A program made the position numbers and the translations under genes. Source: Betaproteobacteria bacterium (GTDB lineage: Bacteria > Pseudomonadota > Gammaproteobacteria > Burkholderiales > Casimicrobiaceae). Taken from it: DNA of 64,000 bases. Location of the stretch: the NCBI GenBank assembly GCA_013298765.1, contig JAAFJA010000007.1, positions 1 to 64,000 of the forward strand. Reading direction: 5' to 3'. The notes under the pieces were generated by a model. It searched no databases and had not been told where the DNA came from. It saw only the letters and a program-made list of their open reading frames with translations. Below, piece by piece: positions 1 through 64,000 of this stretch (within the stretch, counting starts at the first letter, position 1; each line of letters opens with the position of its first letter).

Positions 1-130
1 GCAATCTCTCGGTTGCGACGCCTCGTGCGACTCAATGTCGCAACGTCTGCTTTGCCTTCGGTACTCTGCATAAAACTCCCTTTCGGTCATCATATGCCTC
101 GTACACAAAATTCAGGATAGGCTCAGCGAG

Positions 131-331
131 GTGGGCGTTGCGCTAGCGAAAAGCATTACCGATGCCGATCGCGACGGATTGAAATTGAATCCTGCAATTA
201 CGATTGAGCATGACGAAAGTGTCACTGAAGCGCTAGCCAAACTTGGAGAAACTAGCCGACTATTGCTCGTTGTAGATCCCAGAAGCCAAAACAGACTCTG
301 TGGAATAGTTTCTCCCTTTGAGTTGATCTAG
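131..331 (+). CDS. small hypothetical protein resembling a single CBS domain (GTG start)
   Basis: 66-codon ORF whose C-terminus (LLLVVDP...LCGIVSPFELI) looks like a CBS motif. Local GC is below the window average. An upstream in-frame stop at about nt 71 means it cannot be the tail of a longer gene. It lies convergent with tatD. Confidence 0.3.
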   Translation: MGVALAKSITDADRDGLKLNPAITIEHDESVTEALAKLGETSRLLLVVDPRSQNRLCGIVSPFELI

Positions 332-1116
332 CGACCAAGCACTCGCCCCACATTCCCCGTCGTCAGCTCCGCAAACGCCTCCGCACTCATCCCCCGCGCC
401 TCCGCGAGCATCGCGCCGATGCGCGCGACGTGCTCGGGTGCGTTGCGCGCACGTGATCCCATCGTTCCGAGAAAGCTGGGCGGAATATCGGGCGCGTCGG
501 TTTCAACGACGATGTGTTCAATCGGCATGTCGCGGAGTAAGCGCCGCACGTTGTTGGCCTGCGGATACGTCGCCGTGCCGCCGAAGCCCAAACAAAACCC
601 CAGCTTCACGAATTCTTCGGCTTGCTGCTGACTGCCGTTGAACGCATGCGCGAAACCGCCGCGCACTTTGATGCGTCGCAAATGTTTGAGCAGATGATCT
701 TGCGAGCGGCGCACGTGCAGTGACACCGGCAGATCGAAATCGCGTGCAATTTTTAATTGCTCAGCGTAGAACCATTCCTGTTCCGCTTGATTGAAATTCG
801 GAATGAAAAAATCAAGCCCGATTTCGCCGATCAGATCCGGCTTCTCGCGCTCGACCCATTCGCGAAGCACCGCAATGTGTTCGCGCGCTGAGAAGCCACC
901 TGGCCCGGCGACCCACATCGGATGGATGCCGTAACCCGTGATGCAGAAATCTTTTCCGTAGCGCTCACGTGTCGATTTTGCTTGCGCAAAGTGATCGACA
1001 TGCCCCGGTAAATTGATGATCGCTTGCACGCCCGCCGCACGTGCACGCGCAACGACTTCATCGCGATCCGCATCAAACTCCGGCGCGTCGAGATGGCAAT
1101 GGCTGTCGATCCACAT
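328..1116 (-). CDS. tatD: TatD-family metal-dependent deoxyribonuclease/hydrolase
   Basis: 262-aa ORF. Its N-terminus MWIDSHCHLD and the HxH...E...H...H...D metal-ligand pattern are typical of TatD/YcfH/YjjV hydrolases. Confidence 0.9.
   Translation of the reverse strand: MWIDSHCHLDAPEFDADRDEVVARARAAGVQAIINLPGHVDHFAQAKSTRERYGKDFCITGYGIHPMWVAGPGGFSAREHIAVLREWVEREKPDLIGEIGLDFFIPNFNQAEQEWFYAEQLKIARDFDLPVSLHVRRSQDHLLKHLRRIKVRGGFAHAFNGSQQQAEEFVKLGFCLGFGGTATYPQANNVRRLLRDMPIEHIVVETDAPDIPPSFLGTMGSRARNAPEHVARIGAMLAEARGMSAEAFAELTTGNVGRVLGR
1087..1116. repeat. 30-bp exact direct repeat, copy A (the tatD start codon region)
   Basis: The string gtcgagatggcaatggctgtcgatccacat is identical at 1087-1116 and 3521-3550. 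Both were read directly from the sequence. Confidence 0.9.
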
Positions 1117-1254
1117 GCTCCGATTGTAGGATTGCCTCTCCCTGTGGGACCAGCCGTAGGCGCAGGACGCAACGCAGTTGCGGTCGGCGAGCTATGCGAG
1201 AGATGCGCTAAAGCGCACAGAGGTCGCGCGGAACGCGCGGGTGAGGGAAATCGC

Positions 1255-1340
1255 ACCTTGGTATACGTTGCTGCAGTGCAGTCGCTTTACCCTCACCCAA
1301 CGCTTTGCGTTGACCTCTCCCAAAAGGGAGAGGTTGGGCG
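1255..1340. repeat. GC-rich REP-like palindromic element (the CTCTCCC...GGGAGAGG / CCCTCACCC family)
   Basis: It contains cctctcccaaaagggagagg and ccctcacccaac. Related copies occur at about 7803-7930, 21296-21376, 40288-40332 and 63045-63175. Confidence 0.7.
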
Positions 1341-1350
1341 GGTTCAACTG

Positions 1351-2109
1351 TCAAAACACACAATCGCGGGGCAAAATCGACTTCTCGATCATCCGATTGC
1401 GCAATCGTTCGCGAAGCATCAACACCGGATTTTTCTCTCCGAGTTCTTGGTTGGGTGCGATCACGCGAATCGTAGGCGCGTTGGCCGCATCGCTTGGCTT
1501 TGCCACGACCAGAAACGCGGAGAGTGCGCTTTGCTCCATCGTGCATCGTGCGTCTCCGCCTTCGAGCGCGCCAGCTTCGAGCGCGTTGAGCAAGGCAACG
1601 GCGAGGCCGCAGGATTTTGGCGTGCTCAGATAATGCGCAAGCGTTTTGTCGAGCACATCGGTGCTCGCGAGGATGTTGCCTTGCACGGATACGCCATCGG
1701 CCGAGCGCGCGCCGCGTGCGTGCGAGGTGAAATGGCCGGTGAAACTCGCAGTCGTTGGTTTGCCTTCTTGAAGCGTGACGACGCCATATTGCCGAGTTTG
1801 CCGGATGAGCGCGATGCTTTGATCGACATGCGTTGAGGTGATCGCTCCAACGATCGCGTTCGCGGCGCTGCCTTCGCGCAGCATCTTGCTCGCGTGATCG
1901 CGCCCTTCGTTGCTGGTCAAACCCTGCGCGACGACCGCGCCTTTGCCCGGAACGACGCGGGCAATCACGGCGACATCCGGGAAGCAGGTTGCGCCAGCAG
2001 CGCCAACTTCGCCGGTTTCGGGGTCGACTGCGACAATGCTCCAAGTCGCTGAGGCAACGAACGGCAACAACGCGACAAAGGGCGCGCTCCATCTAAACCA
2101 CGGTTTCAT
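1351..2109 (-). CDS. DUF1028-family secreted protein (Ntn-hydrolase-like fold)
   Basis: 252-aa ORF with a signal peptide (MKPWFRWSAPFVALLPFVASA). The segment TWSIVAVDPETGEVGAAGATC matches the conserved DUF1028 N-terminal motif (T-FSIVA-D). Confidence 0.8.
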   Translation of the reverse strand: MKPWFRWSAPFVALLPFVASATWSIVAVDPETGEVGAAGATCFPDVAVIARVVPGKGAVVAQGLTSNEGRDHASKMLREGSAANAIVGAITSTHVDQSIALIRQTRQYGVVTLQEGKPTTASFTGHFTSHARGARSADGVSVQGNILASTDVLDKTLAHYLSTPKSCGLAVALLNALEAGALEGGDARCTMEQSALSAFLVVAKPSDAANAPTIRVIAPNQELGEKNPVLMLRERLRNRMIEKSILPRDCVF

Positions 2110-2216
2110 AGTTTCTCCTGATTCGAAACGAACAGGTCGAAATCTAGAGAGCGCGGGAAGTGGCGTCCTCGCAAAACCAAAAAACTTCGCTCAAAACCCG
2201 AAATAAGGAGATATTT

Positions 2217-3293
2217 TTAGTTTTGAGGGGTAGTAGGTGCGTTTTCGAGCACTTTTTTGCGGTAATCCGTCGGTGTCACGCCTTCGAGCGCCTTAAAAAC
2301 GCGGTTGAACGTGGCAAGTGACGCGAAACCTGAATCCATTGATATTCGAAGGATTTGTTGCCGCGCTTTTTCCGGATCGGCAAGCGCAACCTTCGCGTGC
2401 GCGATTCGCAAGCCCGTTACGTAGCTCGAAAAATTCCGATGCCCGAGCCCACGATTGATGAGCGCGCGCAACTGGTGTTCGGGAACGCCCACGCGCTTGG
2501 CCAGCGAACCGACACTCAGTTCGGGATCGAGAAACGCGCGACCGGTTTCCATTTCGGCGTTCAGCCTGCCCAGGACGGCCTGATCGCGTGGATCAATCGC
2601 GTGCTCGACCGGCGCTTTTGACGTTTCAAGCAGCGTCGTTTCGAACACCAAGGCTTCGTGCGAAAACTTAGCCAGCCAGAACAGCACCAGAAGCGTCGCA
2701 CCAAACGCAAAGAATGCGCGCAGGATATTGCCCGCTTCCACGTTATCGATTTCTTCCGCCAGCAACGACGCGACGATAGCGAAAGCGATCACCGCAACGA
2801 TCCAAAGTCGAAAACGCCGACGTTCCTCCAGCAAATCGTCGCGAAAGCCCGAGATTGCCATCCACAGCATGTGCGCGCAAAGCACGAGCGGTGGAACGAT
2901 ACCCACGTTGAGGACGAACGCTGGCCATTGCTGAACCATTGCGCCGAGCGAATGCAAAAAGTAATACGTGGGAAATACGCAAGCCGCAATCAAACCGAAC
3001 CACTGCAAGCCAGCGATTCGAAAACGATCATCGAGCAACGAGCAAGCGAACCACCAACACAGCCCAACCGAAGGAATACTCAACGCACGCGCAACGTTGC
3101 TCCAAGACGAAGGCAGCGCTAAAGCCGAGGGCAGCAGCCAGAGATAGCCGAAGCCCACCGAAATCATCAAGGCGATAAGCAAGAGCAGTGGCTTTGAGCG
3201 ATGCCCCGCGAAGATGCCTCTCGCGAGCAATCCGCCGACGATGAGCGAAACAATCGTGACGCCAATCGTCGGGAAAACTTGAAGAAGAAGCAT
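2217..3293 (-). CDS. membrane-anchored AraC-family transcriptional regulator
   Basis: 358-aa ORF. The N-terminal about 200 aa form multiple hydrophobic transmembrane helices. The C-terminal about 100 aa form the AraC/XylS double HTH (LAKRVGVPEHQLRALINRGLGHRNFSSYVTGLRIAHAK...SLATFNRVFKALEGVTPTDYRK). Confidence 0.8.
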   Translation of the reverse strand: MLLLQVFPTIGVTIVSLIVGGLLARGIFAGHRSKPLLLLIALMISVGFGYLWLLPSALALPSSWSNVARALSIPSVGLCWWFACSLLDDRFRIAGLQWFGLIAACVFPTYYFLHSLGAMVQQWPAFVLNVGIVPPLVLCAHMLWMAISGFRDDLLEERRRFRLWIVAVIAFAIVASLLAEEIDNVEAGNILRAFFAFGATLLVLFWLAKFSHEALVFETTLLETSKAPVEHAIDPRDQAVLGRLNAEMETGRAFLDPELSVGSLAKRVGVPEHQLRALINRGLGHRNFSSYVTGLRIAHAKVALADPEKARQQILRISMDSGFASLATFNRVFKALEGVTPTDYRKKVLENAPTTPQN

Positions 3294-3520
3294 GAGTTCG
3301 CGACGCGCGTGGTTACAAAGTAATCGTGATGGACTACGAATGTAACAACGCGAAGCTAGTGATTACGTCTTTTGCCAAAGATTTACACAGAAGTTCTAGA
3401 TGCCGAATCAAAGCGGCTTGTTGCGCGCGGCGCGGTGTTGCTCGGATGTTTTTTTGACGCAGATTACGCAGATGAATCAGTTGATTTACGCAGATTTTTC
3501 ACGAGCGCTTCGCGCGGCTA

Positions 3521-3550
3521 GTCGAGATGGCAATGGCTGTCGATCCACAT
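3521..3550. repeat. 30-bp exact direct repeat, copy B (a tatD 5'-end remnant)
   Basis: Identical to 1087-1116. On the minus strand it reads ATG TGG ATC GAC AGC CAT TGC CAT CTC GAC TAG, which translates to MWIDSHCHLD followed by a stop. It is therefore an orphan 10-codon copy of the tatD start. Confidence 0.9.
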
Positions 3551-3568
3551 TTAGCGAGAACTGCAAGA

Positions 3569-4075
3569 CTACTCTGCGGCCTTGAGTTCCTCGATAATCC
3601 TTGCGCTACGCGCCCTAATGCGCTCCATCATTGGTGGCATTAGCGATTGCATCATCGGGGCTGATTGCGATATCACCTGCGGTGCTTTCTGCGCAAACGC
3701 AATGCCCGCTGGCGAACGATAAAAGTCGCGAATTCCGCGCAATTCATCTAACGTATAAACAGTCGCATAGGCGTCCAGCATCGAAGCTTTTACCTTGCCA
3801 AGAAAATCCGCGCCCATCATGTCATCAGTAAATTCCGTCATATGGCGCTGCAAAATTTCCTGCTGCTTGGAGTTGAGCTTTTGACCACTGACTTGTTTTT
3901 GCAAGTTTTGTAGCGTGGGGGTCATGAGTTGTCGCACGCTTTGGGCCAGTGACTCGCTCGCGGTCAGATCCAAAACTTCTTGTGCAAGTTGTTTCGCTTC
4001 TGCCGAGGGCTGCGCATATGAAGGGGCGCTTGTGGCGAGAAGAAACGATGCGAGGAGTAGAGCGCGTAGTTTCAT
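3569..4075 (-). CDS. DUF2059-family periplasmic protein
   Basis: 168-aa ORF with a signal peptide (MKLRALLLASFLLATSAPSYA). It is helical and Q/L-rich, with the LDELRGIRDFYRSPAG motif typical of DUF2059. Confidence 0.7.
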   Translation of the reverse strand: MKLRALLLASFLLATSAPSYAQPSAEAKQLAQEVLDLTASESLAQSVRQLMTPTLQNLQKQVSGQKLNSKQQEILQRHMTEFTDDMMGADFLGKVKASMLDAYATVYTLDELRGIRDFYRSPAGIAFAQKAPQVISQSAPMMQSLMPPMMERIRARSARIIEELKAAE

Positions 4076-4136
4076 GTATTTCCTTTAATCGATTCGCCAA
4101 ACTGAAACAAGTGAGAGCGTAGCGGATTTCAACCGA

Positions 4137-5765
4137 TCAAATGGCAATAGCGTTGAAACTCAACCCAAACCGCGCCAAATACTTGCGCAACCGATCCGCG
4201 TCGTTCACTTCGCTTCGCTCTTCGCGCGAGACGTTGTAGAGCTTGCGACCCGCATCCGAGAGCGTGCGGCTTTGTTTGCACACGCGAATTACCGCTTCGA
4301 GTTGCAGGCGATCGAAGAGATCGAGTTTTGCGAGTGCGGCTTCGTCGACATAGCGTTCGAGCTCGACGCTTTGCGCGTTGCTCGTCGATGCGTCTTTCGC
4401 CCAAAGCCATTTGAGCCGCTCGATTTCCGCATCGACCACGGCCTCGGTGATGCGCCCGCCGTCGGCGAGTGTGGCCATGCGAGTCACACTTGCGGATAGA
4501 TCACGAAAATTGCCTCTCCACGCGCCATTTACACCGGACGCGAAGCTCATATAACGCTTTTTCGCTTCTACATTGAATCGAGCCTGTTGCCCGATATCTT
4601 TTGGGCTAAGTGACAATAGGTAATCTACGTTCGGCTCAATGTCTTCGGGTCGCTCGGCAAGGCCGGGCAAGGTGTAACTCCAGAGATTGATCCGCGCGAA
4701 CAAATCCTCTCGAAACTCGCCGCGCGCGACCGCATCGCGCAGATCGAGATTGGTGCCTGCGATCAACTGGAAATCGCTCGCAACTTCTTTGTCTGCACCG
4801 ACTGGATAGAAGCGTTTGTCTTCAATCGCTTTGAGCAGCATCGCTTGTTCATCAAGCCCGAGCGTGCCGATCTCATCGAGAAAGAGCACGCCTTTGTCAG
4901 CGCTGCGAAGCAAGCCCGCGCGATCGGCCATCGCGCCCGTGAACGCGCCCTTTTTGTGACCGAACAAGGTGGACGCGGCGCCGTCGCCCATGAGCGTTGC
5001 GCAATTCACTTCAACGAATTCGCCAGTGACGTTGTGTCGCTCTTTCTTCAATTCGTAAATGCGCTTCGCGAGGAAACTTTTCCCCGCGCCGGTGGGGCCG
5101 GTCAGCAACACTGGCGCACTTGATCGCAGCGCCACGTGTTCAATCTCATCGATCAAGGCGTTGAAGCGTTTGTTCTTCGTTGCGATGCCGCTTTTCAAGT
5201 AGCGCTTCGCATCGTCCGTCGCGATCGCAAAGCGTTTCGCAATCGCGTCATAGCGCGAAAGATCAAGATCGATCAGCGCATAGCTGCCCGGATCGCCTTC
5301 GCGCTGCGGGCGTGGCGGCGCGGTTTGCAGGAGCACACCCGGTAGCACGCGCGCCTCTGCAAGCAAGAACAAACAAATCTGCGCGACGTGCGTGCCCGTC
5401 GTGATGTGAATCCAATAATCCGATTGCTCCGGATCAAGCTTCTGCGCATGCGCCCAATCAAAGAGCGCGCCATACATCTCACCGAAATCCCAAGGATCGC
5501 GCACGGGCAGCGCATGCAAGGTGACGCGCGTATCCGGGCTCACGAGCGCGATGTCTGCCACCACTTGCTCCGCAATCCGCTCATGCCCCGGCGAATGCAA
5601 CAGCTCAATCGCATCAATCGCGACATCTTCGTGCTGCACGATAGAAATGGTCGGCCGCCACTTTTGCCAACGACCACGACCGCCGCCTGCATCAAGCTGC
5701 GAGCCTAGGAAGCCGATGACGGTGGTGGGTTTGGTGGTTGGTTGTGACACTCTTTGCTGCTCCAT
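4137..5765 (-). CDS. rtcR: sigma54-dependent transcriptional activator RtcR (CARF-like N-terminal domain + AAA+ domain + C-terminal HTH)
   Basis: Collinear with E. coli RtcR throughout (WRPT, HITTGTHVAQIC, IDLDLSRY, GPTGAGKSF, GAFTGA, FLDEIG, ATWRGNFRELSASVTRMAT, NDADRLRKYLARFGL). The start was chosen at MEQQRV (5765). An alternative upstream ATG lies at 5798. Confidence 0.9.
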   Translation of the reverse strand: MEQQRVSQPTTKPTTVIGFLGSQLDAGGGRGRWQKWRPTISIVQHEDVAIDAIELLHSPGHERIAEQVVADIALVSPDTRVTLHALPVRDPWDFGEMYGALFDWAHAQKLDPEQSDYWIHITTGTHVAQICLFLLAEARVLPGVLLQTAPPRPQREGDPGSYALIDLDLSRYDAIAKRFAIATDDAKRYLKSGIATKNKRFNALIDEIEHVALRSSAPVLLTGPTGAGKSFLAKRIYELKKERHNVTGEFVEVNCATLMGDGAASTLFGHKKGAFTGAMADRAGLLRSADKGVLFLDEIGTLGLDEQAMLLKAIEDKRFYPVGADKEVASDFQLIAGTNLDLRDAVARGEFREDLFARINLWSYTLPGLAERPEDIEPNVDYLLSLSPKDIGQQARFNVEAKKRYMSFASGVNGAWRGNFRDLSASVTRMATLADGGRITEAVVDAEIERLKWLWAKDASTSNAQSVELERYVDEAALAKLDLFDRLQLEAVIRVCKQSRTLSDAGRKLYNVSREERSEVNDADRLRKYLARFGLSFNAIAI

Positions 5766-5815
5766 GCTCCCTCTAGTGCTGGGTTCCTTGCACCACACCT
5801 CAATCTGTCATCCCC

Positions 5816-5914
5816 GCGGAGGCGGGGACCCAGACCGAGACGGTCGAGAAACTACGATCATTTGATCAACAGCAATCTGCCCGGTCTGGGTTCCCGCCTT
5901 CGCGGGAATGACGA
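5816..5914. repeat. inverted-repeat pair of GC-rich palindromic units (tgtcatccccgcggaggcggggacccagaccg / cggtctgggttcccgccttcgcgggaatgacg)
   Basis: Arms of 32 nt at 5816-5847 and 5882-5914 are reverse complements with 3-4 mismatches. Each arm is itself palindromic (CCCGCG..GCGGG). The pair lies in the rtcR / rtc-operon divergent intergenic region. Confidence 0.75.
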
Positions 5915-6064
5915 CAGCGGGTTAGCTATTTTGCTATTGAACGTGCTTTCAAGCTAGTTGCGCAGTGAATTGACTCACGTGCGGCGCCAGCAAACGTGAG
6001 CAAATCAGAAAAGTAATTAAATAAATCAATGGTTTACGGTTGGCAGCCGCTGCGATACACGATC

Positions 6065-6080
6065 TGGCACGCTCGCTGCA
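6065..6080 (+). promoter_or_regulatory. sigma54 (RpoN) -24/-12 promoter for the RtcR-controlled operon
   Basis: The sequence is cTGGCACgctcgcTGCAa. The GG sits at 6066-6067 and the GC at 6078-6079, giving the canonical 12-nt spacing. It matches TGGCACG-N4-TTGCW apart from a single T-to-C change. It lies about 300 nt upstream of the divergent rtcR and points toward the SPFH-ankyrin-rtcB genes. Confidence 0.75.
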
Positions 6081-6091
6081 ATAAGAAAAGC

Positions 6092-6655
6092 GTCAAACAG
6101 AAAACATGATGCGCTTACAGGTTCTAGGGGTTTGCTCCCCACCGGTGCGCGATGCCTCGAATGGTTCGAGTTGCGTGTTGCGTATGCCGCCGCATGTGGA
6201 CTGCTTGATATGAAGTTCTCTTGGTGACAGCGGCAACGCTGTTGGGTTCGATTCCCTTGAATTTCTCCTTTTGGATAGCTCAATCGGCAGAGCAATCGAC
6301 CACGAATCGATATGTAGCGGGTTCGAATCCCGTTCCAAAACCTGGCCTGAAACGCCATGATGAAACCCGAGCCGCAAGGCTCACCGCCGAATGCAGATCG
6401 GCAACGCGGACAACGAAGCATCGAAACACGAAAGCGAATCGATGCTGCGGTGGAAGCGAAGGCGATTTGTCAGCCCGCGCGCTCTGCGATATGCGAGAGG
6501 CGAGGACGAACGGCACGGCAGCGTTGTTAGTAACGCGTTCGATGCAGTTTGATCGAACGCGAAGCAAGCGACAACACCGTTGCTCAACGTTCAACGCAAG
6601 CGAATCCCGCGAGCGGACTGTAACGGCAACACTCACGAATAAAGAAAGAACAACA
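6092..6655 (+). ncRNA. structured 5' leader / candidate ncRNA region between the sigma54 promoter and the first CDS
   Basis: About 560 nt with no convincing CDS. The overlapping ORF translation is low-complexity and R/T-rich. The region contains the tRNA-like element and several perfect hairpins (GCATCGA..TCGATGC at 6419-6446; CGTTCGAT..ATCGAACG at 6536-6559). Confidence 0.4.
6269..6341 (+). tRNA. tRNA-like cloverleaf, Arg(ACG)-type but atypical; a possible pseudo-tRNA or Y-RNA-like tRNA mimic in the rtc operon leader
   Basis: Manual fold. The acceptor stem TTTTGGA/TCCAAAA has 7 bp. Positions 8-9 are U8 and A9. The D-arm is GCTC-AATCGGCA-GAGC and includes GG. The anticodon stem is ATCGA/TCGAT with loop CCACGAA, so the anticodon is ACG but position 33 is C rather than U. 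The variable loop is ATGTA. The T-arm is GCGGG-TTCGAAT-CCCGT. The discriminator is C and no CCA is encoded. The AT-rich acceptor stem is anomalous for this GC-rich genome. Confidence 0.5.
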
Positions 6656-7795
6656 ATGATGAATCTAAACAAAATCAATGTGCGCAAAACCGAACGTGCA
6701 GTACTTTTGCGCAATGGCGATTTCGAGCGCGTGCTCGCGCCGGGTCAATACTGGTTTCCTACGCTCTTCGACAAGATTGTCGTGGAGCGAAAAGAGGTAG
6801 CACAGCCACTCTACATCGGCGCTGCTGCTGACTACCTGCTCGCAACGCCTACCGATTCGGCAAACGAGCACTTCGTGCGTGTTGAATTGAACGATACGCA
6901 AGCTGGCTTGTTGTACGAAAACGATTCGCTCGTCGAACTTTTGCCGCCTGCGACGCGTCGCTTGTATTGGAAGACTTCGGCAAACGTGCGCGTTGAAACC
7001 GTTGAGCTTTCGGGTGAAGGCGAGCTTGCGAAAGACTTGGTTGCAAAGATCACGCATTCGCAATTGAAGCGTCGCGCGGTTGCTGGTTTGCAAGCGGTGT
7101 TGCAAGTGCAAGTGCCGGAATACAACATCGGCTTGCTTGTGATCGACGGGAAACTTGTTCGCATGCTGGAAGCGGGTTCGTATGCGTTTTGGCGATTTAA
7201 CCGTAGCGTTACGGTGGAGTTCGTCGATTTGCGTGTGCAAGCGCTTGAAGTCACCGGTCAAGAAATCTTGACGCGAGACAAAGTGGCGCTACGACTCAAC
7301 CTGGGCGCAACGTGGCGTTATGCGGACGTGTTGAAAGCGTTCGCGATGACTGCGAAACCGTTGGATAACCTCTATCGCGAATTGCAGTTTGCATTGCGCG
7401 CCGCAGTGGGCACGCAATCGCTCGACGAGTTGCTGGAAAACAAAACGGCACTCAATGAGAAGGTTAAAGTCGCAGTGCGCGAGCGCATGGCGAGCGCAGG
7501 TATCGCGCTTGAGGCAGTGGGTGTGAAAGACATCATCCTGCCTGGCGAGATGAAAGCGATCCTCGCGCAAGTCGTAGAAGCGGAAAAAGTCGCGCAAGCC
7601 AACTTGATCCGTCGCCGCGAAGAAACCGCTGCATCGCGCTCGCTCTTGAACACAGCGAAAGTGATGGAAGACAACCCAGTGGCGCTACGCTTGAAAGAGC
7701 TAGAAACCCTGGAACGCGTCGCGGAACGCATCGACAAAATCTCCGTGTTTGGAGGTTTGGACGGTGTGTTGAACGCGTTGGCGAAAGTGAAGTAG
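6656..7795 (+). CDS. SPFH/band-7 (stomatin/flotillin-like) domain protein
   Basis: About 379 aa starting at the ATGATG after aaagaaagaacaaca. The SPFH domain is indicated by the pattern LYENDSL..RRLYW... and long coiled-coil/EA-rich helices (ILAQVVEAEKVAQANLIRRREE). No N-terminal TM segment is evident. Confidence 0.75.
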   Translation: MMNLNKINVRKTERAVLLRNGDFERVLAPGQYWFPTLFDKIVVERKEVAQPLYIGAAADYLLATPTDSANEHFVRVELNDTQAGLLYENDSLVELLPPATRRLYWKTSANVRVETVELSGEGELAKDLVAKITHSQLKRRAVAGLQAVLQVQVPEYNIGLLVIDGKLVRMLEAGSYAFWRFNRSVTVEFVDLRVQALEVTGQEILTRDKVALRLNLGATWRYADVLKAFAMTAKPLDNLYRELQFALRAAVGTQSLDELLENKTALNEKVKVAVRERMASAGIALEAVGVKDIILPGEMKAILAQVVEAEKVAQANLIRRREETAASRSLLNTAKVMEDNPVALRLKELETLERVAERIDKISVFGGLDGVLNALAKVK

Positions 7796-7802
7796 CCTCG
7801 TC

Positions 7803-7930
7803 AACGAGTGATTCCCTCCCCTTCAAGGGGAGGGTCAGGGTGGGGATAGTTTTCTCTGCCTCCTATCGACCGAAAACCATTCCCCTCCTAGCCTCCCCGT
7901 TGAAGGGTGAGGAACCCGCAAAGCATCGGA
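7803..7930. repeat. REP-like GC-rich palindromic element (two units)
   Basis: It contains ccctccccttcaaggggagggtcagggtgggg and cctccccgttgaagggtgagg, which belong to the same family as 1255-1340 and 40288-40332. Confidence 0.7.
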
Positions 7931-7937
7931 TCAGCGC

Positions 7938-8474
7938 ATGAACGACTACGACTACATCATCAACAGCTTACAAAACGAGTCGATCACCGAATGGGAAGAG
8001 TTGGCGTTGATTGTTGACGATTTCCCCGGTGGGGTCGATTGGTGGTTGGGGCGACGTTGGATCATCAATGCAATTGATTTGTCCCCGTTGAGCGCAATCG
8101 AATGGATGCTCACGAAAGGGATAAACCTTCGATTCCGTGACGGCGAAGGCTATACGCCGTTACATTCAGCGGTAGAGCGTAGATTCGATGATCGCGTTCA
8201 AGTGATAAGTGCATTAGTGGGAGCGGGTGCAAATGTCGACGAGATTGGTCGTGAAACGACTACCCCTCTCTTATTCGCGCTCGAAATGAAGCGAAACGAG
8301 TGCGCACTTGCACTTTTGCAACTCGGCGCAAACGTCCACGTTCAAACACTGATCGATTGGTATGAATCCCCGCTCGAGTACGCGCAGCGCACGAAACATG
8401 AGCTGTTGCCTCAACTTGAAAATGCCGCTGCGCGAAAAACTCGCGAATTCGGGGCCAAAGTGAAAACAGCATGA
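7938..8474 (+). CDS. ankyrin-repeat protein
   Basis: 178 aa with three ANK-like units (GYTPLHSAVERRFDDRVQVISALVGAGANVDE; TTPLLFALEMKRNECALALLQLGANVHV). GC is about 50%, below the window background. Its stop overlaps the rtcB start (ATGA). Confidence 0.8.
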   Translation: MNDYDYIINSLQNESITEWEELALIVDDFPGGVDWWLGRRWIINAIDLSPLSAIEWMLTKGINLRFRDGEGYTPLHSAVERRFDDRVQVISALVGAGANVDEIGRETTTPLLFALEMKRNECALALLQLGANVHVQTLIDWYESPLEYAQRTKHELLPQLENAAARKTREFGAKVKTA

Positions 8475-9688
8475 AAAACTACAACGAAATCCAAACCGAA
8501 AACGTCCCGATCAAAATGTGGACGAAGGGCGTGCCTGTTGAGGACGACGCTCAGAAGCAATTGCTCAACGCTTCGAAGTTGCCGATTGTGTTTAAGCACA
8601 TCGCTGCGATGCCGGACGTGCATTTGGGGATTGGTGCGACTGTGGGCTCGGTGATTCCTACGCTGCGGGCGATCATTCCGGCGGCCGTCGGCGTGGACAT
8701 CGGTTGCGGGATGATTGCTTGCAAGACGACGTTAACCGCGAGCGACTTGCCGGATAACTTGTTGCCGCTTCGTAGCGCGATTGAGCGCTCGGTGCCGCAC
8801 GGGCGCGTGGCGATGCGCGGGAAGCGAGACACCGGCGCGTGGGACAGCCCGCCCGAGGAAGCGGATGCTGCGTGGGCGAAACTTGCATCGGGTTTTGATG
8901 AGATCACCGAGGTTGAGCCGCGCTTGAAAAACACGAACAACCGAAAGCATTTGGGAACGCTTGGAACGGGTAACCATTTCATCGAAATTTGTCTCGATGA
9001 GAAGCAGGCGGTTTGGATCATGCTGCATTCGGGTTCGCGCGGCGTGGGTAACGCGATCGGAACGCTCTACATTGAGCGCGCTCGCGAAGAAGCGATCAAG
9101 CACAACATGAATTTGCCTGACAAAGATTTGGCGTATTTCGAAGAAGGCTCGAAGTATTTCGGCGACTACGTGCGCGGCGTGAGCTGGGCGCAGCAATTCG
9201 CGAAACTAAATCGCGAAGTGATGATGCAGCGCGTGATTGCGGCGATGAAAACCGTGATCGCGAAGCCGTTTGAGACGCATCTGGAAGCGGTGAACTGTCA
9301 TCACAACTATGTGCAACGCGAAACGCATTTCGGCGAAGCCGTGTTCGTGACGCGCAAGGGCGCGGTGAGCGCAAAGGCGGGTGAACTCGGCATCATCCCG
9401 GGTTCGATGGGCGCGAAGAGCTACATCGTGCGCGGAAAAGGCAATCCGGAAAGCTTCATGTCATGCAGCCACGGCGCAGGCCGCACGATGAGTCGCACGC
9501 AAGCGAAAAAGCGCTTCACGCTCGCCGATCACATCAAAGCGACCGAAGGCGTGGAATGCCGAAAAGACGAGGATGTGATCGACGAGATTCCGATGGCGTA
9601 CAAAGACATCGACGCGGTGATGGAAGCGCAGCGGGATTTGGTGGATGTGGTTTATACGTTGAAGCAGGTGGTTTGTGTGAAGGGGTGA
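8471..9688 (+). CDS. rtcB: RNA-splicing ligase RtcB (3'-phosphate/5'-OH RNA ligase)
   Basis: 405 aa. The N-terminus ...PIKMWTKGVPVEDDAQKQLLNASKLPIVFKHIAAMPDVHLGIGATVGSVIPT is near-identical to the E. coli RtcB N-terminus. The metal-ligand and catalytic His regions (GTGNHFIE, SCSHGAGR) are conserved. Confidence 0.95.
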   Translation: MKNYNEIQTENVPIKMWTKGVPVEDDAQKQLLNASKLPIVFKHIAAMPDVHLGIGATVGSVIPTLRAIIPAAVGVDIGCGMIACKTTLTASDLPDNLLPLRSAIERSVPHGRVAMRGKRDTGAWDSPPEEADAAWAKLASGFDEITEVEPRLKNTNNRKHLGTLGTGNHFIEICLDEKQAVWIMLHSGSRGVGNAIGTLYIERAREEAIKHNMNLPDKDLAYFEEGSKYFGDYVRGVSWAQQFAKLNREVMMQRVIAAMKTVIAKPFETHLEAVNCHHNYVQRETHFGEAVFVTRKGAVSAKAGELGIIPGSMGAKSYIVRGKGNPESFMSCSHGAGRTMSRTQAKKRFTLADHIKATEGVECRKDEDVIDEIPMAYKDIDAVMEAQRDLVDVVYTLKQVVCVKG

Positions 9689-9691
9689 GGG

Positions 9692-10417
9692 ATGCAAGTA
9701 GATATCAATGCGCGCTATACGGACTTAGTGGTTCGCTCGGAGCGGACGTGGCAGGAAGCATTGCTATTGTTTGACCGACTGAATCGAAATAGAGAAGTAC
9801 TGAGCAGAATCGAGGAAGATGAACTAAGGAGTAATCCACCTCCTATTCATTTCATGCGAAAGCGAAAAAGCGAGTGGCGCGACGAAGCTATCGCGGCAAA
9901 CGCGGAGAGGCTACTTGAGATTGCATCGCGAACCGCATTGGTTTTCGGGCACTCCGCGTTGGACGCAGCACTAAACGATTTTCTGTGTTTTTGTGCGACC
10001 CTCGACGGCAGCGCTTTCGATTTTCATGTTCAGGAGCGAAAATTGCCCGCGAAGGAATTTCTTTCTAAGAGTGGTTCAGAACTCAGAGCAGCGCTTATTG
10101 ACCGATTCCTGAAAGAATCCTCAAGAGAACCAATTTTGAAAAGAATTTCGATACTTTTGTCGATTTGCAAGCCAACGGCTCAGCATTTCAGCGATGTTGT
10201 CTACCCAGAGTTTGTCTACGAGCAATCGCGAGTGGAGCAAATCGACCATTTGCGGCATCAGGTGATTCACCGAGGCGCGATACCAAGCATTAACTACGAT
10301 GACACGCTTTATCTTTACATGATCACACGCTTGGTCTATCGCGTAGTTACCTCGCTGCGCCCGGTCACATTCGATTTAGATCTTGCGATAAGAACCTCCA
10401 CTAACCTGAAGAGCTAG
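9692..10417 (+). CDS. hypothetical protein, low-GC, occupying the position where RtcA is normally found; possible HEPN-like Rx4H motif
   Basis: 241-aa ORF. Its start lies 4 nt after the rtcB stop, with no intervening intergenic region. GC is about 42-48%. No recognisable RtcA motifs are present. The C-terminal region has LRHQVIHRG, an R-x4-H pattern. It is predicted alpha-helical. Confidence 0.55.
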   Translation: MQVDINARYTDLVVRSERTWQEALLLFDRLNRNREVLSRIEEDELRSNPPPIHFMRKRKSEWRDEAIAANAERLLEIASRTALVFGHSALDAALNDFLCFCATLDGSAFDFHVQERKLPAKEFLSKSGSELRAALIDRFLKESSREPILKRISILLSICKPTAQHFSDVVYPEFVYEQSRVEQIDHLRHQVIHRGAIPSINYDDTLYLYMITRLVYRVVTSLRPVTFDLDLAIRTSTNLKS

Positions 10418-10582
10418 AGCATCGGAATTTCGTTTCGGTCGTAGCTAGGATGAAGCGCAACGGAATCGAGGCATTTCATTCGCAACCCCTCGATTGCGCT
10501 TCGTTTCATCGAGGCTGCGAATCGTGGATCGCTTCGCGATGCGTTACGGGAACCCGGATGCGAGCATCCGGGCTACGTCCTT

Positions 10583-10693
10583 CGTTTTCGGTAGGGTGCG
10601 ATCCTATCGCACCTTGTGCGCATACGCGCGAAGCGCACTACTTCAATCCGCGTTGGTCGGTATCAAACTGGGTGCGATAGGATCGCACCCTAC
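10583..10693. mobile_element. MITE-like element of about 115 bp (copy 1) with terminal hairpin/inverted repeats TAGGGTGCGATCCTATCGCACC ... GGTGCGATAGGATCGCACCCTA
   Basis: Terminal 23-nt inverted repeats lie at 10583-10606 and 10669-10693. The internal core (cttcaatccgcgttggtcggtatcaaa) is about 80% identical to the reverse complement of the core of the second copy at 55157-55255. Confidence 0.65.
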
Positions 10694-10712
10694 GATTCGT
10701 CACAAAATTGCA

Positions 10713-11063
10713 TCACGGTTTCCCGTACGCGCGCTCGACCTTGGCGATTCGTAATTCGAAGTGTTCATACCAACGCTCTTGCCCATACTGCTGCGCGACT
10801 AGGTGTTCGGCGTTGGCTTTCCATTTGACGATTGCGGCTTCGTCGCGCCAATACGAGACGGTGATGCCGAAGCCGTCGGCGCCGCGTGCGGATTCGATGC
10901 CGAGGTAGCCGTCTTGTTGGGCGGCAAGTTCGACCATGCGGTCTGCCATGTCGCCGTAGCCGTCGGACGCCCCGTGTCCGTCGTTGTCCGCACCGGGGGT
11001 TCGAAAGCTGGAGAAGATCACGGCGAAGTAGGGCGGTTGAGGAAGCGTTGCGAAGTTCGTCAT
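10713..11063 (-). CDS. antibiotic-biosynthesis-monooxygenase (ABM)-like / stress-responsive alpha-beta barrel protein
   Basis: 116-aa ORF with the motif SYWRDEAAIVKWKANAEHLVAQQYGQERWYEHFELRIAKV, typical of the ABM/Dabb fold. Confidence 0.55.
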   Translation of the reverse strand: MTNFATLPQPPYFAVIFSSFRTPGADNDGHGASDGYGDMADRMVELAAQQDGYLGIESARGADGFGITVSYWRDEAAIVKWKANAEHLVAQQYGQERWYEHFELRIAKVERAYGKP

Positions 11064-11177
11064 TCTTGTATCGTGAGGCGTTCAAGGCTCGGCTCGAAAT
11101 CGTAGCGCAACCGAAGCATTTGGCAGATGCGCTTTCAGCATCGATGTTGTTGAGCGAGTTATCCAATAATTGCTGTT

Positions 11178-11951
11178 ATGCGCATTCTCATCACCGGACT
11201 CAACGGCTCGTTAGCGCCGCATCTTGCGCGGGTTGCACGTGCGCACGCGCACGAGGTGATCGGTTGGGATCGCGGTGCGGTTTCTCCGGATGATGCAGCG
11301 GCGGGCGATACGTTCCTTCACAACACGCAACCCGATGCCATTGCGCATTTGGGCTTTGGGAGTGAGGATTGGGCCGCGCGGCTTGCGAGTTGGGCAGCGG
11401 CGAATGATCGAGCGTTTGTGTTCACGAGTACGGCAATGGTGTTCGATCATCTACCCGATGGCCCGCATCGAGTGAACGATGAGCGCACGGCGAAAGACGA
11501 TTACGGTCGCTACAAAATTCGTTGCGAAGACGCGATCCGCGCGGCGAATCCTGCTGCGTGCATCGCGCGGATTGGTTGGCAGATTGATGTTGACGACGAC
11601 GGCCACGCGCGGGGTAACAATATGCTTGCGGCGCTCGATCAACAGCAAGCCAGTGATGGACGGATTCGCGCGAGCACTGCGTGGCGGCCCGCGTGTTCGT
11701 TGATGAGCGATACGGCGTTGGCTTTGCTTCAGTTGATCGAGCAGCGCGGCGAAGGTGTCGTGCATCTCGATAGCAATGAAGACTCAGCGCTCAATTTTTA
11801 TGAGTTGGTTGCGTCACTCAAAGTGCGGTTCGCTAGAGCGTCGTGGATCATCGAGCCGCATGCGGAGTATGTTCACGATCAGCGGCTGATTGCTTCCGAG
11901 TGCAGCGCGGTGCGTATCGCGCCGCTTTCAGCACGGTTCGGTAGCCAATAA
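11178..11951 (+). CDS. NAD(P)-dependent sugar-nucleotide epimerase/reductase (short-chain dehydrogenase/reductase (SDR) family; RmlD-substrate-binding-like)
   Basis: 257 aa. It has an N-terminal Rossmann motif (MRILITGLNGSLAPHL) and the Y-x3-K pattern (DDYGRYKIRCE). Confidence 0.65.
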   Translation: MRILITGLNGSLAPHLARVARAHAHEVIGWDRGAVSPDDAAAGDTFLHNTQPDAIAHLGFGSEDWAARLASWAAANDRAFVFTSTAMVFDHLPDGPHRVNDERTAKDDYGRYKIRCEDAIRAANPAACIARIGWQIDVDDDGHARGNNMLAALDQQQASDGRIRASTAWRPACSLMSDTALALLQLIEQRGEGVVHLDSNEDSALNFYELVASLKVRFARASWIIEPHAEYVHDQRLIASECSAVRIAPLSARFGSQ

Positions 11952-12075
11952 TTGCAATGCAACTTAAATCGCTATAACCAGGCTTAAACAGGGCGAAAAT
12001 CAATAAATCAAGTTTATCAATGCTTAGGTTTTTAGACCGCTAGCCCCGCTAGAAAAAGGATTACGCTTGAAAAGC

Positions 12076-12579
12076 TTACTCTGTTTCAACAAGCTGTAAC
12101 GCCATGTAGAGCACGTCTGGCTCGGGGTTGTGCACATACGCTTCCGCCTCTTCAAAGCCGAGCGAACGGTAGAGCGAAATCGCGGCCGGCATCCGCGTAC
12201 GCAGTGTGTCGAGTTTCATCGTGCGATAGCCTGCAGCGCGCGCGAAGTCGATAGAGGTTTGCGCAAGAGCGCGTCCCACCCCCATGCCCTTCGCGGCGTC
12301 TTCCACCCAGAGGCGTTTCATCTCGCATTCCGCGTCGTTTAAGGGCTTTACTGCGATGCAGCCGAGCGGTTCTTGATCGCTTGTTCGTCGCGCGATCCAC
12401 AAATTTCCACGAGGCTTCACATACGCGCCCGGGAGCGCGGCAAGCTCAGCTTCGAAGTTCTGAAAACATAAATCGATTTGTGTCCATGTTTGATAGCGAC
12501 GCATCAAACCGCGCAGTGCATCCAAGTCTGCGGCCTGCGCTTCAAGAAGCGTGAAGGTGGTGCGATTTTCGACTGTCAT
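12076..12579 (-). CDS. GNAT family N-acetyltransferase
   Basis: 167 aa. It contains the acetyl-CoA binding motif region (RLWVEDAAKGMGVGRALAQTSIDFARAAGYRTMKLDT). Confidence 0.85.
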   Translation of the reverse strand: MTVENRTTFTLLEAQAADLDALRGLMRRYQTWTQIDLCFQNFEAELAALPGAYVKPRGNLWIARRTSDQEPLGCIAVKPLNDAECEMKRLWVEDAAKGMGVGRALAQTSIDFARAAGYRTMKLDTLRTRMPAAISLYRSLGFEEAEAYVHNPEPDVLYMALQLVETE

Positions 12580-12635
12580 AGTTGTCTAAATCTTCGCGAT
12601 TGCATCAAGGAGGCAGGCGCGTGTTTCGCGCATGT

Positions 12636-13295
12636 TCATCGGTTTTCAGGGCACGCACCGCTCGCCACATTACTGCTGGGGATACGTACTTTGAATTCTT
12701 CGAGCTTCTGCATCACGCTTTGCGGCGGCTCACGCAGCACGATTGAAGCGCCAGCGACGGTTTGTTGCCGCTGCCGATACACGGCCGTTTTCACACCTTT
12801 GTTGCGCACTTCTTCAAATCGGCTGTCTGCGGCGTTACGACTGCGAAACACGCCAAGCGAAATCGACCATTGCCACTGCCCGGCTTCGCTTACGATTGCG
12901 GCGTCGCTCACATTGAGTCGACCTAGCTCTGCAAGCGCGCGCTCGGCTGCCGCTTTGTTGGCTTTGGGCGGAATGTAGACCCAGTGCTCAGCGGTGATCT
13001 CCACTTTACGCGTCGACACGGTTTTTCCGAGTGCGAGCGGCTCAAGAAGGGCGCGCGCTTGGGTGAGCTCGGCATCATTAAAGGGCCCCCATTCCGCGCA
13101 TGCGAGTGTGAGCTGCGCCGCTTTTGCGGGGCCGAGCTTGGCGTACTGTTGCGCGCTTAGTACGCGCACGCTCTCCGGATTCATCGGCTTTAAGCGTTCG
13201 TTGTCGGGCGAGGCATTGGCGGCGAATTCGCGGTAATAGCCATAGCCAAACACCGCGAGGTTGGCGAAGAGCAGCACGAAGATCCAGCGTTTCAT
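12636..13295 (-). CDS. SPOR-domain protein (septal peptidoglycan-binding)
   Basis: 219 aa with an N-terminal signal/TM segment and a C-terminal SPOR-like region (QWQWSISLGVFRSRNAADSRFEEVRNKGVKTAVY). It sits at the conserved position downstream of coaX. Confidence 0.75.
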   Translation of the reverse strand: MKRWIFVLLFANLAVFGYGYYREFAANASPDNERLKPMNPESVRVLSAQQYAKLGPAKAAQLTLACAEWGPFNDAELTQARALLEPLALGKTVSTRKVEITAEHWVYIPPKANKAAAERALAELGRLNVSDAAIVSEAGQWQWSISLGVFRSRNAADSRFEEVRNKGVKTAVYRQRQQTVAGASIVLREPPQSVMQKLEEFKVRIPSSNVASGACPENR

Positions 13296-14038
13296 CGCGC
13301 AGCCTCCAGCGCAACCAAACGCACGCCTTCGAGCGCTAAGGTGTCGATCACCGTAGCATCCGCGCGCAAATGCGGCAGCAGTCGATACGCGCTGCCGCCA
13401 GTGAGTACCACTTTGGGCTCACGGAAATGCCCACGCTCATGCAACACCTTCGCCAATCGAGCATGACTCGCTTGAATTGCGCCCACCATGGCATCGATGG
13501 CGCCAGTCGCAAGTGCATCTCGTGTGTTTCTTGGCTGACTGGTCCAATCTCCAGCGTCCACCGATAGCGCGGCGGTGTTCCCAGCGAGTCCACCTAACAT
13601 CGCGTGATACCCGGCGACGATCGCGCCCCCCAAGAATCGGCCAGTCTCGTCGAGCTGATCGATGGTGAGGGCGGTTCCGGCGCTGACCACGAGGCAGGGC
13701 CCGAGTTTTCGCTGCCAGGACGCGACGAGCGCAGCCCAGCGATCTGTGCCAAGACGCGCTGGCTCGTCATAGCTATTCACCACGCCGCCGCAGCTCGCTT
13801 TGGATTCAATCCATTCGACCGTGTGGCCGAGCGAAGCGAGTTGCTCTTCGATCTTTCGGCGGGTGACCGCATTAGCGACGTGGCTCCCCGCAATTCGAGT
13901 TGGCTTGAGCTTCTCGACGCCGGCGCGCTCAAGAAATTGATCGAGTTCGGCGATAAACATCGCGCCGCGACTCACGATCATGTCATGTTCAAAGGCGGCC
14001 CATTTGAGGCGTGTGTTGCCGATATCGAGTGCGAGCAT
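13292..14038 (-). CDS. coaX: type III pantothenate kinase
   Basis: 248 aa. It has the MLALDIGNTRLKWA N-terminal motif and the LVVSAGTALTID ASKHA-fold motifs. It overlaps the downstream SPOR gene by 4 nt. Confidence 0.9.
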   Translation of the reverse strand: MLALDIGNTRLKWAAFEHDMIVSRGAMFIAELDQFLERAGVEKLKPTRIAGSHVANAVTRRKIEEQLASLGHTVEWIESKASCGGVVNSYDEPARLGTDRWAALVASWQRKLGPCLVVSAGTALTIDQLDETGRFLGGAIVAGYHAMLGGLAGNTAALSVDAGDWTSQPRNTRDALATGAIDAMVGAIQASHARLAKVLHERGHFREPKVVLTGGSAYRLLPHLRADATVIDTLALEGVRLVALEAAR

Positions 14039-14058
14039 GCGGGCGAAGAATGAGTCAA

Positions 14059-14835
14059 TCAGGCCGGGCGCAACGAAATCGCGCCCGAGTGAAGTGTATG
14101 CAATGCGCGCCCATCGTCGATGACAAGCGCGCCGCCTTCGTCAAGCGCTGCAATCCGGCCCACGTAGGATTGCCCGCTGGCTTCGCCGCGCTCGAATACG
14201 CGCACGGGTGTGTTGGCATAGGCACGACGCGACCACCATTCCTCTCGAAACACGCCAAAACCGTAATGCTCAAATCGATCTAGCGTGAGCGATAACTCAC
14301 TTAACAATGAGCTGCGTAGCGCGTTGCAGATAATGGCGGCACCGTCCGCATGTCGCGGGAGAACAGTGCTCACGAGCGCTGCGGGCGGCAACGCACCCGT
14401 CTCGAAAGACGCCGCGTTGGACGGATGCGGCGCGCGCACGTTAACGCCGACGCCGATCACGGCGCTGCGACCACCGCCTTCGTGAGGTAGGGTTTCAACC
14501 AATACCCCCGCGAGCTTGGCGCGATCTTCGAGCAGAACATCGTTAGGCCACTTGAGCGTGATGCGATCCGGAGAGAAATTTGTCACCGAGCGCGCCACTG
14601 CGAGGCCCACGGCAAGGCTGAGGCCATCGAGGCGTCGCGACGGTGAAAAAGTCCAACCGACGCTCAACAAAACCGCGTCGCCCGCCTCGGCATACCAGCG
14701 CCGTCCGCGCTGGCCGCGACCCACGGTTTGCACATCTGCCGAGACTGCACGCTGATGAATTGGGCTCTGGGCAGCGCGGCGAAGCAATTCCGAGTTGGTG
14801 GAATCGATGCTGCTGACGTGTTCAAGAACAAACAT
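14059..14835 (-). CDS. birA: biotin--[acetyl-CoA-carboxylase] ligase, class I (no HTH)
   Basis: 258 aa with the GRGRRGRRW biotin-binding loop motif (QTVGRGQRGRRWYAEAGDAVLLSV). It is syntenic with coaX. Confidence 0.9.
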   Translation of the reverse strand: MFVLEHVSSIDSTNSELLRRAAQSPIHQRAVSADVQTVGRGQRGRRWYAEAGDAVLLSVGWTFSPSRRLDGLSLAVGLAVARSVTNFSPDRITLKWPNDVLLEDRAKLAGVLVETLPHEGGGRSAVIGVGVNVRAPHPSNAASFETGALPPAALVSTVLPRHADGAAIICNALRSSLLSELSLTLDRFEHYGFGVFREEWWSRRAYANTPVRVFERGEASGQSYVGRIAALDEGGALVIDDGRALHTLHSGAISLRPA

Positions 14836-15181
14836 GGGTGGGTGTACGCGTGCGTACAGAGATAAATTATTATTTCGCGGAAACGCTTATTCTATTGGGC
14901 CTAAGGCGCGATTAATCTGATTAACGAAAATCAACAAAGTTGTTTCTAGCCGATGACTATTGGGGGGTAACTACCCAAAGCTGTCGTTCAGAAAGGTCCA
15001 ATAAATGGGAAACCCTAGTGCCTTAACTCTTGTATAGGACTTAGACTAAAACATTACCGACCGCGTGGTCGGTTTTGTTTCGTTTTGCGGCTCGGTCTAC
15101 CGTCAAACCAAACAAGCCAGTGATCGTAGCGCAGCGTGGAACCTGGTTTTTCGCCGCGGCTGAGTTCGATGAATAAGGAGG

Positions 15182-17131
15182 TTGACCGACATGCCCGAAC
15201 CAACGACGTTTCCGCGTCTGCTGCTCGCACACGCCGACGCGCGCCCGGACGCGCCCGCGCTGCGCGAGAAGTACCTCGGTATTTGGCAAACCTGGACATG
15301 GCGGGAAACAGCCACCGAAGTTCGCGAAGTTGCGGCCGGTTTGGCGTCGCTTGGCTTCAAGCGCGGCGATAACCTGGCGATCATTGGCGACAACCGGCCG
15401 CAACTCTATATGGCGTTTGCCTCGGCTCAATGCTTGGGCGGCGTCGCGGTTCCGATGTATCAGGATGCAGTTGCCGACGAGATGACGTACGTGCTCGACA
15501 ACGCCGAGATCAAATTCGCGATTGTTGAAGATCAAGAGCAAGTCGATAAGCTCCTCGAAGCTCGCGAAAAAGCGCCGGTAGAACACATCATTTTCGACGA
15601 CCCCCGCGGGTTGCGTAATTACAGCGCGCCTGGCCTGCAAAGCTTGGAAGCGCTGCGCGCGCTCGGCCGCGATTACATGGCGAAGCATCCGAGCTTCATC
15701 GATGCCGAAATCGAAAAAGGCAAAACGACTGACGTTTCAGTCATGCTCTACACCTCGGGCACGACCGGTAAACCGAAAGGGGTTTGCCAGACGCACGAAG
15801 CGTTCATCACGGCCGCACAAGGTGGCGTGGCGTTCGACCATCTGGTTGGCACCGACAACGTGCTTTCCTATTTGCCGATGGCGTGGGTGGGCGATCATTT
15901 GTTTTCCTACGCACAGTGGCTGGTGGCTGGCTTCACCGTGAATTGCCCCGAATCGGGCGACACCGTGATGATCGATCTTCGCGAAATCGGGCCGACGTAT
16001 TACTTCGCGCCGCCGCGTATCTTCGAAGGCATGCTGACTAACGTGATGATTCGCATGGAGGATGCGAGCAAGCTGAAGCGCTGGCTGTTCGACAAGTTCA
16101 TGGCCGTTGCCAAACGCTCGGGCGCGAAGATTCTGGATGGCGAAGCAGTAAGTTTTGGCGATCGCGTGAAGTACGCGCTGGGCAACGTATTCGTGTTTGG
16201 CCCGCTTAAAAACACGCTAGGTCTGAGCCGTATTCGCGTGGCCTACACCGCAGGCGCCGCCATCGGCCCGGATCTCTTCCGTTTCTATCGCTCGATTGGC
16301 ATCAATCTCAAGCAGCTTTACGGGCAAACGGAAACCTGTGCATACGTGACCTTGCAACCTGATCGTCAGATCAAGTTTGATAGTGTGGGCAAGGCGGCGC
16401 CGTCGGTCGAAGTGAAACTCGCTGAGAACGGTGAAGTGCTCGTGCGCGGCCCGATGGTGCTCAAGGAATACTACAAACGGCCAGACGCGACAGCGGAATC
16501 CATCGATCAAGAAGGCTATTTCCACACCGGCGATGCGGGCGTGTTCGATGGCGATGGCCACCTAAAAATTATTGATCGCGCGAAAGACGTGGGCCGCCTC
16601 GCAAATGATGCGATGTTTGCGCCGAACTACATTGAAAACAAGCTGAAGTTCTTCTCACATATCAAGGAAGCGGTGTGTTTCGGTCACGGCAAAGACGCGG
16701 TGATGGCGTTCATCAACATCGATCTCACCGCCGTGGGCAATTGGGCTGAGCGGCGAAATATCGTGTACTCGGGTTACATTGACCTGGCCGGCAAGCCCGA
16801 GGTTTACGAGCTGATCCGCGAATGTGTTGAGAAGTGCAACGCAGAACTCGCCACCGAAGGTGAACTCGCGCATTCGCAAATCGCCCGCTTCTTGGTGTTG
16901 CACAAAGAGCTTGATCCCGATGATGATGAGCTCACGCGCACACGCAAAGTCCGCCGCGGCTTCATTCAAGAAAAATACGGGCCGTTGGTAGACGCGCTTT
17001 TCAGCGGTAAACAAATGCAACACATCGAAACGCAAGTGAAATTCGAAGACGGTCGCACCGGCTCAATCGCTGCCGATATCAAGATTGCAGAGGCGAAGCG
17101 CTTCCCAGCGGTGACGAAGGCGGCGGCATGA
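15182..17131 (+). CDS. AMP-dependent synthetase/ligase (long-chain-fatty-acid--CoA ligase-like) associated with the ABC operon
   Basis: 649 aa. The AMP-binding signature reads YTSGTTGKPKGV, and YGQTE and the core GYFHTGDAG are also present. It overlaps the downstream ABC ATPase gene by 4 nt. Confidence 0.85.
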   Translation: MTDMPEPTTFPRLLLAHADARPDAPALREKYLGIWQTWTWRETATEVREVAAGLASLGFKRGDNLAIIGDNRPQLYMAFASAQCLGGVAVPMYQDAVADEMTYVLDNAEIKFAIVEDQEQVDKLLEAREKAPVEHIIFDDPRGLRNYSAPGLQSLEALRALGRDYMAKHPSFIDAEIEKGKTTDVSVMLYTSGTTGKPKGVCQTHEAFITAAQGGVAFDHLVGTDNVLSYLPMAWVGDHLFSYAQWLVAGFTVNCPESGDTVMIDLREIGPTYYFAPPRIFEGMLTNVMIRMEDASKLKRWLFDKFMAVAKRSGAKILDGEAVSFGDRVKYALGNVFVFGPLKNTLGLSRIRVAYTAGAAIGPDLFRFYRSIGINLKQLYGQTETCAYVTLQPDRQIKFDSVGKAAPSVEVKLAENGEVLVRGPMVLKEYYKRPDATAESIDQEGYFHTGDAGVFDGDGHLKIIDRAKDVGRLANDAMFAPNYIENKLKFFSHIKEAVCFGHGKDAVMAFINIDLTAVGNWAERRNIVYSGYIDLAGKPEVYELIRECVEKCNAELATEGELAHSQIARFLVLHKELDPDDDELTRTRKVRRGFIQEKYGPLVDALFSGKQMQHIETQVKFEDGRTGSIAADIKIAEAKRFPAVTKAAA

Positions 17132-17910
17132 GCGATAGAAAAATCGGCGACGTGATTTTGAAGGCGGAGAACATATCGCTCTCCTTCGGCGGCGTGAAGG
17201 CGCTCACCGATATCTCTCTTGATGTGCGCGAACATGAAATTCGCGCCATCATCGGACCGAACGGCGCGGGCAAGAGCTCAATGTTGAACGTGATCAACGG
17301 CGTCTACACGCCGCAAGAGGGCACCATCACCTATCGCGGCGAGCAACGCAAAGACATGAACACGTATGCAGCTGCTGCGAGCGGCATCGCACGTACCTTC
17401 CAAAACATCGCGCTCTTTTCCGGCATGAGCGTGCTCGACAACATCATGACCGGGCGTAATCTGAAGATCAAATCGAGCTTCGTCGAACAGGCGCTGTGGA
17501 TTGGTCGTGCCCGTCGCGAGGAAATGGAAAACCGCAAAGTCGTGGAAGAAATCATCGACTTCTTGCAGCTTCAACATGTTCGCAAGACGCCCGTTGCGCG
17601 CTTGCCATACGGCATCAAAAAGCGGGTCGAGCTTGCGCGTGCGTTAGCCGCCGAGCCCAACATGCTCTTGCTTGACGAGCCGATGGCCGGGATGAACGTG
17701 GAAGAGAAACAAGACATGTGCCGTTTTGTGCTCGACACTAACGATCAATTCGGCACCACCATCGTATTGATCGAACACGATATGGGTGTAGTGATGGACA
17801 TTTCCGATCGCGTTGCCGTGCTCGACTACGGCAAAAAAATCGGTGACGGTACGCCGGATGAAGTTCGGAACAATCCCGAAGTCATCAAGGCTTACCTGGG
17901 GGCGCACTAA
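17128..17910 (+). CDS. ABC transporter ATP-binding protein (LivG-like, branched-chain amino acid family)
   Basis: 260 aa. Walker A is GPNGAGKSS, the signature is LPYGIKKRVELARAL, and Walker B is LLLDEP. Confidence 0.85.
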   Translation: MSDRKIGDVILKAENISLSFGGVKALTDISLDVREHEIRAIIGPNGAGKSSMLNVINGVYTPQEGTITYRGEQRKDMNTYAAAASGIARTFQNIALFSGMSVLDNIMTGRNLKIKSSFVEQALWIGRARREEMENRKVVEEIIDFLQLQHVRKTPVARLPYGIKKRVELARALAAEPNMLLLDEPMAGMNVEEKQDMCRFVLDTNDQFGTTIVLIEHDMGVVMDISDRVAVLDYGKKIGDGTPDEVRNNPEVIKAYLGAH

Positions 17911-18806
17911 TGCAATTCTTTTTTGAAGTATTGATCGCAGGATTGCTCTCGGGCGTGATGTACGCGCTTGTCGCGCTCGGATTCGTGCTGATCTTCAAAG
18001 CCTCTGGCGTGTTCAATTTCGCGCAGGGTGCGATGGTGTTTTTCGCAGCGCTCACAACCGTGGGGCTGAAAGAAGAGTTTGGGCTCTCGCTGTGGGCGGC
18101 AATCCCTATCACGATGGTCGTGATGGTCTTGTTGGGTATCGCCACCGAGCGGATTGTGCTGCGACCGTTGGTGAACCAGCACGACATCACGCTCTTCATG
18201 GCAACCATCGGTCTCACCTTCTTCATTGAAGGTTTCGCACAGCTCGTGTGGGGCTCAACGGTGCGCAAGCTGGATTTGCCGATTCAAGACGTGCCCATCG
18301 AATTTGTGATGGAACGAACGGGAATGCTCATTTCGCAGTTTGACGTGATCGCGGCGATCATCTGCGCGATTCTTGTGGCCGCGCTCGCGATTCTCTTCAA
18401 CAAAACAAAAGTCGGGCGTGCACTGCGCGCCGTGGCAGACGATCATCAAGCCGCGCTCTCAGTCGGGATCCCGCTGCAACACGTGTGGGCGATTGTGTGG
18501 GCAGTCGCGGGGTTCGTCGCCCTCGTAGCCGGGTTGCTTTGGGGCGCACGAAATGGTGTGCAGTTTGCGCTCATCTTTGTTGCGCTGAAAGCGTTGCCAG
18601 TGCTGATTCTCGGCGGCTTCACTTCAGTTCCGGGCGCGATCGTTGGCGGACTGATCATCGGCGCATCCGAAAAGCTCGCTGAGGTTTACATCGGCCCCTA
18701 CGTCGGCGGCGGCATCGAAGGCTGGTTCCCGTACGTGCTCGCGCTGGTCTTCCTCTTGATTCGTCCCGAAGGCCTCTTCGGCGAAAAGATTATCCGGAGG
18801 ATCTAG
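17910..18806 (+). CDS. ABC transporter permease (LivH-like)
   Basis: 298 aa with a multi-TM profile. Its start overlaps the stop of the upstream gene. Confidence 0.85.
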   Translation: MQFFFEVLIAGLLSGVMYALVALGFVLIFKASGVFNFAQGAMVFFAALTTVGLKEEFGLSLWAAIPITMVVMVLLGIATERIVLRPLVNQHDITLFMATIGLTFFIEGFAQLVWGSTVRKLDLPIQDVPIEFVMERTGMLISQFDVIAAIICAILVAALAILFNKTKVGRALRAVADDHQAALSVGIPLQHVWAIVWAVAGFVALVAGLLWGARNGVQFALIFVALKALPVLILGGFTSVPGAIVGGLIIGASEKLAEVYIGPYVGGGIEGWFPYVLALVFLLIRPEGLFGEKIIRRI

Positions 18807-18859
18807 GCTGTGACTCATATGTTTTTCTGCCCAGTGGGCACTTCGGTCGGAGCCCGCGC

Positions 18860-19918
18860 ATGATCTATAGAGAATCCGGTCAATACAAAACGAGTTACAT
18901 CAACGACTCGCAAATTTTTCCAATTAAGCAAGATCGATATGCGGTGTTGGCGTTCATCGCCTTTGCGTTTCTCGCCGTCCCCTTCATTGCAACACCGTAT
19001 TTTTTCTCGGCGATCTTAATTCCGTTTTTGATCTTCTCGCTCGCAGCGCTTGGATTAAACATTTTGACCGGTTACGCCGGGCAAATCTCGTTAGGCACGG
19101 CTGCGTTCATGGCGGTCGGCGCATTCGCGGCATACAACTTTATGCTGCGCGTGCCGGGTATGCCGATCCTGCTCGCATTCATTTTGGGCGGCGTGTGCGC
19201 GTCCATGGTGGGTATCTTGTTCGGATTGCCAAGCTTGCGAATTCGAGGGTTCTACCTCGCGGCATCCACACTGGCGACGCAATTCTTCGTGGTGTGGTGC
19301 TTGACGAAAGTGCCTTGGTTTACCAATTACTCCTCATCGGGTGTCATCACCGCTCAAGAGGTGAAAATCCTTGGATTTCACTTCAACACACCAGAAGAGA
19401 AGTATCTTCTTGTTCTCGCAATCGTGTGTGTGATGGCGCTTCTGGCGAAAAACATGGTTCGCTCTACCGTTGGGCGCTCGTGGATGGCGGTTCGCGATAT
19501 GGACGTCGCCGCCGAGGTGATCGGCTTCAGGATCATGCGCACCAAGCTCACCGCGTTTGCGGTCAGCTCGTTCTACTGCGGCGTGGCCGGGGCGCTTTTT
19601 GCCTACTGCTACGTAGGCACCGTCGAGCCTGAGGCCTATAACCTTGATCTCTCGTTCCGGATTCTGTTCATGGTGATCATTGGTGGCCTCGGGTCAATCC
19701 TAGGCTCATTCCTGGGCGCAGGGTTTATCGTGCTGCTTCCCATCGTGCTGTCGTACATCGTGCACGTCACTGGGCTGCCTAACTCGGTGACATCAAACGT
19801 CGAGTTGATGGTGTTTGGCGCGTTGATTATTTTCTTTCTGATCGTTGAGCCGCATGGCTTGGCCCGGTTATGGCAAGTGGCAAAGGAAAAGTTGCGTTTG
19901 TGGCCATTCCCGCACTAG
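18860..19918 (+). CDS. ABC transporter permease (LivM-like)
   Basis: 352 aa with a multi-TM profile. Confidence 0.85.
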   Translation: MIYRESGQYKTSYINDSQIFPIKQDRYAVLAFIAFAFLAVPFIATPYFFSAILIPFLIFSLAALGLNILTGYAGQISLGTAAFMAVGAFAAYNFMLRVPGMPILLAFILGGVCASMVGILFGLPSLRIRGFYLAASTLATQFFVVWCLTKVPWFTNYSSSGVITAQEVKILGFHFNTPEEKYLLVLAIVCVMALLAKNMVRSTVGRSWMAVRDMDVAAEVIGFRIMRTKLTAFAVSSFYCGVAGALFAYCYVGTVEPEAYNLDLSFRILFMVIIGGLGSILGSFLGAGFIVLLPIVLSYIVHVTGLPNSVTSNVELMVFGALIIFFLIVEPHGLARLWQVAKEKLRLWPFPH

Positions 19919-19965
19919 TCCGATTCGTTTCGATACTTAAATTCAGTCAATCCAAAGGAGGATCT

Positions 19966-21285
19966 ATGAAACTGAAGTTCGTAAAGGCGTTAGCAGTGTC
20001 CGCGGTGGCTGCTACGACTGCGCTCACTGGCGCCTTGGCTACCGCACAAGAGCAGTTCATTCCCATTCTCTCGTACCGCGTCGGGCTCTATGCCGCAGGC
20101 GGCTCCGGCTTCTTCGGTGGCGCGATCGACTATTTCAACCTCGTCAATGCAAACGGCGGCATTAACGGCGTAAAAATCTCGTGGGAAGAATGCGAGACGG
20201 AATACGCAGCAACGCGCGGCGTGGAATGCTATGAGCGCCTGAAGAAGAAGAACGGTGGCGCAACGCTGGTTGAGCCCCTCGGCACCGGTATCGCCTACGG
20301 CATTTTGGATCGACTTCCTGCCGACAAAGTGCCGATGACGACATTGGGTTACGGTCGCTCCGATGCGGCTAACGGTCAAGTCTTCCCGTACGTGTTCCCA
20401 CTCATTACGAGCTACTGGAATCAAGCCGCGGGCATGATCAAGTACTTGGGCGACAAGTCGGGCGGAATGGACAAGTTAAAGGGCAAGAAGATCGTGCATC
20501 TGTATCACGATTCCGCCTACGGACGTGAGCCGTTCCCCGTGCTTGAAGCATACGAAAAGCAACTGGGCTTTCAGCTGATCAAGATTCCCGTGCCGCATCC
20601 TGGAACCGATCAAAACGCGCAGTGGTTGCAGATTCGCCAAGCCAACCCTGATCACGTCATTCTTTGGGGTTGGGGCGTGATGAATGCCGTTGCGCTCAAA
20701 ACGGCTGCACGTGTGGGCTTCCCGCGCGAGAAGATGTTGGGCGTTTGGTGGGCGGGTTCTGAAGAAGACACGATTCCAGCGGGCGACGCAGCGAAGGGCT
20801 ACACCACGATGACCTTCAACACGCCAGGCAACTATCCTGTGATCGACGAGATTCGCAAGAAAGTTTACGGCGCAAACAAAGGCAACTTGTCTGACAAAGA
20901 TCGTATTGGCTCGGTCTATCACATGCGCGGCATCACGGCCGCGATGTTGTGGGTCGAAGGCATTCGCAATGCACAGAACAAGTACGGCAAAGGCAAAGTC
21001 ATGACTGGCGAGCAAGTTCGCTGGGGGCTAGAGAACCTGAACGTCGATGAGAAGCGCCAGCGTGAATTGGGCGCACTCAACATGTTCCCAACCATCAAGA
21101 CGAGCTGCCAGGATCACGAAGGCTCGGGCGCGGTGAAAGTGCAAGTATGGGATGGCAAAGCATGGAAAGCCGTAACGCCAAACTGGGTGATCGGCGATCG
21201 CGCGATGATTCAGAAGATGGTGGCTGAGTCGTCTGCGAAGTACGCTGCAGAAAAGAAAATCACGCCTGCCTGCTTACCAGGCTAG
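19966..21285 (+). CDS. ABC transporter substrate-binding protein (Leu/Ile/Val-binding family, periplasmic)
   Basis: The start was chosen at MKLKFVKALAVSAVAATTALTGALATAQE, which gives a signal peptide. The ORF-track start at 19870 lacks one. It is about 440 aa. Confidence 0.85.
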   Translation: MKLKFVKALAVSAVAATTALTGALATAQEQFIPILSYRVGLYAAGGSGFFGGAIDYFNLVNANGGINGVKISWEECETEYAATRGVECYERLKKKNGGATLVEPLGTGIAYGILDRLPADKVPMTTLGYGRSDAANGQVFPYVFPLITSYWNQAAGMIKYLGDKSGGMDKLKGKKIVHLYHDSAYGREPFPVLEAYEKQLGFQLIKIPVPHPGTDQNAQWLQIRQANPDHVILWGWGVMNAVALKTAARVGFPREKMLGVWWAGSEEDTIPAGDAAKGYTTMTFNTPGNYPVIDEIRKKVYGANKGNLSDKDRIGSVYHMRGITAAMLWVEGIRNAQNKYGKGKVMTGEQVRWGLENLNVDEKRQRELGALNMFPTIKTSCQDHEGSGAVKVQVWDGKAWKAVTPNWVIGDRAMIQKMVAESSAKYAAEKKITPACLPG

Positions 21286-21295
21286 TGTGATTGCT

Positions 21296-21376
21296 CCCTC
21301 TCCCGCAGCGCGGGAGAGGGCTGGGGTGAGGGCGGTCGATCCAATGAATCGAGTGTCCTCCCTCCAGCCCCTTAAC
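21296..21376. repeat. REP-like GC-rich palindromic element
   Basis: The sequence is ctccctctcccgcagcgcgggagagggctggggtgagggc...cctccctccagcccc. Confidence 0.7.
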
Positions 21377-21386
21377 GTTTTCTGCA

Positions 21387-22190
21387 ATGAGCGCTTACCT
21401 AAGCATCAACAACATCGAAGTTATCTACGACCATGTGATTCTGGTGCTCAAGGGCGTGTCGCTCGAGGTGCCGAAGGGCAAGATCGTGGCGTTGCTTGGC
21501 GCGAACGGCGCAGGCAAGAGTACGACGCTCAAGGCGATTTCGAATTTGCTGCGCACCGAGCGTGGCGAAGTCACCAAAGGCTCCATCGAATTCGATGGCA
21601 AACGAACCGACAAACTCACAACCAACGACTTGGTAAAGCTGGGTGTCGTGCAAGTCATGGAAGGCCGGCATTGCTTCGCGCACTTGACCGTTGAGGAAAA
21701 TCTTCTCACCGGTGCGTACACACGAAAAATTTCGCGTGCAGAGCTGAAGAACGATTTAGAGAAGGTGTATCACTACTTCCCGCGCTTGAAGACGCGCCGC
21801 ACTTCGCAATCAGGCTACACCTCGGGCGGTGAGCAGCAGATGACCGCGGTGGGTCGCGCGCTGATGGCAAAGCCGTCGATGATTCTCCTCGACGAACCGT
21901 CGATGGGTCTCGCGCCACAAATCGTTGCCGAGATTTTCGAAATCGTGAAAGACTTGAACGCGAAAGAGGGCGTGAGTTTCTTGCTCGCGGAGCAAAACAC
22001 TAACGTCGCGCTCAAATATGCAGACTACGGCTACATCCTCGAAAACGGTCGCGTAGTGATGGACGGCGCAGCGAAAGATCTCGCATCCAACGAAGACGTG
22101 AAAGAGTTCTATCTCGGCGTGTCCTCGGGCGAGCGGAAGAGCTTTCGCGATGTGAAGAGCTATCGCCGCCGCAAGCGTTGGCTGGCGTGA
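21387..22190 (+). CDS. ABC transporter ATP-binding protein (LivF-like)
   Basis: 267 aa. Walker A is GANGAGKST, the signature is YTSGGEQQMTAVGRAL, and Walker B is ILLDEP. Confidence 0.85.
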   Translation: MSAYLSINNIEVIYDHVILVLKGVSLEVPKGKIVALLGANGAGKSTTLKAISNLLRTERGEVTKGSIEFDGKRTDKLTTNDLVKLGVVQVMEGRHCFAHLTVEENLLTGAYTRKISRAELKNDLEKVYHYFPRLKTRRTSQSGYTSGGEQQMTAVGRALMAKPSMILLDEPSMGLAPQIVAEIFEIVKDLNAKEGVSFLLAEQNTNVALKYADYGYILENGRVVMDGAAKDLASNEDVKEFYLGVSSGERKSFRDVKSYRRRKRWLA

Positions 22191-22214
22191 ACAACGTTAC
22201 GCCCTGTGATCATT

Positions 22215-22361
22215 GCCACAGATGCACACAGATTCAAACCAGTAACAAACGGATCACGCGCGCTGCACTCACGTCGAACTTTCGATGCGGGACTGCTGAT
22301 GCGAGTGACATGGCTTGTACCCATCTGTTTAATCTGTGTGCATCTGTGTAAATCTGTGGCA
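22215..22361. repeat. element of about 150 bp bounded by 21-nt inverted repeats (tgccacagatgcacacagatt / aatctgtgtgcatctgtg-ta-aatctgtggca); MITE-like or large regulatory palindrome
   Basis: The arms at 22215-22235 and 22331-22361 are exact reverse complements, and the right arm has a partial internal duplication. The element sits in the intergenic region upstream of the gamma-carbonic-anhydrase gene. Confidence 0.6.
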
Positions 22362-22375
22362 AATAATTTTCAAAC

Positions 22376-22903
22376 ATGGCTCTCTACGAACTCGACGGCA
22401 TTGCGCCCACTGTTTCTCCCTCTGCATGGGTCGCTGAATCGGCGCAGGTGATTGGCAACGTCACGTTGGGCGACAACGTCAGCATTTGGCCGGGCGTGGT
22501 GATTCGCGGCGATATGAATGTGCCGATTACGATTGGTGCAAACTCAAACATTCAAGACAACTCGGTGCTGCATGCCGATGATGGCGTGCCGCTCACCATC
22601 GGTGAAGGCGTCACCGTAGGTCATCTCGTGATGCTGCATGGCTGCACAATTGGCGATCATTCGTTGATCGGCATCGGCGCGATTGTGTTGAACAACGCGA
22701 AGATTGGTAAACACTGCCTTGTCGGCGCGAGCTCACTCGTCACTGAGGGAAAAGAGTTTGCCGATGGTTCGATGATTCTCGGCTCGCCTGCGAAAGCGGT
22801 GAAAGAGCTGCCGCCCGAAGCGCAGGAGAAACTAAAGTGGAGCGCAGGGCATTATGTTGCCAACGGCGCGCGCTTCAAACGCAGCCTCAAACGCGTTGGC
22901 TGA
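22376..22903 (+). CDS. gamma-carbonic anhydrase family protein (left-handed beta-helix / hexapeptide repeat; YrdA/PaaY-like)
   Basis: 175 aa with hexapeptide repeats and conserved His ligands (VIRGDMN, SVLHADDG, VMLHGCTIG). Confidence 0.85.
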   Translation: MALYELDGIAPTVSPSAWVAESAQVIGNVTLGDNVSIWPGVVIRGDMNVPITIGANSNIQDNSVLHADDGVPLTIGEGVTVGHLVMLHGCTIGDHSLIGIGAIVLNNAKIGKHCLVGASSLVTEGKEFADGSMILGSPAKAVKELPPEAQEKLKWSAGHYVANGARFKRSLKRVG

Positions 22904-23074
22904 GCAATGCATCGCAAATGCAAAGTATTCCCACAACACTTGAAAATGCTAGGGCTAGCGGCTGGTTGTCTAAGTAGTTAGTTGAAACGTATCTGCTCGT
23001 CTAGCCCAAATAGAATCGTCGTTCAGCCGATATTGCTATCTGGGGGCTTGACACGTTTGTTACCCTATCGATCA

Positions 23075-23515
23075 ATGTTGCTGTTTCGTTCCCATCGCCG
23101 CCTTGCTTTGATCGCGCTCGCGTTTGTCGTGCTCGCGATGCAAAGTCTCGCGCTTGTGCATCGGATCGCTCACGGCTCGCACGCTCATCACGAAGCCGCC
23201 ACGCAGACCGATGAAGTTGAACTGTGGCTCATCGTCGCGAACGGCGGTGAGGTGAGCGAAGCGGCGTGGAGGCAATCTACGAGCCCCACGCCAACAGACC
23301 CGTGGCACGCGCACGAGAACGCAAGCGATTGCGAGCGATTCGATGCGATCGCCGCAGCGCACGCGCTTTTAAGCACGACATCGCCCACGCCCGAGGCATC
23401 GCCACTGATTGAAGTCTTCACGCGTCATTACATCGCGAACATCGCTGCGCGCACCCCACGCGCTCACGCTCGCGCGCCGCCGCTCAAGGCCGCGCCCATC
23501 TACACGCTCGCCTAG
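23075..23515 (+). CDS. hypothetical His-rich protein, possibly DUF2946-like, upstream of a TonB-dependent receptor
   Basis: The start was chosen at MLLFRSHRRLALIALAFVVLAMQSLA, which gives a signal/TM segment. His clusters are present (HRIAHGSHAHHE, WHAHEN) along with a Cys. Such small His/Cys proteins commonly precede copper-type TonB receptors. This assignment is an inference. Confidence 0.4.
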   Translation: MLLFRSHRRLALIALAFVVLAMQSLALVHRIAHGSHAHHEAATQTDEVELWLIVANGGEVSEAAWRQSTSPTPTDPWHAHENASDCERFDAIAAAHALLSTTSPTPEASPLIEVFTRHYIANIAARTPRAHARAPPLKAAPIYTLA

Positions 23516-23619
23516 GCGAGCGTCCTTCCCTCCTTGCACCACTCGCGCGCTTTGCGTGCGAGTCGCTGCGTTTTGTTTTTCGACATAACGACGTCTGCGC
23601 GTTTTGGGCGTGCGCCGCT

Positions 23620-25743
23620 TTGTCTCACTGCCTCATTCTTATGCACCACAACCTCTCTCAAAACCCGCAGCGCGCAAAACCTGCGCGACGGTTACTCGTC
23701 CTTGCAATATCTGCATGCCTAACGCCTTACGCGGCGCATGCGCAAACGAGTTCGCCGCAACGAGTCGAACCGATTGTCGTCACCGGTAACCCGTTTGAGC
23801 GCGCCATCGCTGGGCAGCCGTGGTCCGTGCTGTCCGGCGAAGAGCTTGCCCAGAGACAAAGCGGCACACTCGGCGAAACCCTAAACGGTTTGCCAGGCGT
23901 ATCGTCCTCCTACTTCGGCCCAAACTCTTCGCGCCCTATCATCCGCGGCCTTGATAGCGAGCGCATTCGCGTGCTGGAAAACGGCGCATCGTCGGTCGAT
24001 GCGGCATCGCTCTCGTTTGATCATGCCGTACCCATTGATCCAATCGCAATCGAGCGCATTGAAGTGTTGCGCGGCCCTGCGGCGCTGCTCTACGGCGGCG
24101 CAGCGGTGGGCGGTGTGGTGAACGCAATTAGTAACCGTATTCCAAAGCGCGCATTCAAGCAGCCGACGTTCATGTTGCAAACGCAATTCGGCGGCGCGGA
24201 GCGTACCGCGATGGGCGCGGTCAGCGCGAATGCAAGCTTCGGGCAATTGAGCCTTCATGCCGATGCGTCGCGTCGCGAAACGGAAGACTTGCGCGTTCCT
24301 ACGTTCACCCTGCCTGATGGCGATACCGCCAATCGAGTCGTGAACTCAGCGCTCGAAGCCACCTCCGGCGCGTTTGGCCTTTCACACATGACAGCCAACG
24401 GCTACATCGGCGCATCGTTTGATAGCTACCGCAGCAAGTACGGCATCGTCGTCGAGCCTGATGTGACCATTGATTTGAAGCGCGACAAATTCATGCTCGC
24501 GGGCGAGCAACGCGTCGCTGGTTCGCTGTTTAACACGTGGTCTGGACACTTCGCTCACACGCGCTATCAGCATCAAGAGATCGAGGGCACGGGTGAAGTG
24601 GGAACGACCTTCAAGAATCGCGGATACGAGTGGCGCGTCGAAGGTAAAACGATGCAATACGGGCCTTGGCGCAGCGTGATCGGCGTAAGCGGTGACAACA
24701 CGCGCTTTTCCGCAGTGGGCGAAGAAGCGTTTGTACCGCCGACAAAGTCGAGCAACGCGGCGCTCTTTGCTAAACAGGAAGGCAAGTTCGGCGACTCGCT
24801 CATTGCATTTGGCGGGCGCTACGAGCGAAATCGTGTCTCCGCGAGCGACGTGCTTGATGAAGAAGGTGATTCGCGCTTTGGCCCCGCTGACTCGAAGCGC
24901 TTGAACCTTGCGAGTGCATCTTTCGGCCTTACGCAAAAGCTCTCGAATTCATTTTCGCTCCTCAGCAATCTCTCGTATTCAGAGCGCGCACCGTCTTACT
25001 TCGAGCGCTATGCGGATGGAGTGCATGTCGCCACCGCTGCTTATGAGCGCGGCGACCGCAATCTACCGAAGGAAAAATCAACTCATTTTGATGTTGGCTT
25101 CGCCTACAAACAAGGCCCATTTGCGGCGCAGGTAACCGCGTTCTCCTCTCGTCACAAGAACTTTGTCTCGCTTGATTTCACCGGCGAATTCTTCAAGGAA
25201 GAGAGCGAAGCGGCGAGCGCACAAAAAGGCGGTGAACACGAAGGCGAGTTGCCGATCTACCAATTCCGCGCTGTGCCAGCGCGATTCTCCGGCCTCGAAT
25301 TCGAATCGTCGCTGCGCGTGATTGACGCCCCTAGCTCGACGCTTGACCTCGGTCTGGGTATCGATCTCGTTCGCGCAACCAATCGCGCTTCTAACGAGCC
25401 GCTGCCGCGTATCGCACCGACGCGAATCACGTTTAACGCAACCTATCGCGCTGGCCCGTGGAAACTGCGCGGCGAAGTGGTGCATGCAGCGAAGCAAACG
25501 CGCATCCCGCTCGTGGAGCGCGAGGAGAACGATGCTGGCGACGGAACCACTGGCGCGTACACGATGCTCAACTTAAGCGCTGCATACGACATCCGTGTGG
25601 GCCGATTGAACGGCAACGTGTTCGTGAAAGCGACCAACCTGACCAATGAGCTTGGCTACAACGCCGCATCCATTCGTAGCGTGCGTGAGCTATCGCCGCT
25701 ACCTGGGCGAGGCATTCGCGCCGGTTTGACGTTCACGTTCTAG
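23620..25743 (+). CDS. TonB-dependent outer-membrane receptor (OprC/NosA copper-type likely)
   Basis: 707 aa with a signal peptide. The TonB box/plug reads PIVVTGNP...LNGLPGV. The beta-barrel C-terminus ends in ...RAGLTFTF. Confidence 0.9.
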   Translation: MSHCLILMHHNLSQNPQRAKPARRLLVLAISACLTPYAAHAQTSSPQRVEPIVVTGNPFERAIAGQPWSVLSGEELAQRQSGTLGETLNGLPGVSSSYFGPNSSRPIIRGLDSERIRVLENGASSVDAASLSFDHAVPIDPIAIERIEVLRGPAALLYGGAAVGGVVNAISNRIPKRAFKQPTFMLQTQFGGAERTAMGAVSANASFGQLSLHADASRRETEDLRVPTFTLPDGDTANRVVNSALEATSGAFGLSHMTANGYIGASFDSYRSKYGIVVEPDVTIDLKRDKFMLAGEQRVAGSLFNTWSGHFAHTRYQHQEIEGTGEVGTTFKNRGYEWRVEGKTMQYGPWRSVIGVSGDNTRFSAVGEEAFVPPTKSSNAALFAKQEGKFGDSLIAFGGRYERNRVSASDVLDEEGDSRFGPADSKRLNLASASFGLTQKLSNSFSLLSNLSYSERAPSYFERYADGVHVATAAYERGDRNLPKEKSTHFDVGFAYKQGPFAAQVTAFSSRHKNFVSLDFTGEFFKEESEAASAQKGGEHEGELPIYQFRAVPARFSGLEFESSLRVIDAPSSTLDLGLGIDLVRATNRASNEPLPRIAPTRITFNATYRAGPWKLRGEVVHAAKQTRIPLVEREENDAGDGTTGAYTMLNLSAAYDIRVGRLNGNVFVKATNLTNELGYNAASIRSVRELSPLPGRGIRAGLTFTF

Positions 25744-25818
25744 CACCACCGCTTCGTGCGCACCTAACCACGTGCGCACAACCCATTTGCTTCAATCGAT
25801 TCAAAACATCAACAAACA

Positions 25819-27927
25819 ATGAACACGAGAAAAAATAAAGCCGTCCCTTTCGCGCTGAGCGCACTTGTTTGCGCGCTTTCCACAACATCGGTGAATGCAC
25901 AAACGAACGACGCCCAGACGGCAAAGACCACTGAGCTTGAACGCGTTGAAGTGGTGGGCCGACGTCAAGGCGGCGGCTACGAGGCGGCGGATGTGAGCGG
26001 CACGAAATCGGATTTGCCGCTTCGCGAACTGCCTCAAAGCGTTCGCGTGATTTCACGACAAGCCATCGATGACTTGGGCGCGATACGTCTTGATGATGTG
26101 CTTGACTACGTGGGTGGCATCTCGCGGCAAAACAATTTTGGCGGCCTGTGGGACAACATCGCCATTCGCGGTTTGCCTGGTAATGAAAACACTGGGATGG
26201 CGATGTTGCGCAATGGCTTCGCCGCCAACCGCGGCTTTAACGCGCCGCGCGATCTGGCCGATGTTGAACGGGTTGAGTTTCTCAAAGGCCCGGCGGCTGC
26301 GCTTTATGGCGCAAGCGAACCGGGCGGCACCGTCAATCTCGTGACCAAAAAGCCGCTATGGCGCGCGGGTACTTCCGCAGAGCTTTATGCGGGTAACTAT
26401 GACTCTTACCGCGCAGCCATCGACACTACGGCACCGCTTGGCGCATCGTTTGCCTATCGTGTAAACGCGGCCATCGAAGATCGCGGTAGCTTTCGAGACT
26501 TTGTGAAAACTGAGCGCGCAGTGTTTGCACCCGCGTTTACTTGGAAGATCGGCGCGAACACCACACTGGACTACAACGGGCAGTGGCTGCGCCATCGCAC
26601 ACCGCTTGATCGCGGGGTGCAAGCGATTGGCGGCGTGTTGGGCACTGTCGCGCGTAGCCAGTTTCCGGGTGAACCGAATGATGGTGACGTGACCGTTGAA
26701 AACACATCACACCAGTTTGTGTTCGAGCATGAATTCAATACGGATTGGCGCGCGCGCGCCGCGCTTGGCGCTCGGGATGGCACGCTCAACGGCTTCTCGA
26801 CCGAACCGAGCAGCATTCGCTCCGACAATCGCACACTCTGGCGTCAACGCCGTGAGCGCGAATACAAGAGCGATGATCTGTCGGTTCAAGGCGAGCTACT
26901 GGGCCGCATAAAGACGGGCGCAATCAGTCATGATATGTTGTTGGGCGTTGAGACGTATCGCTTCAATCTTGATCAGTTGATGCGTCGAATCAACCCAACG
27001 GCAGCTGCGCCGTATGCAATTGATTTGCTCGCACCGGTGTACGGGCAAATCCGGCCAACACCGCTGCCGAATACGGATACACGTGAAGAGCAACGTGGTG
27101 TTGCGTTTACTGTTCAAGACGCGATTTCGTTCGGCTCGCACTGGCGCGCGGTTGCGGGGGTGCGCGTTGATCGAGTTCGCCAGTCGCTCGATAACCGCCG
27201 CACCGGCGCACGCACGCAACAAAACCCGACTGAGACGCTACCGCGATTAGGCGTTTCTTATCTGCCTAACGCGCAGTGGACGCTCTACGCCAACGCCGGA
27301 AAGAGCTTTCGCGCGAACGCTGGCAGCAGCGTGGCAGGCCGTGCGTTTGAGCCAGAGTCTGGCACGGCCTACGAAGTGGGGGCCAAATGGGAATCGCTCG
27401 ACAAGCGACTCGGCGCGACAGTCGCGCTGTTCGACATCACCAAGCGAAACGTGTTGACCCCCGATCCAGCGAATGCTGGGTTCTCCGTGACCGCAGGTAA
27501 GGTATCGAGCACAGGCATGGAGTTTGATCTCGCGGGTCAGCTCACGAAACACTGGCGCGTCACCGGTAGTTTGAGCTACGCTGATGTCGATGCGGGCGGC
27601 GGTGCGCGCCTGCTCAACGTGCCAAAAATCAACGGTAGTTTGCTCGCCGTTTACGAGAGCACATTCGCTGGCGGTTCGCGCTACGGCATCGGCGGCGGTG
27701 TGACTCATATGGGCCGACGCTTGGGCGAGACGGGCACAAACTTTGATCTACCTGCATACACCACAGCCAAGTTAGTTGCTTACTGGAGCGCAACACCAAC
27801 GCTACGAGTTTCGTTGGACGTCGATAACGTGTTTGACCGAACGTACTACACCAGCTCGTTCAGCCGCGTGTGGGTCACGCCGGGGACACCGCGCAATGTG
27901 ATGTTGGGCGTGCAGGCCAAATTCTGA
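25819..27927 (+). CDS. TonB-dependent siderophore-type receptor
   Basis: 702 aa. It has a signal peptide, a plug domain (ERVEVVGRR..., RELPQSVRVISRQAIDDLGA) and a C-terminal barrel ending in ...GVQAKF. Confidence 0.9.
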   Translation: MNTRKNKAVPFALSALVCALSTTSVNAQTNDAQTAKTTELERVEVVGRRQGGGYEAADVSGTKSDLPLRELPQSVRVISRQAIDDLGAIRLDDVLDYVGGISRQNNFGGLWDNIAIRGLPGNENTGMAMLRNGFAANRGFNAPRDLADVERVEFLKGPAAALYGASEPGGTVNLVTKKPLWRAGTSAELYAGNYDSYRAAIDTTAPLGASFAYRVNAAIEDRGSFRDFVKTERAVFAPAFTWKIGANTTLDYNGQWLRHRTPLDRGVQAIGGVLGTVARSQFPGEPNDGDVTVENTSHQFVFEHEFNTDWRARAALGARDGTLNGFSTEPSSIRSDNRTLWRQRREREYKSDDLSVQGELLGRIKTGAISHDMLLGVETYRFNLDQLMRRINPTAAAPYAIDLLAPVYGQIRPTPLPNTDTREEQRGVAFTVQDAISFGSHWRAVAGVRVDRVRQSLDNRRTGARTQQNPTETLPRLGVSYLPNAQWTLYANAGKSFRANAGSSVAGRAFEPESGTAYEVGAKWESLDKRLGATVALFDITKRNVLTPDPANAGFSVTAGKVSSTGMEFDLAGQLTKHWRVTGSLSYADVDAGGGARLLNVPKINGSLLAVYESTFAGGSRYGIGGGVTHMGRRLGETGTNFDLPAYTTAKLVAYWSATPTLRVSLDVDNVFDRTYYTSSFSRVWVTPGTPRNVMLGVQAKF

Positions 27928-29519
27928 TGCGAACGTCGCTGATTCGCCGCCGCTGTCTTCTGGCGGCGATGGCGCTGATCGGCGCGCAGGCCTTTGCGCA
28001 GACGACGAGCCAGATACCAAAGGCGGCGGATACACCCAGCACAGCCGTGCTGCGCATTGTGGGTCCGTGGGAAATTAGTGGGCTTGAACCCGCAAGTGCG
28101 GGGTATTTGTTCGCGCGAATGCGGGTGACCGAAACCTTGATCGATGCGGACGATTCAGGTCGAGCGTTACCTGGACTTGCGTCTCGATGGGAGGCATCGA
28201 GCGATGGCCTTCGCTGGCGCTTTGAACTTCGCGCGTCAGCACGATTTCACGACGGCACGTCGGTGGCTGCAGATCACGTCGCGCAAATGCTTCGCCGTGC
28301 CGCGTCGCGCCCCGGCGTGCTTGCCAATGCTCCGATCAAATTGATCAGCGCGGAGGCGGGCGCTGTGGTCGTGCAATTGAACAAGCCGTTCGCTGCACTC
28401 CCTGCACTGCTTTCGCATAGCAGTACGATGGTGCTCGCGCCCTCGTCTTTTGACGCGAAGGGCGGCGTGGCGCGCATCATCGGCAGCGGTCCGTTTCGCA
28501 TCACTTCGCTCGACCCGCCGCAACGATTTGAGGTGAGTGCGTTTGATCGTTATGACGGCGCGCTTCCGCTCATCCAGAACGCCAGTTACCTATCAGTAAG
28601 TCGCGCTGAAACACGCGCGCTGATGGTGGAGGCTGCGCAAGTTGAGATCGCGTTTGGATTGGATCCCGCGAGCTTAGAGCGGCTTCGCAAAAGCAGCCGG
28701 GTGCGAGTGGAATCAGTGACGATTCCCCGCACCATGATTTTGAAACTGAACGCGGGCCACCGATGGCTTGCGGACGTACGCGCCCGTGAAGCGATCAGCC
28801 TCGCGCTTAACCGCGCTGGCATCGCGCGCGCTCTCTTGCGCGACCCTGCGCTTACCGCGAACCAACTGTTTCCGCCAACGCTTGCGGGCTGGCATGTGCC
28901 AACGCTGCCACCGCTTCGGATGGATGTTGTGCGTGCGCGAGAACTGTGGAGCGAGCTTGGGTGGCAACGCGGACGGGATGGAATTTTCGAGCGCAATGGT
29001 GAACGTTTGAGTTTTACTCTGCGCACGTTTCCAGATCGTCCGGAATTGCCGCTGGTCGTGGCGGCGATTCAGGAGCAACTAAGACAATCTGGCGTTCAGA
29101 TTCGTGTCGCTATTGGCAATTCCGGAGACATTCCACTTCGACATCGGGATGGCAGTTTGGAGCTTGCGCTCGCGGCGCGCCAATACGGGTTGGTGCCCGA
29201 TCCGATTGGCACACTCTTGCAAGACTTTGGCACAAAGGGCGGCGACTGGGGCGCGATGCATTGGAAAAACGGCTCGTTGCAAACAGCCCTCAACGAACTC
29301 TCGAGTCTGCCGCCCACCGCGACCGATGCTGAACGAATGAAGCTTCGCGCTTTTATCGCTCAGGTATTGCACGAGGAGCTACCTGTGATCCCCGTCGCTT
29401 GGTATCGGCAAACAGCGGCGGTGTCGCCGCGCATCGACGGTATGACGATTGATCCGCTGGAGCGATCGTATCGAATTGATCGCATGCGCTGGGCGAGTCC
29501 AGCGCCTCGCGAACGCTGA
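27927..29519 (+). CDS. ABC transporter substrate-binding protein, family 5 (peptide/nickel/opine type)
   Basis: The start (ATG within TGATG) overlaps the stop of the receptor gene. A signal peptide is present (MRTSLIRRRCLLAAMALIGAQAFA). It has SBP_bac_5-like architecture and is about 530 aa. Confidence 0.85.
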   Translation: MRTSLIRRRCLLAAMALIGAQAFAQTTSQIPKAADTPSTAVLRIVGPWEISGLEPASAGYLFARMRVTETLIDADDSGRALPGLASRWEASSDGLRWRFELRASARFHDGTSVAADHVAQMLRRAASRPGVLANAPIKLISAEAGAVVVQLNKPFAALPALLSHSSTMVLAPSSFDAKGGVARIIGSGPFRITSLDPPQRFEVSAFDRYDGALPLIQNASYLSVSRAETRALMVEAAQVEIAFGLDPASLERLRKSSRVRVESVTIPRTMILKLNAGHRWLADVRAREAISLALNRAGIARALLRDPALTANQLFPPTLAGWHVPTLPPLRMDVVRARELWSELGWQRGRDGIFERNGERLSFTLRTFPDRPELPLVVAAIQEQLRQSGVQIRVAIGNSGDIPLRHRDGSLELALAARQYGLVPDPIGTLLQDFGTKGGDWGAMHWKNGSLQTALNELSSLPPTATDAERMKLRAFIAQVLHEELPVIPVAWYRQTAAVSPRIDGMTIDPLERSYRIDRMRWASPAPRER

Positions 29520-29532
29520 CAAATAGTTTCGT

Positions 29533-30510
29533 ATGCAACTTCATCCCCCTGCCCGGATTGGGCTTCATCCTTTTGCCCAGATTGGGCTCCATCGCTTGTG
29601 GCAAGCGCTGTTGGTTGCTCTCGTGGTCGGCACGCTCACTTTTTTTCTCTTGCGACTCCTGCCCGGCGATATGGCATTTCGCATCGCTGCAAGTCGGTAT
29701 GGCTATGACTTGGTGAGCGCGGCCGCAGCCGAATCAGTGCGAGCAGAGCTAGGGCTAGATCGGCCCATGTTCCTCGCCTTGCTAAGCTGGTGGCGCGATT
29801 TAATGCAGCTCAATCTCGGCAATTCGCTAGTCAGCGGTGAGCCGGTGCTACATGAGCTTGCCCACGAACTGGGCAATACGCTGCAACTCGCTGGCGTTGC
29901 GCTACTCCTTTCCGCGGTGATTGGTGTACCGCTGGGGATGCTAGCGGGGAGCCGCCCCGGCGGTGTGATTGATCGCGTGACTCTCGCGCTTGCCGTATTG
30001 CTGCGCGCGCTACCGCCGTTTGTGCTTGGGTTGGTTCTCATCGTTGTGTTCGCGGTGCAGGTATCAGTGCTGCCCGCTGCGGGACATGGCGCACCGAGTC
30101 ATATCGTGCTGCCCGCATTAACGCTCGCCTTACCGCTTGCCGCACTGAGTTGCCGCGTCGCGCGCGACGCGATGGTGAGCGTGGGCCAATCGGCGTACTT
30201 CGCCTTCGCGTTGACCAAAGGTCTTAGCCAGCGACAAGCGCTGTTGCGCCATGGACTGCGCAACGTGGGCGTACCGGTGGTGGCCTATCTCGGCGTGCAA
30301 ATGGTCGTGTTGGTTGAAGGGGTGGTGATCGTTGAAACGCTCTTTGCCTGGCCCGGCATTGGCCACGCGTTGGTACACGCCATCTTCGGGCGCGACGTCC
30401 CGATGATTCAGGGGACCGCGCTTGCGATGGGGCTTTTGTTTGTGCTTTTCAACGCGCTCATTGATGTTGCGTGTCACACCATCGATCCGCGCCGGAAGGC
30501 AACGTCATGA
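29533..30510 (+). CDS. ABC transporter permease (DppB/NikB-like)
   Basis: 325 aa with a multi-TM profile and an EAA-like loop. Confidence 0.85.
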   Translation: MQLHPPARIGLHPFAQIGLHRLWQALLVALVVGTLTFFLLRLLPGDMAFRIAASRYGYDLVSAAAAESVRAELGLDRPMFLALLSWWRDLMQLNLGNSLVSGEPVLHELAHELGNTLQLAGVALLLSAVIGVPLGMLAGSRPGGVIDRVTLALAVLLRALPPFVLGLVLIVVFAVQVSVLPAAGHGAPSHIVLPALTLALPLAALSCRVARDAMVSVGQSAYFAFALTKGLSQRQALLRHGLRNVGVPVVAYLGVQMVVLVEGVVIVETLFAWPGIGHALVHAIFGRDVPMIQGTALAMGLLFVLFNALIDVACHTIDPRRKATS

Positions 30511-31352
30511 GCGCGTCAATCAACACCTCCACTGCGGTGTATCTAGTAGCAAATACTACTCGGAAGACCCATAAAATACCGGTATACATTGGCATTTTAA
30601 TACTTCTCTTTTTAGTATGTATTGCAGCGTTTGCCCCGTTATTTAATAGATTTGACGCCATTAGCCAAAATCTTGATCGCGTGCGAGAAGCGCCCTCACT
30701 CGAGCATTGGCTGGGCACGGACCATTTGGGGCGTGATCAGTGGGCGCGGCTCGCCGCTGCGTTGCGGGTGTCGCTGGGAAGCGCGCTCATCGCTGTGCTC
30801 GTCGCAGCGTGTATCGGCTGCGGACTCGGCGTGCTTGCCGCGTGGCGAGGGGGCGGGGCGGAGCGCGCGATCTCCGCATTCGCCGATGCGACGATGGCGC
30901 TTCCGGGCCTGCTGTTGGTGCTCTTGGTGGCAAGCTTGTCGCCGGGCGCGTATGCGTTGCTTTACTTGGGCGTCGCGCTCTCGATGTGGGTGGAATATTT
31001 TCGAGTGGTGCGCGCGATGAGTCATCGCGTGTTGAGCGGCTCGCCGGTCGAAGCCGCGCGGCTGCTGGGCTTTGGCCCGCTCTACATCGTTCGAAGGTAT
31101 CTGTTGCCGGAGCTGCTGCCCGTTATCGGCACGCTTATGTGTTTCGGCGTATCTGCCGCAGTGCTCGCCGTTGCAGCGCTGGGTTTCGTCGGGGTTGGAT
31201 TGCAGCCGCCCGCGGCTGAACTTGGCGTGATGCTCATCGAGTTGATGCCGTATTACGAAGAGGCACCGTGGCTGCTCGCCGCGCCTTCGGCCTGCCTGCT
31301 GCTGTTGCTGATCGCGCTGGTCTTGTTGGCTGGAGAGAAGGATCCGCGATGA
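30507..31352 (+). CDS. ABC transporter permease (DppC/NikC-like)
   Basis: The start was chosen at MSASINTS, whose ATG overlaps the upstream stop. It is multi-TM. Confidence 0.8.
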   Translation: MSASINTSTAVYLVANTTRKTHKIPVYIGILILLFLVCIAAFAPLFNRFDAISQNLDRVREAPSLEHWLGTDHLGRDQWARLAAALRVSLGSALIAVLVAACIGCGLGVLAAWRGGGAERAISAFADATMALPGLLLVLLVASLSPGAYALLYLGVALSMWVEYFRVVRAMSHRVLSGSPVEAARLLGFGPLYIVRRYLLPELLPVIGTLMCFGVSAAVLAVAALGFVGVGLQPPAAELGVMLIELMPYYEEAPWLLAAPSACLLLLLIALVLLAGEKDPR

Positions 31353-32800
31353 GTGGCGCATTATTAGATGTCCGCGATCTGTCGGTACGCACGCTCGCGT
31401 CGCCTCACACCACGCTGGTCGATGAGGTGTCGTTTTCACTTCACGCAGGTGAGGCGTTCACCTTGCTCGGCGAAAGCGGTTCCGGGAAATCGCTGTTGGC
31501 GCAGGCCATCGTGGGAAACCTTCCGAACACGTTACAAGCGCGCGGCGTGATCCGGGTCGGCAAACGAGAGATGCGCGCCGAGCACGCGGGTGAGCAACGC
31601 GCGCTGTGGGGGCGTGAGTTGGCGCTATTGCCACAGGAGCCGTGGGCAGCGCTTGACCCAACGATGCGCGCCCTGCCGCAAGTTGCAGAAACCTATCAGC
31701 TCGTGTGCGGTTATGAGACGAAGGAAGCACGCGCTCGTGCCAATACCGATCTCGCGCGCTTGGGGCTTGCCGCGCACGCCCACAAATTCCCGCATCTTTT
31801 GTCGGGCGGTATGGCGCAGCGTGTCGCTTTTGCGGCAACGGTCGCGGGCGGCGCACCGATGCTGATCGTTGATGAGCCCACGAAGGGGCTCGATCATGCG
31901 TTGCGCGACCAGATCGTGAGTTTGTTGAAAGACGTATTGGCAGCAGGCGGCGCGGCATTCGTGATCACGCACGATGTGTCGGTACCGCGTTCGCTGGGCG
32001 GTACCGTCGCCGTCATGCGTGATGCGCAGATATTGGAGATTGGCCCAAGCGACACCGTATTGCAGCAGCCTGCACACAGCTACACCCGCGCCTTACTCGC
32101 AGCGGAGCCTGCGCGCTGGCCGATCATTGATGACGCATCGATGTGCAGAGACGGCGATCCCGAATCTCGCGAGCCGCTTCTCACCGCGAGCGCGCTCACG
32201 CAGCGCTTTGGTGAGCACACCCTGTTTCAAAACGTCGATGTGACGCTGCAACGAGGTGAGCGCATCTCGATTACCGGCCCCAGCGGTTCCGGAAAAACTA
32301 CGCTCGGTAATGTGTTGCTGGGATTGCGAACGCCGAGCGCTGGTTCAGTTACTCGCGCGCGTGAGCTGCATCCGCAAGCGTTTCAAAAGCTCTATCAAGA
32401 CCCACTTGCCGCATTTGCGCCGCAGTTGCAGATCCGCGTGGCGTTACGCGACTTGATGCAACTGCATCGGCTACAGGACGATGCCTATCTGCCGTGGCTA
32501 GAAAAGCTCGGCCTCAGCGACGCGCTCCTGGATCGGCTTCCTGCACAAGTGTCGGGCGGTGAGCTGCAACGGATCGCGCTCGCACGCATCCTTGCACTGA
32601 AACCCGCGCTGATCTTCGCCGACGAACCCACGTCGCGCCTAGACCCGATTTCACAGCAGCAAACGATGGCCTTGCTGATCTCGTCGATCGCGGAGCAGGG
32701 CGGTGCATTGCTGCTCGTTACACACGATCCGTTTCTCGCGCAAAAACTCACGCATCGCCAGATCGAGATAGGAGACATGCGCGACGAACCCAATGTGTAG
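31349..32800 (+). CDS. ABC transporter ATP-binding protein, fused tandem ATPase (DppD/DppF-like)
   Basis: About 483 aa with two Walker A motifs (GESGSGKS and GPSGSGKT) and two signature motifs (LSGGMAQR and VSGGELQR). Its start overlaps the permease stop. Confidence 0.85.
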   Translation: MSGALLDVRDLSVRTLASPHTTLVDEVSFSLHAGEAFTLLGESGSGKSLLAQAIVGNLPNTLQARGVIRVGKREMRAEHAGEQRALWGRELALLPQEPWAALDPTMRALPQVAETYQLVCGYETKEARARANTDLARLGLAAHAHKFPHLLSGGMAQRVAFAATVAGGAPMLIVDEPTKGLDHALRDQIVSLLKDVLAAGGAAFVITHDVSVPRSLGGTVAVMRDAQILEIGPSDTVLQQPAHSYTRALLAAEPARWPIIDDASMCRDGDPESREPLLTASALTQRFGEHTLFQNVDVTLQRGERISITGPSGSGKTTLGNVLLGLRTPSAGSVTRARELHPQAFQKLYQDPLAAFAPQLQIRVALRDLMQLHRLQDDAYLPWLEKLGLSDALLDRLPAQVSGGELQRIALARILALKPALIFADEPTSRLDPISQQQTMALLISSIAEQGGALLLVTHDPFLAQKLTHRQIEIGDMRDEPNV

Positions 32801-32934
32801 CGTCGCAAGAAGCACGGCACGCCTATGCAGCCGGGCACCAATGTTTATACAAGCGCCCAGCGTATGAAAACACGCCCATCTACATTGGGTCTATGGGTCG
32901 GCTGTACGCGCGGAGTCGCTCGCTTCACACCATC

Positions 32935-33417
32935 CTATTGCAAATGCGCGCGCAACATCCACGCCATTTTTTCGTGTTGCTCGATCAAGCTGACGAGGAA
33001 ATCCTCGCTCGCTGAATCTTCTGCGTCGTCCGCGAGATCGGCGTATTTGCGCAAGTTGCGAATGATTGCTTCGTGTGCTTTAAGCAGGGATTCGATCATC
33101 TTCGCGGCGCCTGCTTCGTTACCCGCACCGTCGTCGATCGACTTGGCTTTCGCGTACGCGCCGACGCTCGCAGGCGCGGGTGCGCCAAGCGCGCGCATCC
33201 GCTCGGCGACATCATCAAGAATGTCATCGAGCGCCTCGTACTGCGATTCGAAAAAGCTGTGCAACGGACCGAAATTCGGGCCAACAACATTCCAGTGCGC
33301 GCCACGCGTTGCGATGTAGAGCGCCACCTCATCCGCGAGCAATTGCGCGAGCGCAGCGCTCACCGTTTTTCGGTTTTTCTCAGAGAGACCGATGTTCATT
33401 TTCATAACGTTTTCCAA
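32935..33417 (-). CDS. dps: Dps (DNA protection during starvation protein, ferritin-like)
   Basis: 160 aa with ferroxidase-site residues in the conserved context (HWNVVGPNFGPLHSFFESQYEALDDILDDVAERMRALG). Confidence 0.9.
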   Translation of the reverse strand: MENVMKMNIGLSEKNRKTVSAALAQLLADEVALYIATRGAHWNVVGPNFGPLHSFFESQYEALDDILDDVAERMRALGAPAPASVGAYAKAKSIDDGAGNEAGAAKMIESLLKAHEAIIRNLRKYADLADDAEDSASEDFLVSLIEQHEKMAWMLRAHLQ

Positions 33418-33529
33418 TGACTTGTGGGAGGAGGAGCCGCGAATTTACGAACTGTGACGCGAGTTGTCTATAGGAAATTTACTCCGCAGAGACCACTCGC
33501 GTTTTGGGTTACGTTCGGCCGATTGCGTC

Positions 33530-35791
<2,262 letters not shown>

Positions 35792-36020
35792 TTAGTAAAA
35801 CAATTTAAAATTGCTGCTGTAATCGAAAATACAGATCAATTGAGTTGCCCGCTGTCAGAGAAGTTCCATACTTGACGTCAGATTTCGATGACATATAGGC
35901 TGCGCCCTGCGAAACCAAGGGCTGTGGGTTCTCTGCCGACACGATGGCTCAAAGTCGAATAGTCGAAGCGGGCGATTGGTTCGATCTCGCTGAATCCGTA
36001 GTCGCCGGAGAAAACTTGCC

Positions 36021-36998
36021 ATGCCAGCATTACCTTCACTGCATCAGCTCCGCTATCTGATCGCGCTTCACGAAGAGCAGCATTTCGGTCGCGCGGCAGA
36101 AAAAGCGTTTGTCACGCAAAGCACGCTCTCTGCGAGCCTTAGAGATTTGGAAGCTGTGCTCGACGTTACGCTCGTGGAGCGTGATCGTCGGCACGTGGCA
36201 TTCACGCCGATTGGCGAAGCGGTCGTAGCGCGAGCGCATGACTTGATTGCGCAGGCGAGCGATTTGGCTGAGCTTTGCGCCTCATCCCGCAATCCTTTGA
36301 CGGGTACCTTCCGATTAGGTGTAATTCCGACCATTGCGCCATTTGCCCTTCCAGCCACGCTAAGTAAGCTGCGTACGGATTACCCCAAGCTCAAACTCAT
36401 CTTGCGGGAAGATCTGACCGAAGTCTGTATTGATCGCTTGGTCGCGAGCGCACTCGACGCTGCACTGATCGCCACCCCGTACGATTTGCCGCCCGCCATC
36501 GAAACTTTGCCGTTGTTCGATGACGAGTTCCTGTTCGTCACCGCCGACAGCAAACTCGGCGCTGCCTCGTCGCCGCTGCCCATCGACAAAATAGATTCCG
36601 ATTCGTTGCTCCTGCTTGAGGACGGGCACTGTCTGCGCGATCACGCGATCGCCGCATGCAGTCTGAAAGAGCCTTCGCGTAACGCTTCCGCTGCCAACAG
36701 CTTAGCGGCAACCAGCTTGATCACGCTCACCCACATGGTGCAAGGCGGGTTGGGCAACACGCTCCTGCCCGAACTCGCCATCGCCGGAGGTGTGCTCTCA
36801 GGCACGAGCCTCTACGCCCGCCGCTTCACGCCGCGCGGCCCCGCGCGCACGATCGCGCTCGCGTACCGAAAAACCTCCGCCAGAAAACACGAAATCGCAG
36901 AGCTTGGACGAATCTTTTCAGCGAGCAAAGGTTTTACCGGTGCTACTCGTGCGAAGACAGTGAGGAAGGCGAGGACGGTGGCGGGTGGCAGTCGATGA
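36021..36998 (+). CDS. oxyR: LysR-family transcriptional regulator, OxyR-like (divergent from katG)
   Basis: 325 aa with an N-terminal LysR HTH (LHQLRYLIALHEEQHFGRAAEKAFVTQSTLSASLRDLE). It is divergently arranged with katG/dps. The redox Cys positions were not verified. Confidence 0.75.
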   Translation: MPALPSLHQLRYLIALHEEQHFGRAAEKAFVTQSTLSASLRDLEAVLDVTLVERDRRHVAFTPIGEAVVARAHDLIAQASDLAELCASSRNPLTGTFRLGVIPTIAPFALPATLSKLRTDYPKLKLILREDLTEVCIDRLVASALDAALIATPYDLPPAIETLPLFDDEFLFVTADSKLGAASSPLPIDKIDSDSLLLLEDGHCLRDHAIAACSLKEPSRNASAANSLAATSLITLTHMVQGGLGNTLLPELAIAGGVLSGTSLYARRFTPRGPARTIALAYRKTSARKHEIAELGRIFSASKGFTGATRAKTVRKARTVAGGSR

Positions 36999-37150
36999 CC
37001 GTTTCGACTGTTCAAAGTCGGCTTGCTCCTGCGTGGAGGCGCCAGAATGTAAAGCCATGCCCAGGTGAAAGAGGGTAGCTGAACGTCGGCACAGGGAAAT
37101 GGCGGTTTTTAAGCTTGCAAAAATAGGAATAAAACTCCATAATTGCAAGG

Positions 37151-38329
37151 ATGTTGCATCGACAACTCTTCGCCACCGTTGAGGACGAGCTAACTCATTC
37201 TCCAGCGGTCGCGCTCCTCGGCCCTCGCCAAGTGGGCAAGACGACGCTTGCGCTCGATATCGCTGCGAAGCACCCCGGAAGCATCTACCTGGATCTTGAA
37301 TCTGAGGCGGATCGATTCAAGCTTTCTGAGCCGGAGCTTTATCTATCCGAGCACCTTGATACGCTCGTAATCCTTGATGAGGTGCATCGCGCGCCGGGAC
37401 TGTTCCCGATTCTTCGCGGACTGATTGACCGCGCGCGGCGGCGCGGCCATCGTGCAGGGCGCTATCTGTTGCTCGGCTCGGCGTCGCTCGATCTGCTCAA
37501 GCAATCCGGCGAGAGTCTTGCTGGCCGTATCGCGTATCTAGAACTCGGCGGATTGACGCTCGGCGAGGTTGGGGAAGACAAACTCGACACGCTCTGGTTG
37601 CGTGGTGGGTTTCCCGAGAGCTTAACTGCAGCGAGCCACGCACGCAGCTTAGCGTGGCGACAAAACTTTATTCGCACTTATCTCGAACGCGATATTCCTC
37701 AGTTTGGGTCACGAATCGCGGCGGAAACCCTTCGCCGCTTTTGGACGATGCTTGCCCACCATCAAGGCGGTCTTCTCAATGTCGCACAACTTGCCCGCAA
37801 TCTGGGTGTCGATGTAAAAACCGCTGCGAGCTACATCGATTTATTGTGCGATTTGCTTCTCGTGCGCCGACTGCAACCGTGGCACGATAACCTCGGTAAG
37901 CGCCTGGTGAAGAGCCCGAAGACTTACGTGCGCGATACCGGTTTGCTGCATGCGCTACTCGCCATTGGCACCCGCGACCAATTGCTCGGGCATCCGGTGG
38001 TTGGGGCTAGTTGGGAAGGTTTCTGCATCGAAAACGCGATTGCGAGCGCACCGCGCGGCACGGATGCTTACTTCTATCGCGCAAACGGGGGCGCGGAAAT
38101 CGATTTATTGCTAACGCTGCCCGATGGAGAGCGCTGGGCCATCGAGGTGAAGCGCAGTTTGACACCAAAGATCGAACGGGGCTTTCATTCCGCATGTGAG
38201 GATGTCATGCCCGCGCGGAAATTTGTCGTGTATCCCGGCAAAGAGCGCCTGCCCATGCCTCACGGCATCGACGCGCTGCCGCTCGGTGTGTTGTGTACAA
38301 CGCTGCGAAATGCCAGCAAAACGCCGTAG
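37151..38329 (+). CDS. AAA-family ATPase with a DUF4143 C-terminal domain
   Basis: 392 aa. Walker A is GPRQVGKTT and Walker B is LVILDEVH. The C-terminal part resembles DUF4143. Confidence 0.8.
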   Translation: MLHRQLFATVEDELTHSPAVALLGPRQVGKTTLALDIAAKHPGSIYLDLESEADRFKLSEPELYLSEHLDTLVILDEVHRAPGLFPILRGLIDRARRRGHRAGRYLLLGSASLDLLKQSGESLAGRIAYLELGGLTLGEVGEDKLDTLWLRGGFPESLTAASHARSLAWRQNFIRTYLERDIPQFGSRIAAETLRRFWTMLAHHQGGLLNVAQLARNLGVDVKTAASYIDLLCDLLLVRRLQPWHDNLGKRLVKSPKTYVRDTGLLHALLAIGTRDQLLGHPVVGASWEGFCIENAIASAPRGTDAYFYRANGGAEIDLLLTLPDGERWAIEVKRSLTPKIERGFHSACEDVMPARKFVVYPGKERLPMPHGIDALPLGVLCTTLRNASKTP

Positions 38330-38425
38330 TTCCAAGTAGTGCTGCGTTGCGGTGTAGTCAGCGCCACACGCGGAAGGTATGTTTTAGATCTCGATGCGTC
38401 TGCACTAACGACGCTTGACAATTGC

Positions 38426-38462
38426 GATTACATGCGTAAACATATCGCACGATTACAAATGT
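38426..38462. promoter_or_regulatory. BlaI/MecI-type operator dyads (TACA/TGTA palindromes) upstream of the blaI-like gene
   Basis: A perfect palindrome GATTACAAATGTAATC lies at about 38447-38462. A second dyad, TTACATGCGTAA, lies 10 nt upstream. Confidence 0.6.
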
Positions 38463-38483
38463 AATCAACGCGCGAAAGAGTCT

Positions 38484-38915
38484 ATGCCCCAGAAGCCCAG
38501 GACGAACGTAAAGACCGCACTACAGCGTACGGTCGATTCGCTCGCGTCGCTCACGATTAGCGAGGCTGAATCGGCCGTGATGGAAGTGCTGTGGCATCGA
38601 CAACCGCAAGCTGCGGACGAGATCGTTGCCGCGCTTTCCAAGGAACGAGATTGGCAAGAGTCGACCGTGAAGACGCTTATCAATCGCCTATTAAAAAAAG
38701 GTGCGATCGATGCTGAACAAGACGGGCGACGCTATCTCTACCACCCGATCCTCAAGCGAGACGTTTGGCTTCGTTCGCAAAGCACGAACTTACTGGATCG
38801 GCTATTTGGCGGGAGGGTTGCGCCGTTGGTTGCGCACTTCAGCGAGCATCGAAAGTTGACGCGCGACGACATTGCCGAACTCAAGCGAATCGTTGCGAAG
38901 CTGGAGAAAAATTGA
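38484..38915 (+). CDS. BlaI/MecI/CopY-family transcriptional repressor
   Basis: 143 aa with a winged helix (ISEAESAVMEVLWHRQPQAADEIVAALSKERDWQESTVKTLINRLLKKGAI) and a C-terminal dimerisation helix. Confidence 0.85.
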   Translation: MPQKPRTNVKTALQRTVDSLASLTISEAESAVMEVLWHRQPQAADEIVAALSKERDWQESTVKTLINRLLKKGAIDAEQDGRRYLYHPILKRDVWLRSQSTNLLDRLFGGRVAPLVAHFSEHRKLTRDDIAELKRIVAKLEKN

Positions 38916-39943
38916 TGAGCCCATTTCTCGAAGCGTTCGTGCATCTGTGCATCGTCGTTACCGCCGCGATCGTCATCGTGCTTGGCTGTCGAGTCCCGTT
39001 GCGTTGCTATGCAGGCGCAAGCCTCGCGTATGCGACTTGGTTGCTGATTCCGGTCATGATCGTGGCGTTCGTGATCGCGAAAAGTATCCCAACTGCACCC
39101 TTCGGGTTGCCGATGCCCACCGCGATACAAGCGCCAACGATTCTGGCTTCTTCCCGGCAGATTACGTCACAAACTGATCTAGATGTCACGCAAGTACTGC
39201 TCGCTGCATGGTTGATCGGAATGTGTGCCATGGCCGCGCGGTTTGCGATACGCCAATACCGATTTGTTCGCAGCTTGGGTTCGCTAACACGTGAAGATTC
39301 GACTACTACTACAGCTCCTGTGCTCCGCGCCGCAAATACATCGACTGGGCCGTTGGTGCTTGGTTTGACTCGATCGCGAATTGTGATTCCCGCAGATTTC
39401 TACGAGCGCTACAACGAAGCGGAGCAGCGGCTGGTGATCTCCCACGAGTTAGCGCACATTAGCGGCGGCGATCTCTACGCAAATGCGTTGGCGACATTGA
39501 TGCAAATCGTGTTTTGGTTCAACCCACTTACTCATTTGGCTGCTTCGAGGATGCGTTTCGATCAAGAACTCGCATGCGACGCGCGAGTGCTACGCGCAAC
39601 GCATGACATTGCAGATCAAGCGAAAACGTACGCAGCCGCCGTGTTGAAAACAGCGCTACCGAAACACGCGTCTCCGCTTGCCTGTCACTGGCATTCCCGC
39701 CACCCCTTGAACGAAAGGATACTCAGCATGACTGCTCCTAAACCTCTCACAGCATCGCGCCGTGCAGCTCAGATCGGGCTGACTGCGCTAGTTGCCGCTT
39801 GCTGCTACGGCGCGCTCGCGTTTGCAAACAACACTCCAAAAACGGGTGAAGGTCAGTATCGGATTGATTTTCTCTACACGAGCTACACCTTCGACTCTGC
39901 GTCCGATCTCACGCGACGTAGAAGTAGCTTTAGCATGATTTAG
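38915..39943 (+). CDS. M56-family (BlaR1-like) membrane metallopeptidase / signal transducer
   Basis: 342 aa with N-terminal TM helices and the HEXXH motif (ISHELAHISGGD). Its start overlaps the blaI stop. It ends at TAG 39941-39943, and the same frame stays open for a further 79 codons. Confidence 0.85.
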   Translation: MSPFLEAFVHLCIVVTAAIVIVLGCRVPLRCYAGASLAYATWLLIPVMIVAFVIAKSIPTAPFGLPMPTAIQAPTILASSRQITSQTDLDVTQVLLAAWLIGMCAMAARFAIRQYRFVRSLGSLTREDSTTTTAPVLRAANTSTGPLVLGLTRSRIVIPADFYERYNEAEQRLVISHELAHISGGDLYANALATLMQIVFWFNPLTHLAASRMRFDQELACDARVLRATHDIADQAKTYAAAVLKTALPKHASPLACHWHSRHPLNERILSMTAPKPLTASRRAAQIGLTALVAACCYGALAFANNTPKTGEGQYRIDFLYTSYTFDSASDLTRRRSSFSMI

Positions 39944-40183
39944 GATATCGGAAAACCGTCCGTCTTCAAGCCAGCGAAAGATAGTGCATGCGAGTTCTCG
40001 TTTACGGTGACTCCACTGAAAGACGATTTAGTACAAATTGACGCGCCTTTCGTATGCGATGGCAAAGAATCGCACCCGAAAATGGTCACCCAACTCGGCA
40101 AACTCTCGTCTATCGAAACAACGGTCGGCGAGATCGGATCAACCAGGACCGTTCATAACGTAACCATGACGGTGACTCGCTGA
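39944..40183 (+). other. in-frame open continuation (79 codons) of the M56 gene beyond its amber stop; a possible disrupted C-terminal domain or pseudogene fragment
   Basis: It translates as DIGKPSVFKPAKDSACEFSFTVTPLKDDLVQIDAPFVCDGKESHPKMVTQLGKLSSIETTVGEIGSTRTVHNVTMTVTR* without internal stops. GC is about 48%. Confidence 0.3.
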
Positions 40184-40287
40184 ACTCGCGCGAACAGTTA
40201 CACAAGAAATAGTCAGCGTCATTCTGCGAAATCAGCGTAATCCGCGTCAAAGGAATCAACGCGCCGAAGCGCTATTGAATCCCGCTG

Positions 40288-40332
40288 AACCCCAACCCAC
40301 CCTAACCCTCCCCTTGAAGGGGAGGCATCAAT
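40288..40332. repeat. REP-like GC-rich element (ccctccccttgaaggggagg)
   Basis: Its core is the same as the 7812-7830 element. It lies upstream of ppc. Confidence 0.65.
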
Positions 40333-40377
40333 ATGCGGTAGTTTGCGGTAGTGCTGCATTGCAGCATAATCAGCCGC

Positions 40378-43119
40378 ATGAACGTCACCGCCGCTCCCCT
40401 CCCTACTTCCGAAGACAAAGAAGCGCTCTTGAAGGCCGACACCCGTTTGGTGGGTCGGCTGTTGGGCGACATCATTCGCGAACAGCGCGGTAGCGCGACA
40501 TTCGAAACGATTGAGGCGATTCGAAAAGAGTCGGTTCGTCTGCACAAGGAAGGCGTGTCGCATCGTTCGATGGACGCATTGCTTTCCGATTTGACGATCG
40601 AGCAAACGCTTGATGTGGTGCGCGGCTTCACGTATTTTTCGCACCTCGCCAATATTGCCGAAGACGTGCAACAGAATCGTCGTCGTCGCTTCCATAAACG
40701 TAGCGGCTCTGCGCCACAAGTCGGCTCGCTCGCGGCGGCGTTCGAACATTTGAAGGCGGCTCAAATTTCAGGCAGCGAGATTTGGCATTGCCTCTCGCGC
40801 GCGAACGTGAGCCCGACGCTCACCGCGCATCCGACCGAGATCAAACGCCAGAGCATTCTGGATACGGAGCGTGCGATCACGAAAACGCTCGCGGGTGACG
40901 AGGATGAGCGTGAAGAAATTTTGAAGCGCTTCATTCTGCAAATGTGGCAGACCGCGATGCTTCGGCTCACCAAGTTGCGCGTTCGCGATGAGATTGACAA
41001 CGCACTTTCATATTTCCGGGCGAGCTTCCTCTCCGAAGTGCCGCGATTGATGAAGCACACCATCGACGCGCTTGAAAAGCATGATGGCACGCAAGCCGAG
41101 TTGCCCGCGTTTTTCAAAGTCGGGATGTGGATTGGCGGCGATCGTGATGGCAATCCGTTTGTCACCGCAGAAACGCTCGACTACGTGATCGATACGCAAA
41201 GCGAATTAGCGTTGTCGCATTACTTGAACGAGCTACACACGCTCGGCGCCGAACTTGCGATGTCTTCGCGGGTGGTGGAAGTCACGCCTGCGCTACAAAA
41301 CCTCGCCGAGCGCGGTCATGATGATTCGCCGTTTCGCTCCGACGAGCCGTATCGCCGCGCGATCACGGGAATGTATGCGCGCCTGTCGCTCACTTATGAA
41401 GCGATCGTCAAGAAACCGTTCTTCCGACCAGCTCGGGCGACTAACGCTCAATCCTATTCGGCTGCAGGTGAATTTGAAGATGATCTCGAAATCATTGCAG
41501 AATCACTTCGAGCCCATGGTTCTTTGGGGATTGCTCAACAAAGGCTTCTGCCCCTAAAGAACGCGGTGCAGATTTTTGGCTTTCATCTTGCGCCGATCGA
41601 TTTGCGTCAGAACTCTGCCGTGCACGAGAGTGTGATCGCTGAGTTGCTTGCTGGCTGCGGCGTCTGCGAGAACTACGCCTTGCTCCCCGAGGCCGAAAAA
41701 GTCGCGTTGCTCACGCGCGAACTGAACACGGCTCGCCTCTTGTCATCACCGTATTTGAAGCTCTCCGAAGTCGCGTTATCTGAGCTTGCAATTTTCCGTC
41801 GTGCGGCCGAAGTGCACGCGCGCTTTGGCGCGGCCGCGATTCCGCGGATGATTATTTCGAAGGGCGAATCGCTCTCTGATTTGCTTGAAGTTGCCACGCT
41901 TTGCAAAGAGGTCGGCCTCGCGCGCGGCGGCGAAATGCCGCATCTGGCGGTGGCAATCGTGCCGCTGTTTGAAACCATTGAAGACTTGCAAAACGCGCCG
42001 CGCGTGATGGCTGAGGCCTTCGCGCATCCGCTCTATCGTCGCTGGATTCGCGCGCAAGCCGATGCGCAAGAAATCATGTTGGGCTACAGCGATAGCAACA
42101 AAGATGGCGGCTATTTCACTGCGAACTGGTCGCTCTACCGCGCGCAGCAGTCGCTCGTGGAATGCTTCGCGAAACACGGCGTTCGCCTCTGCTTGTTCCA
42201 CGGTCGTGGCGGCAGTATTGGTCGCGGCGGTGGCCCGAGCTACGACGCTATTCGCGCGCAACCTGCAGGTGCTGTGAACGGATTTCTTCGCCTAACCGAA
42301 CAAGGTGAAATCATCTCGAGCAAATACGGTGACCCCGAGCTCGCGCAGCGGAATTTGGAAACACTCCTGGCTGCCGTGCTGGAAAGCACCTTGTTGCCGA
42401 ACTTGACGACTGATGCTGCGCAGGCGAGACGTTTCGAGGCTATCGCAGAAAAATTGAGCGGCTTTGCGTTTCACGCTTACCGCGATCTTGTTTACGGCGA
42501 CGACGGTTTCGTCACCTATTTCCGCGAGAGCACTCCGATCAAAGAAATTGCCGAGCTCAATATCGGCTCTCGCCCTGCGTCACGCAAGGCGAGCCCAGCG
42601 ATCACTGATTTGCGCGCCATTCCTTGGGTGTTTTCCTGGGCGCAAGCGCGTATCGCGCTGCCCGGTTGGTTTGGCTTTGGTAGCGCGGTTGAAAAACTGC
42701 TCGCTGACGATCCAAAAGCCATCGACGATCTTCGCGCCATGGCAAAAGAATGGCCGTTCTTCAAAACCATTCTCTCGAACCTGGGCATGGTGCTCGCGAA
42801 AACCGATTTGCAGATCGGCGAAGCCTATGCCTCGCTCGTGCAAGACGCGACGATTCGCGAACGCGTCTGGTCGCAGATCAAAGCCGAATGGCATCGTTGC
42901 CGCGACGCCTACGTTCAGATTGTTGGCGCCGAACCGCTCGCCGACAACGCCACACTCGCCCGCTCGATCCGCAATCGATTCCCGTATCTCGACCCGCTCA
43001 ATCACGTGCAAATCGAATTGATCCGCCGCGTACGCTCGGGCGACGTGGAAGAGCGCACCAAGCGCGCGTTGCATTTGACGATCAACGGGCTTGCGGCGGG
43101 GTTGCGGAATACGGGGTGA
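40378..43119 (+). CDS. ppc: phosphoenolpyruvate carboxylase
   Basis: About 913 aa. Hallmarks are VLTAHPTE, GYSDSNKDGG, and FHGRGGSIGRGGGP followed by a C-terminal ...NTG. The start was chosen at MNVTAAPLP. Confidence 0.95.
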   Translation: MNVTAAPLPTSEDKEALLKADTRLVGRLLGDIIREQRGSATFETIEAIRKESVRLHKEGVSHRSMDALLSDLTIEQTLDVVRGFTYFSHLANIAEDVQQNRRRRFHKRSGSAPQVGSLAAAFEHLKAAQISGSEIWHCLSRANVSPTLTAHPTEIKRQSILDTERAITKTLAGDEDEREEILKRFILQMWQTAMLRLTKLRVRDEIDNALSYFRASFLSEVPRLMKHTIDALEKHDGTQAELPAFFKVGMWIGGDRDGNPFVTAETLDYVIDTQSELALSHYLNELHTLGAELAMSSRVVEVTPALQNLAERGHDDSPFRSDEPYRRAITGMYARLSLTYEAIVKKPFFRPARATNAQSYSAAGEFEDDLEIIAESLRAHGSLGIAQQRLLPLKNAVQIFGFHLAPIDLRQNSAVHESVIAELLAGCGVCENYALLPEAEKVALLTRELNTARLLSSPYLKLSEVALSELAIFRRAAEVHARFGAAAIPRMIISKGESLSDLLEVATLCKEVGLARGGEMPHLAVAIVPLFETIEDLQNAPRVMAEAFAHPLYRRWIRAQADAQEIMLGYSDSNKDGGYFTANWSLYRAQQSLVECFAKHGVRLCLFHGRGGSIGRGGGPSYDAIRAQPAGAVNGFLRLTEQGEIISSKYGDPELAQRNLETLLAAVLESTLLPNLTTDAAQARRFEAIAEKLSGFAFHAYRDLVYGDDGFVTYFRESTPIKEIAELNIGSRPASRKASPAITDLRAIPWVFSWAQARIALPGWFGFGSAVEKLLADDPKAIDDLRAMAKEWPFFKTILSNLGMVLAKTDLQIGEAYASLVQDATIRERVWSQIKAEWHRCRDAYVQIVGAEPLADNATLARSIRNRFPYLDPLNHVQIELIRRVRSGDVEERTKRALHLTINGLAAGLRNTG

Positions 43120-43410
43120 TACCACGCGCATGCGCGATGCGGATTGCGCTACGACGTTATGAATCCTTTACATGTCTTGCAGTTGTCCGCCGCCCGACAA
43201 TCGCTGCTCCCTTCGTTCATTCTTTGGATTTAATTGTTTGAGACGATTCTGACCAAGCGGTTTGAGCGCCTACTATACTTCGCAACAGTGCCTTCTGCGT
43301 CCGTCGAGTTTCTTACGATATTGCGCGAATTGTTTTGAACGGCAGCGCTGTATCGTTTGAACGCTGATGCTGGCGGCGCGAGCGATTAGCATTTTTCGGG
43401 GGGTATACCA

Positions 43411-45537
43411 ATGAAACGCGTCTTTTATCGTCTGCACATCATGCGGACGCTCATGACCCTTGCCGTAAGCGCGGGTCTCGGATTGATATCAAGTATTGTC
43501 GGCGCTCAAACCGTCATTAACGCAACGCTCGGGAGCGCGCCGCCTACGGGCTCCAACTACACCGCGAGCAGTGGGACACAAACGGGTCGTCTGCTGCGCA
43601 ACGGAACAGCCTCCACCTGCGCAGCGCCGAAGACGAATCCAGGTTTGAACGACACCGACCCGGGTCGGGCGTATCACGCCTACACGTTCACGAACACAGC
43701 AAGTAGCGCGGTCTGCTTTACGGTGACTTTGACGCAGCCGGGTAACACGCTGTTTGTATTGGCATACGGTAACGCGGGTCTCGTTACTTCGGCGCCCGAT
43801 ACGAACTACCTTGCAGACGCCGGATCCTCTACCGCAACCGCAACCTTCAGTTTCAATGTGCCAGCGGGCGAGAGCTTTACGCTGGCGGTGCACGAAGTCG
43901 CTGCGGGAGGAGGGGGAGGGACGGCTTACACACTCTCCGTGAACTTGCCATCCGCCGATCTCGCGATTACTAAAACCGATGGCGTTACCACCGCCGTGCC
44001 GGGCGGCTCGGTCACCTATACAGTCACAGCTAGCAACGCTGGACCCGGAAGTGCCAACGGTGCGACGGTCGCTGATACCTTTCCGGCTGCGCTCACCTGT
44101 ACCTGGACTTGCGCAGGCGCGGGCGGTGGAACTTGCACAGCATCGGGCTCCGGAAACATCAACGACACCGTAAATCTCCCGACTGGCGGCTCTGTAAGCT
44201 ACACCGCATCTTGTGCCATCTCTGCCTCAGCAACGGGAACGCTCAGCAACACCGCCACGGTGTCGCCGCCCGCTGGCGTTGTTGATCCGAACCCTGCGAA
44301 TAACAGCGCGACGGACACCGACACGCTAACGCCAAGCGCCGACCTCGCAGTCACGAAGACCGATGGCGTTACAACTGTGACAGCCGGCACCTCTACGACG
44401 TACACGATTACGGCCAGCAACGCCGGGCCTAGCAATGCTCTCGGAGCCACTGTGGCCGATACGTTTCCGGCGTCGCTCACCTGTACGTGGACTTGCGTAG
44501 GTGTTGGCGGCGGCTCGTGCACTGCATCGGGCTCCGGAAACATCAACAACAACGTGAATTTACCCGCCGGGGGTTCGGTAACCTACACCGCAACCTGCGG
44601 CATCGCTGCAACGGCAACTGGATCGTTAAGCAATACCGCCACCGTGACGGCGCCCGGTAGCGTCGTTGATCCGAACCCTGCGAATAACAGCGCAACGGAT
44701 ACCGACACGATCATCGCGGCGACCTACACCATTGGCGGCACAATTTCCGGACTCAGTGCGAGCGGTTTGGTGCTCGCGGCAGGCACGTCGCCCAATCAAA
44801 CGGCGTCTCCCGCTTCTGGTGCGAGCAGCTTCGCATTCCCGACTGCGGCATCCGGAAGCTATGCGGTCACTGTGCAAACGCAGCCAAGCGGATTGAACTG
44901 CAGTGTTGCAAACGGTAGCGGCACACTTACGGCCAACGTAACCAACGTAGCGGTGACTTGTTCGGCGATCACATTCACGGTGACCGGCATCGCGAATCCT
45001 TCGGCAGGCGGAACGGTGAATTGCGTTTCTCCGGTGAACTTTGGTGGCAGCAGCTCCTGCAATGCGAGCGCGAACGCCGGGTACGTGTTTTCGAGTTTCA
45101 GCGGCGGGTGCGTGGGAAGCACTTGCGCAATTAGCAATATTCAGGCGAATCAATCAGTCACCGCAAATTTCTTGCTAACTCAAACGATCACGTTTGGCAC
45201 TCAAACGCCGCGCGCACTGATCGCCGGGGGTTCGTTCCTGCTGAACCCTGTTGCAACTGCGAGCAGCGCTCTGCCGCTCGCCTACTCATCGCTTACGCCC
45301 TCTGTGTGTACCGTTTCTGGAACGACCGTGACCATGTTTACAGCTGGCACCTGCACCGTCAGGGCCGATCAAGCGGGTAATGCGCAGTTCGCGTCCGCTT
45401 TCGCTACGCAATCCTTCGTCATTGGCGCAGCCGCGGCCGCAACCCAGGTGCCTTCACTGCCGGTTGGGTGGGTCATCGCCCTAGCGCTATTGCTCATCGC
45501 GGCGGGTGTGATCGTTCAACGTGCGAAACGAACGTAG
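43411..45537 (+). CDS. DUF11-repeat surface protein with an IPTL-CTERM-type C-terminal sorting signal
   Basis: 708 aa with a signal peptide. There are three repeats of about 125 aa (LAITKTDGVT...TASNAGP...DPNPANNSATDTDT), which are DUF11/CARDB-like. The C-terminus VPSLPVGWVIALALLLIAAGVIVQRAKRT matches the IPTL-CTERM pattern: the motif, a TM helix, then a basic tail. Confidence 0.8.
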   Translation: MKRVFYRLHIMRTLMTLAVSAGLGLISSIVGAQTVINATLGSAPPTGSNYTASSGTQTGRLLRNGTASTCAAPKTNPGLNDTDPGRAYHAYTFTNTASSAVCFTVTLTQPGNTLFVLAYGNAGLVTSAPDTNYLADAGSSTATATFSFNVPAGESFTLAVHEVAAGGGGGTAYTLSVNLPSADLAITKTDGVTTAVPGGSVTYTVTASNAGPGSANGATVADTFPAALTCTWTCAGAGGGTCTASGSGNINDTVNLPTGGSVSYTASCAISASATGTLSNTATVSPPAGVVDPNPANNSATDTDTLTPSADLAVTKTDGVTTVTAGTSTTYTITASNAGPSNALGATVADTFPASLTCTWTCVGVGGGSCTASGSGNINNNVNLPAGGSVTYTATCGIAATATGSLSNTATVTAPGSVVDPNPANNSATDTDTIIAATYTIGGTISGLSASGLVLAAGTSPNQTASPASGASSFAFPTAASGSYAVTVQTQPSGLNCSVANGSGTLTANVTNVAVTCSAITFTVTGIANPSAGGTVNCVSPVNFGGSSSCNASANAGYVFSSFSGGCVGSTCAISNIQANQSVTANFLLTQTITFGTQTPRALIAGGSFLLNPVATASSALPLAYSSLTPSVCTVSGTTVTMFTAGTCTVRADQAGNAQFASAFATQSFVIGAAAAATQVPSLPVGWVIALALLLIAAGVIVQRAKRT
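43957..44710 (+). repeat. tandem direct DNA repeats of about 380 bp, two full copies, encoding the DUF11 domains
   Basis: The protein repeats are about 80% identical. The DNA copies are 43957-44340 and 44341-44710. Confidence 0.7.
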
Positions 45538-45616
45538 CACGTTGCATGGGCTTCGGATGTGATCGCGCCCGTTCAGCCGGGCTCGCCGCCACATAGACGC
45601 AAGCCAGATTGAACCG

Positions 45617-45643
45617 TAAAGAAGGGGCGCCAGCCCCTTTTTT
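45617..45643 (+). terminator. rho-independent terminator (gaaggggcgccagcccctttttt)
   Basis: A GC stem (GGGGC / GCCCC) is followed by a T6 run. It lies 80 nt after the DUF11 gene stop. Confidence 0.7.
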
Positions 45644-45689
45644 GCGGAACGCGCACTGTAGAAGACGATGACGTGAGCGAAGTCCGATG

Positions 45690-45980
45690 CCTAACGCTCG
45701 GCGGAAGCGAACTCGGTAAGACGCTGTTGTGGCGAGGGCGCAGTACATCGTGCGCCGATGCTGAAACTCGATTGATCTCGGCATGGAAGGTTCCCGCGAA
45801 GCGATTTGCTTACCCCGTGGGTGTCGTGAACGGCTTTCTGCGCCGTTCCGAGCACAGCAAAGCCACTTCCAGTAAATACCGCGATCCAGATCTCGTGCAG
45901 CGAAACTTAGAAACGCCGTTCGCGACTGTACTCGAAAGCACGTCGATCGAAAAAATCGCGGACCTCAGCATCGGCTGACA
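45690..45980 (+). pseudogene. decayed fragment of a ppc paralogue/duplicate (PEP carboxylase C-terminal region)
   Basis: Its translation PVGVVNGFLRRSEHSKATSSKYRDPDLVQRNLETPFATVLESTS...IEKIADLSIG aligns to Ppc residues PAGAVNGFLRLTEQGEIISSKYGDPELAQRNLETLLAAVLESTL...IKEIAELNIG. The nucleotide sequences are clearly homologous at about 70% identity. The fragment is truncated and has internal deletions. Confidence 0.65.
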
Positions 45981-46094
45981 GTCATCATCGCGTTTGCTCT
46001 CCGCCCTACTAAGTGGGCGCTAGCGCAAGAAAAATGCATTAACGAGAATCGCGAATAACGCCTTGTAGCCCCAATTAATGTGAGCTCGGTGAGC

Positions 46095-47255
46095 CTATCC
46101 TGCTATGCACAACACGCTCTTCACAAGACGCGCATTGGCAAGCGCTTCATCAAGCGTCGCCGCGGTACAGGTGACGTGCCCCATCTTTCGCGCGCGTCGC
46201 GGTTCGGCCTTGCCGTAGAGATGCAAGTGTGCTCCAGGAATCGCGAGCACGTCGTTCCACGCCGGCTGCATGGGCGTTTCAGCGTCGAACCAGACATCGC
46301 CGAGCACATTCACCATCACCGCCGGTTGAATGAGCGAGGTGTCGCCGAGCGGCGCACCTGCGAGGATACGCGCTTGCTGTTCGAACTGTGAAGTTACGCA
46401 GGCTTCAATCGTGTAATGACCGCTGTTATGCGGGCGCGGCGCGATCTCGTTCAGCAAGAGTTCGCCTGACTTCGCGACGAACATTTCAACGCAGAGCACG
46501 CCAACGTAATCAAGCGCGGTGACGAGTTGCTTTGCGAGCGACTGCGCGCGAGCGCTGATGTTTGCTGCGATGCGCGCAGGAACAATCGTGAGATCAAGAA
46601 TGCCGTTGGCGTGTTCGTTTTCCTGCACAGGCCACACGCCTACATCGCCATCAGCGCCGCGCGCCACGAGCACAGAAATTTCCATGTCGAACGCAATCAG
46701 CGCTTCGAGCATGCACGGTACGGCCTTCATCTTTGCGAACGCGGCGAGCGCCTCTTCGAGGTTTGCAACCCGCGCCTGGCCCTTACCGTCGTAGCCGAGG
46801 GTTGCCGTTTTCAGAATGCCTGGAAAAAGCGAAGCCGCTACAGCACGCAGATCGGATTCGGATTCGATCGCAGCGAACGCACCCACTGGCAAACCGCTTT
46901 TTGCGAAGAACGTCTTTTCCAGCCGACGATCTTGTGCAACGCGTACGGCAGCAGCGCTCGGTCGGGTTGGAATTTTCTGCGCGAGGCGTTCGAGCGCGGC
47001 GGCCGGAACGTTCTCAAATTCGGTGGTGACTGCTGAAACGCGTAAAGCGAGTGCATCAACCGCTTTCAAGTCGTCATAGTTGGCAGCGATCACATCATTG
47101 GCAGCTTGTGCGGCCGGGCCGTTGGCATCCGGATCAAGTACGACCACGTGATAGCCCATGGCTTGCGCGGCATGCACGAACATGCGACCCAACTGACCGC
47201 CACCCATGCAGCCCAACCAGGCACCCGGCGGCAGCGTGCTCGCACTAGCGCCCAT
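46095..47255 (-). CDS. purK: N5-carboxyaminoimidazole ribonucleotide synthase
   Basis: 386 aa with an ATP-grasp fold. The N-terminus GCMGGGQLGRM matches PurK's LGNGQLGRM. Its start overlaps the purE stop (TGATG). Confidence 0.9.
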   Translation of the reverse strand: MGASASTLPPGAWLGCMGGGQLGRMFVHAAQAMGYHVVVLDPDANGPAAQAANDVIAANYDDLKAVDALALRVSAVTTEFENVPAAALERLAQKIPTRPSAAAVRVAQDRRLEKTFFAKSGLPVGAFAAIESESDLRAVAASLFPGILKTATLGYDGKGQARVANLEEALAAFAKMKAVPCMLEALIAFDMEISVLVARGADGDVGVWPVQENEHANGILDLTIVPARIAANISARAQSLAKQLVTALDYVGVLCVEMFVAKSGELLLNEIAPRPHNSGHYTIEACVTSQFEQQARILAGAPLGDTSLIQPAVMVNVLGDVWFDAETPMQPAWNDVLAIPGAHLHLYGKAEPRRARKMGHVTCTAATLDEALANARLVKSVLCIAG

Positions 47256-47770
47256 CAGTGTTTTTCAGTAATGAGCGGCGGCACGATCATTGAGCGCGCC
47301 GACGCTGTTTGCTCATCACGGAATGACGCGAGCTGCTGCGTCAAAGATCGATTAGAGATGCCGAGCATAGCAACGGCGAAAAGCCCCGCATTTGCCGCGC
47401 CCGCTTCACCAATGGCAAAGGTTGCAACCGGTACGCCCTTTGGCATTTGCACGATGGAGAGCAGGGAGTCTTCGCCACGCAAGTATTTCGACGGAACAGG
47501 AACGCCGAGCACGGGAACAGTCGTTTTCGCCGCGATCATTCCGGGGAGGTGCGCCGCGCCACCCGCCCCCGCGATGATCACCTTGATACCGCGATCCGCT
47601 GCAGTTTCGGCGTAGGCAAACATATCGTCGGGCGTACGATGCGCCGAGACGACTTTAGCCTCAAAGCTCACGCCAAAGCGTTCGAGCATATCCGTCGCGT
47701 GTTTCATCACCTCCCAATCGGAAGACGATCCCATCACGACGCCCACTATTGCGTGATCCCCGTTTTGCAT
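47255..47770 (-). CDS. purE: N5-carboxyaminoimidazole ribonucleotide mutase
   Basis: Core PurE motifs are [11 protein letters not shown] and [10 protein letters not shown]. The start was chosen at MQNGDH. The ORF track extends it to 47791. Confidence 0.9.
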
Positions 47771-47919
47771 GCCGCGATTGTAGCTACGCACCGATTCCTC
47801 AAGGCTTTATCCCTGATGGGCGCTCGCGGCGTTGCGAATTCGCCCCTCGCGGCGCGTTCTTAGGGGGCGCACGGGAAGTCGATGTAGTCCGCTCGCACCG
47901 ATTCGCAGAAAATATCGGT

Positions 47920-49842
47920 ATGAAGTTGAAAACGATCACATTTCTGAGCGCGCTTGCATGTTTTTTGCCGAGCGCGATGGCAAACGATGCCGCGGTGAAA
48001 GACGCATCTGAAGGCTTTCGATTAGGCGAAATGTCGCGCATCTCTGCTGCGCTGCCCAAGGTGCGCGGGCATGTGCTTGAGAACTACGTGGAATACTGGG
48101 CGCTTCGTTTGGCGATTGACGGCGCTCGCGCGGAGGAAATCGAATCGTTTCTGCAACGCCACAAATCAAGCGCTGTTGCCGATCGTTTGCGCGTTGATTG
48201 GCTAAAGCAGCTCGGAAAAAATGATCGCTGGGATGAATTCGTACGCGTGGGCGAAGGCTTCGAGACAGACGATGCAGAAGTCGGTTGTCACCGCGCAACG
48301 CTCGCGGCACGTCGCGGCGAAACGGGTGGCGCAATTCCTCCAGGAATATGGGCCGAGCGGCTCACCGAGGCGTGCGCGCAGGCGTTTTCTGCGCTGGCGG
48401 AGCGTGGTCGTCTATCGGTTGAAGAAACGGTTTTTCGTTTACGCTCCGCTGCCGATGGCGCAACGTTTCTTGCTGCACAACGCGTAGCCTCTGCGCTGCC
48501 CGAGAGTGCGCGGCCCAGCGAGGAATTGCTTCGACGTGCGTTTAGCACGCCCGAACAACAACTAAAGGCACCGCGTGTGAGTGGTCGTGCGCAACGCGAA
48601 GCCACGCTCTTCGCGCTCGCTCGCGCAGCGCGCACCGACCCCACGCGCGCGGCGGTGCTGTGGGATGCCAATCGCTCGCGCTTCAGCGACGATGAACAAC
48701 GCTTCGCTGCCGCAACCCTCGCGTATCGCTTCGCGCGCAGGCTCGAAACGGACGATGCGCTGCGTTGGTTTCGCCAAGCCGGTAGCGAGACAAATATGCC
48801 GCGTTTAGGGGATTGGCAAGTCGCGTGGATTGCACGCTCGGCGCTTCGCGAACTGGCGTGGTCCGACGTGTTGCGCGCGATTAACGCGATGAGCGCGTCT
48901 AGCAACGGCGGTCAGATGGACCCGACGTGGCGCTACTGGAAAGCGCGGTCACTTGCGGCACTAAATGATGCAAACGGCGCAACCAACCTTTACACGGAGC
49001 TTGCAAAGGAATTTCACTTTTACGGTTTGCTCGCGGCCGAGGAAATCAAAGCGCCGCTACCAAACCCAGAGTCGCTCAAAACCGGGACAGTCACACCGAC
49101 TGCTGAGCAGCTTGCGAAGTTTGAGCAGTCGCCTGCCGCTAAGCGCGTGTTGAAACTTTCCGAGCTCGGCCTTCGCGCCGACGCCGCGCGCGAGTGGTTC
49201 AGCGTGGTTCGCGAATTTGGCGATGCGGAATCACTCGTCGCTTCGGAATGGATGCGTCGCAAAGGGATTTGGGATCGCTCAATCAACACCGCTGAGCGCA
49301 CGCGTAGCGCACACGATTTCGGACTGCGTTTCCAAACACCGTACGACAAAGAGATTCGTAAAGCAGCCGCCTCGGTAAATCTGGATCTCTCGCTCACATT
49401 TGGTCTGATTCGGCAAGAGTCACGCTTCTGGGCCGAGGCGGTATCTTCAGCGGGGGCGCTAGGTTTGATGCAAGTAATGCCCGCTACGGGAAAATGGATT
49501 GCGCAGCAGCTCAGCATTCCAAATTACCGCCCTAGCATGCTGACCGACATTGATGTCAGCACCGGCTTTGGCACGTTCTATCTCAAGAATGCGCTTAACA
49601 ACCAAAACGGGAGCGAAGTGCTCGCTTCCGCTGCGTACAACGCAGGTGCGGGGCGCGCTCGTGCGTGGCGCCATGATCGGCGTGCGCTCGAAGGCGCGAT
49701 CTACGCCGAATCCATTCCGTTTAACGAAACGCGCGATTATGTGAAGAAAGTGCTGACCAACGCGGTTTGGTATGCACATTTAGGCGTAGGCGGCGAAACA
49801 AGTATCAAGAAACGCCTGGGTGTGATTCAGCCAAAAGGCTAG
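47920..49842 (+). CDS. slt: soluble lytic murein transglycosylase (Slt70-like)
   Basis: It has a signal peptide (MKLKTITFLSALACFLPSAMA), superhelical U/L domains, and the C-terminal lysozyme-like catalytic motif (ESRFWAEAVSSAGALGLMQVMPATG, AYNAG). Confidence 0.85.
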   Translation: MKLKTITFLSALACFLPSAMANDAAVKDASEGFRLGEMSRISAALPKVRGHVLENYVEYWALRLAIDGARAEEIESFLQRHKSSAVADRLRVDWLKQLGKNDRWDEFVRVGEGFETDDAEVGCHRATLAARRGETGGAIPPGIWAERLTEACAQAFSALAERGRLSVEETVFRLRSAADGATFLAAQRVASALPESARPSEELLRRAFSTPEQQLKAPRVSGRAQREATLFALARAARTDPTRAAVLWDANRSRFSDDEQRFAAATLAYRFARRLETDDALRWFRQAGSETNMPRLGDWQVAWIARSALRELAWSDVLRAINAMSASSNGGQMDPTWRYWKARSLAALNDANGATNLYTELAKEFHFYGLLAAEEIKAPLPNPESLKTGTVTPTAEQLAKFEQSPAAKRVLKLSELGLRADAAREWFSVVREFGDAESLVASEWMRRKGIWDRSINTAERTRSAHDFGLRFQTPYDKEIRKAAASVNLDLSLTFGLIRQESRFWAEAVSSAGALGLMQVMPATGKWIAQQLSIPNYRPSMLTDIDVSTGFGTFYLKNALNNQNGSEVLASAAYNAGAGRARAWRHDRRALEGAIYAESIPFNETRDYVKKVLTNAVWYAHLGVGGETSIKKRLGVIQPKG

Positions 49843-50038
49843 CGCGGCGCGCGAGCGAAATCGAATGCCCGATGACGGGTGGCCCAGCGCCTTGCGATCA
49901 GTGATGCGAGGAGAGATCGCCGATTTTCATTGCATCGCGAAATCCTGGCTAAGTCAAACGTAAAATAGCTTTTTAGTCTGCGTCTTTCGTGTTTTCGTCT
50001 CGCACTGATCGTGCGTTCGCTATCCGTCTTCTTTCAAA

Positions 50039-50983
50039 ATGAATCTCCTCATCCTCGGCGGCTCCGGCTTCGTCGGCACCGCGATCTGTAACAAGCTCGC
50101 CGCACTGAATCACAACGTTACGGTGATTACGCGCAAACGCGATAACGCGCGAGCGCTTTTCATGCTGCCTACGGTCACCGTCGTTGAAGGTGACGCGTTT
50201 GATCGTGCCACGCTTGTGCGCTACGCGAAGGGTAAGGATGCGCTCATCAACCTGGTGGGCATCCTCAATGAAAAGAAGCGTGGCGGTTTCAATCGCGCGC
50301 ATGTCGAGCTGACTGAGCTCGCGCTCGGTGCGTGTAAAGATGCAGGTGTTTCGCGCTATTTGCATATGAGCGCGCTGGGGGCGTCAGAAAAAGGCCCGAG
50401 CGAATATCTGAAGTCGAAAGCAAAGGCGGAAGCGGTCGTGCGCGCGAGCGGACTCGATGTGACGATTTTCGCGCCGAGCGTTGTGTTCGGGCGGGGTGAC
50501 TCGTTTCTTACCCGTTTCGCTAATTTGGTTGCGCTCACGCCGCCTTTTGCGCCGTTTGCTCTGCCGGGTTCAAGTGCGATGTTTCAGCCGGTGTGGGTGG
50601 AAGATGTCGCTAGCGCGTTCGTGGCTTCGCTAACGCTCAAATCGACGATTGGGCAGCGCTACGAATTGGTCGGTCCGCAGCGATACAGCTTGGGCGAGTT
50701 GGTGCGCTACGTGATGACGCTCAAAAATGATCGTCACATCATTATCGGTTTGCCTGGATTTGTGACGAGCCTGCTCGCGGGTGTGATGCAATTTGTTCCA
50801 ACGCAACCGCTCACGCCCGACAATGTGAAATCCATGTCGGTCGCGAATGTGAGCGATGCGCCGTTCCCAGCGTTTGCGGGAAAAGCGACACCGCTTGAAC
50901 AAATCGCGCCGAGCTACATCGGCACGTCAGCCGTGGTTGATACACACGCCGACGCGCGCCGCAAGGCAGGGGATCGGCAATAG
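50039..50983 (+). CDS. NAD(P)H-binding short-chain dehydrogenase/reductase (SDR)-family protein (complex I NDUFA9-like / NmrA-like)
   Basis: 314 aa with a Rossmann motif (MNLLILGGSGFVGTAIC) and Y-x3-K (YLKSKAKAE). Confidence 0.8.
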   Translation: MNLLILGGSGFVGTAICNKLAALNHNVTVITRKRDNARALFMLPTVTVVEGDAFDRATLVRYAKGKDALINLVGILNEKKRGGFNRAHVELTELALGACKDAGVSRYLHMSALGASEKGPSEYLKSKAKAEAVVRASGLDVTIFAPSVVFGRGDSFLTRFANLVALTPPFAPFALPGSSAMFQPVWVEDVASAFVASLTLKSTIGQRYELVGPQRYSLGELVRYVMTLKNDRHIIIGLPGFVTSLLAGVMQFVPTQPLTPDNVKSMSVANVSDAPFPAFAGKATPLEQIAPSYIGTSAVVDTHADARRKAGDRQ

Positions 50984-51110
50984 CATTAATCGGTAACCCG
51001 TTGTTTAATTTGGGCTAGCTTTACGTTGCGCGCAGTAGCTAGTTGCCAGAAAAATGCAAGCTATCCCCAATCAATTAGTCTTTTCTCAGAAATTGCGGAA
51101 TCACAACACC

Positions 51111-52055
51111 ATGCTCGATCCTGATCTAAAAAAGTATTTCGACGAGCTGGCGCTGATGTTTCCTCCGCTTCCGCTGGATCCGACGCCGCTTGTGCGTCGG
51201 TCACGCTACTGGACGCTTTGTGCTATCGGCCGCACGGCGATTCCTTCGAGCGTCACGATGAATGACATTGAGTTAGCGCTGCCGCTCGGCGCTACTCGCG
51301 TGCGCTTGTTTTACGGGCACGACGGCCGTGATGAACCGGTTCCTACGATTATTTACTTCCACGGCGGCGGCTGGGTGGTGGGCGATGTTGAAACTCACAC
51401 GGTCACCTGTGCGCGCATGGCGCATGAGGCGAATGCCTTGGTCGTCTCGGTTGACTATCCGCTTGCACCTGAGGCTGATTGGAAGACGATCACACAAGTT
51501 TGTTTTGATGCGGCACGCGCTATTGCCTCGGATCGCGACGCGCAGCAGCCTGGCACACCTATCGCACTGGTCGGCGACAGCGCGGGCGCGCATTTGGCAG
51601 CAGTCACCTCAATCCGAGCGCGCGACGAGAATGCGTTTCACATCGCGCTGCAGGGGCTTATCTATCCCTGCATTTCGCCCGACACTGACACACCGAGCTA
51701 CAACGAATTTGAAGCAGGCCCCGGTCTCACACGCGCCGATATGCAATGGTATTGGCGGCACTTCGCAGGCCAAGATGCATCACTTTCTGATGCGCGGATT
51801 TCTCCTGCTCGCGCGCGATCGTTGACCGGGCTGCCGCCCGCTTACGTGACCACCGCCGGGCGCGATCCGCTGCGCGACGAGGGGCGTGGCTACGTGCTTG
51901 CGATGCGCGAGCACGGCATTGATGTCGCGCATGATGAGTTCGATTCACTGCCGCACGGATTTCTCAGAATGGCGAAATACAGTGAAGCAGTGAATGCTGC
52001 CGTGTCGCGGATCAATACCCGCATCGGTGAATTGCTGCGCGCATCCGCCTCGTAA
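51111..52055 (+). CDS. alpha/beta-hydrolase fold esterase/lipase (HSL family)
   Basis: It has the HGGGW oxyanion motif (IIYFHGGGWVVGD) and the nucleophile elbow GDSAGAHLA. An alternative ATG lies at 51054. Confidence 0.8.
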   Translation: MLDPDLKKYFDELALMFPPLPLDPTPLVRRSRYWTLCAIGRTAIPSSVTMNDIELALPLGATRVRLFYGHDGRDEPVPTIIYFHGGGWVVGDVETHTVTCARMAHEANALVVSVDYPLAPEADWKTITQVCFDAARAIASDRDAQQPGTPIALVGDSAGAHLAAVTSIRARDENAFHIALQGLIYPCISPDTDTPSYNEFEAGPGLTRADMQWYWRHFAGQDASLSDARISPARARSLTGLPPAYVTTAGRDPLRDEGRGYVLAMREHGIDVAHDEFDSLPHGFLRMAKYSEAVNAAVSRINTRIGELLRASAS

Positions 52056-52070
52056 CACTGAAGCGGCGCG

Positions 52071-52830
52071 CGTGAGCTTTCAAATCATTACTGATCCGTG
52101 GTTTTATGTGTTCGCGATTCCCGCGATATTGATCACAGGCATCTCGAAAGCGGGCTTCGGCTCGGGCTCGGGCGGAATCGCCGTACCGATGATGAGCCAA
52201 GTGGTTGCCCCCAGCGCGGCTGCTGGCATCACGTTGCCGATATTGATCGTGATGGATATTCTGGGTATCCGCGCCTATCGAGGTAAGTGGAGTGTGGCTG
52301 CACTTAAGCCCATGATCGCGCCCGCCGTTCTTGGCATCGTGATTGGTGGGCTCATGTTTGGCGTGCTCTCCGTGAAGGCGACCAAAGCGCTCTTGGGCGC
52401 AATCGCTGTCTCCTTCGCGCTCTATCAGTTCCTGCCGGTGCTGCGAGATTTGAAATCGTGGCTGCCCGCTCCTATGCGGCCCTGGATTTGGTGCACGCTA
52501 TCGGGCTTTACCTCTACGCTCGCGCACGCGGGCGGGCCACCCTGCACAATCTATTTGTGGCCGAAAAATCTTGATCGTGTCACCTTCGTAGCGACCACGG
52601 TCGTGTTTTTCACCATCGTGAATCTGGTGAAACTCGTGCCCTACGCGATCCTCGGTCAGCTCAACTTCGCAAATCTTGCCACGGCGTTAGTGCTGATGCC
52701 GCTCGCGCCGCTGGGCGTCTGGATCGGTGTGCGTATCAATCGTTGGCTGAGCGAAGCTGCGTTCAAAAATACCATGCTCGCGCTCACGTTTGTCTTCGGA
52801 TGCAGACTGCTATTTGAGGGATTGCGATGA
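52071..52830 (+). CDS. sulfite-exporter TauE/SafE (DUF81) family membrane protein
   Basis: A GTG start is inferred at VSFQIITDPWFY. It has 7-8 TM helices and glycine-rich motifs (GISKAGFGSGSGGIAVP). Confidence 0.7.
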
Positions 52831-55157
52831 AAGATTCGCTTAGCTCGCTCACACTTGTCGCCGTGGATTGCGCGTACCCCGCGCTTGCTGCGAAGGCGCT
52901 CCAGCGATCTGCTGCGCTCTTGCCAAGTGCACGCGTATTGCTCTTGTCAGATTGCGGCGAAGTGTTTCCGGACGTTGAGACCGTTGCCATTGCGCCAATT
53001 AAATCGCGCTCGGCGTACTCGCGCTTCATGCTTAAAGAGCTCGCGGATTACATCGATACCGATTTCGCGCTGGTTGTGCAGTGGGACGGTTTTGTGATCC
53101 ACGACAACGCGTTTGCCAAAGAGTTTTGGAACTACGATTACATCGGCGCAAAGTGGCCCCACAAGGAAGGCGATTTCCGCGTCGGCAACGGCGGCTTCTC
53201 ACTGCGCTCGAAGCGCTTGCTAGAGGCGCTTCGCGATCACGCTATTGAGTTTCTGGAAGACGAGAACGAAGACGAAAGTATCTGTATTCGTTATCGGGAT
53301 CAACTGGAAACCCAGTACGGAATCGTTTTTGCTGATGAACGTGTTGCGGATCGATTTGCGTTCGATGTTTCACGCCCGATTGGCCGCACGCTTGGCTTTC
53401 ATGGCGTGTTTAATTTCTGGCAGGCGCTTTCAGCCGATGAGTTAGTGGAGTTCGCGCGCACTGCTCCGGAGGCAATTGCGGAAGGGCTCGGGTTCGGTTC
53501 GCTCACTAAAAATCTAGTCGATCTGAAGCGAAATGAGGTGGCGAGCGAATTCGTTACTCGTCGGCTTGCTTCGGTGCCTGGTGATCCGGCCGCGCTCGCG
53601 CTTCGTGCTCGTCTCGCCGATGCGCTTCGTGTTAATGCCTCATCTGCGTCTACACAGCCCGCTCCAAGCGATGTGGGGGTCAAGCCGCCGGCTTCACGAA
53701 ACGATCCGTGCCCGTGTGGCAGCGGGAAGCGCTACAAGGAATGTCATGGCGCGATTGCAGCGGCTACAACCGCTCAGAGCGTGAAAATTGATGAAGAAAG
53801 CGTGATTGCCGAGGCGCTCCGGCTTCATGAGCAAGGCCAGATTCAAGCAGCGGTTGAACGGTACAGCCGCGTGCTCCAGCAATCGCCTGAAAATCCGACG
53901 GCCCTGCACTTTATCGGGCTTGCGCAGTACCAGGCAGGTCAGCCCAGTGATGCGATGGAAGCGATGTGGCGCTCATTGCTTCTCGCACCAAACGAACCCG
54001 AGTTCCTTAGTAACTTCAGCGCTGCGGCGTGGAGCGCGGGTCGCTACGATGAAGGCAAGTGGGCTGCCGAGCGCGCAATCGAGTTGCAAGCTGATCATCC
54101 TGGCGCCCTCAATAACTTGGGCTTTAACTTGCGCGCGCTCAATCGGATTGACGAATCCATCACAGTCTTTGATCGTGCGCTTGAGCTACACCCGCAGTTC
54201 GATTACGCGCGCTGGAACCGCATGTTTTCGTTGCTCGCAAAGGGTAACTACTCGCAAGGATTTGCTGATAACGAACTGCGCTTGCAGTTTCCACAAACGC
54301 AGCCCACCGGGAGAATTCCCGCAAACACGTCGCTGTGGCGTGGCGAGGCTGCAACAGGCAAGTCGATCGTGATTCTGTGCGAGCAAGGGCTGGGCGACAC
54401 GTTCATGTTTGCGCGGTTTGTTCCGCTCGTCATTGAGCGTGGGTTGCGCGTAACACTCGTGGTTCAGCGCTCTCAAGTGGCGCTGATGCAGCAGTCGTTT
54501 CCGCATGCGCGCGTGCTCTCCGTGGGTGAACACGAGGCGCTCAGCTTTGATTTTTGGACGCCGTTGTGGTCGCTCACCTCCGCGCTCAACATTACGCTTG
54601 AGAATCTCCCCACGCCTGAGCGTTTTTTGCAAACTAACGTGGCTGATGTCGCTCGTTGGGAAGCGCGTCTGTCGCGAGTCTCCGCGACAAATGCTGGAAG
54701 GCCGCTTCGAATCGGTTTGGTTTGGCAAGGTCAAATGGCTGGTGCCGATAGCCAAATGGCGGAGCGTTCAATCGCGCCGCGTCTGGTGAAGCGTTTCGTG
54801 GAATCGCACCCTGAACATGTGTGGGTTTCTCTTCAGCATGGCGCTGCACCGCTCGGCGCGAGTAACCTGAACGATTGGACGAGTGAGACAGTTGAATTCA
54901 CGCAGATGGCGGCGTTAATCGACGCGCTCGACATCGTGCTCACGATTGACACGGGTGCCGCACATCTCGCCGCTGCACTCGGCGCGAAAACCTGGGTCAT
55001 GCTGCGCCATGCAGGCGATTGGCGCTACGGCACCGAAGCCGCGAATGGCGAGCTCTGCCCGTGGTCACCGACCATGCGGCTATTCAGACAGGACGAATCG
55101 CGGCGTTGGGAGCCTGTGTTCGCACATATCGCGGACGCGCTTCGTGAAGCGGGGTAG
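52827..55157 (+). CDS. multidomain protein: N-terminal unknown domain + SEC-C zinc motif + TPR repeats + C-terminal glycosyltransferase family 9 (heptosyltransferase-like) domain
   Basis: 776 aa. The SEC-C motif is DPCPCGSGKRYKECHG, with TPR-like helical repeats after it. The C-terminal region (GLGDTFMFARFVPLV...TGAAHLAAALG) is GT9-like. Confidence 0.7.
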   Translation: MKDSLSSLTLVAVDCAYPALAAKALQRSAALLPSARVLLLSDCGEVFPDVETVAIAPIKSRSAYSRFMLKELADYIDTDFALVVQWDGFVIHDNAFAKEFWNYDYIGAKWPHKEGDFRVGNGGFSLRSKRLLEALRDHAIEFLEDENEDESICIRYRDQLETQYGIVFADERVADRFAFDVSRPIGRTLGFHGVFNFWQALSADELVEFARTAPEAIAEGLGFGSLTKNLVDLKRNEVASEFVTRRLASVPGDPAALALRARLADALRVNASSASTQPAPSDVGVKPPASRNDPCPCGSGKRYKECHGAIAAATTAQSVKIDEESVIAEALRLHEQGQIQAAVERYSRVLQQSPENPTALHFIGLAQYQAGQPSDAMEAMWRSLLLAPNEPEFLSNFSAAAWSAGRYDEGKWAAERAIELQADHPGALNNLGFNLRALNRIDESITVFDRALELHPQFDYARWNRMFSLLAKGNYSQGFADNELRLQFPQTQPTGRIPANTSLWRGEAATGKSIVILCEQGLGDTFMFARFVPLVIERGLRVTLVVQRSQVALMQQSFPHARVLSVGEHEALSFDFWTPLWSLTSALNITLENLPTPERFLQTNVADVARWEARLSRVSATNAGRPLRIGLVWQGQMAGADSQMAERSIAPRLVKRFVESHPEHVWVSLQHGAAPLGASNLNDWTSETVEFTQMAALIDALDIVLTIDTGAAHLAAALGAKTWVMLRHAGDWRYGTEAANGELCPWSPTMRLFRQDESRRWEPVFAHIADALREAG

Positions 55158-55255
55158 GGTGCGATCCTATCGCACCCAAATTGATACTAGCCAACGTAGA
55201 TTGAGGAAATGCGGTCGCGCGGATCGTCACGAGGTGCGATGGGATCGCACCCTAC
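55157..55255. mobile_element. MITE-like element (copy 2, inverted relative to copy 1)
   Basis: It has the termini TAGGGTGCGATCCTATCGCACCC ... GGTGCGATGGGATCGCACCCTAC. The internal core is the reverse complement of the 10607-10668 core, at about 80% identity. Confidence 0.65.
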
Positions 55256-55277
55256 ACACTGCCTGCTCGGCAACGCG

Positions 55278-56375
55278 CTACACGTTGAACAAAAAGTTCA
55301 ACACGTCGCCATCATGCACGACGTACTCTTTGCCTTCCGCGCGCATCTTGCCCGCTTCCTTCGCACCGGCTTCGCCCTTGAGTTTCACGTAGTCGTCGAA
55401 CGCAATTGTTTGCGCGCGAATGAAACCCTTCTCGAAATCGGTGTGGATCACGCCAGCGGCTTGCGGTGCGGTGTCGCCTTTGTGGATCGTCCACGCGCGT
55501 ACTTCTTTCTCGCCCGCAGTGAAATAGGTTTGTAGCCCAAGCAAATCGTAGCCCGCGCGAATCACGCGATTGAGCCCTGGCTCTTCAAGGCCCAAGTCTT
55601 TCAAGAATTCCATCTTGTCGGCGTCATCCATGTCGCCGATCTCGGCTTCAATGTTGGCGCACACCGCGACGACCGGCGCTTTCTCGCTCTTCGCGTGCGC
55701 GAGCACAGCTTGATAGTGAGCGTTGCCTTCGAGATTGTTCGCGTCCGCCACGTTCGCAACATACATCGTGGGCTTCGAAGTAATCAGTGTGAGCTGCTTC
55801 ACCACCACTTTTTCTTCTTCGTAGAAATCGAGCGTGCGAACGGCCTTGCCCTCGTTCAATACTTTTTGGCACTTCTCAAGCACGCCCATCATGCGCTGGG
55901 CTTCTTTATCGCCGCCCGCTCGGGCGAGTTTGCTGTACTTGAGGATCGCTTTTTCGACCGTTGCCAAATCAGCCAACGCGAGTTCAGTGTTGATGATTTC
56001 AATATCGTCGACGGGTGAAACTTTGCCGGAGACATGAATCACGTTGTCATCTTCGAAGCAACGCACCACATGCGCAGTGGCATCACACATACGAATGTTG
56101 GCGAGAAATTGATTGCCCAATCCTTCGCCTTTTGATGCGCCTTTCACAAGCCCCGCGATATCAACGAATTCAACGGTCGCTGGAATGATCTTTTGCGGCT
56201 TCACAATGGCCGCGAGTTGCTGCAAGCGGGTGTCGGGCACTTCGACGATGCCGGTGTTGGGCTCAATCGTGCAAAACGGATAGTTTTCCGCTGCGATTCC
56301 CGCTTTCGTGAGCGCGTTGAAAAGCGTCGATTTGCCGACGTTCGGAAGGCCGACGATGCCACATTGGACTGCCAT
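55278..56375 (-). CDS. ychF: redox-regulated ribosome-binding ATPase YchF (Obg family)
   Basis: 365 aa. The N-terminus [40 protein letters not shown] is near-identical to that of E. coli YchF. Confidence 0.95.
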
Positions 56376-56567
56376 GTTGTTCTTCTGTGTAAGGGTTGAT
56401 TTGCCTTAATTGTAGGCGGCTCGTGCGTCGCTGTAGGCGCGCACTTGGGCGCGCTTGCGGCATGGGCGGTATGTCAGCGCCGGGAAGCGCGGCCAAGTCC
56501 GCGCCTACAATCCGATCGTCTAGCGCCGAATGCGCGTTTGTCATGGGGCATTCGTCCTGCGAAGCAA

Positions 56568-57137
56568 ATGAATATCCTGTATCTACACGGTTTTCGCTCG
56601 TCGCCGCAATCGATGAAGGCGCGATTAATGGCCGCGCATTTCGCGACGACGGAGCACCGTTTCATTTGCCCGCAACTACCCGCGAGCCCCGCCGCGGCAA
56701 TCGAACTCGCGAGTGACTTCATCGAAGATCGAGGCGATCCCCAAAAGGATTGGGCGTTAATCGGCTCATCGCTCGGTGGCTTCTACGCCGCTTTCTTGGC
56801 GGAAAAATATGGCAGCCGCGCGGCACTACTCAATCCGGCCGTGTTCCCCGCCGACGATCTCGCGGGCTATGTGGGCGAACTCACGATGTATCACTCGAAC
56901 GATCCATTCGAATGGAAAGCAAACTATTTGCACGAACTCGAATCGTTACGCGTCGCACAAATTACGAAGCCCGAACGCTACTTTTTGCTCGCCGCCACTG
57001 GCGACGAAGTGCTCGATTGGCAAATGATGCGCGATCACTACGCGGGCGCGGAGCAGGTGATCATTCAGGGCAGCGATCATGCGATTAGTGAGTTTGAGCG
57101 ATACATTACTCGAGTGGCGGCTTTTTGCATCGTGTGA
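56568..57137 (+). CDS. YqiA-family esterase (UPF0227, alpha/beta hydrolase)
   Basis: The N-terminus is MNILYLHGFRSSPQS and the nucleophile motif is GSSLGG. It is about 189 aa. Confidence 0.75.
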   Translation: MNILYLHGFRSSPQSMKARLMAAHFATTEHRFICPQLPASPAAAIELASDFIEDRGDPQKDWALIGSSLGGFYAAFLAEKYGSRAALLNPAVFPADDLAGYVGELTMYHSNDPFEWKANYLHELESLRVAQITKPERYFLLAATGDEVLDWQMMRDHYAGAEQVIIQGSDHAISEFERYITRVAAFCIV

Positions 57138-57948
57138 TTCGTGGCAGACCCGCCAAATCGTGAATCATTTCAACATCGGCGAATCCCGCTTCACGAAATA
57201 GCGCTGGCACCGATTCGCCTTGATCGTAGCCGTGTTCAACAATCAGCACACCGCCTTCGCGTAAGCGCGCTTTCGCACCGCTTAAAAGTTCGCGATAACT
57301 CTCTAACCCATCAACGCGATCACGCAGCGCGAGCCACGGTTCGAAACGCAGATCGCCTTTGAACAAATGCGGATCGTTCGGAGGGATGTAGGGCGGATTG
57401 CTCACAATCACGTCGAAGGTTCGATTCGAATCGATTGCTGAAAACCAATCGCTTTCGATGAATTCGACGTTGGTTGCTCCGAGCGCGTTCGCGTTTTCGC
57501 GCGCGAGAGTGAGCGCATCGCGCGAGAGGTCGCACGCGGTCACGCGAGCGTTGTCAATTTCGAGCGCGAGCGTAATGGCGATACACCCCGTACCAGTGCC
57601 GACGTCGAGGATGCTTGGCTCTCTGTCTTCCCCGAGCAAGCGAGGATCGTCGCGCAACAAATCGATGAGCAACTCTGTTTCTGGTCGCGGAATCAACGCG
57701 GCGGGCGTGCACTTGAAGTTGCGACCATAAAACTCGCGCACGCCAAGGATGTAGGCGATCGGCTCGCCTGCGGTGCGGCGTGCAGCAGCAATTCGCAGAT
57801 GATTTTCTTCAGTCGGCGTGAGCTCGTAATCGTCGTGCGCCGCGAGCCATGCTGCGTTTTGTGCGAGCACGTGCGAAAGCAACAAGCGGAGCTCCGCGCG
57901 AGGTAGGGAATCGGAAACCAGCTGGGCGATGGATTGGCGAATGTTCAA
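57106..57948 (-). CDS. prmC: release factor glutamine N5-methyltransferase
   Basis: 280 aa with the NPPY motif (VSNPPYIP) and the SAM motif (ILDVGTGTGCIAI). Confidence 0.9.
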   Translation of the reverse strand: MNIRQSIAQLVSDSLPRAELRLLLSHVLAQNAAWLAAHDDYELTPTEENHLRIAAARRTAGEPIAYILGVREFYGRNFKCTPAALIPRPETELLIDLLRDDPRLLGEDREPSILDVGTGTGCIAITLALEIDNARVTACDLSRDALTLARENANALGATNVEFIESDWFSAIDSNRTFDVIVSNPPYIPPNDPHLFKGDLRFEPWLALRDRVDGLESYRELLSGAKARLREGGVLIVEHGYDQGESVPALFREAGFADVEMIHDLAGLPRITRCKKPPLE

Positions 57949-58130
57949 CGCGACACGCAGCGACTTTCACGCGTTAATGGCAAAGCACAGAAGTATTTAT
58001 CTGTATATCGAACAATATGACGGGGCTAACGGGCTGAAAATTGATAACACAGTAACAAATGCAATTCGCGCCTAGCCCCATATTTATTGGGACTTTGTTG
58101 ACGAAGTCATAACTGTGTGTGGTCACACAT

Positions 58131-58943
58131 TTAAGCGACGCTTGCGCCGTCTGCAATCATCTGTTCGACAGCGCCGCGCGCTGCGTGCGCGAAATCGTCG
58201 CCGTTCGATGCGTAGAGCACGGAGCGCGACGCGCTGATCATGAGCCCTGCGCCATTGCCTGCGCGGCCGGCAGCGACCGAAGCGGCAACATCGCCGCCCT
58301 GCGCGCCAACACCGGGTACGAGTAGCGGCATATCGCCGACGACTGCGCGCACATCGGCAATCACTTTCGGCACGGTCGCACCGACCACGAGCGAGACATT
58401 GTTGTTCGCGTTCCACTTCGTTGCGGCAAGGCGCGCGACTTTCATGTAGAGCGGTTCGCCATCGATCAAAAGTTCTTGCAAATCCGCAGCGCCGGGGTTC
58501 GATGTGCGGCACAAAAGAATCGTGCCGCGATCGGCGTACTTCGTGAATGGCTCAATCGCATCCGTTCCAAGGTAGGGGCTCACCGTTACCGCGTCTGCCT
58601 TGAAGCGATCAAAGGCTTCCTGCGCGAGATACATCGCCGTGTTACCCATATCGCCACGCTTTGCGTCCAGAATCACCGGCACGCTCGGATAGCGATCGTG
58701 AATGTAATCAATGATCGCGGCGAGCTGATCGTACGCACCGAGCGCCGCATGATGTGCGAACTGCGGCTTGTATGCGCAGACGATGTCGTGCGTCGCGTCC
58801 ACAATCGCTTTGTGAAATGCAAACACACCATCAGGCCGCTCACGAAAACGCGCAGGCAGTTTTGGCATCTCGGGATCAAGACCGACGCAAACCAGTGAGC
58901 GAGATTTGCGCCAAGCCACGTTTAGTTTTTCGGTGAAAGTCAT
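58131..58943 (-). CDS. pyrF: orotidine 5'-phosphate decarboxylase, type 2
   Basis: 270 aa with the motifs [22 protein letters not shown] and [12 protein letters not shown], typical of long-form PyrF. Confidence 0.8.
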
Positions 58944-60025
58944 ACCGTCGCCCCTTCCATGCTCGCCATTTGTTCTGCCTGATGTTCGCTGCGCAACGCA
59001 TCGACCATATCGCCGATGTCGCCGTCCATAATCATGTCGAGCTTGTAGAGCGTCAAATTAATGCGGTGATCAGTCATGCGGCCTTGCGGATAGTTGTAGG
59101 TACGAATGCGCTCGCTCCGGTCGCCGCTGCCGACGAGTGATTTGCGCAGTCCTGCTTCTTTCGCATGCGCGGCCTCGCGCTCGCGCTCAAGCAGGCGCGA
59201 GGCGAGCACTTCCATCGCACGCGCCTTGTTCGAGTGCTGCGAACGACCATCCTGGCATTCAACGGTTACGCCGGTTGGAATGTGAACGATGCGCACTGCC
59301 GAATCGGTCTTGTTGATGTGCTGACCGCCCGCACCGCTCGCGCGGAACGTATCGATGCGCAAATCCGACGGATTGATCGTGATGTCTTTCACCGGATCGG
59401 CTTCCGGCAGGATCGCCACCGTGCAGGCGCTCGTGTGGATGCGGCCCTGCGCTTCGGTTTCCGGCACGCGTTGCACGCGATGCGTGCCCGATTCAAACTT
59501 GAATTTCGAATACGCACCTTGTCCGCTGACGCGCGCGATCACTTCTCGATAGCCACCAAGCTCGCTCTCGTTGGCGGAAACGATTTCCACTTGGTAGCGC
59601 TGACGCTCTGCAAAGCGTGTGTACATGCGAAGTAAATCGCCTGCGAAAATCGCGGATTCGTCGCCGCCTGTACCCGCGCGAATCTCCAAAAAGATGTTGC
59701 GTTCGTCGCTTGGATCTTTCGGCAGCAGCGCAATCGTCAGTTCTTTGTCGATTGCATCGATCGCTTCTTTCGCGCTCGCGATTTCTTCTTGCGCCATCTC
59801 CTTCATCTCGGGATCGGCGAGCATTTCTTGCGCAGTCGCGAGATCGTCTTCGCGGGCCTTGAACTGCTTAAACAGCTCCGCCACTGGCTCCAAATCACTG
59901 CGCTCTTTCGACAACGCACGATAGCGGTTCATATCGTTCACCACCGTCGGATCGGCGAGCAAAGACTCCACCTCGACCAAGCGGCGTTCGAGTTGCTCGA
60001 GTTTGATACGGAAACTGTCTTTCAT
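58940..60025 (-). CDS. prfA: peptide chain release factor 1
   Basis: 361 aa with the GGQ motif ([18 protein letters not shown]) and the PxT tripeptide anticodon region. Confidence 0.95.
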
Positions 60026-60031
60026 GTTGCT

Positions 60032-60454
60032 TTATTTTTCTGTATTTGATTCTGGGGCTAGCCAGTTTTCAATTTGCAGCGCGGGAACGCGCATGAACTC
60101 ACTCTCGTTATTGGTGATGAGCGTGAGTCCTTCGCTGCGTGCGTGCGCTGCGATATGCAGATCATTGACGCCGATGGGCGTACCGGCCCGCTCTAGCGAG
60201 GCTCTGATCGCGCCGTAGTGCGCTGACGCTTTCGCGCCGTACGGCAAGACTTCAAGCCGGCTACAAAAATCTTCAACGATCGAGAGATTTGTGTTCCTGC
60301 GTTCGCTTTTCTCCGCGCCGTGTATGAGCTCCGCCAGCGTAATCGATGAGATTGCCATTCGTCCCGCGTTCTCATTAAAGCGAACACGCGCGACCTCGGG
60401 GCGCTTTTTGATGACATAGATCACGATATTCGTGTCCAGAAGGTAGCGCAGCAT
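60032..60454 (-). CDS. vapC: type II toxin VapC (PIN-domain ribonuclease)
   Basis: 140 aa. The N-terminus MLRYLLDTNIVIY carries the first PIN Asp. Other acidic residues are conserved. Confidence 0.85.
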   Translation of the reverse strand: MLRYLLDTNIVIYVIKKRPEVARVRFNENAGRMAISSITLAELIHGAEKSERRNTNLSIVEDFCSRLEVLPYGAKASAHYGAIRASLERAGTPIGVNDLHIAAHARSEGLTLITNNESEFMRVPALQIENWLAPESNTEK

Positions 60455-60460
60455 AGGCAG

Positions 60461-60694
60461 CTACAGCGTGTCGCGGTCAGCTTGCGTCTGCAATGCGCGC
60501 GTATCCATGAAGTCATCGCTGACTGTCTCAGTGGCCGAGAAAAAGCTATCCCACGACGCACCAGCGGGCGCAATGATTCGCTCAACGCCGCGCGCGCGCA
60601 CGTCCACATGCTTCACGCCCTCCGGCATGCGAAGCTCCGCCGGCAGGCGAACCGCTTGTGTGCGGTTGTTGGTGAAGATTGTGCTGGTGGTCAT
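60461..60694 (-). CDS. vapB: type II antitoxin VapB (AbrB/SpoVT-type swapped-hairpin)
   Basis: 77 aa with TNNRTQAVRLPAELRMPEGV. It lies immediately upstream of vapC with a 6-nt gap. Confidence 0.75.
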   Translation of the reverse strand: MTTSTIFTNNRTQAVRLPAELRMPEGVKHVDVRARGVERIIAPAGASWDSFFSATETVSDDFMDTRALQTQADRDTL

Positions 60695-60888
60695 TTCGAC
60701 GAGGGCGGAGATAAGAATGCTAAGTCGTATATGGCAATTGTATATTGCAGTCGTGTCGACAGTCTTGCGTGTAACGAACGTGTGCTTGCATTACCCGCAA
60801 AATAATCGCAAACTGTATCGCTCATTGATATATAAATTATTGAAAAACAACAAAAGATTCACAACATTTACTATGCGAATGCGCGTGA

Positions 60889-62220
60889 ATGAAACGAGCC
60901 ATAACCGACCTTCTAGCATCCGACGGCCCGCTCTCGGCACCAGAGGCGGCGCGACGCTTGGGCGTTGACCCGCTGACGATTGCGCGGCAAGCACGCGCGT
61001 CAGCGAGTCGTGTTCTTTCGCTTGGACGCGGCAAAAACACGCGCTATGCAGTGCCCGAGATCGTGGTCACTGGCGCGGCTCAATGGCCGCTCTTTTGGAT
61101 TGACGAGAACGGCCGTGTCACCGAATTCGCAACCGCGTCGTTCGTCAAGCCGCAAACCGTGCATGTGTATGGCAGCGGTATCAACGATGCGTCGCGCGGA
61201 GAGGTCCCGTGGTTTCTATTGCCGCTGATATTGCGCGGCTACCTTGGGCGCGCCGCGCGGTTTCGCTTGGGCGCTGTCGTTCAGTCGTGGGATAGTCACC
61301 CCGAGCGCTGGACGCTCGCGCAGCATGTTTTTGCAATGCAATCGTCCGCGCTTGAACATGCGGGAGCAATCCTCATGGGCGACGATGCGGTTAGCGCTTG
61401 GCAAGCGGCGCAGCAACAAAAGCCGTACCCCGATTCGCCGGAAGCGCTCGCGCAAACGTACGATGCGCTCGCGCATGACGCGATGTCGGGGCGCGTCGCG
61501 GGATCAAGTGCGGATGGGGAGCAGCCTAAATTCAGCACGCGTGTCGTCGATACTAATGGCAACATTCGCGAAGTGTTGGTTAAGTTCTCGCCCCCGCGCG
61601 GCACACCGTTTGGCGAACGTTGGAACGATTTGCTCCACGCCGAAGCAATCGCCGCCGACGTGTTACGTGACCATGGCTTCGCAGTCCCGAATACCCGAAT
61701 CATTCGCAGCGAAAAGCGCACCTATTTCGAATCGGTGCGCATCGATCGCATCGACGCAACTGGACGGCGACATCTGTTACCGCTTCATGCCGTTCACGCC
61801 GCATTTCTTCCAGGGTCGCAACAACACTGGGCTGCGACCGTTGCACAACTCGCCGCGCAAAAACGCATCACCTACCATGCGGTCGCTGCGACGCAAACGC
61901 TCTACGCTTTCGGACAACTCATCGGGAACACCGATATGCATTTCGGCAACTTAGGCATGATCGCCGAGTCGCCGCAGGAAATCGCAAAAGGGCGTTTCAA
62001 ACTCGCTCCGTGTTACGACATGCTGCCGATGCGGTTCGCGCCTGGGGCGCATAGCGATTTGGAGTACACGGCGTTTGGTGTGGAATTGAATGCAGCGTTG
62101 CCAGAGGGCGTCGCAAGCACTGCGCGCGCCATGGCAAAAGAATTTTGGCGGCGCGTTTCTGATGAAACACAAGTGAGCGCGAGCTGGCGCGAGTTCGCAC
62201 TTGGACGCGCTGCCGCTTAA
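60889..62220 (+). CDS. HipA-like Ser/Thr kinase with an N-terminal HTH domain (YjjJ/HipH-like toxin family)
   Basis: 443 aa. An N-terminal HTH-like region (SAPEAARRLGVDPLTIARQARA) precedes a HipA-like core with the catalytic-loop motif GNTDMHFGN. It is preceded by an AT-rich promoter region. Confidence 0.7.
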   Translation: MKRAITDLLASDGPLSAPEAARRLGVDPLTIARQARASASRVLSLGRGKNTRYAVPEIVVTGAAQWPLFWIDENGRVTEFATASFVKPQTVHVYGSGINDASRGEVPWFLLPLILRGYLGRAARFRLGAVVQSWDSHPERWTLAQHVFAMQSSALEHAGAILMGDDAVSAWQAAQQQKPYPDSPEALAQTYDALAHDAMSGRVAGSSADGEQPKFSTRVVDTNGNIREVLVKFSPPRGTPFGERWNDLLHAEAIAADVLRDHGFAVPNTRIIRSEKRTYFESVRIDRIDATGRRHLLPLHAVHAAFLPGSQQHWAATVAQLAAQKRITYHAVAATQTLYAFGQLIGNTDMHFGNLGMIAESPQEIAKGRFKLAPCYDMLPMRFAPGAHSDLEYTAFGVELNAALPEGVASTARAMAKEFWRRVSDETQVSASWREFALGRAAA

Positions 62221-64000
62221 GCCTTCGCAAACTCTGTCCGATGCGCAATCCATCGCGCTAGAAACGCTGCGCGATGGAATGCCGGGTCGTTATCGAGTTG
62301 ATTTGCGGCATTGCGCGCGGCTTCGACGAGGTCGATGTCTTCTTCGATGTTCGCGTAGCGAAGCCCCGGTACGCCGGACTGCCTTGGGCCAAGCAATTCG
62401 CCAGGGCCCCGAATGCGCAGATCTTCTCTGGCGATCACGAAGCCATCGGTGGTTTCGTAGATGACTTTGAGGCGTTGCTTGGCGGTGTCGGAGAGTTTGT
62501 CGGCGAAAAGCAGAATGCAAGTGGACGCCGCACTGCCGCGCCCCACGCGTCCGCGTAGCTGATGCAGTTGCGCAAGACCGAAGCGTTCCGCGTGTTCGAT
62601 CACCATCCAACTTGCGTTCGGTACATCGACGCCGACTTCGATGACGGTGGTCGATACGAGCACTTGTACCTTGTTTTCGATGAAGGCTTGCATGATTTCC
62701 GCCTTCTCTTCGGCTTTCATGCGACCGTGCAAGAGCGCGACCTTGACGTTCGGCATCGCTGTGACGAGCTCTGTGTAGAGCGCGGTTGCGTTTTGCAGCT
62801 CGATTTCCATTTTGTCGCTCTCTTCAATGAGCGGACAAACCCAATACGCTTGCGCGTCGGCTTGCGCGGCAGCGTAAATGCGTTCGGCAACCTCGCCGCG
62901 GCGTTTTTCGGAGACGAGTTTGGTGACGATCAGTTGTCGGCCGCTTGGGATTTCGTCGATGACTGAAACATCGAGGTCAGCGTAGTAGCTCATCGCGAGC
63001 GAGCGTGGAATGGGGGTGGCGCTCAGCATTAATGTGTGGGGGGCGAGTTGCTCCCTCCCGTTCAACAGGAGGGCGGGGGTGGGGATGGGGTTGTCTTCTG
63101 GCGCGTTAAACCGGACGCCAACTCCCTCACCCGCCCTTCGGGCACCCTCTCCCAGAGGGAGAGGGACGGTTTTCGAGCGCAATCGCAACCGCTGCTCCAC
63201 GCCAAATCGGTGCTGTTCATCTACGACCACCAAGCCCAATCTTGCAAACGACACTTTCTTCTGAAATAGCGCGTGCGTACCGATGGCGATCTGTGCTTCG
63301 CCTCGCTTGCACTTCTCCTGTGCGGCCTTGAGCTCCGCCGCGGTGAGCGAGCCGGCAAGCCAGGTGAGCTGCACGGGCAAATCTTTGAGCCAGTGCGAGA
63401 GCTTGCGAAAGTGCTGCTCGGCCAGCAGCTCTGTCGGGGCCATGAACGCGACCTGGTAGCCCGCCTCGACACAGGCGAGCGCCGCCAGCGCGGCGACGAT
63501 GGTTTTTCCGCTGCCTACATCGCCTTGAAGTAGGCGTGTCATCGGCACCTCGCGGGCGAGATCGCGCAGCACGTCGGCGACTGCGCGTTCCTGAGCGGCC
63601 GTGAGCGTGAACGGCAAACGCTGCATCATCAATGGTGTGATGAGCTGCGTGGGGCTGATCGATGGCGCGCGCTCGGCGGCGCGAAGCGTTTTCGCATCTT
63701 TGAGCGCGAGCTGTTGTGCGAGTAGCTCATCAAACTTGATACGCCGCCATGCGGGATGCGTTCGCGTTTCAAGCGCGGCAATCGCGTTCACATCGGTGGG
63801 CGCATGGAGCGCGGCAAGCGTCTCCCCCCACTGCAGCAGTTTCATTGAATCTCGCGCCGACGCTGGCAACAGTTCCGACTGCCACTCACGAACCTTGAGC
63901 GCTTTGCTCGCGAGCGTGCGCAATGCTGCCTGAGGAATTCCCGCAGTGGACGGGTAGACAGCCGTAAGCGCTTTCGAACCACTTAATTGGGGCTCAATCT
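62217..64000 (-). CDS. recG: ATP-dependent DNA helicase RecG, partial (N-terminus lies beyond the window end)
   Basis: Helicase motifs are conserved: GDVGSGKT (I), VVDEQHRFGV (II), SATPIPR (III) and the C-terminal QLRGRVGRG (VI). It carries an extra segment of about 35 aa between motifs II and III that derives from a REP element. Confidence 0.9.
   Translation of the reverse strand, partial: IEPQLSGSKALTAVYPSTAGIPQAALRTLASKALKVREWQSELLPASARDSMKLLQWGETLAALHAPTDVNAIAALETRTHPAWRRIKFDELLAQQLALKDAKTLRAAERAPSISPTQLITPLMMQRLPFTLTAAQERAVADVLRDLAREVPMTRLLQGDVGSGKTIVAALAALACVEAGYQVAFMAPTELLAEQHFRKLSHWLKDLPVQLTWLAGSLTAAELKAAQEKCKRGEAQIAIGTHALFQKKVSFARLGLVVVDEQHRFGVEQRLRLRSKTVPLPLGEGARRAGEGVGVRFNAPEDNPIPTPALLLNGREQLAPHTLMLSATPIPRSLAMSYYADLDVSVIDEIPSGRQLIVTKLVSEKRRGEVAERIYAAAQADAQAYWVCPLIEESDKMEIELQNATALYTELVTAMPNVKVALLHGRMKAEEKAEIMQAFIENKVQVLVSTTVIEVGVDVPNASWMVIEHAERFGLAQLHQLRGRVGRGSAASTCILLFADKLSDTAKQRLKVIYETTDGFVIAREDLRIRGPGELLGPRQSGVPGLRYANIEEDIDLVEAARNAANQLDNDPAFHRAAFLARWIAHRTEFAKA
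63045..63175. repeat. REP-like GC-rich palindromic element embedded in-frame within recG
   Basis: It reads ctccctcccgttcaacaggagggcgggggtggggatgggg...ccctctcccagagggagagggac. On the minus strand it translates to ...TVPLPLGEGARRAGEGVGVRFNAPEDNPIPTPALLLNGREQ... inside RecG. Confidence 0.7.

Follow-up and report, generated by a model that had tools for sequence, protein, structure and literature searches.

A conserved, structured RNA with tandem tRNA-like modules at the head of an SPFH–RtcB operon

The window analyzed here, a 64,000-nt stretch of DNA from a betaproteobacterium, contains an rtc operon of the SPFH type. Its first coding sequence, identified through Pfam, is an SPFH/Band-7 gene on the plus strand (6642–7795 including the ribosome-binding site; ATG at 6656), with residues 152–323 of the protein matching Band_7 (4e-31) and the ribosome-binding site AAAGAAAG at 6642–6649. 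Genes for an ankyrin-repeat protein (7938–8474; Ank_2, 1.3e-9) and the RNA ligase RtcB (8471–9688; RtcB, 2.4e-129) follow on the same strand, and the operon ends at 10417 with a 241-aa ORF that matched no Pfam family (9692–10417). No rtcA was identified among these four annotated ORFs, and Pfam detected no TROVE (Ro/Rsr) domain in them or in 10 other large ORFs screened in the window. Divergent from the operon, on the minus strand, lies rtcR (4137–5798), which encodes a sigma54 enhancer-binding activator with matches to the RtcR (3.4e-76) and Sigma54_activat (3e-49) families. SPFH-type rtc operons are carried by P. aeruginosa, the Burkholderia cepacia complex, Delftia, Acidovorax, Variovorax and many environmental beta- and gammaproteobacteria.

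A sequence-only reading of this DNA had placed the region under a promoter dependent on an enhancer-binding protein. We located such a promoter beside rtcR: a sigma54-type element, TGGCAC-N6-TGC, on the plus strand at 6065–6079 (GG at 6066–6067, GC at 6078–6079). Divergent rtcR, canonically spaced -24 GG and -12 GC elements and a downstream rtcB together make this an RtcR/sigma54-controlled rtc operon by its arrangement, and the promoter is probably RtcR-dependent. The element is kept in close relatives and in rtcR-linked loci. Its -12 GC lies 11–13 nt 5' of the start of the 5' domain described below in 41 of 43 strict-pattern promoter matches, and exactly 12 nt in 36; transcription is predicted to start at approximately 6091. 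An inverted repeat of undefined strand, ATTGACTCACGT/ACGTGAGCAAAT (5969–6005), occupies a position typical for enhancer sites, 60–95 nt 5' of the -24 element, and is a candidate RtcR binding site. A separate REP/MITE-like inverted repeat is present at 5807–5912.

Between the predicted start and the SPFH gene, positions ~6091–6627 correspond to an RNA of ~535 nt that is kept at more than 80 loci, 5' of SPFH/Band-7 genes in RtcB operons. It comprises, in order, a 5' domain (6104–6197), a mini-tRNA mimic (6212–6265), a cloverleaf (6269–6341) and a three-way junction (6386–6627). The leader is conserved as sequence islands and covarying helices in Burkholderiales, Rhodocyclales and Pseudomonas loci, both among close relatives and in broad sets; compensatory changes span Comamonadaceae to Pseudomonas, and most helices tested covary well above controls. 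RNAalifold and covariance models thereby bear out the earlier proposal of a structured leader upstream of the SPFH gene, given that its fold is conserved across orthologous leaders. The 566-nt leader as a whole folds with z = -2.34. Among Rfam families, only tRNA was matched, and the cloverleaf alone was recognized. Covariance-model alignments lean towards the modelled structure; structure-blind alignments agree with them. A metagenome scan for closer relatives returned nothing above 66% SPFH identity; such loci were obtained exclusively via exact-protein look-ups. A viral origin was rejected, with IMG/VR yielding one SPFH relative only.

The leader is non-coding and is read from the plus strand. 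In agreement with the initial view that it holds no credible coding sequence, the ORFs overlapping it show no conservation as proteins. Indels between orthologous leaders break the reading frame: 13 of 14, 7 of 7, 19 of 21 and 18 of 22 were not multiples of three in length, which argues against coding. With regard to strand, the first pair of the 3' arm Y is G-U in 57 of 58 sequences, and would be A-C on the opposite strand; this pair, the tRNA-likeness and the promoter all place the RNA on the plus strand.

The 5' domain (plus strand, 6104–6197) was defined by a covariance model, R2, and by covariation. Helix P1 (6104–6108/6193–6197 plus 6111–6114/6186–6190) closes a junction whose strands GCUUACAGG, CCGGUGC and AUGCCGC are conserved, and which further contains a GGGG/CCCC hairpin, P2 (6127–6139), and a long hairpin, P3 (~6144–6183). 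R2 matched the window at 6092–6199 with 65.2 bits; across the collection, it gave a single plus-strand match at each of 85 loci out of 89, and nothing else in 784 kb. Standard pairs made up 85.6% of the proposed pairings compared to 33–53% under a sliding control, and every pair in P1 (five) and in P3 (13) had changed on both sides, likewise on a structure-blind MAFFT alignment. The minimum-energy fold of the domain reproduced the same helices, though with a z of only -0.44 it is thermodynamically unexceptional. Two long-range pairings were considered and rejected. A helix between UUACAG (6115–6120) and CUGUAA (6618–6623), proposed by the single-sequence fold, was discarded because the 5' motif is CUCACAG or CCCACGG elsewhere without compensation at the 3' side, and because RNAalifold pairs the 3' CUG with CAG at 6471–6473. 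Pairing of CCGGUGC with a 3' GGCACC tail was likewise dismissed, given that the window clade has GGCAAC there with CCGGUGC unchanged.

Directly 5' of the tRNA-like element seen previously lies a second tRNA-like module. This module 1 (plus strand, 6212–6268) is a mini-tRNA without a D arm, supported by covariance model R1, covariation and the minimum-energy fold. Its acceptor stem, GAAGUUC/GAAUUUC (6212–6218/6259–6265), encloses a GG linker, the stem ACAGCG/CGCUGU (6227–6242), which has a GCAA cap and replaces the anticodon arm, and a T arm formed by GGGUUCGAUUCCC (6244–6256); the tail is UCC (6266–6268). All seven acceptor pairs covary, with up to six pair types and 89% of cells paired. The minimum-energy fold of 6212–6265 was the mini-tRNA itself, which accounted for 0.72 of the ensemble (z = -2.16). 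In roughly half of the loci the loop of the replacing stem is 4 nt, most commonly GCAA, and most module 1 tails start with NCC, reading NCCA outright in 19 of 76. Pseudomonas versions of module 1 are full cloverleaves with a D arm. Model R1 covers both mimics, spanning 6211–6340 in the window at 101 bits. In the 76 loci of its alignment, 93.4% of cells were paired compared to 35–47% when slid; 625 cells had changed on both sides compared to 191 in shuffles, and none of 500 shuffles reached 625.

The architecture of module 1 recalls that of the tRNA-like domain of tmRNA: module 1 keeps the acceptor stem, T arm and NCC tail, with a short GG-containing linker for the D arm and a different helix for the anticodon arm. 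However, it has no conserved acceptor identity, as all seven acceptor pairs vary; moreover, ARAGORN found no tmRNA in the window, Rfam gave no tmRNA match and there is no tag reading frame. Minihelix-type mimics offer a further tRNA-like comparison.

Module 2 (plus strand, 6269–6341) is the tRNA-like element noticed at the outset and is a full cloverleaf. ARAGORN called it Arg-ACG, and the Rfam tRNA model RF00005 matched it over the full model at 57.9 bits. The cloverleaf was also its minimum-energy fold, and the bases of tertiary interactions are present (U8, A14, G18, G19 and the T-loop UUCGAAU). Its anticodon stem covaries and its D stem is invariant, and a tRNA-like call occurs 250–400 nt 5' of the SPFH gene in most of 80 genome loci. 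Such calls, and the annotation of an apparent P. aeruginosa counterpart as tRNA-Arg4, could be taken to mean that an ordinary tRNA-Arg(ACG) gene is followed here by a long, unremarkable spacer with incidental hairpins. We consider this very improbable. The anticodon loop, CCACGAA, has C33 rather than U33; position 20, in the D loop AAUCGGCA, is C, where A20 would be the identity base for Arg; the 3' tail, CCUGG, lacks CCA; and the acceptor stem is AU-rich and begins with U1-A72. Only 43 of 76 orthologs have a 7-nt loop, in which 21 different triplets occur, and the loop is of another length in at least 33 of 76, often a GNRA tetraloop. The C33, C20, lack of CCA, diversity of ortholog "anticodons" and many loops of other lengths indicate that module 2 is not a decoding tRNA. 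Further against an ordinary gene, the flanking modules are conserved and covary, and this sole tRNA call in 64 kb falls inside the leader of a sigma54 operon.

Two small hairpins, also on the plus strand, follow module 2. H1 (6344–6356) is weak in the window, and its counterpart in relatives has 4 bp and a GNRA cap. H2 (GAGCC-GCAA-GGCUC, 6369–6382) was drawn from RNAalifold pair tables and shows compensatory changes at its base (AU/GC/UA) and further in (GC/AU and CG/GU/UA). The remainder (6386–6627) is a three-way junction defined by RNAalifold and covariation, and its helix X and arms Y and Z were all recovered by RNAalifold on structure-blind alignments. Helix X is a 4-bp GCCG/CGGC helix (6386–6389/6624–6627) flanked by junction strands AAU (6390–6392) and UAA (6621–6623), together falling within the conserved motifs GCCGAAUG (6386–6393) and CUGUAACGGC (6618–6627); TGTAACGG is exact in 51 of 88 loci. 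Pairs of the 3' module were standard in 96.7% of cases compared to 28–52% when slid, with changes on both sides at five of six pairs in Y and four of seven in Z. In the 58-sequence alignment, 95.1% were paired and 153 cells had changed on both sides, whereas shuffles averaged 46 such cells. Among the 58 loci whose window-type 3' module was aligned, neither the 4-bp core of helix X nor several of the junction strands vary, and covariation is uninformative there; in Pseudomonas, Burkholderia and Rhodocyclales loci, helix X is 7 bp long and covaries (GUG/CAC, GCC/GGC and GCG/CGC).

Arm Y (6393–6470) is one long irregular stem-loop that folds with z = -5.60, a stability matched by none of 200 shuffles. 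Its equivalents formed a single stem-loop of 18–78 nt in all 30 orthologs folded alone (mean z = -4.1). A local hairpin available in the main group of loci, CCCGC-CGAAC-GCGGG, was rejected in favor of helix Y, since loci such as L004 (GUGCAGC/GCUGCAU) are unable to form that hairpin yet keep Y. Arm Z (6471–6620) is a rod of ~150 nt closed by CAGCCCGCGCGC/GCGAGCGGACUG (z = -2.39), and rod-like folds were likewise obtained for loci L081, L082 and L168. The variable tips of both arms could not be aligned by MAFFT in the window clade, and orthologs were therefore folded individually. The tip of Y differs in sequence but is still kept in relatives (e.g., GUGAUGC/GCAUCAC in L081), and compensatory versions of the Z apex include CAUCGAU-UUCG-AUCGAUG in L168, GUUCGC/GCGAAC in L081 and UUAG-CUUG-CUAA in L086.

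These tips had been noted in the sequence-only reading as perfect hairpins at 6419–6446 and 6536–6559. An exhaustive scan of 6092–6655 gave exactly two perfect hairpins, each within a few bases of those positions: AGCATCGA/TCGATGCT (6417–6424/6439–6446; 8 bp, 14-nt loop), the tip of arm Y, and CGCGTTCGAT/ATCGAACGCG (6534–6543/6552–6561; 10 bp, 8-nt loop), the apex of arm Z. They are the sequence-variable tips of the two long arms of the junction and not independent elements. Hairpins are modestly more frequent than chance in this region: among 1000 dinucleotide shuffles, at least two of at least 8 bp occurred with P = 0.025 and at least one of at least 10 bp with P = 0.017. So modest an enrichment (P ~0.02), together with the REP/MITE-like repeat nearby, might point to chance hairpins in non-functional intergenic DNA or to a degenerate mobile-element remnant. 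This is extremely unlikely, being contradicted by the comparative data: the structure is maintained by compensatory changes in loci ranging from Comamonadaceae to Pseudomonas, and the 5807–5912 repeat lies 5' of the promoter, outside the RNA. We judged the leader structure to be real on the basis of its conservation in 76–85 orthologous loci rather than of the chance statistic.

Some parts of this RNA have counterparts in the literature. [quoted passage not shown] (bioRxiv 10.1101/312249), and its functional redundancy with YrlA has been proposed. Module 2 fits this prediction exactly, being co-oriented with and adjoining a Band-7/SPFH gene in an RtcB neighborhood. As summarized in that preprint, however, the b7a-tRNA is a single tRNA-like RNA, whereas here it is one of four modules in an RNA of ~535 nt. 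Judging from this summary, earlier descriptions seem to cover only the cloverleaf among the four modules, though part of the rest may be known. In P. aeruginosa, PA4581.1, annotated as tRNA-Arg4, was detected by qRT-PCR and is also mentioned from RNA-seq, with strong up-regulation in an isolate from late cystic fibrosis (PMC13637947; PMC8743555). Its position is equivalent, with rtcR (PA4581) on one side and the SPFH gene (PA4582) on the other, and it likewise has an Arg anticodon (CGU as printed, ACG here), no CCA and no A20. By position and published description, PA4581.1 is the apparent counterpart of module 2; it was discussed as an odd tRNA, and the surrounding conserved RNA went unmentioned (PMC13637947; PMC8743555). 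Other Pseudomonas loci have two abutting cloverleaves together with the 5' and 3' domains. NfiR sRNA and other candidates from the literature that combine rtcR with an ncRNA proved unrelated.

The bacterial Y RNAs offer a possible functional analogy. YrlA and YrlB of rsr-yrlBA-rtcBA operons are, like the leader RNA, operon-encoded, RtcR-controlled ncRNAs beside RtcB, and they carry a conserved GNCGAAN0-1G motif (PMC4201824). This motif fits GCCGAAUG, the best-conserved island of the 3' half, although motifs this short readily match by chance (~0.3 matches estimated for a region of such size). It is near the 5' end in Y RNAs, whereas here it lies 3' of the mimics and would be close to a 5' end only upon processing after module 2; it is also absent from the Pseudomonas and Burkholderia versions, which have GCCGGUG instead. 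Y RNAs contain tRNA-like modules with a T arm, which both modules here also have, module 2 having a D arm in addition. [quoted passage not shown] There are also clear differences. Y RNAs have a Ro60/Rsr (TROVE) gene within ~4 kb and are bound by its product, whereas this operon has no such gene, and they differ in module order and size; the leader's own mimic forms an entire cloverleaf, and Rfam matches tRNA only.

The SPFH protein suggests another parallel. Vault particles combine the major vault protein, which has an SPFH-like shoulder, with vault RNA. The SPFH protein, modelled at moderate quality (pLDDT 68), shows N-terminal beta repeats, followed by an SPFH domain and a long helix. In Foldseek searches, the model matched the major vault protein over ~470 alignment columns (E ~4e-8), and also matched stomatin, HflK/C and prohibitin cages. 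A cage-forming protein with a cognate small RNA may be common to both systems, which we treat as a lead only.

The sequence-only reading had proposed one or more ncRNAs, or cis-regulation, and the data support this proposal while favoring an ncRNA. Our preferred explanation, to which we give somewhat better than even confidence as a whole, is that ~6091–6627 encodes a conserved multi-domain ncRNA that heads the SPFH-Ank-RtcB operon and works with SPFH and RtcB much as Y RNAs work with Ro. What the analysis establishes is the fold, its conservation and strand, and the association with SPFH/RtcB; the transcription start, processing, protein partners and role are predictions. [quoted passage not shown] The product may partner a cytoplasmic SPFH scaffold and the RtcB ligase, offering a tRNA-shaped platform or decoy that resists nucleases, in the manner of the Y RNAs that serve Ro/Rsr in rsr-yrlBA-rtcBA operons.

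Alternatively, the RNA may stay on the mRNA and act in cis, controlling SPFH-RtcB expression or stability; for example, RNase P cleavage at the tRNA-like modules might fix the 5' end of the mRNA, or the leader might act as a sensor of tRNA-processing capacity or as a ligand-binding element. Its location between the promoter and first coding sequence would suit such a role, as would the end of helix X being only 15 nt from the ribosome-binding site and the second T arm lying mostly ~250–430 nt from the ATG. We nevertheless think cis-regulation unlikely. There are no terminator-like sites in 5700–6800, the minimum-energy fold leaves the ribosome-binding site and the last ~26 nt of the leader unpaired, and riboswitch, T-box and leader families gave no meaningful Rfam match even at E ≤ 10. 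A typical attenuator would also need less than two tRNA mimics with processing signals. Moreover, the RNA is retained in ~25 loci that have neither rtcR nor a sigma54 promoter, and thus persists where this control region is absent. The lack of a terminator, the unpaired ribosome-binding site and this retention make an ncRNA better supported than cis-regulation. In the rtcR-less loci, the RNA-SPFH-RtcB unit sits behind canonical tRNA gene arrays, which suggests that it helps cells to withstand attacks on tRNA.

Such attacks could also involve the leader as a sentinel or feedback substrate. The anticodon nucleases or toxins responsible for tRNA damage would also cut its modules, and the resulting 2',3'-cyclic-phosphate fragments would bind the CARF domain of RtcR and prolong induction, or be resealed by RtcB. 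The response of Salmonella RtcR to cyclic-phosphate tRNA halves, the tRNA-shaped modules and the very diverse module 2 "anticodons", as if selected by nucleases, are consistent with this idea. We rate it as rather doubtful, however, since a module 2 loop other than 7 nt in at least 33 of 76 loci, often a GNRA tetraloop, and the 4-nt loop of module 1 in about half of loci, GNRA-capped here, leave no anticodon-loop target. Furthermore, the analogous tRNA-like domain of YrlA was not cut by the anticodon nuclease in Salmonella. With the RNA lying 3' of an RtcR-dependent promoter, the first signal would also have to come from elsewhere.

A more specific version of the partner role, which we put forward only tentatively and consider improbable as it stands, is that the leader is the RNA subunit of an uncharacterized bacterial RNP. 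A vault-like cytoplasmic SPFH cage would bind the ~535-nt RNA or processed pieces of it, and the tRNA-shaped surfaces of the two nuclease-resistant mimics would recruit RtcB and tRNA-processing enzymes, or soak up anticodon nucleases. If so, the complex would be a Ro/Y-RNA-independent counterpart of Rsr-YrlA, acting during toxin or phage attack, and module 1 would acquire a CCA end on maturation, as a real tRNA does.

Although rtc operons are widespread as systems for stress response and RNA repair, their physiological substrates and cofactors are poorly understood. Those of the SPFH type are headed by a large, modular, covarying RNA of which Rfam covers the tRNA-like piece only, and whose 5' domain was found at 85 of 89 loci. 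This leader RNA would account for PA4581.1, the P. aeruginosa gene with an odd "tRNA" annotation and strongly raised expression in a late clinical isolate. It also provides a concrete molecule with which to test the long-proposed help of tRNA-like RNAs in RNA ligation and repair, and its pairing with SPFH offers a tractable parallel to both Ro/Y-RNA and vault particles.

The leader (6092-6655, + strand) lies between a sigma54-type promoter (TGGCAC-N6-TGC; 6065-6079, + strand) and the ATG of the SPFH/Band-7 gene at 6656. The divergent gene upstream is rtcR (Pfam RtcR, 3.4e-76; Sigma54_activat, 3e-49), in agreement with the EBP-dependent promoter proposed in the sequence-only reading. Downstream of the SPFH gene lie an ankyrin-repeat gene, rtcB (Pfam, 2.4e-129), and a 241-aa ORF without a Pfam family (9692-10417); no rtcA was identified among these four annotated operon ORFs. 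Extra operon genes without Pfam matches vary by lineage, e.g., L081, a fetched locus carrying an SPFH relative, has two such ORFs of 270 aa (6202-7014) and 436 aa (8259-9569). The -24/-12 elements are kept across rtcR-linked loci, and the distance from the -12 GC to the first conserved RNA base is 11-13 nt in 41 of 43 strict matches (exactly 12 nt in 36); because of this fixed spacing, transcription is predicted to start at about 6091. An inverted repeat (ATTGACTCACGT/ACGTGAGCAAAT; 5969-6005), about 60-95 nt upstream of the -24 element, is a candidate enhancer site for RtcR. Another inverted repeat, between the rtcR start and the promoter (5807-5912; 31-nt arms, 90% complementary, 44-nt spacer, nested CCCCGC/GCGGGG palindromes), is absent from the intergenic alignment of relatives and looks like an inserted REP/MITE-type element. 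Near the other end of the window (60889-63923), genes for a HipA-like kinase (60889-62220) and a DEAD/Cas3-like helicase (62217-63923, - strand) adjoin each other; this pair is unconnected with the leader RNA.

The SPFH family is very large (at least 7999 proteins at E ≤ 1e-20), and we fetched 80 genome loci, 80 metagenome loci, and 12 closer loci obtained by exact-protein look-up (68-93% identical). In nearly every locus the T-arm motif (GGTTCGANTCC) occurs twice, with a spacing of about 72 nt, at roughly 350 and 280 nt upstream of the SPFH ATG. Among close relatives the entire leader is conserved, beyond its tRNA-like part, and in broad alignments conserved islands are spread along its whole length. 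Indel lengths in comparisons of orthologous leaders are hardly ever divisible by three, which bears out the earlier statement that there is no credible CDS here. The first pair of the arm designated Y below is G-U in 57 of 58 sequences and would be A-C on the other strand; this pair, the tRNA-like modules, and the promoter all point to the + strand.

Two tRNA-like modules follow one another within the leader. Module 2 (6269-6341, + strand) is a full cloverleaf and the sole tRNA call in the 64-kb window by ARAGORN and Rfam (57.9 bits), confirming the tRNA-like element seen previously. Module 1 (6212-6265, + strand) combines a 7-bp acceptor stem (GAAGUUC/GAAUUUC) with a canonical T arm, and has a short GG-containing linker in place of the D arm and a GCAA-capped stem in place of the anticodon arm; alone, it folds to exactly that shape (0.72 of the ensemble, z = -2.16), and in Pseudomonas it is a complete cloverleaf. 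A tail beginning with NCC directly precedes module 2 in most orthologs (NCCA in 19/76; UCC in the window). A covariance model of both modules (R1) found them in 76 loci at 60-131 bits (101 bits in the window). In the R1 alignment, 93.4% of cells were paired compared to 35-47% in controls with the partner column shifted, and 625 cells were changed on both sides compared to 191 in shuffles, a control that, like the other shuffle controls, ignores phylogeny and in which none of 500 reached 625; covariation extends to all pairs of the module 1 acceptor stem, which show up to six pair types. Module 2 is not a decoding tRNA, because in the window it has C33, C20, and no CCA, and because its loop is 7 nt long in only 43 of 76 orthologs, with 21 different triplets among those, and a GNRA tetraloop in others. 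Two small hairpins follow (6344-6356 and 6369-6382, + strand), the second of which is GNRA-capped and covaries. In an Acidovorax MAG (L023), rtcR is directly followed by a co-oriented RNase P RNA gene (1222-1657, - strand; Rfam RF00010, 194.8 bits); with RNase P processing predicted for the tRNA-like modules, this neighbourhood is curious, though it may be coincidence.

The 5' domain (6104-6197, + strand) comprises helix P1, which closes a junction, a short P2 hairpin, and a long P3 hairpin, with near-invariant junction strands (GCUYACAGG, CCGGUGC, AUGCCGC). With 34 sequences aligned by MAFFT in a structure-blind manner, 79.7% of cells were paired compared to 35-51% with shifted partners, and all 13 P3 pairs had changes on both sides. 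A covariance model of the domain (R2) matched 85 of 89 loci, once each, on the + strand and in the expected place, and nowhere else in 784 kb. The R2 alignment gave 85.6% paired cells (33-53% shifted), with 5/5 P1 and 13/13 P3 pairs covarying and none of 500 shuffles reaching the observed values; such model-based alignments lean towards the modelled structure, and the structure-blind ones agree with them. The minimum-energy fold of the window sequence has the same helices, with a z of only -0.44. Four Variovorax loci (L040, L044, L045, and L053; about 3546-3675) contain a single T-arm motif, weak, short R1 matches (32-38 bits, 76-86 nt), and weak or missing 5'-domain matches; from these sequences, the RNA appears reduced or remodelled in Variovorax.

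The 3' module is a three-way junction (6386-6627, + strand) formed by helix X (GCCG 6386-6389/CGGC 6624-6627, + strand; junction strands AAU and UAA), arm Y (6393-6470, + strand), and arm Z (6471-6620, + strand). RNAalifold, one of the checks suggested by the sequence-only reading, recovered helix X and both arms from structure-blind alignments (11 and 58 sequences). With 58 sequences, 95.1% of cells were paired (29-47% shifted) and 153 were changed on both sides (shuffle mean 46, maximum 61); with 30 sequences, 96.7% were paired (28-52% shifted), and 5/6 Y and 4/7 Z pairs had changes on both sides. All 58 loci aligned for the window-type module have an identical helix X, which there lies outside the reach of covariation testing; in Pseudomonas, Burkholderia, and Rhodocyclales loci it is 7 bp long and covarying (GCCGGUG/CACCGGC, GCCGGCC/GGCCGGC, GCCGGCG/CGCCGGC), and it invariably lies 32-44 nt upstream of the ATG. 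Exact copies of the 3' motif TGTAACGG occur in 51 of 88 loci. Structural conservation across orthologous leaders, whose absence was to count against the sequence-only reading, is therefore present, with covarying helices.

The perfect hairpins noted in the sequence-only reading are also real: an exhaustive scan found exactly two, i.e., an 8-bp hairpin at the tip of arm Y (6417-6424/6439-6446, + strand) and a 10-bp hairpin at the apex of arm Z (6534-6543/6552-6561, + strand). Their statistical weight by itself is modest (two of ≥8 bp, P = 0.025; one of ≥10 bp, P = 0.017; 1000 dinucleotide shuffles), with a whole-leader fold z of -2.34. Arm Y is one long irregular stem-loop (z = -5.60; 0/200 shuffles fold as well), and in 30/30 orthologs the corresponding segment, folded by itself, gives one stem-loop of 18-78 nt (mean z -4.1; below -2 in 29/30). 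Arm Z is a rod of roughly 150 nt (z = -2.39) with the same layout in the related loci L081, L082, and L168. The tips vary in sequence among relatives while pairing is kept (GUGAUGC/GCAUCAC and GUUCGC/GCGAAC in L081; CAUCGAU-UUCG-AUCGAUG in L168; UUAG-CUUG-CUAA in L086), and behave like variable peripheral extensions on a conserved core.

The abstract of a 2016 study by Burroughs and Aravind reportedly assigns to SPFH/Band-7 modules "a novel tRNA-like molecule" as their cognate RNA. As summarized by Wang et al. [quoted passage not shown] P. aeruginosa PA4581.1, annotated as tRNA-Arg4, is likewise encoded between rtcR and the SPFH gene, was detected by qRT-PCR, and ranks among the genes with the highest up-regulation in a late cystic-fibrosis isolate (PMC13637947; PMC8743555). 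Its published oddities (no CCA, no A20) match module 2, a correspondence based on position and description. The best-conserved island of the 3' module, GCCGAAUG (6386-6393), fits the motif GNCGAAN0-1G, which is common to bacterial Y RNAs and thought to contact Ro/Rsr (Chen et al., RNA 2014, PMC4201824). This likeness is a lead from a short, lineage-restricted motif (Pseudomonas and Burkholderia have GCCGGUG, paired with CACCGGC), and the setting differs, as no Ro/TROVE gene was found at this locus by Pfam screening of the operon genes and ten other large window ORFs. Rfam 15 families other than tRNA gave no match in the window (E ≤ 10 over 1 kb) or in 13 orthologous loci. In the literature that we searched, module 1, the 5' domain, and the three-way junction were not described, the original b7a-tRNA paper being known through the summary. 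The leader is best read as encoding a conserved multi-domain ncRNA, one module of which was already predicted.

The sequence-only reading had left a choice between one or more ncRNAs and cis-regulation. Of the two, a cis-regulatory leader is the less well supported: no terminator is predicted in the leader region, the ribosome-binding site is unpaired in the minimum-energy fold, and the RNA persists in about 25 loci that have neither rtcR nor a sigma54 promoter. The original observation and interpretation are supported and can be sharpened to a large RNA of modular build whose structure is under constraint; it is closely linked to SPFH and RtcB and usually directly follows an RtcR-type sigma54 promoter. 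In some rtcR-less loci (L048 (1-3600), L002, L004, L005, L006, L013, L014, L016, L017, L018, L036, and L041), the RNA-SPFH-RtcB unit is preceded by arrays of 4-12 tRNA genes of canonical appearance; a sigma54 promoter is absent, and a hairpin overlaps the stop codon of the HNH gene immediately ahead of the 5' domain; L048 has the order six tRNAs, PcfJ-like gene, six tRNAs, HNH endonuclease, RNA. This arrangement suggests a tRNA-protection or replacement island.

The structure of the leader RNA is well supported; its processing, partners, and function we infer. The SPFH protein (6656-7795) has no Pfam match outside residues 152-323, and reading of its sequence revealed no membrane-like hydrophobic stretch. 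Its AlphaFold model (pLDDT 68) contains about 190 N-terminal residues of repeated beta hairpins, followed by the SPFH domain and then a 40-residue helix. Foldseek matched it to stomatin, HflK/C, prohibitin, and erlin cages over about 250 columns, and to major vault protein over a longer stretch (about 470 columns, E about 4e-8). A scaffold role would fit this model and these matches, and is a lead. In the proposed mechanism, RNA damage would activate RtcR, and the RNA would then be co-produced with SPFH and RtcB. Since the tRNA bodies have no conserved or cleavable anticodon loop, they may act as nuclease-resistant, tRNA-shaped platforms or decoys, the same idea that Hughes et al. raised for YrlA.

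Follow-up and report, generated by a model that had tools for sequence, protein, structure and literature searches.

The operon and its parts

The 64-kb stretch of DNA that was analysed (hereafter the window) carries an RNA-repair operon of the rtc type, with the following genes and elements:

4137..5798, minus strand: rtcR, divergent, encoding a CARF-type RtcR domain and a sigma54 AAA+ activator (Pfam RtcR E=3.4e-76, Sigma54_activat E=3e-49)
6065..6080, plus strand: sigma54 -24/-12 promoter-like element TGGCACGCTCGCTGCA (regular expression TGGC-N8/9-TGC[AT]; reads TGGCAC-N5-CTGCA)
6269..6342, plus strand: tRNA-like gene, called tRNA-Arg ACG (ARAGORN; Rfam tRNA 57.9 bits)
6656..7795, plus strand: SPFH/Band-7 protein (Pfam Band_7 E=1.3e-30; start ATGATG at 6656)
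7938..8474, plus strand: ankyrin-repeat protein (Pfam Ank_2/Ank; stop overlaps the rtcB ATG in ATGA)
8471..9688, plus strand: rtcB, RNA 3'-phosphate/2',3'-cyclic phosphate ligase (Pfam RtcB E=2.4e-129)
9692..10417, plus strand: predicted HEPN-superfamily ORF, 241 aa, ATG start, the sole long ORF at that place
10439..10520, plus strand: imperfect 33-nt-arm hairpin past the stop of ORF 9692-10417, with an embedded terminator-like stem (10481-10498) and a T-rich tail

On the plus strand the order is tRNA-like gene, SPFH/Band-7, ankyrin, rtcB, HEPN ORF and hairpin region, and the next gene, ABM (10713-11063), is convergent to the HEPN ORF. This order, together with the divergent rtcR, puts the HEPN ORF last among the cistrons of an RNA-repair operon under RtcR control, and the operon probably ends in the hairpin region. 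The TGGCACGCTCGCTGCA element sits between rtcR and the tRNA-like gene, 189 nt 5' of the latter, so the tRNA-like RNA would be the first product of an RtcR-dependent transcript; no sigma70-like promoter was detected in 5700-11200. The HEPN ORF is co-directional with rtcB and predicted to be co-transcribed with it under the divergent RtcR/sigma54 promoter-like element. The 295-nt gap 3' of the ORF holds, besides the hairpin, a perfect 23-nt inverted repeat (10591-10613 / 10671-10693, spacer 57 nt).

The junction between rtcB and ORF 9692-10417 reads TGA-GGG-ATG. The ATG begins at the fourth base past the stop, with a 3-nt spacer, in agreement with the preliminary description, which had the ORF start 4 nt after the rtcB stop; a Shine-Dalgarno-like AAGGGG run lies 7 nt 5' of the ATG, inside the end of rtcB. 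The same description had set a low GC content of the ORF against a background of about 63%. The ORF is indeed GC-poor (0.481, GC3 0.517; 300-nt windows 0.46-0.50) and falls among the lowest 0.08% of 726-nt windows across the 64-kb window, but the background mean is 0.570 (sd 0.027, 726-nt windows; flanking genes 0.57-0.61), and the contrast is about 9 points, not 15-20. The ankyrin-repeat gene is also GC-poor (0.507).

The tRNA-like gene

Of the rtc loci examined, 20/20 with an SPFH gene have a tRNA-like gene between it and rtcR, against 0/7 of those that lack SPFH. Nine calls outside the window were made by ARAGORN (L004 3781-3851, L008 4458-4531, L014, L024, L033, L062, L064, L066 and L086) and carry eight other anticodons (Asn, Val, Phe, Cys, Met, Lys, Leu, and Ile twice); Rfam tRNA-like matches were found in L019, L022, L026, L028, L038, L049, L050, L052, L053 and L055. 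The D- and T-arms of these genes are conserved, the anticodon stem varies with compensatory changes, and the window gene has C, not U, at position 33. The "tRNA-Arg(ACG)" is an operon-specific tRNA-like RNA.

RNA-repair modules that combine SPFH/Band-7 and a tRNA-like RNA with RtcB, with zf_Tbcl and RlaP as alternatives, were reportedly described by Burroughs and Aravind in 2016, and the window gene is presumably the "novel tRNA-like molecule" that these authors placed with Band-7. The frame of the window operon matches the modules so described and recurs in 20/20 SPFH-containing loci examined. Within the sampled loci the HEPN clade does not extend beyond a narrow lineage. SPFH/Band-7 homologues, 50-74% identical, occur in many related rtc operons. 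Other RNA genes are also seen near rtc genes: an RNase P RNA gene adjoins rtcR in four Comamonadaceae loci (L019 1-339, L026 2017-2368, L028 1275-1710, L053 1318-1657), and a YrlA Y-RNA-like gene (81 bits) stands just 5' of rtcB in L050 (5835-5967), alongside the SPFH/tRNA-like module.

A predicted HEPN fold with an invariant motif

The sole Pfam signal on the product of ORF 9692-10417 is HEPN_RiboL-PSP (PF18735; 13.4 bits, E=0.071), with an alignment that covers profile positions 4-175 of 191; the score lies under the 28.4-bit gathering threshold, and the protein is not a member of that family. None of the PADLOC-DB 2.0 defence models matches it at E<=1, NCBIfam and PHROGs return nothing meaningful (the weakest PHROGs match, E=0.098, is irrelevant), and PDB sequences give spurious matches only (phmmer, hmmsearch). 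A word-indexed search of 5.8 billion proteins recovers the protein itself, and two proteins with the family profile; a conserved 7-10-mer is absent from both family alignments. When 1.84 billion cluster representatives are scanned exhaustively with phmmer, 343 score as relatives at E<=1e-3, and five of these at E<=1e-30. Among the best 150 of these, 10 match HEPN_RiboL-PSP at E<=0.01 (best E=5e-6) and two match HEPN_Apea.

With the family alignment, AlphaFold2 yields an all-helical model (pLDDT 95.3, pTM 0.90) with the all-alpha, four-helix up-and-down core of the HEPN fold; the single-sequence model of the same protein reaches a pLDDT of 48 only. A structure search had been proposed as the check for a HEPN or other nuclease fold: the AlphaFold2 model is all-alpha and of HEPN type, and Foldseek against PDB and BFVD returns nothing below E=0.2. 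The parts of the predicted protein are:

Residues ~1-58: N-terminal helical extension
Residues ~59-220: HEPN core
9950..9964, plus strand: second near-invariant motif H87-S-A-L-D91 (F85-x-H87-S-x-L-D91), in the long first core helix
10253..10270, plus strand: predicted catalytic motif R188-H189-Q-V-I-H193 (Rx4H, polar residue following R)

The preliminary description had pointed to LRHQVIHRG as fitting R-x4-H, and the segment is there, at residues 187-195 with R188-H193 at nt 10253-10270; it conforms to the HEPN motif, Rx4-6H with a polar N/H/D/Q after R. R-x4-H arises by chance in 52% of shuffles of this R-rich 241-aa protein, and the four R-x(4-6)-H matches compare with 2.1 expected (P=0.14). 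The motif alone is therefore not significant, and only conservation across homologues singles out R188 and H193. Such conservation, which had been named as a further check, is complete: in the best 150 of the 343 relatives, at about 20% identity to the ORF 9692-10417 protein, R188 is found in 150/150 and H193 in 150/150. In the same set, residue 189 is H/Q/N in 149/150 (H126/Q21/N2), and D185, just before the motif, is kept in 149/150. The second motif is nearly as constant (H87 148/150; D91 D132/E18; F85 133/150); this F-x-H-S-x-L-D element, outside the canonical HEPN signature, may complete the active site.

The fold, the motif and the profile matches together make membership of the HEPN superfamily a well-supported prediction, and the failed PF18735 test indicates an unnamed clade near RiboL-PSP-HEPN, a group described as distantly related to AbiD/AbiF (Anantharaman et al., 2013; PMC3710099). 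The two share a conserved Rx4H, a single domain and an N-terminal extension. The fusion to endoRNase L-PSP or the ParB operon listed for RiboL-PSP-HEPN (PMC3710099, Table 1) is absent here, where the neighbours are RtcB and the convergent ABM gene, and the F-x-H-S-x-L-D motif is absent from the RiboL-PSP-HEPN description compared. No NTase lies beside ORF 9692-10417, unlike in type II/VII HEPN-MNT toxin-antitoxin pairs. HepS, the single-HEPN abortive-infection anticodon nuclease of the Gifsy-1 prophage (PMC13043305, PDB 9oik), has no detectable sequence similarity to the protein and is prophage-borne and constitutively expressed, whereas ORF 9692-10417 belongs to an rtc operon. HepS was also considered as a precedent for HEPN cleavage that activates RtcR and was dropped: deletion of its gene, STM14_3211, leaves RtcR activation in Salmonella unchanged, and activation needs a different prophage region (PMC9879122).

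The earlier observation that RtcA motifs are lacking holds: the protein has no Pfam RTC match and an all-alpha model, and tblastn finds no RtcA in the 64 kb. RlaP is likewise absent from the whole 64 kb (tblastn). The clade, predicted from 343 cluster representatives, is an unannotated HEPN group with a second invariant His/Asp motif.

Hypervariable alleles beside a nearly invariant ligase

The four closest homologues (P0002-P0005; 34-38% pairwise identity to the query) each lie directly 3' of rtcB, and the rtcB-to-HEPN spacers across the five alleles measure 3-9 nt; the true start of P0004 is a GTG 3 nt after the rtcB stop, on a contig (L004) with the same architecture of RtcR, tRNA-like gene, Band_7, RtcB and homologue. 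Compared with the window RtcB, the linked RtcBs reach 86-98% identity; the five HEPN alleles share only 31-40% with one another, a protein identity at which synonymous sites are saturated. Nucleotide similarity between loci covers rtcB, ends at its stop and restarts past the HEPN ORF: L002 387-1612 aligns with window 8464-9688, and L002 2293-2485 with window 10428-10612. The latter segment is 80% identical, so the intergenic element is conserved and the ORF between rtcB and it is not. Each HEPN allele lies 9-12 GC points under its own rtcB.

A neighbour-joining (NJ) tree groups the rtcB-linked alleles in one star-like clade, to which P0006 also belongs. As read from these sequences, a conserved slot holds a cassette that diverges fast or is often exchanged, a pattern typical of conflict genes. 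P0006, the sole clade member without rtcB linkage, follows glyA (SHMT), with a Gp49/HTH_3 (HigB/HigA-like) pair some 1.8 kb away (region coordinates L007 8001-8750 and 10506-11125).

The slot after rtcB and the wider family

Elsewhere the position is filled differently. In 80 Burkholderiales reference loci around RtcB relatives of 72-82% identity, members of the HEPN family number 0/80 (0/83 for other rtcB loci overall). The ORF after rtcB is RtcA in 17 and RlaP in 16 of the 57 Burkholderiales loci that could be scored, the remainder being zf_Tbcl, HEAT, Fic, DUF5677, GNAT and others. Conflict-type proteins directly after rtcB include Fic/DOC (L009 7305-8750) and DUF5677 (L028 7301-8071). The slot 5' of rtcB is variable too, as L004 has zf_Tbcl and an unknown 245-aa protein in place of the ankyrin-repeat protein, a gene with no tblastn counterpart in any fetched rtc locus.

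There are 22 RtcB clusters at 86% identity or more. Three close RtcBs (96, 92 and 87% identity) were picked blind to their downstream content. At the window's chromosomal site, L139 has zf_Tbcl and an unrelated 239-aa ORF in the slot and L140 has nothing co-directional after rtcB; L141 is arranged RlaP-RtcB-RtcA. L139 (RtcB 96%) also differs at its regulatory end (3784-5850). Its sigma54 activator is 332 aa long, without the RtcR/CARF N-domain; the AAA+/HTH half shares 89% DNA identity with window 4155-5163, and the gene is flanked by a ParA-like AAA_31 gene in place of the tRNA-like/SPFH genes, a parallel to the ParA-like STM14_3218 required for RtcR activation in Salmonella.

The RtcR-SPFH-RtcB operon of Simplicispira sedimenti encodes a 247-aa Abi_C protein whose gene starts 7 nt after rtcB (L019 7228-7971), with the motif RNRLGDAH, an R-x6-H with N after R. 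From the Pfam classification and the motif, we take this Abi_C domain to be an AbiJ-type HEPN. Comparison of the HEPN family with it by hhalign finds no relation, so the HEPNs in the slot would be independent, if Abi_C is read as a HEPN.

The wider family was followed in 45 loci from metagenomes, found with an 18-sequence subset. RtcB occurs in 0/45, and none has a recurrent neighbour or conserved partner; the neighbours include integrases, an Eco57I-type methylase, YhcG, RadC, HicB and one TROVE protein. A tblastn search with a typical family member gave no match in plasmid and phage collections and so lends no support to a mobile-element origin. Co-occurrence with RtcB is not conserved family-wide, linkage being seen only in the P0001-P0005 branch. 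Since it is absent from the 83 other rtcB loci and the wider family lacks RtcB, the HEPN gene is, on the sampled distribution, a facultative, lineage-restricted accessory of the operon, derived from a pool of solitary HEPN genes.

A proposed conflict-type effector in a repair operon

The window operon resembles the RtcBA and Rsr-YrlBA-RtcBA operons of E. coli and Salmonella (PMC7790460) in its divergent RtcR, its sigma54 promoter (promoter-like here), RtcB and an accessory after rtcB. It differs in having neither RtcA nor Ro/Y RNA and in the tRNA-like RNA, SPFH and ankyrin genes upstream and the HEPN in the RtcA position. The preliminary description had offered two ideas, a nuclease/ligase pair or a factor that replaces RtcA; this interpretation is partly supported, by the HEPN fold, the invariant R/H and the RtcA position, and the linkage to rtcB is narrow.

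With moderate confidence, we read the locus as a HEPN RNase captured into the RtcR/sigma54 operon as a conflict-type effector, whose cuts would be reversible by RtcB or feed it. The product would be a single-domain HEPN and most likely a metal-independent endoribonuclease leaving 2',3'-cyclic phosphate (2',3'-cP) and 5'-OH ends, as HEPN RNases do (PMC3710099). RtcB ligates exactly such ends, and RtcR is activated by tRNA fragments that carry 2',3'-cP (PMC7790460). The clade appears to be rare, to diverge fast and to have distant kin in the RiboL-PSP-HEPN / AbiD-AbiF group; its members are mostly solitary genes in island-like contexts. One Casimicrobium-like Burkholderiales lineage may have captured a branch of it as the operon's last cistron; there the gene, translationally coupled to rtcB, fills the variable slot that houses RtcA or RlaP in sister operons. 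The sequences show the gene, its coupling, the frame of the operon, the fold, the invariant R/H, the hypervariability and the cassette-like behaviour; that the protein acts as an RNase, on which substrates, and in what interplay with RtcB or RtcR is inferred.

Given the RtcR/sigma54 operon and the coupling, we propose that synthesis of the HEPN would be confined to conditions in which RtcR detects damaged RNA and would always accompany that of RtcB. It may re-cut or trim damaged tRNA or rRNA into ligatable ends, or it may supply 2',3'-cP fragments that sustain RtcR activation in the manner supposed for RtcA, which is thought to feed the RtcR activation loop (PMC11090510). The hypervariability of the HEPN suggests that it directly contacts something that itself changes quickly, such as a foreign protein or a variable RNA, and speaks against housekeeping end-healing.

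The main rival, which we consider unlikely, is that the gene is a passenger, a cassette that serves defence or is selfish: a HEPN suicide RNase of the Abi type, acting alone with sensor and effector in one protein as in HepS, would have landed at a recombination-prone site behind rtcB and would have no functional tie to RtcB except for the use of its transcription. A single-HEPN Abi anticodon nuclease is already an established type (HepS, PMC13043305), and a passenger would suit the solitary wider family with its mixed, island-like neighbours (integrases, the Eco57I-type methylase, YhcG, RadC, HicB). Low GC and deep allele divergence fit it too, as does slot content that varies despite shared flanks (zf_Tbcl and the 239-aa ORF in L139, nothing in L140), but five alleles of 31-40% identity all keep the 3-9 nt rtcB junction, which leaves no promoter room, and they fall in one clade, which argues for long retention in the slot. 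A putative HEPN of an unrelated family in the same position in another genus, and the lack of matches in PADLOC, phage and plasmid collections, also weigh against a passenger.

There is only a slight chance that the two genes form a toxin/antidote addiction pair, in which the HEPN would be a constitutive toxin and RtcB an enzymatic antidote that re-ligates each cut. The arrangement of an upstream protector and a coupled downstream toxin is that of type II TA operons, and the chemistries are complementary (PMC3710099; PMC7790460), but the operon is seemingly silent without RtcR activation (a sigma54-like site, no sigma70-like one), which argues against a constitutive TA. Moreover, RtcB greatly exceeds the HEPN in conservation and in spread and is present without it in close relatives, and relatives of the HEPN elsewhere lack RtcB or any conserved partner and are evidently tolerated alone. 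A non-catalytic HEPN-fold adaptor or scaffold that binds RNA or nucleotides, of the sacsin, MtlR or kanamycin-NTase C-domain type, aiding substrate recognition by RtcB/SPFH, is a similarly poor prospect, as the absolute invariance of R188/H193 and the polar residue after R in 150 sequences about 20% identical are the catalytic HEPN signature, and inactive HEPNs typically lose R or H (Table 1, PMC3710099).

The effector reading could be carried further, to an operon that is induced by damage and by itself both cuts and rejoins RNA, as the bacterial counterpart of IRE1/RtcB; this extension is improbable in our estimate. In it, the HEPN would have a specific RNA as its target, for which the anticodon loops of host tRNAs are one candidate and the tRNA-like RNA of the operon, with an "anticodon" that differs from operon to operon, is another. 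Resealing would fall to RtcB, and 2',3'-cP intermediates would act back on RtcR. Each HEPN allele would then suit a particular form of the tRNA-like bait, or else a particular RNase toxin or phage protein of an invader. The splicing of XBP1 mRNA in metazoans uses IRE1, whose KEN/HEPN RNase leaves 2',3'-cP/5'-OH ends for RtcB to join; this is, to our knowledge, the sole established HEPN-RtcB cut-and-rejoin pair. The KEN RNase domain of IRE1 is a HEPN (PMC3710099). IRE1 differs in being eukaryotic, kinase-fused and not part of an operon, and a specific spliced substrate is not evident for ORF 9692-10417.

Implications

HEPN RNases and RtcR/RtcB operons were both already known; the literature yielded no description of a hypervariable rtcB-coupled HEPN cistron whose slot holds a putative second HEPN, of separate origin, in another genus. 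As far as the loci compared indicate, the HEPN gene is one of several interchangeable accessories of the RNA-repair operon and evolves extremely fast. Its extreme allele divergence beside a nearly invariant ligase marks it as a direct participant in an arms race, and the alleles are natural variants for finding the recognition target.

RtcB operons are viewed as a means to repair RNA cut by an enemy, and the window operon itself encodes a predicted RNA cutter, one that shares the damage-induced signal of the ligase and is translationally tied to RtcB. If the RNase is active, the Rtc systems of some bacteria would not be purely restorative and could amplify or reshape RNA damage, possibly by RtcR feed-forward, by removal of damaged nucleotides before ligation or by reversible translational shutdown.

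Follow-up and report, generated by a model that had tools for sequence, protein, structure and literature searches.

An earlier note on the DNA analysed here, a 64-kb stretch of a betaproteobacterial contig (hereafter the window), described a novel, MITE-like element of about 115 bp in two inverted copies at positions 10583–10693 and 55157–55255. This raises the question of what kind of element the repeat represents, which enzyme could have spread it, and what it does at its present sites.

Overall Architecture of the Two Copies

The window contains two real copies in inverted orientation, but their bounds differ from those first given. Copy 1 spans positions 10591–10693 on the plus strand (103 bp) and copy 2 spans positions 55154–55255 on the minus strand (102 bp), inverted with respect to copy 1. 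A 23-nt inverted repeat, GTAGGGTGCGATCCYATCGCACC, delimits each element. The window contains four occurrences of the 23-mer GTAGGGTGCGATCCTATCGCACC at no more than one mismatch, one per element end and always pointing inward, compared with 0.00 expected from dinucleotide-preserving shuffles. The complementarity of the arms within a copy is 100% and 96%, respectively, and between the copies the arms are 98% and the 57-nt cores 70% identical. The flanks of the two copies are unrelated and the similarity ends exactly at GTAG/CTAC. A profile of 26 family members revealed no third copy of this element, termed type A, in the 64-kb window.

Hairpin-forming termini, as first described, are present at all four ends: each terminus is itself a palindrome in which GTAG is followed by GGTGCGAT-CCY-ATCGCACC, giving an 8-bp stem with a 3-nt loop. 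By this architecture, GTAG-tagged repetitive extragenic palindromes (REPs) are defined. The remaining features quoted in the earlier note are likewise present in the sequence. In copy 1, the left REP (10591–10613, plus strand) consists of GTAG and a GGTGCGAT-CCT-ATCGCACC hairpin, the stem pairs of which covary across 26 copies. The core contains a central conserved mini-hairpin, GCGCGAAGCGC (10626–10636, plus strand), and, beside the right REP, the block GGTATCAA(A/T)(C/T)TG (10659–10670, plus strand), which is nearly invariant in the family alignment. The right REP (10671–10693) carries GTAG on the minus strand. Copy 2 is built in the same way from a REP adjoining a TPR gene (55154–55176, plus strand) and a REP adjoining ychF (55233–55255, minus strand), which has the loop CCC and one mismatch to the other three REPs. 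Thus, each copy forms a head-to-head doublet of two inverted REPs, 57 nt apart, with GTAG outward.

Units consisting of GTAG and a perfect hairpin occur five times in the window, compared with 0.8 in shuffles, and four of them are the termini of the two elements. The fifth, GTAGCCCGGATGCTCGCATCCGGG (10553–10576, minus strand), represents a second family, situated immediately upstream of copy 1. It is the intact REP of a type-B GTAG-REP element (10451–10576, no strand assigned) whose partner arm has decayed, and type B and copy 1 together form a BIME-like REP cluster. A tandem of types B and A with a different spacer was also observed in the non-syntenic locus L029, and B REPs lie 3' of type-A elements in L046 and L082.

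The two elements are, with high probability, inverted doublets of the GTAG-REP superfamily, that is non-autonomous REPIN-type elements of the class linked to REP-associated tyrosine transposases (RAYTs). REPINs have been defined as REP doublets forming hairpins (Bertels & Rainey 2011, PMC3116915), and GTAG-REP head-to-head (HH) dimers as two REP units with GTAG outward, 20–100 bp apart (Di Nocera et al. 2013, PMC3733652). The proposal of a novel kind of element therefore gives way to membership in a known class of bacterial repeats.

Folding and Covariation of the REP Hairpins

As single-stranded DNA, copy 1 has a predicted folding energy of −36.5 kcal/mol (z = −7.8), and for either strand a 23-bp inter-arm stem is predicted (−26 to −37 kcal/mol, z between −6.5 and −8.7). 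Covariation was analysed in an alignment, A2, of 26 full-length copies from the window and four Casimicrobium-like Betaproteobacteria MAGs. At both ends of A2, GTAG is kept in at least 90% of the sequences. As every locus entered the set by way of one exact REP match, this figure and the other REP and arm conservation values are partly inflated. The core, at about 68% identity, includes the conserved blocks ACCTYGTG, GCGCGAAGCGC, TTCTTCAATCC, and GGTATCAATTTG.

The local REP hairpins in combination with the small central hairpin leave 96.3% of the A2 cells paired, and within these helices double compensatory changes are found at 7 pairs, compared with 1.6 in shuffles (26 copies). Across the REP hairpins, 96–99% of cells are paired in the 26 copies, and in the central mini-hairpin two of the four pairs show double compensatory changes. 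The alternative long hairpin, formed from arm to arm, fits slightly worse, with 94.4% of cells paired and no pairing at the middle loop position in 12 of 26 copies. Moreover, in several copies, among them L079, L061, and L082b, one arm is internally compensated and no longer matches the other arm, and the sub-family GTAGGG(T/C)GCAATCTCATTGC(A/G)CC displays different bases with the stem kept. Since the local hairpins fit better, the arms compensate internally, and the sub-family keeps its stem, selection acts on the single REP hairpin. Within the core, the GCGAAGC motif deserves mention, as d(GCGAAGC) forms a DNA mini-hairpin of unusual stability. A stable mini-hairpin of this kind would suit a single-stranded DNA intermediate, which provides a lead.

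A strong predicted fold, compensatory changes in the stems, and a conserved core are also what would be seen if the elements were not mobile DNA but structured non-coding RNA genes or cis-regulatory RNAs. However, both strands fold equally well, and the arms correspond to the generic GTAG REP common to RAYT loci. Neither element contains a sigma-70-like promoter or an Rfam match, the best hit being a chance-level match to folP (E = 2.7, 14 bits versus a gathering score of 99). In addition, the core is inverted between unchanged arms at one orthologous site (see below), a change incompatible with an oriented RNA gene. Taken together, an RNA gene or riboregulator appears very unlikely.

Distribution of the Family

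A scan of 185,579 GTDB species-representative genomes with the exact REP pattern GTAGGGTGCGATNNNATCGCACC retrieved 87 loci. Among these, the full element of about 103 bp including the core is, beyond the window, restricted to four related MAGs from Betaproteobacteria: Casimicrobium sp. JBOFBL01 (12 loci) and the "WN_Betaproteobacteria" bins bin28 JAAFJO01 (9 loci), bin60 JAAFIS01 (4 loci), and bin41 JAAFJI01 (3 loci). The window and the four MAGs, five genomes in all, contain at least 26 full-length type-A doublets with a constant spacing of about 80 nt. Nearly all REPs stand in doublets, and only a few copies are clearly truncated (L021, L037, and L070). The further copies that a pattern search had been expected to reveal thus exist in other genomes. 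The notion of a sizeable family holds in so far as a family exists (87 exact-REP loci, 26 aligned elements), but with two copies in the 64-kb window and about 3–12 exact-REP loci per related MAG, its dispersal is small by REP standards.

The window comes from a relative of these genomes. Locus L005 of bin28 is syntenic with the window at 84–90% nucleotide identity, and the best matches of the RtcB protein of the window are a JGI metagenome sequence (96%), the JAAFIS01 MAG (94%), and a Casimicrobium sp. MAG (93%); identity to MAGs labelled 'Betaproteobacteria bacterium' is 86–87%.

The bare REP reaches further. It is multi-copy in MAGs labelled Campylobacterales (8 loci) and Thermoanaerobaculia (10 loci in one MAG) as well as in many Planctomycetota and in Gracilibacteria/Patescibacteria MAGs, is found twice in Thermohalobaculum, and has single occurrences in a Thiomargarita MAG, a Pseudomonas isolate, a cyanobacterium, and others. 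About one chance match to the 20-base REP pattern is expected in the 596 Gb, and the flanks of the bare-REP matches have the base composition of their hosts. Therefore, most of the matches across phyla are real, although single contigs among them may be mis-binned. This phylum breadth of the bare REP is the only mildly surprising aspect.

A scan of viral contigs for the REP gave no match, and a metagenome scan for the lineage-specific right end yielded a single match, L088, which is the orthologue of the ychF site and did not supply a RAYT. Two candidate features were rejected in the course of the analysis. Loci with two matches on the same strand are not CRISPR arrays, their spacings ranging from 111 to 453 nt and the repeats not being regularly arrayed. 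The motif CACGA found 3' of the right REP is not an extended end but the inner flank of further adjacent REPs, reflecting REP clustering.

Target Sites and Probable Link to RAYT Transposases

The earlier note had pointed to target-site duplications and to a cognate transposase of the IS630/Tc1 or IS5 family as features to look for. Target-site duplications were not found; in 23 copies the longest flanking direct repeat measures 0–1 nt. The dinucleotide CT just outside GTAG is weakly enriched (11 of 46 versus 6.2 expected, P ~0.04) and was not used as evidence. In about 260 kb of related loci, no gene, including any transposase, recurs beside the copies.

These results bear directly on the possibility that the elements are classical MITEs, that is internally deleted derivatives of a DDE insertion sequence (IS630/Tc1, IS5 or similar) that transpose via their TIRs by a cut-and-paste mechanism. 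The elements are small, are dispersed in many copies, and end in perfect 23-nt terminal inverted repeats, all of which is in line with this proposal. The missing duplications in 23 copies and the lack of a transposase or recurring gene beside the copies are not in line with it, and the supposed TIR is a GTAG-tagged palindrome, the signature of a REP. Moreover, the transposase genes that were found flanked by the same sequence are RAYTs. With neither target-site duplications in 23 copies nor a parent insertion sequence in the loci searched, the elements do not conform to the definition of a DDE-type MITE, and such an origin has a nearly negligible probability. The term MITE-like remains apt only for a small, non-coding, non-autonomous, TIR-bounded repeat family; the ends are those of GTAG REPs. 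Likewise, an IS630/Tc1 or IS5 (DDE) parentage is not supported, given the absence of duplications, the GTAG-tagged palindromic ends, and adjoining transposases of the RAYT-type HUH class. A cognate IS630/Tc1 or IS5 transposase was not found in the loci searched, and it is RAYT genes in other phyla that are flanked by the same REP.

The most informative of these genes lies in L049, a locus of a Pirellulales MAG, where a gene of 190 amino acids is situated between two copies of the same REP (5194–5216, plus strand, and 5823–5845, minus strand) with GTAG outward. The gene product matches Pfam Y1_Tnp, aligns with E. coli TnpA-REP (PDB 4ER8) over 166 residues including the HUH motif (E = 1.1e-33), and scores 181 bits, at a cutoff of 80, against the NCBIfam equivalog NF047646 "REP-associated tyrosine transposase". 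Three of its homologues (P0005, P0074, and P0050) are also bracketed, on their contigs, by GTAGGGTG-type REPs. Among Planctomycetota RAYT loci, the same REP is present at L049 and L090, and related REPs at L089 and L092. RAYT-directed searches of the scan loci found only RAYT/Y1 genes as transposases adjoining the REP. In E. coli TnpA-REP, GTAG and hairpin are both required for binding and for cleavage of single-stranded DNA (PMC3479197), and a RAYT gene, as a rule present in single copy, is typically accompanied on its flanks by REPINs that it presumably disperses (Bertels et al. 2017, PMC5581495).

Two further observations concern the relation between REPs and Y1 genes. In L063 (68–440), from a Thermohalobaculum MAG, the RAYT gene is truncated after about 55 residues and the same REP is located at and after the break, suggesting disruption of the gene by REPs of its own family. 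In L041 (250–537), L047 (1590–1892), and L072 (188–439), all from Patescibacteria/Gracilibacteria MAGs, a Y1/HUH-like ORF contains the same REP in frame, immediately behind the HUH motif (...MPNHLHLIIIIKNKHVGCDCIAP...), and the REP is succeeded by short tandem repeats and by another, dissimilar inverted REP.

Within the window and the related betaproteobacterial loci (about 300 kb), no RAYT was detected by tblastn with the L049 RAYT, nor did a RAYT HMM built from 100 sequences match their six-frame translations. A metagenome scan for the REP followed at 40–70 nt by TTYTTYAC, encoding the RAYT 'FFT' motif, gave no match. A protein search with the L049 RAYT picked out no betaproteobacterial RAYT among the best 120 of 7,524 matches, of which the few with an organism name are all Planctomycetota, and a search with the truncated Thermohalobaculum fragment returned three uninformative matches. 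As no RAYT was found in the betaproteobacterial sequence searched, the RAYT link for this lineage rests on other phyla. Here, the doublets were presumably moved by a cognate RAYT. Such a RAYT, a HUH/Y1 enzyme of the IS200/IS605 superfamily encoded elsewhere in the genome, would bind the REP hairpin and the 5' GTAG on single-stranded DNA and would then cleave and rejoin the DNA, thereby copying the doublet to new extragenic sites without target-site duplication. The occurrence of the same 23-nt REP beside RAYT genes in several phyla offers a handy system for studying how RAYT specificity and REP sequence travel together, a modest question for specialists.

History at Orthologous Sites

The identity of the cores is 0.68 within genomes and 0.67 between genomes, and no two copies are near-identical. 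As the divergence within genomes equals that between genomes, the population can be read as old, with no sign of a recent burst, and since identical or near-identical copies were not seen, there is no direct sign of current mobility.

Several occupied sites are orthologous. The ychF site is shared by the window, L005, and L088, and further occupied sites are shared by L020 and L029 and by L002 and L037, one arm having decayed in L037. Orthologous copies have retained 80–82% identity; between L020 and L029 the element is 82% identical, compared with about 54% in the left non-coding flank. The site of copy 1, between the RtcB and ABM genes, could be followed in four relatives. In L095 and L096, two-thirds of the element, on its right side, persist at the same junction; in L094 the left half survives, broken by a different repeat of about 200 bp; and L093, the closest relative, contains that repeat of about 200 bp and no type-A element.

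At the ychF site of L088 (944–1047), the 57-nt core has the opposite orientation to that of the window (55154–55255) and of L005 (1791–1893). The L088 core matches those of the window and L005 at 80% as reverse complement and at 46% on the same strand, the REP arms and loops being unchanged. An inversion of the segment flanked by the inverted arms would explain this most simply.

Intact, truncated, interrupted, core-inverted, and empty states are thus all represented at orthologous sites. In this betaproteobacterial lineage the population is old, vertically inherited, slowly decaying, and essentially static. Vertical inheritance and slow decay, with occasional loss and nested insertions, fit REPINs and do not fit a recently active MITE. 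The family provides a well-resolved case of long-lived, vertically inherited REP doublets beyond the usual Pseudomonas and enterobacterial models.

Gene Context and Likely Present Role

Both window copies occupy intergenic positions at convergent gene ends, in agreement with the initial description. Copy 1 is located 3' of RtcB (8471–9688) and an unannotated ORF of 241 amino acids, convergent with an ABM-domain gene. Copy 2 lies between ychF and a convergent gene of 776 amino acids; the neighbours had been given as a TPR/GT9 gene and ychF, of which TPR and ychF stand, whereas Pfam calls TPR/DUF5672 and not GT9. The distance of the window copies to neighbouring stop codons ranges from a few to about 170 bp.

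At copy 2 the element directly contributes to the reading frame: GTAG of the REP at 55154 supplies the TAG stop codon (55155–55157) of the TPR/DUF5672 ORF (52827–55157). Both orthologues lack this stop, so that the ORF extends into the element, owing to a change to GTCG in L005 (about 1885–1893) and to deletion of GTAGGGT in L088 (about 940–960). Within the family, the terminal TAG ends a long ORF at about 14 of 52 element ends. Beyond this stop-codon observation, the orientation of flanking genes at the 26 copies, derived from crude stop-to-stop ORFs, was too noisy to use. ORFs ending in or reading through a GTAG terminus call for caution in annotation. The same location bias and donation of stop codons have been described for GTAG REPs, many of which were argued to be transcribed as 3' RNA hairpins (PMC3733652).

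A Rho-independent terminator, that is a GC-rich hairpin with T-tract, is absent from either element. Given that neither a T-tract terminator nor a promoter or Rfam match is present in either copy, the likeliest present function would be that of 3'-end stem-loops at convergent genes. There, the stable stem-loops could act as 3'-end RNA structures or barriers and sometimes donate a TAG stop.

Another possibility is that the lineage has lost its RAYT and that the elements are relic REPs kept by the host, their hairpins and conserved core serving stabilisation of mRNA 3' ends, termination or protein binding (cf. IHF and BIME-1). The failure to find a RAYT in the betaproteobacterial sequence searched points in this direction, as do the ancient divergence of the copies without a recent burst, the excess of element over flank identity between L020 and L029, the covarying hairpins and conserved core blocks GCGCGAAGCGC and GGTATCAATTTG, and the position of both window copies at convergent 3' ends. 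However, the RAYT searches covered a small part of each genome, the element is lost or truncated in close relatives (L093, L037, and L095) with no obvious replacement, and terminator, promoter, and Rfam match are lacking. We therefore regard host-kept relics as possible but doubtful. They would have the same origin as the RAYT-dispersed doublets favoured here, and the two explanations differ in present-day mobility only.

A more far-reaching scenario, which we rate as unlikely, would combine the bare-REP distribution with the inverted core of L088. One RAYT-REP specificity (GTAG and GGTGCGAT nnn ATCGCACC) would have passed among at least six phyla and given rise there to lineage-specific doublets. 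The Casimicrobium-like doublet would since have been co-opted by its RAYT-less host, its asymmetric core (GCGAAGC, GGTATCAATTTG) flipping between fixed arms as a small invertible or protein-binding module at gene ends. If true, the carriage of a RAYT-REP pair across phyla would speak against the prevailing picture of near-purely vertical REPIN-RAYT inheritance.

Other Repeats in the Window

Besides types A and B, the window harbors further repeats. An element of about 109 bp with inverted ends of about 31 nt (GTCATCCCCGCGGAGGCGGGGACCCAGACCG ... CGGTCTGGGTTCCCGCCTTCGCGGGAATGAC) is located at 5804–5912, about 360 bp upstream of tRNA-Arg (6269–6342), and has copies in at least 11 related loci (L001, L003, L020, L023, L028, L051, L061, L069, L082, and L095/L096). 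The same tRNA gene is overlapped by an ORF of 524 amino acids (6221–7795), in which the Band_7/SPFH domain starts at residue 297; both the overlap and the late start of the domain place the true start of the gene well downstream.

A hairpin family of the form CCCTCACCC ... CCTCTCCC-nnn-GGGAGAGG is represented at 1289–1334, 63123–63166, 7815–7844, and 40296–40325. A two-armed version of the CCCTCACCC family, about 200 bp long, has inserted into type-A elements, immediately beyond their TTCTTC core block, in L014 (~3725–4100) and L094 (~11780–11960), and a repeat of this family occupies the copy-1 site in L093 (~12620–12800), where the type-A element is missing. An intergenic 27-nt inverted repeat, TTGCCACAGATGCACACAGATTCAAAC / GTGTGCATCTGTGTAAATCTGTGGCAA, with arms about 96 nt apart, is found at 22212–22362; no further copy was detected in the window or the other loci searched. 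Finally, two direct repeats of 300 nt at 43947–44630, 73% identical and 384 nt apart from start to start, probably represent a repeated domain inside a gene. For annotation, the type-A repeats and at least three other repeat families of the window are to be recorded as REP/REPIN-type elements and not as novel MITEs.

Comparison with Known Systems

Classical MITEs such as Correia, ERIC, and IS630-derived elements share with the type-A repeat the small size, the lack of coding capacity, the bounding inverted repeats, and the dispersal in intergenic DNA. In contrast to the type-A repeat, for which neither was found, they are characterized by target-site duplications and a parent DDE insertion sequence.

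The similarity to E. coli BIMEs, composed of REP y/z pairs, comprises the inverted REP pairs, the conserved internal linker, and GTAG at the foot of the hairpin. Sequences of REPs and linkers are different, however, and the REP stems of E. coli are imperfect and longer. BIME-1 carries an IHF site, whereas, as read by eye, the conserved block of the type-A element completes no IHF consensus WATCAANNNNTTR. On the enzyme side, the L049 RAYT resembles E. coli TnpA-REP (PDB 4ER8; PMC3479197) along the 166 aligned residues.

REPINs (PMC3116915, PMC5581495) correspond to the type-A element in the arrangement of two inverted REPs around a spacer, the total length of about 100 bp, and the possible long hairpin in single-stranded DNA. 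Moreover, the type-A element is, like REPINs, extragenic, apparently multi-copy, found far more often as doublets than as singlets, vertically inherited, and long-lived, with a REP matching one that flanks RAYT genes. Unlike the textbook REPIN, in which the spacer halves pair together, the type-A spacer is asymmetric with conserved blocks and a mini-hairpin of its own. Further differences are the low copy number, the lack of an abundant master sequence, and the lack of a RAYT in the searched loci of the lineage.

GTAG-REP HH dimers (PMC3733652) likewise have terminal GTAG pointing outward, with published stems of 6–9 bp, loops of 2–3 nt, and partners 20–100 bp apart. As in the published families, the type-A elements lie between convergent or unidirectional genes near 3' ends and donate TAG as stop codon, sub-families differ by complementary stem changes, and several REP families coexist in one genome. 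The stem GGTGCGAT/ATCGCACC is absent from the text supplements of PMC3733652, by which alone the 24 published families were compared.

What the first reader, a model, noticed from the sequence alone, without database searches (positions are those of the whole stretch)
60032..62220. Toxin-antitoxin islet (vapBC plus an HTH-fused HipA-like kinase) inserted between prfA and recG
The vapB-vapC pair (AbrB-type antitoxin, PIN toxin) lies immediately downstream of prfA on the same strand. An AT-rich stretch of about 190 bp (60700-60890) is followed by a 443-aa HipA-family kinase with an N-terminal HTH (YjjJ/HipH-like single-chain architecture). The AT-rich flanks and the interruption of the conserved prfA/prmC/recG neighbourhood suggest horizontally acquired addiction or persistence modules.
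Basis: partly seen in the sequence, partly recalled or inferred. Interest (0 to 1): 0.5.

Follow-up and report, generated by a model that had tools for sequence, protein, structure and literature searches.

The report
vapBC and HipH genes beside prfA
Two ordinary, already-known kinds of bacterial "toxin" genes (a VapBC toxin-antitoxin pair and a solitary HipH kinase) sit in a gene-swapping hotspot between recG and prfA; the only unusual point is that the VapBC pair has taken the place of the regulatory leader that relatives carry in front of the essential prfA gene.

Summary
The three genes are real and at the stated coordinates. vapB is at 60461-60694 (-) and vapC at 60032-60454 (-). VapC matches the tRNA(fMet)-specific VapC family above NCBIfam cut-offs and keeps all four catalytic acidic residues. 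The third gene is a 443-aa HipH/YjjJ-type kinase at 60889-62220 (+), with a winged-HTH N-terminus and intact kinase motifs.

Two corrections. vapBC lies upstream of prfA in the direction of transcription, 6 bp from its ATG, not downstream. Only the 194-bp divergent promoter region is AT-rich; the genes have host-like GC and GC3.

Synteny in about 25 Casimicrobium-like relatives shows a family-specific recG>prfA>pyrF>prmC backbone. The recG-prfA gap is a cargo hotspot: empty, hipH, this vapBC, a second PIN pair, higBA, or other genes. vapBC is patchy and shows signs of moving by recombination. hipH sits at this site in every relative with 61% identity or more, so it is an old resident, not a recent insert.

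Relatives carry a conserved prfA leader: a 3-codon mini-ORF ending in UAG that overlaps a terminator hairpin. This window, L001 and L014 lack it, and prfA is probably transcribed from the vapBC promoter here (inferred).

Verdict: new members of known kinds, modest interest.

The parts
60032..60454 (-). vapC: PIN-domain toxin of the tRNA(fMet)-specific VapC family (140 aa). The last ~9 aa (LAPESNTEK) extend beyond the canonical ...ENW C-terminus.
   Evidence: Pfam PIN E=3.1e-22. NF047863 and NF010285 above cut-off. E=1.6e-41 to Salmonella VapC 6IFC over residues 1-131, with D7, E42, D98 and E119 aligned and kept. 72.7% identity to a vapC on a Limnohabitans plasmid and ~55% to enterobacterial plasmid vapC.
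60461..60694 (-). vapB: AbrB/SpoVT-type antitoxin (77 aa), 6 nt upstream of vapC.
   Evidence: NF040493 TA_anti_VapB 97.5 bits, cut-off 60. Pfam MazE_antitoxin 23.1 bits, cut-off 24.7. E=1.6e-17 to VapB 6IFM_B.
60026..60031 (-). 6-nt spacer between the vapC stop and the prfA ATG. There is no room for a promoter, terminator or the prfA leader that relatives carry.
   Evidence: Sequence. The same 6-nt junction occurs in L001 and in the L018 vapC-prfA' remnant. The hairpin of the leader has no match anywhere in the window.
60727..60756 (-). Operator-like tandem ATATAC repeats, 13 bp apart, 33-62 nt upstream of the vapB ATG. Candidate VapB(C) binding site overlapping the vapBC promoter.
   Evidence: Direct-repeat family D1. 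It is the only block conserved upstream of vapB in all 5 loci that carry this vapBC; the rest of each upstream region does not align. Binding is inferred by analogy with vapO1/vapO2 of Salmonella (PMC3378870).
60695..60888 (.). Divergent vapB/hipH intergenic region, AT-rich (39.7% GC). Presumed to hold both promoters.
   Evidence: Composition. One sigma-70-like match on the minus strand at 60864-60836, TTGTGA-17-AATAAT; this is a consensus match only.
60889..62220 (+). hipH (yjjJ)-like gene: a single-chain HipA-family Ser/Thr kinase of 443 aa with no adjacent antitoxin gene. Winged HTH at aa 1-55 (nt 60889-61053). Gly-rich loop G205-S206-S207-ADGEQPKF (nt 61501-61533). Catalytic motif GNTD349MH351FGN354 (nt 61924-61950). 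Mg-binding Y376-D377 (nt 62014-62019).
   Evidence: HipA_C E=1.2e-18. NF007297 YjjJ E=4e-106, below cut-off. 35% identity to E. coli K-12 HipH over residues 5-437. Motifs conserved in 16 homologues and 48 homologues. AlphaFold model pLDDT 90.8 with H-H-H-beta-beta at the N-terminus. Best PDB folds are HipA 4PU5 and 3DNT, probability 1.0.
58940..60025 (-). prfA (RF1), the backbone gene immediately downstream of vapC. Followed by pyrF (58131-58943, 4-bp overlap with prfA) and prmC (57106-57948).
   Evidence: Pfam PCRF and RF-1, OMPdecase, and PrmC_N plus MTS. Synteny.
62217..64000 (-). recG (3' part; runs off the window end), the backbone gene convergent with hipH. Their stop codons overlap.
   Evidence: Pfam DEAD, Helicase_C and RecG_dom3_C. 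Open frame to the window end.

Best explanation
The region holds two independent, intact members of known toxin families, lodged in a lineage-specific variable slot between recG and prfA.

(1) vapBC is a type II toxin-antitoxin operon. By homology, VapC is a PIN endonuclease that cleaves initiator tRNA(fMet) in the anticodon loop. VapB is an AbrB-type antitoxin that neutralises VapC. Together with VapC it would repress its own promoter through the conserved ATATAC repeats, and derepression would follow when Lon degrades VapB. This module is mobile within the family. It probably spreads by homologous recombination through the conserved flanks.

(2) hipH is a monocistronic HipA-family Ser/Thr kinase with its DNA-binding winged HTH fused in cis. 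It probably autophosphorylates on the two serines of the Gly-rich loop and phosphorylates translation-related targets. It is an old, mostly vertically inherited resident of this site, not a recent insert.

(3) In this genome, and in L001 and L014, vapBC occupies the place of the conserved prfA leader. With a 6-nt spacer and no terminator, prfA (and probably pyrF and prmC) is most likely co-transcribed from the autoregulated vapBC promoter.

Shown: gene identities, motif conservation, and the synteny pattern. Inferred: the biochemical activities, operator binding, and co-transcription.
For: Identities and intact active sites.

Hotspot: among 23 places with both recG and prfA, 4 are empty (151-203 bp), 9 carry hipH and 4 carry this vapBC (plus L014, whose recG side is not on the contig). 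Seven (plus L014) carry a second PIN + antitoxin pair on the other strand, 1 carries higBA, and others carry an FAD oxidase, an ankyrin protein or an exonuclease.

vapBC mobility:
- It is present in three separate backbone clades.
- WIN and L001 share one contiguous 1731-nt prfA+vapBC tract at 90.1% DNA identity, while the flanks are 71-82%.
- L018 carries vapBC, the same 6-nt spacer and a 129-bp prfA 5' remnant, followed by hipH, the leader and a full prfA. The vapC-prfA junction therefore travelled as a unit.
- More than 5000 plasmid records encode homologues.

hipH residency:
- It has the same position and orientation in L003, L006, L018, L030, L082, L084, L085 and L087 (61-79% identity), a divergence similar to RecG (71-90%) and PrmC (55-90%).
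- 7 of 8 members of the window's backbone clade carry it.
- More distant homologues (56% identity or less) sit in unrelated contexts, each without a neighbouring hipB/hipS-type gene.

Leader loss: 21 of 26 family loci have the leader, while WIN, L001 and L014 (vapBC abutting prfA) do not. L007 has vapBC and still keeps the leader.

Mechanistic background: PMC3378870 (VapBC autoregulation and Lon), PMC9948734 (HipH kinase, autophosphorylation at S200/S201), PMC8262856 (HipH clade X, N-terminal HTH, monocistronic).
Against: - No transcript data exist. A promoter for prfA inside vapC cannot be excluded, because the consensus scan is crude.
- The HipH-like protein scores below NCBIfam's YjjJ equivalog cut-off (355 against 401 bits) and is only 35% identical to E. 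coli HipH. Its substrates may differ.
- The backbone itself is mosaic. For example, PyrF falls into about 75% and 88-95% identity classes that do not follow RecG or PrmC. The NJ tree is therefore only a rough guide to vertical versus horizontal history, and the HipH tree is not fully congruent with it.
- vapBC at similar divergence to its neighbours (73-96%) is also compatible with ancient presence plus repeated loss.
Confidence: 0.75

Rival explanations
1. One reading: both vapBC and the hipH-like gene are recently acquired addiction or persistence modules that interrupted a conserved prfA/prmC/recG neighbourhood.
For: The gap is variable and four relatives have it empty. vapBC is patchy and its family is abundant on plasmids. 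The intergenic piece is AT-rich.
Against: - hipH is at the same site in 9 family genomes across two or three clades, with divergence like the flanking genes.
- GC and GC3 of all three genes are host-like.
- No integrase, tRNA, transposase or flanking direct repeats lie next to the genes.
- The recG-prfA neighbourhood is not conserved outside this family.
Confidence: 0.2
2. Both modules were present in the family ancestor at this site, and today's pattern is due only to differential loss. No horizontal movement is involved.
For: Position is the same in several loci, and identities to the window (VapB/VapC 73-96%, HipH 61-79%) lie in the range of the backbone proteins.
Against: - L018 has a different gene order (recG-vapBC-prfA'-hipH-prfA) with a 129-bp prfA remnant fused to vapC by the same 6-nt spacer. 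This requires a recombination or insertion event.
- vapBC abuts prfA without the leader in three separate clades, while sister genomes keep the leader.
- The backbone identities are mosaic, showing frequent recombination here.
Confidence: 0.15
3. The hipH-like gene is not a toxin at all. It is a domesticated housekeeping signalling kinase or transcription regulator, so 'TA islet' is a misnomer for that half.
For: - It has no cognate antitoxin gene, shows long-term vertical residence and has host-like composition.
- In E. coli, HipH is chromosomal and monocistronic, phosphorylates RpmE and CsrA, and does not raise antibiotic tolerance (PMC9948734).
Against: - E. coli HipH is growth-inhibitory when overproduced (PMC9948734, PMC8262856).
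- A second report assigns E. coli HipH a DNase-type toxicity controlled by c-di-GMP (PMC11452175).
- The gene has been lost repeatedly in relatives, as accessory genes are.
Confidence: 0.3

Closest known systems
Enterobacterial and leptospiral VapBC (Salmonella LT2 VapBC, Shigella pMYSH6000 MvpAT/VapBC; PDB 6IFC, 6IFM, 3TND): tRNA(fMet)-specific PIN toxin with an AbrB-type antitoxin
   Same: - Same two-gene order and size.
- About 55% identity to plasmid VapC.
- Full-length match, E about 1e-41.
- D7, E42, D98 and E119 kept.
- AbrB-type VapB, E about 1e-17.
- Repeat motif in the promoter region, comparable to vapO1/vapO2 (PMC3378870).
   Different: - It is chromosomal, in a Casimicrobium-like betaproteobacterium.
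- VapC has a 9-aa C-terminal tail and ends 6 nt before the essential prfA gene, so the module heads a probable vapB-vapC-prfA(-pyrF-prmC) transcription unit.
- The operator repeats here are direct ATATAC repeats, whereas inverted repeats are described for Salmonella.
E. coli K-12 HipH (YjjJ, b4385): clade X of the Hip kinase tree (Gerdes et al. 2021, PMC8262856)
   Same: - Identical length (443 aa).
- Colinear alignment over residues 5-437.
- N-terminal HTH and the GSSAxGEQPKF Gly-rich loop, with the two serines that are autophosphorylated in E. coli (S200/S201; PMC9948734).
- Catalytic and Mg-binding motifs conserved.
- Monocistronic, with no linked hipB or hipS.
   Different: - Only 35% identical, and below NCBIfam's equivalog cut-off.
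- It belongs to a distinct betaproteobacterial subclade that is fixed next to prfA/recG in one family.
- Its substrates, toxicity and any c-di-GMP control are untested.
Chromosomal 'TA/defence hotspots' between conserved core genes (variable integration spots flanked by housekeeping genes)
   Same: Conserved flanks (recG, prfA) with alternative cargos in different genomes, several of them TA pairs: this vapBC, a second PIN pair and higBA.
   Different: - The slot is small (0.15-3.2 kb).
- No integrase or tRNA gene was seen.
- Turnover seems to occur by homologous recombination through the flanks.
- No PADLOC defence-system match above noise.

Membership tests
tRNA(fMet)-specific VapC (PIN toxin, NCBIfam NF047863 / NF010285) | PIN domain and a whole-protein score above the curated family cut-off | tested here: met
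   PIN E=3.1e-22. 161.5 bits (cut-off 140) and 159.1 bits (cut-off 143).
tRNA(fMet)-specific VapC (PIN toxin, NCBIfam NF047863 / NF010285) | Four conserved acidic active-site residues (D7, E42, D98, E119 in Salmonella/Shigella numbering) | tested here: met
   All four are aligned and identical in the phmmer alignment to 6IFC_A.
tRNA(fMet)-specific VapC (PIN toxin, NCBIfam NF047863 / NF010285) | Cognate AbrB-type VapB antitoxin gene immediately upstream in the same operon | tested here: met
   vapB ends 6 nt before vapC. NF040493 97.5 bits. 6IFM_B E=1.6e-17.
tRNA(fMet)-specific VapC (PIN toxin, NCBIfam NF047863 / NF010285) | Site-specific cleavage of initiator tRNA, and neutralisation by VapB | not testable with these tools
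   Requires in vitro cleavage and toxicity-rescue assays.
HipH / YjjJ (Hip kinase clade X) | HipA_C core kinase domain with the Gly-rich loop, catalytic DxHxxN motif and Mg-binding D | tested here: met
   HipA_C E=1.2e-18. GSSADGEQPKF, NTDMHFGN and YDMLP are conserved with E. coli HipH and 15 relatives, and D349, N354 and D377 are invariant in 48 sequences. HipA fold, probability 1.0.
HipH / YjjJ (Hip kinase clade X) | N-terminal extension of about 100 aa containing an HTH (the 'H' of HipH) | tested here: met
   The model shows helices at 2-12, 17-24 and 28-37 and strands at 43-45 and 52-54, with pLDDT generally about 89-96. It aligns with E. coli HipH from residue 4/5. Pfam HTH_20 gives only a weak hit, E=0.0031. 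DNA binding was not tested.
HipH / YjjJ (Hip kinase clade X) | Monocistronic: no adjacent hipB, hipS or other antitoxin gene | tested here: met
   The neighbours are divergent vapB and convergent recG. The same holds for 8 orthologous loci and 3 distant homologues.
HipH / YjjJ (Hip kinase clade X) | Score above NCBIfam's equivalog cut-off for YjjJ (NF007297) | tested here: not met
   355.4 bits against a cut-off of 401, although the match is end to end (4-437 of the protein, 6-428 of the 446-position profile). It is therefore a HipH-type kinase of a more distant subclade, not an equivalog of E. coli YjjJ.
HipH / YjjJ (Hip kinase clade X) | Ser/Thr kinase activity, autophosphorylation, and growth inhibition on overproduction | not testable with these tools
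   Known only for E. coli HipH (PMC9948734).
Horizontally acquired genomic islet | Atypical composition, mobility genes or flanking repeats; absence from close relatives at the same site | tested here: inconclusive
   Composition is host-like, and no integrase, tRNA or flanking repeats were seen. Absence from relatives is met for vapBC (patchy) but not for hipH.

The most novel reading that the evidence does not exclude
In this family, prfA is normally preceded by a short conserved leader. It consists of a -10-like box, a probably leaderless 3-codon mini-ORF (AUG-NNN-NNN-UAG) and a terminator hairpin. The UAG is the stop codon read only by RF1, and it overlaps the 5' arm of the hairpin. This layout would let a ribosome waiting for RF1 block termination and so raise prfA transcription, which would be an RF1-sensing attenuator.

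In the window (and in L001 and L014), the vapBC module has replaced this leader and abuts prfA. RF1 supply, and probably pyrF and prmC, would then be driven by the VapBC-autoregulated promoter. That would couple release-factor expression to the state of a toxin that destroys initiator tRNA, and it would make the TA promoter indispensable.
Probability: 0.3. Interest if true: 0.65.

Novelty: new member of a known kind. Interest (0 to 1): 0.3.

Why it matters
As given, the finding adds two more examples to very large, well-described families, so little changes.

Three things are worth keeping.

1. It is a clean natural example of a small chromosomal slot between two core genes that exchanges TA cargo by recombination. 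One leftover junction (L018) documents a transfer.
2. HipH-type kinases, usually listed as toxins, can be stable, vertically inherited residents. This bears on whether they are addiction modules at all.
3. The insertion shows, by its absence here, a conserved prfA leader in relatives that looks like an RF1-sensing attenuator. If confirmed, that would be an RF1 counterpart to the classical RF2 frameshift autoregulation, and the window genome would be a natural 'leader-replaced' variant for comparison.

Tried and rejected
- Looked for signs of an integrative element around the islet (flanking direct or inverted repeats, terminators). Only short chance-level repeats turned up, apart from the ATATAC operator-like pair.
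- Looked for pseudogene remnants of hipH, vapBC or higBA in relatives lacking them. None were found at E<=1e-3.
- PADLOC defence models: no meaningful hit.
- Rfam on the prfA leader of L004: only chance miRNA hits.
- Asked whether the leader hairpin is a generic repeated terminator or REP element. It occurs once per locus, always before prfA, and is absent from the 64-kb window. In metagenomes, 38 of 47 matches to the bare hairpin pattern are unrelated terminators not followed by prfA within 700 nt, and 31 of those 38 lack a mini-ORF.
- Two full-text searches for an RF1/prfA leader attenuator returned nothing relevant. The library is incomplete, so this is not proof of novelty.
- I first suspected that recG was interrupted near the window end. 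It simply runs off the window.
- Phmmer against PDB sequences found only weak HipT hits for the kinase. The fold search was needed to link it to HipA.
Full report
**1. What is there**

The ORF list and sequence show these genes on the minus strand, in order of transcription:
- recG, from beyond the window end down to 62217
- vapB, 60694-60461 (77 aa)
- vapC, 60454-60032 (140 aa)
- prfA, 60025-58940
- pyrF, 58943-58131
- prmC, 57948-57106

A 443-aa ORF lies on the plus strand at 60889-62220, between recG and vapB.

VapC is a PIN protein (E=3.1e-22). It passes the curated cut-offs of both NCBIfam models for the tRNA(fMet)-specific VapC (161.5 bits against 140; 159.1 against 143). It aligns end to end with the solved Salmonella and Shigella toxins (6IFC, 3TND; E about 1e-41), with D7, E42, D98 and E119 in place.

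VapB is the matching AbrB-type antitoxin (NF040493, 97.5 bits against 60; 6IFM_B, E=1.6e-17).

The plus-strand protein has these properties:
- It carries a HipA_C domain (E=1.2e-18).
- It matches the YjjJ/HipH model over its whole length, but below the equivalog cut-off (355 against 401 bits).
- It is 35% identical and colinear with E. coli K-12 HipH, which has the same length.
- It keeps the Gly-rich loop with its two serines (GSSADGEQPKF), the catalytic NTDMHFGN motif and the Mg-binding YDMLP motif.
- An AlphaFold model built on 48 homologues is confident (pLDDT 90.8). It shows a three-helix, two-strand winged-HTH at residues 1-55 followed by a HipA-like body.
- The best PDB folds are HipA of Shewanella and E. 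coli, probability 1.0.

**2. Corrections to the description**

- vapBC is upstream of prfA in the transcription sense. Only 6 nt separate the vapC stop from the prfA ATG.
- The single AT-rich segment is the 194-bp divergent vapB/hipH intergenic region (39.7% GC). The 200-bp window starting at 60701 has the lowest GC of the 638 windows in the 64-kb window.
- The three genes themselves have GC and GC3 values like their neighbours.
- hipH and recG converge, and their stop codons overlap (TTAA at 62217-62220).
- No integrase, tRNA or meaningful flanking repeats are present.

**3. Synteny**

A scan of one genome per species with PrfA returned 80 loci. The top 20 or so are MAGs labelled Casimicrobium, Burkholderiales or Betaproteobacteria, with 80-97% PrfA identity. 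The rest are Massilia, Pseudoduganella and others at about 67%.

tblastn with the window's proteins shows that recG>prfA>pyrF>prmC is a backbone of the Casimicrobium-like group only. In the other Burkholderiales, none of recG, vapBC or hipH lies within 10 kb of prfA.

Within the group, the recG-prfA gap varies:
- Empty, 151-203 bp: L004, L009, L016, L020.
- hipH: the window, L003, L006, L018, L030, L082, L084, L085, L087.
- This vapBC: the window, L001, L007, L014, L018.
- A different PIN gene with a small antitoxin-like gene on the opposite strand: L005, L007, L010-L012, L014, L015, L019.
- higBA: L003.
- Assorted other genes: an FAD-binding oxidase, an ankyrin-repeat protein and an RNase T-like exonuclease.

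The slot is a real cargo hotspot, rich in TA pairs.

**4. History of the two modules**

hipH:
- It is in the same position and orientation (divergent from prfA) in every family member that has it.
- Its identity to the window protein (61-79%) is similar to that of RecG (71-90%) and PrmC (55-90%).
- 7 of 8 genomes in the window's backbone clade carry it.
- Homologues with 56% identity or less lie in unrelated contexts, again without a neighbouring antitoxin-type gene.

This fits long residence with occasional loss and some allele exchange.

vapBC behaves differently:
- It occurs in three separate backbone clades.
- The window and L001 share a contiguous prfA+vapBC tract at 90.1% DNA identity, while their flanks are 71-82%.
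- L018 has recG-vapB-vapC, the same 6-nt spacer and a 129-bp prfA 5' fragment. It then continues with hipH, a leader and a complete prfA. The vapC-prfA junction has evidently been moved as a unit by recombination.
- The family is abundant on plasmids: more than 5000 records, with the best hit at 72.7% in a Limnohabitans plasmid and about 55% to the IncF-type enterobacterial vapBC.

The backbone is itself mosaic. For example, PyrF falls into two identity classes that do not track RecG or PrmC. Tree-based statements are therefore approximate.

**5. Consequence for prfA**

Aligning the sequence upstream of prfA shows that 21 of 26 family loci share a conserved leader of about 110 nt. Reading towards prfA, it has:
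- a -10-like TAAAAT/TAGAAT/TAACAT box
- 7-8 nt
- ATG-NNN-NNN-TAG
- a 59-76 nt hairpin with an invariant basal stem AGCCACGC/GCGTGGCT (dG -24 to -39 kcal/mol)
- a U-run
- usually about 15 nt (up to 83 nt in a few loci), then the prfA ATG

The ATG and TAG are invariant. The two inner codons vary freely (nine and four different codons), and the A and G of the TAG form the first two pairs of the stem.

Other facts about the leader:
- It occurs once per locus, only before prfA.
- It has no Rfam family.
- It is found in ten more metagenome contigs. All nine of those with enough downstream sequence continue into prfA. Of the 38 matches to the bare hairpin pattern with no prfA within the 700 nt downstream, 31 have no mini-ORF.
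- It persists whether the upstream neighbour is recG (same direction), hipH or the second PIN pair (both divergent). It therefore belongs to prfA rather than being simply the recG terminator.

UAG is read only by RF1, so the arrangement suggests an RF1-sensing attenuator. This is an inference. I found no description of it in two literature searches.

The window has no such element anywhere. Together with L001 and L014, it has vapBC abutting prfA instead. L007 shows the intermediate state, with vapBC upstream of an intact leader.

With 6 nt between the genes and no terminator, the simplest reading is that prfA here is transcribed from the vapBC promoter. In Salmonella, that promoter is repressed by VapB-VapC through operators overlapping -10/-35. 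It is derepressed when Lon degrades VapB during translation stress (PMC3378870). Upstream of vapB, the only block conserved among the five vapBC-bearing loci is a pair of ATATAC repeats 13 bp apart (window 60727-60756). This is a plausible operator.

**6. Mechanism, and what is shown versus inferred**

Shown:
- family membership by curated models
- intact catalytic residues
- fold
- gene order
- the synteny pattern
- loss of the leader

Inferred from characterised homologues:
- VapC cuts initiator tRNA, and VapB neutralises it and autoregulates the operon.
[quoted passage not shown] In E. coli these are S200/S201, and the substrates are RpmE and CsrA (PMC9948734).
- Its HTH may act as a cis regulator or antitoxin (PMC8262856).
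- A separate report assigns E. coli HipH a DNase activity held in check by c-di-GMP (PMC11452175). Nothing here tests that.

Co-transcription of prfA with vapBC is inference only.

**7. Verdict**

'Recently acquired' fits vapBC but not hipH. The compositional argument fails.

Both modules would be named correctly by routine annotation. They are new members of known kinds, and interest in the finding as stated is modest (0.3).

The more novel material is peripheral. It comprises the displaced prfA leader, its possible role as an RF1 sensor, and the resulting vapBC-prfA fusion in this genome.

Noticed in passing
Relatives, not the window: e.g. L004:9895-10003, L016:5460-5564, L010:9895-10003, L082:5745-5850 (-). 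Metagenome examples: L107, L110, L114, L123, L125, L129, L135.: A conserved prfA leader. It has a -10-like TAnnAT box, 7-8 nt, an invariant ATG-NNN-NNN-TAG mini-ORF whose UAG (the RF1-only stop codon) overlaps the 5' arm of a 59-76 nt terminator hairpin, a U-run, and usually about 15 nt to the prfA ATG. It is a candidate RF1-sensing transcription attenuator. No Rfam family matched and no paper was found. It is absent from the window, L001 and L014, where vapBC abuts prfA.
   Followed up: partly
L018:3097-3240: A 129-bp 5' fragment of prfA is fused to vapC by the same 6-nt spacer as in the window. It is followed by hipH, a leader and a full prfA. This is a relic of a recombination that moved the vapBC-prfA junction.
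   Followed up: yes
window 63054-63173 (-), inside recG: An in-frame insertion of about 111-120 nt in recG encodes ...PLPLGEGARRAGEGVGVRFNAPEDNPIPTPALLLNGRE... It contains the GC-rich palindrome CCCTCTCCCTCTGGGAGAGGG. It is present in the window, L001 and L082 and absent in L003, L084 and L085. It looks like a REP/MITE-like element tolerated inside the helicase. It is the only copy of the palindrome in the window.
   Followed up: partly
window 58131-58943 (pyrF) and relatives: pyrF sits between prfA and prmC, overlapping the prfA stop by 4 bp. This is a family-specific arrangement. PyrF identities to the window fall into two classes (about 75% and 88-95%) that do not follow RecG or PrmC identities, which indicates mosaic recombination across the backbone.
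   Followed up: partly
L010:8959-9724 (-), also L005, L007, L011, L012, L014, L015, L019: A second, unrelated PIN toxin (about 170-190 aa) with a 79-aa antitoxin-like partner (weak DUF6364 hit) occupies the same recG-prfA slot on the opposite strand in eight relatives. L003 carries higBA there.
   Followed up: partly
window 62217-62220 and 62245-62282: hipH and recG converge with overlapping stop codons (TTAA). A 14-nt inverted repeat, 93% complementary, lies 25 nt past the hipH stop inside the recG coding sequence. It may serve as the hipH terminator.
   Followed up: no
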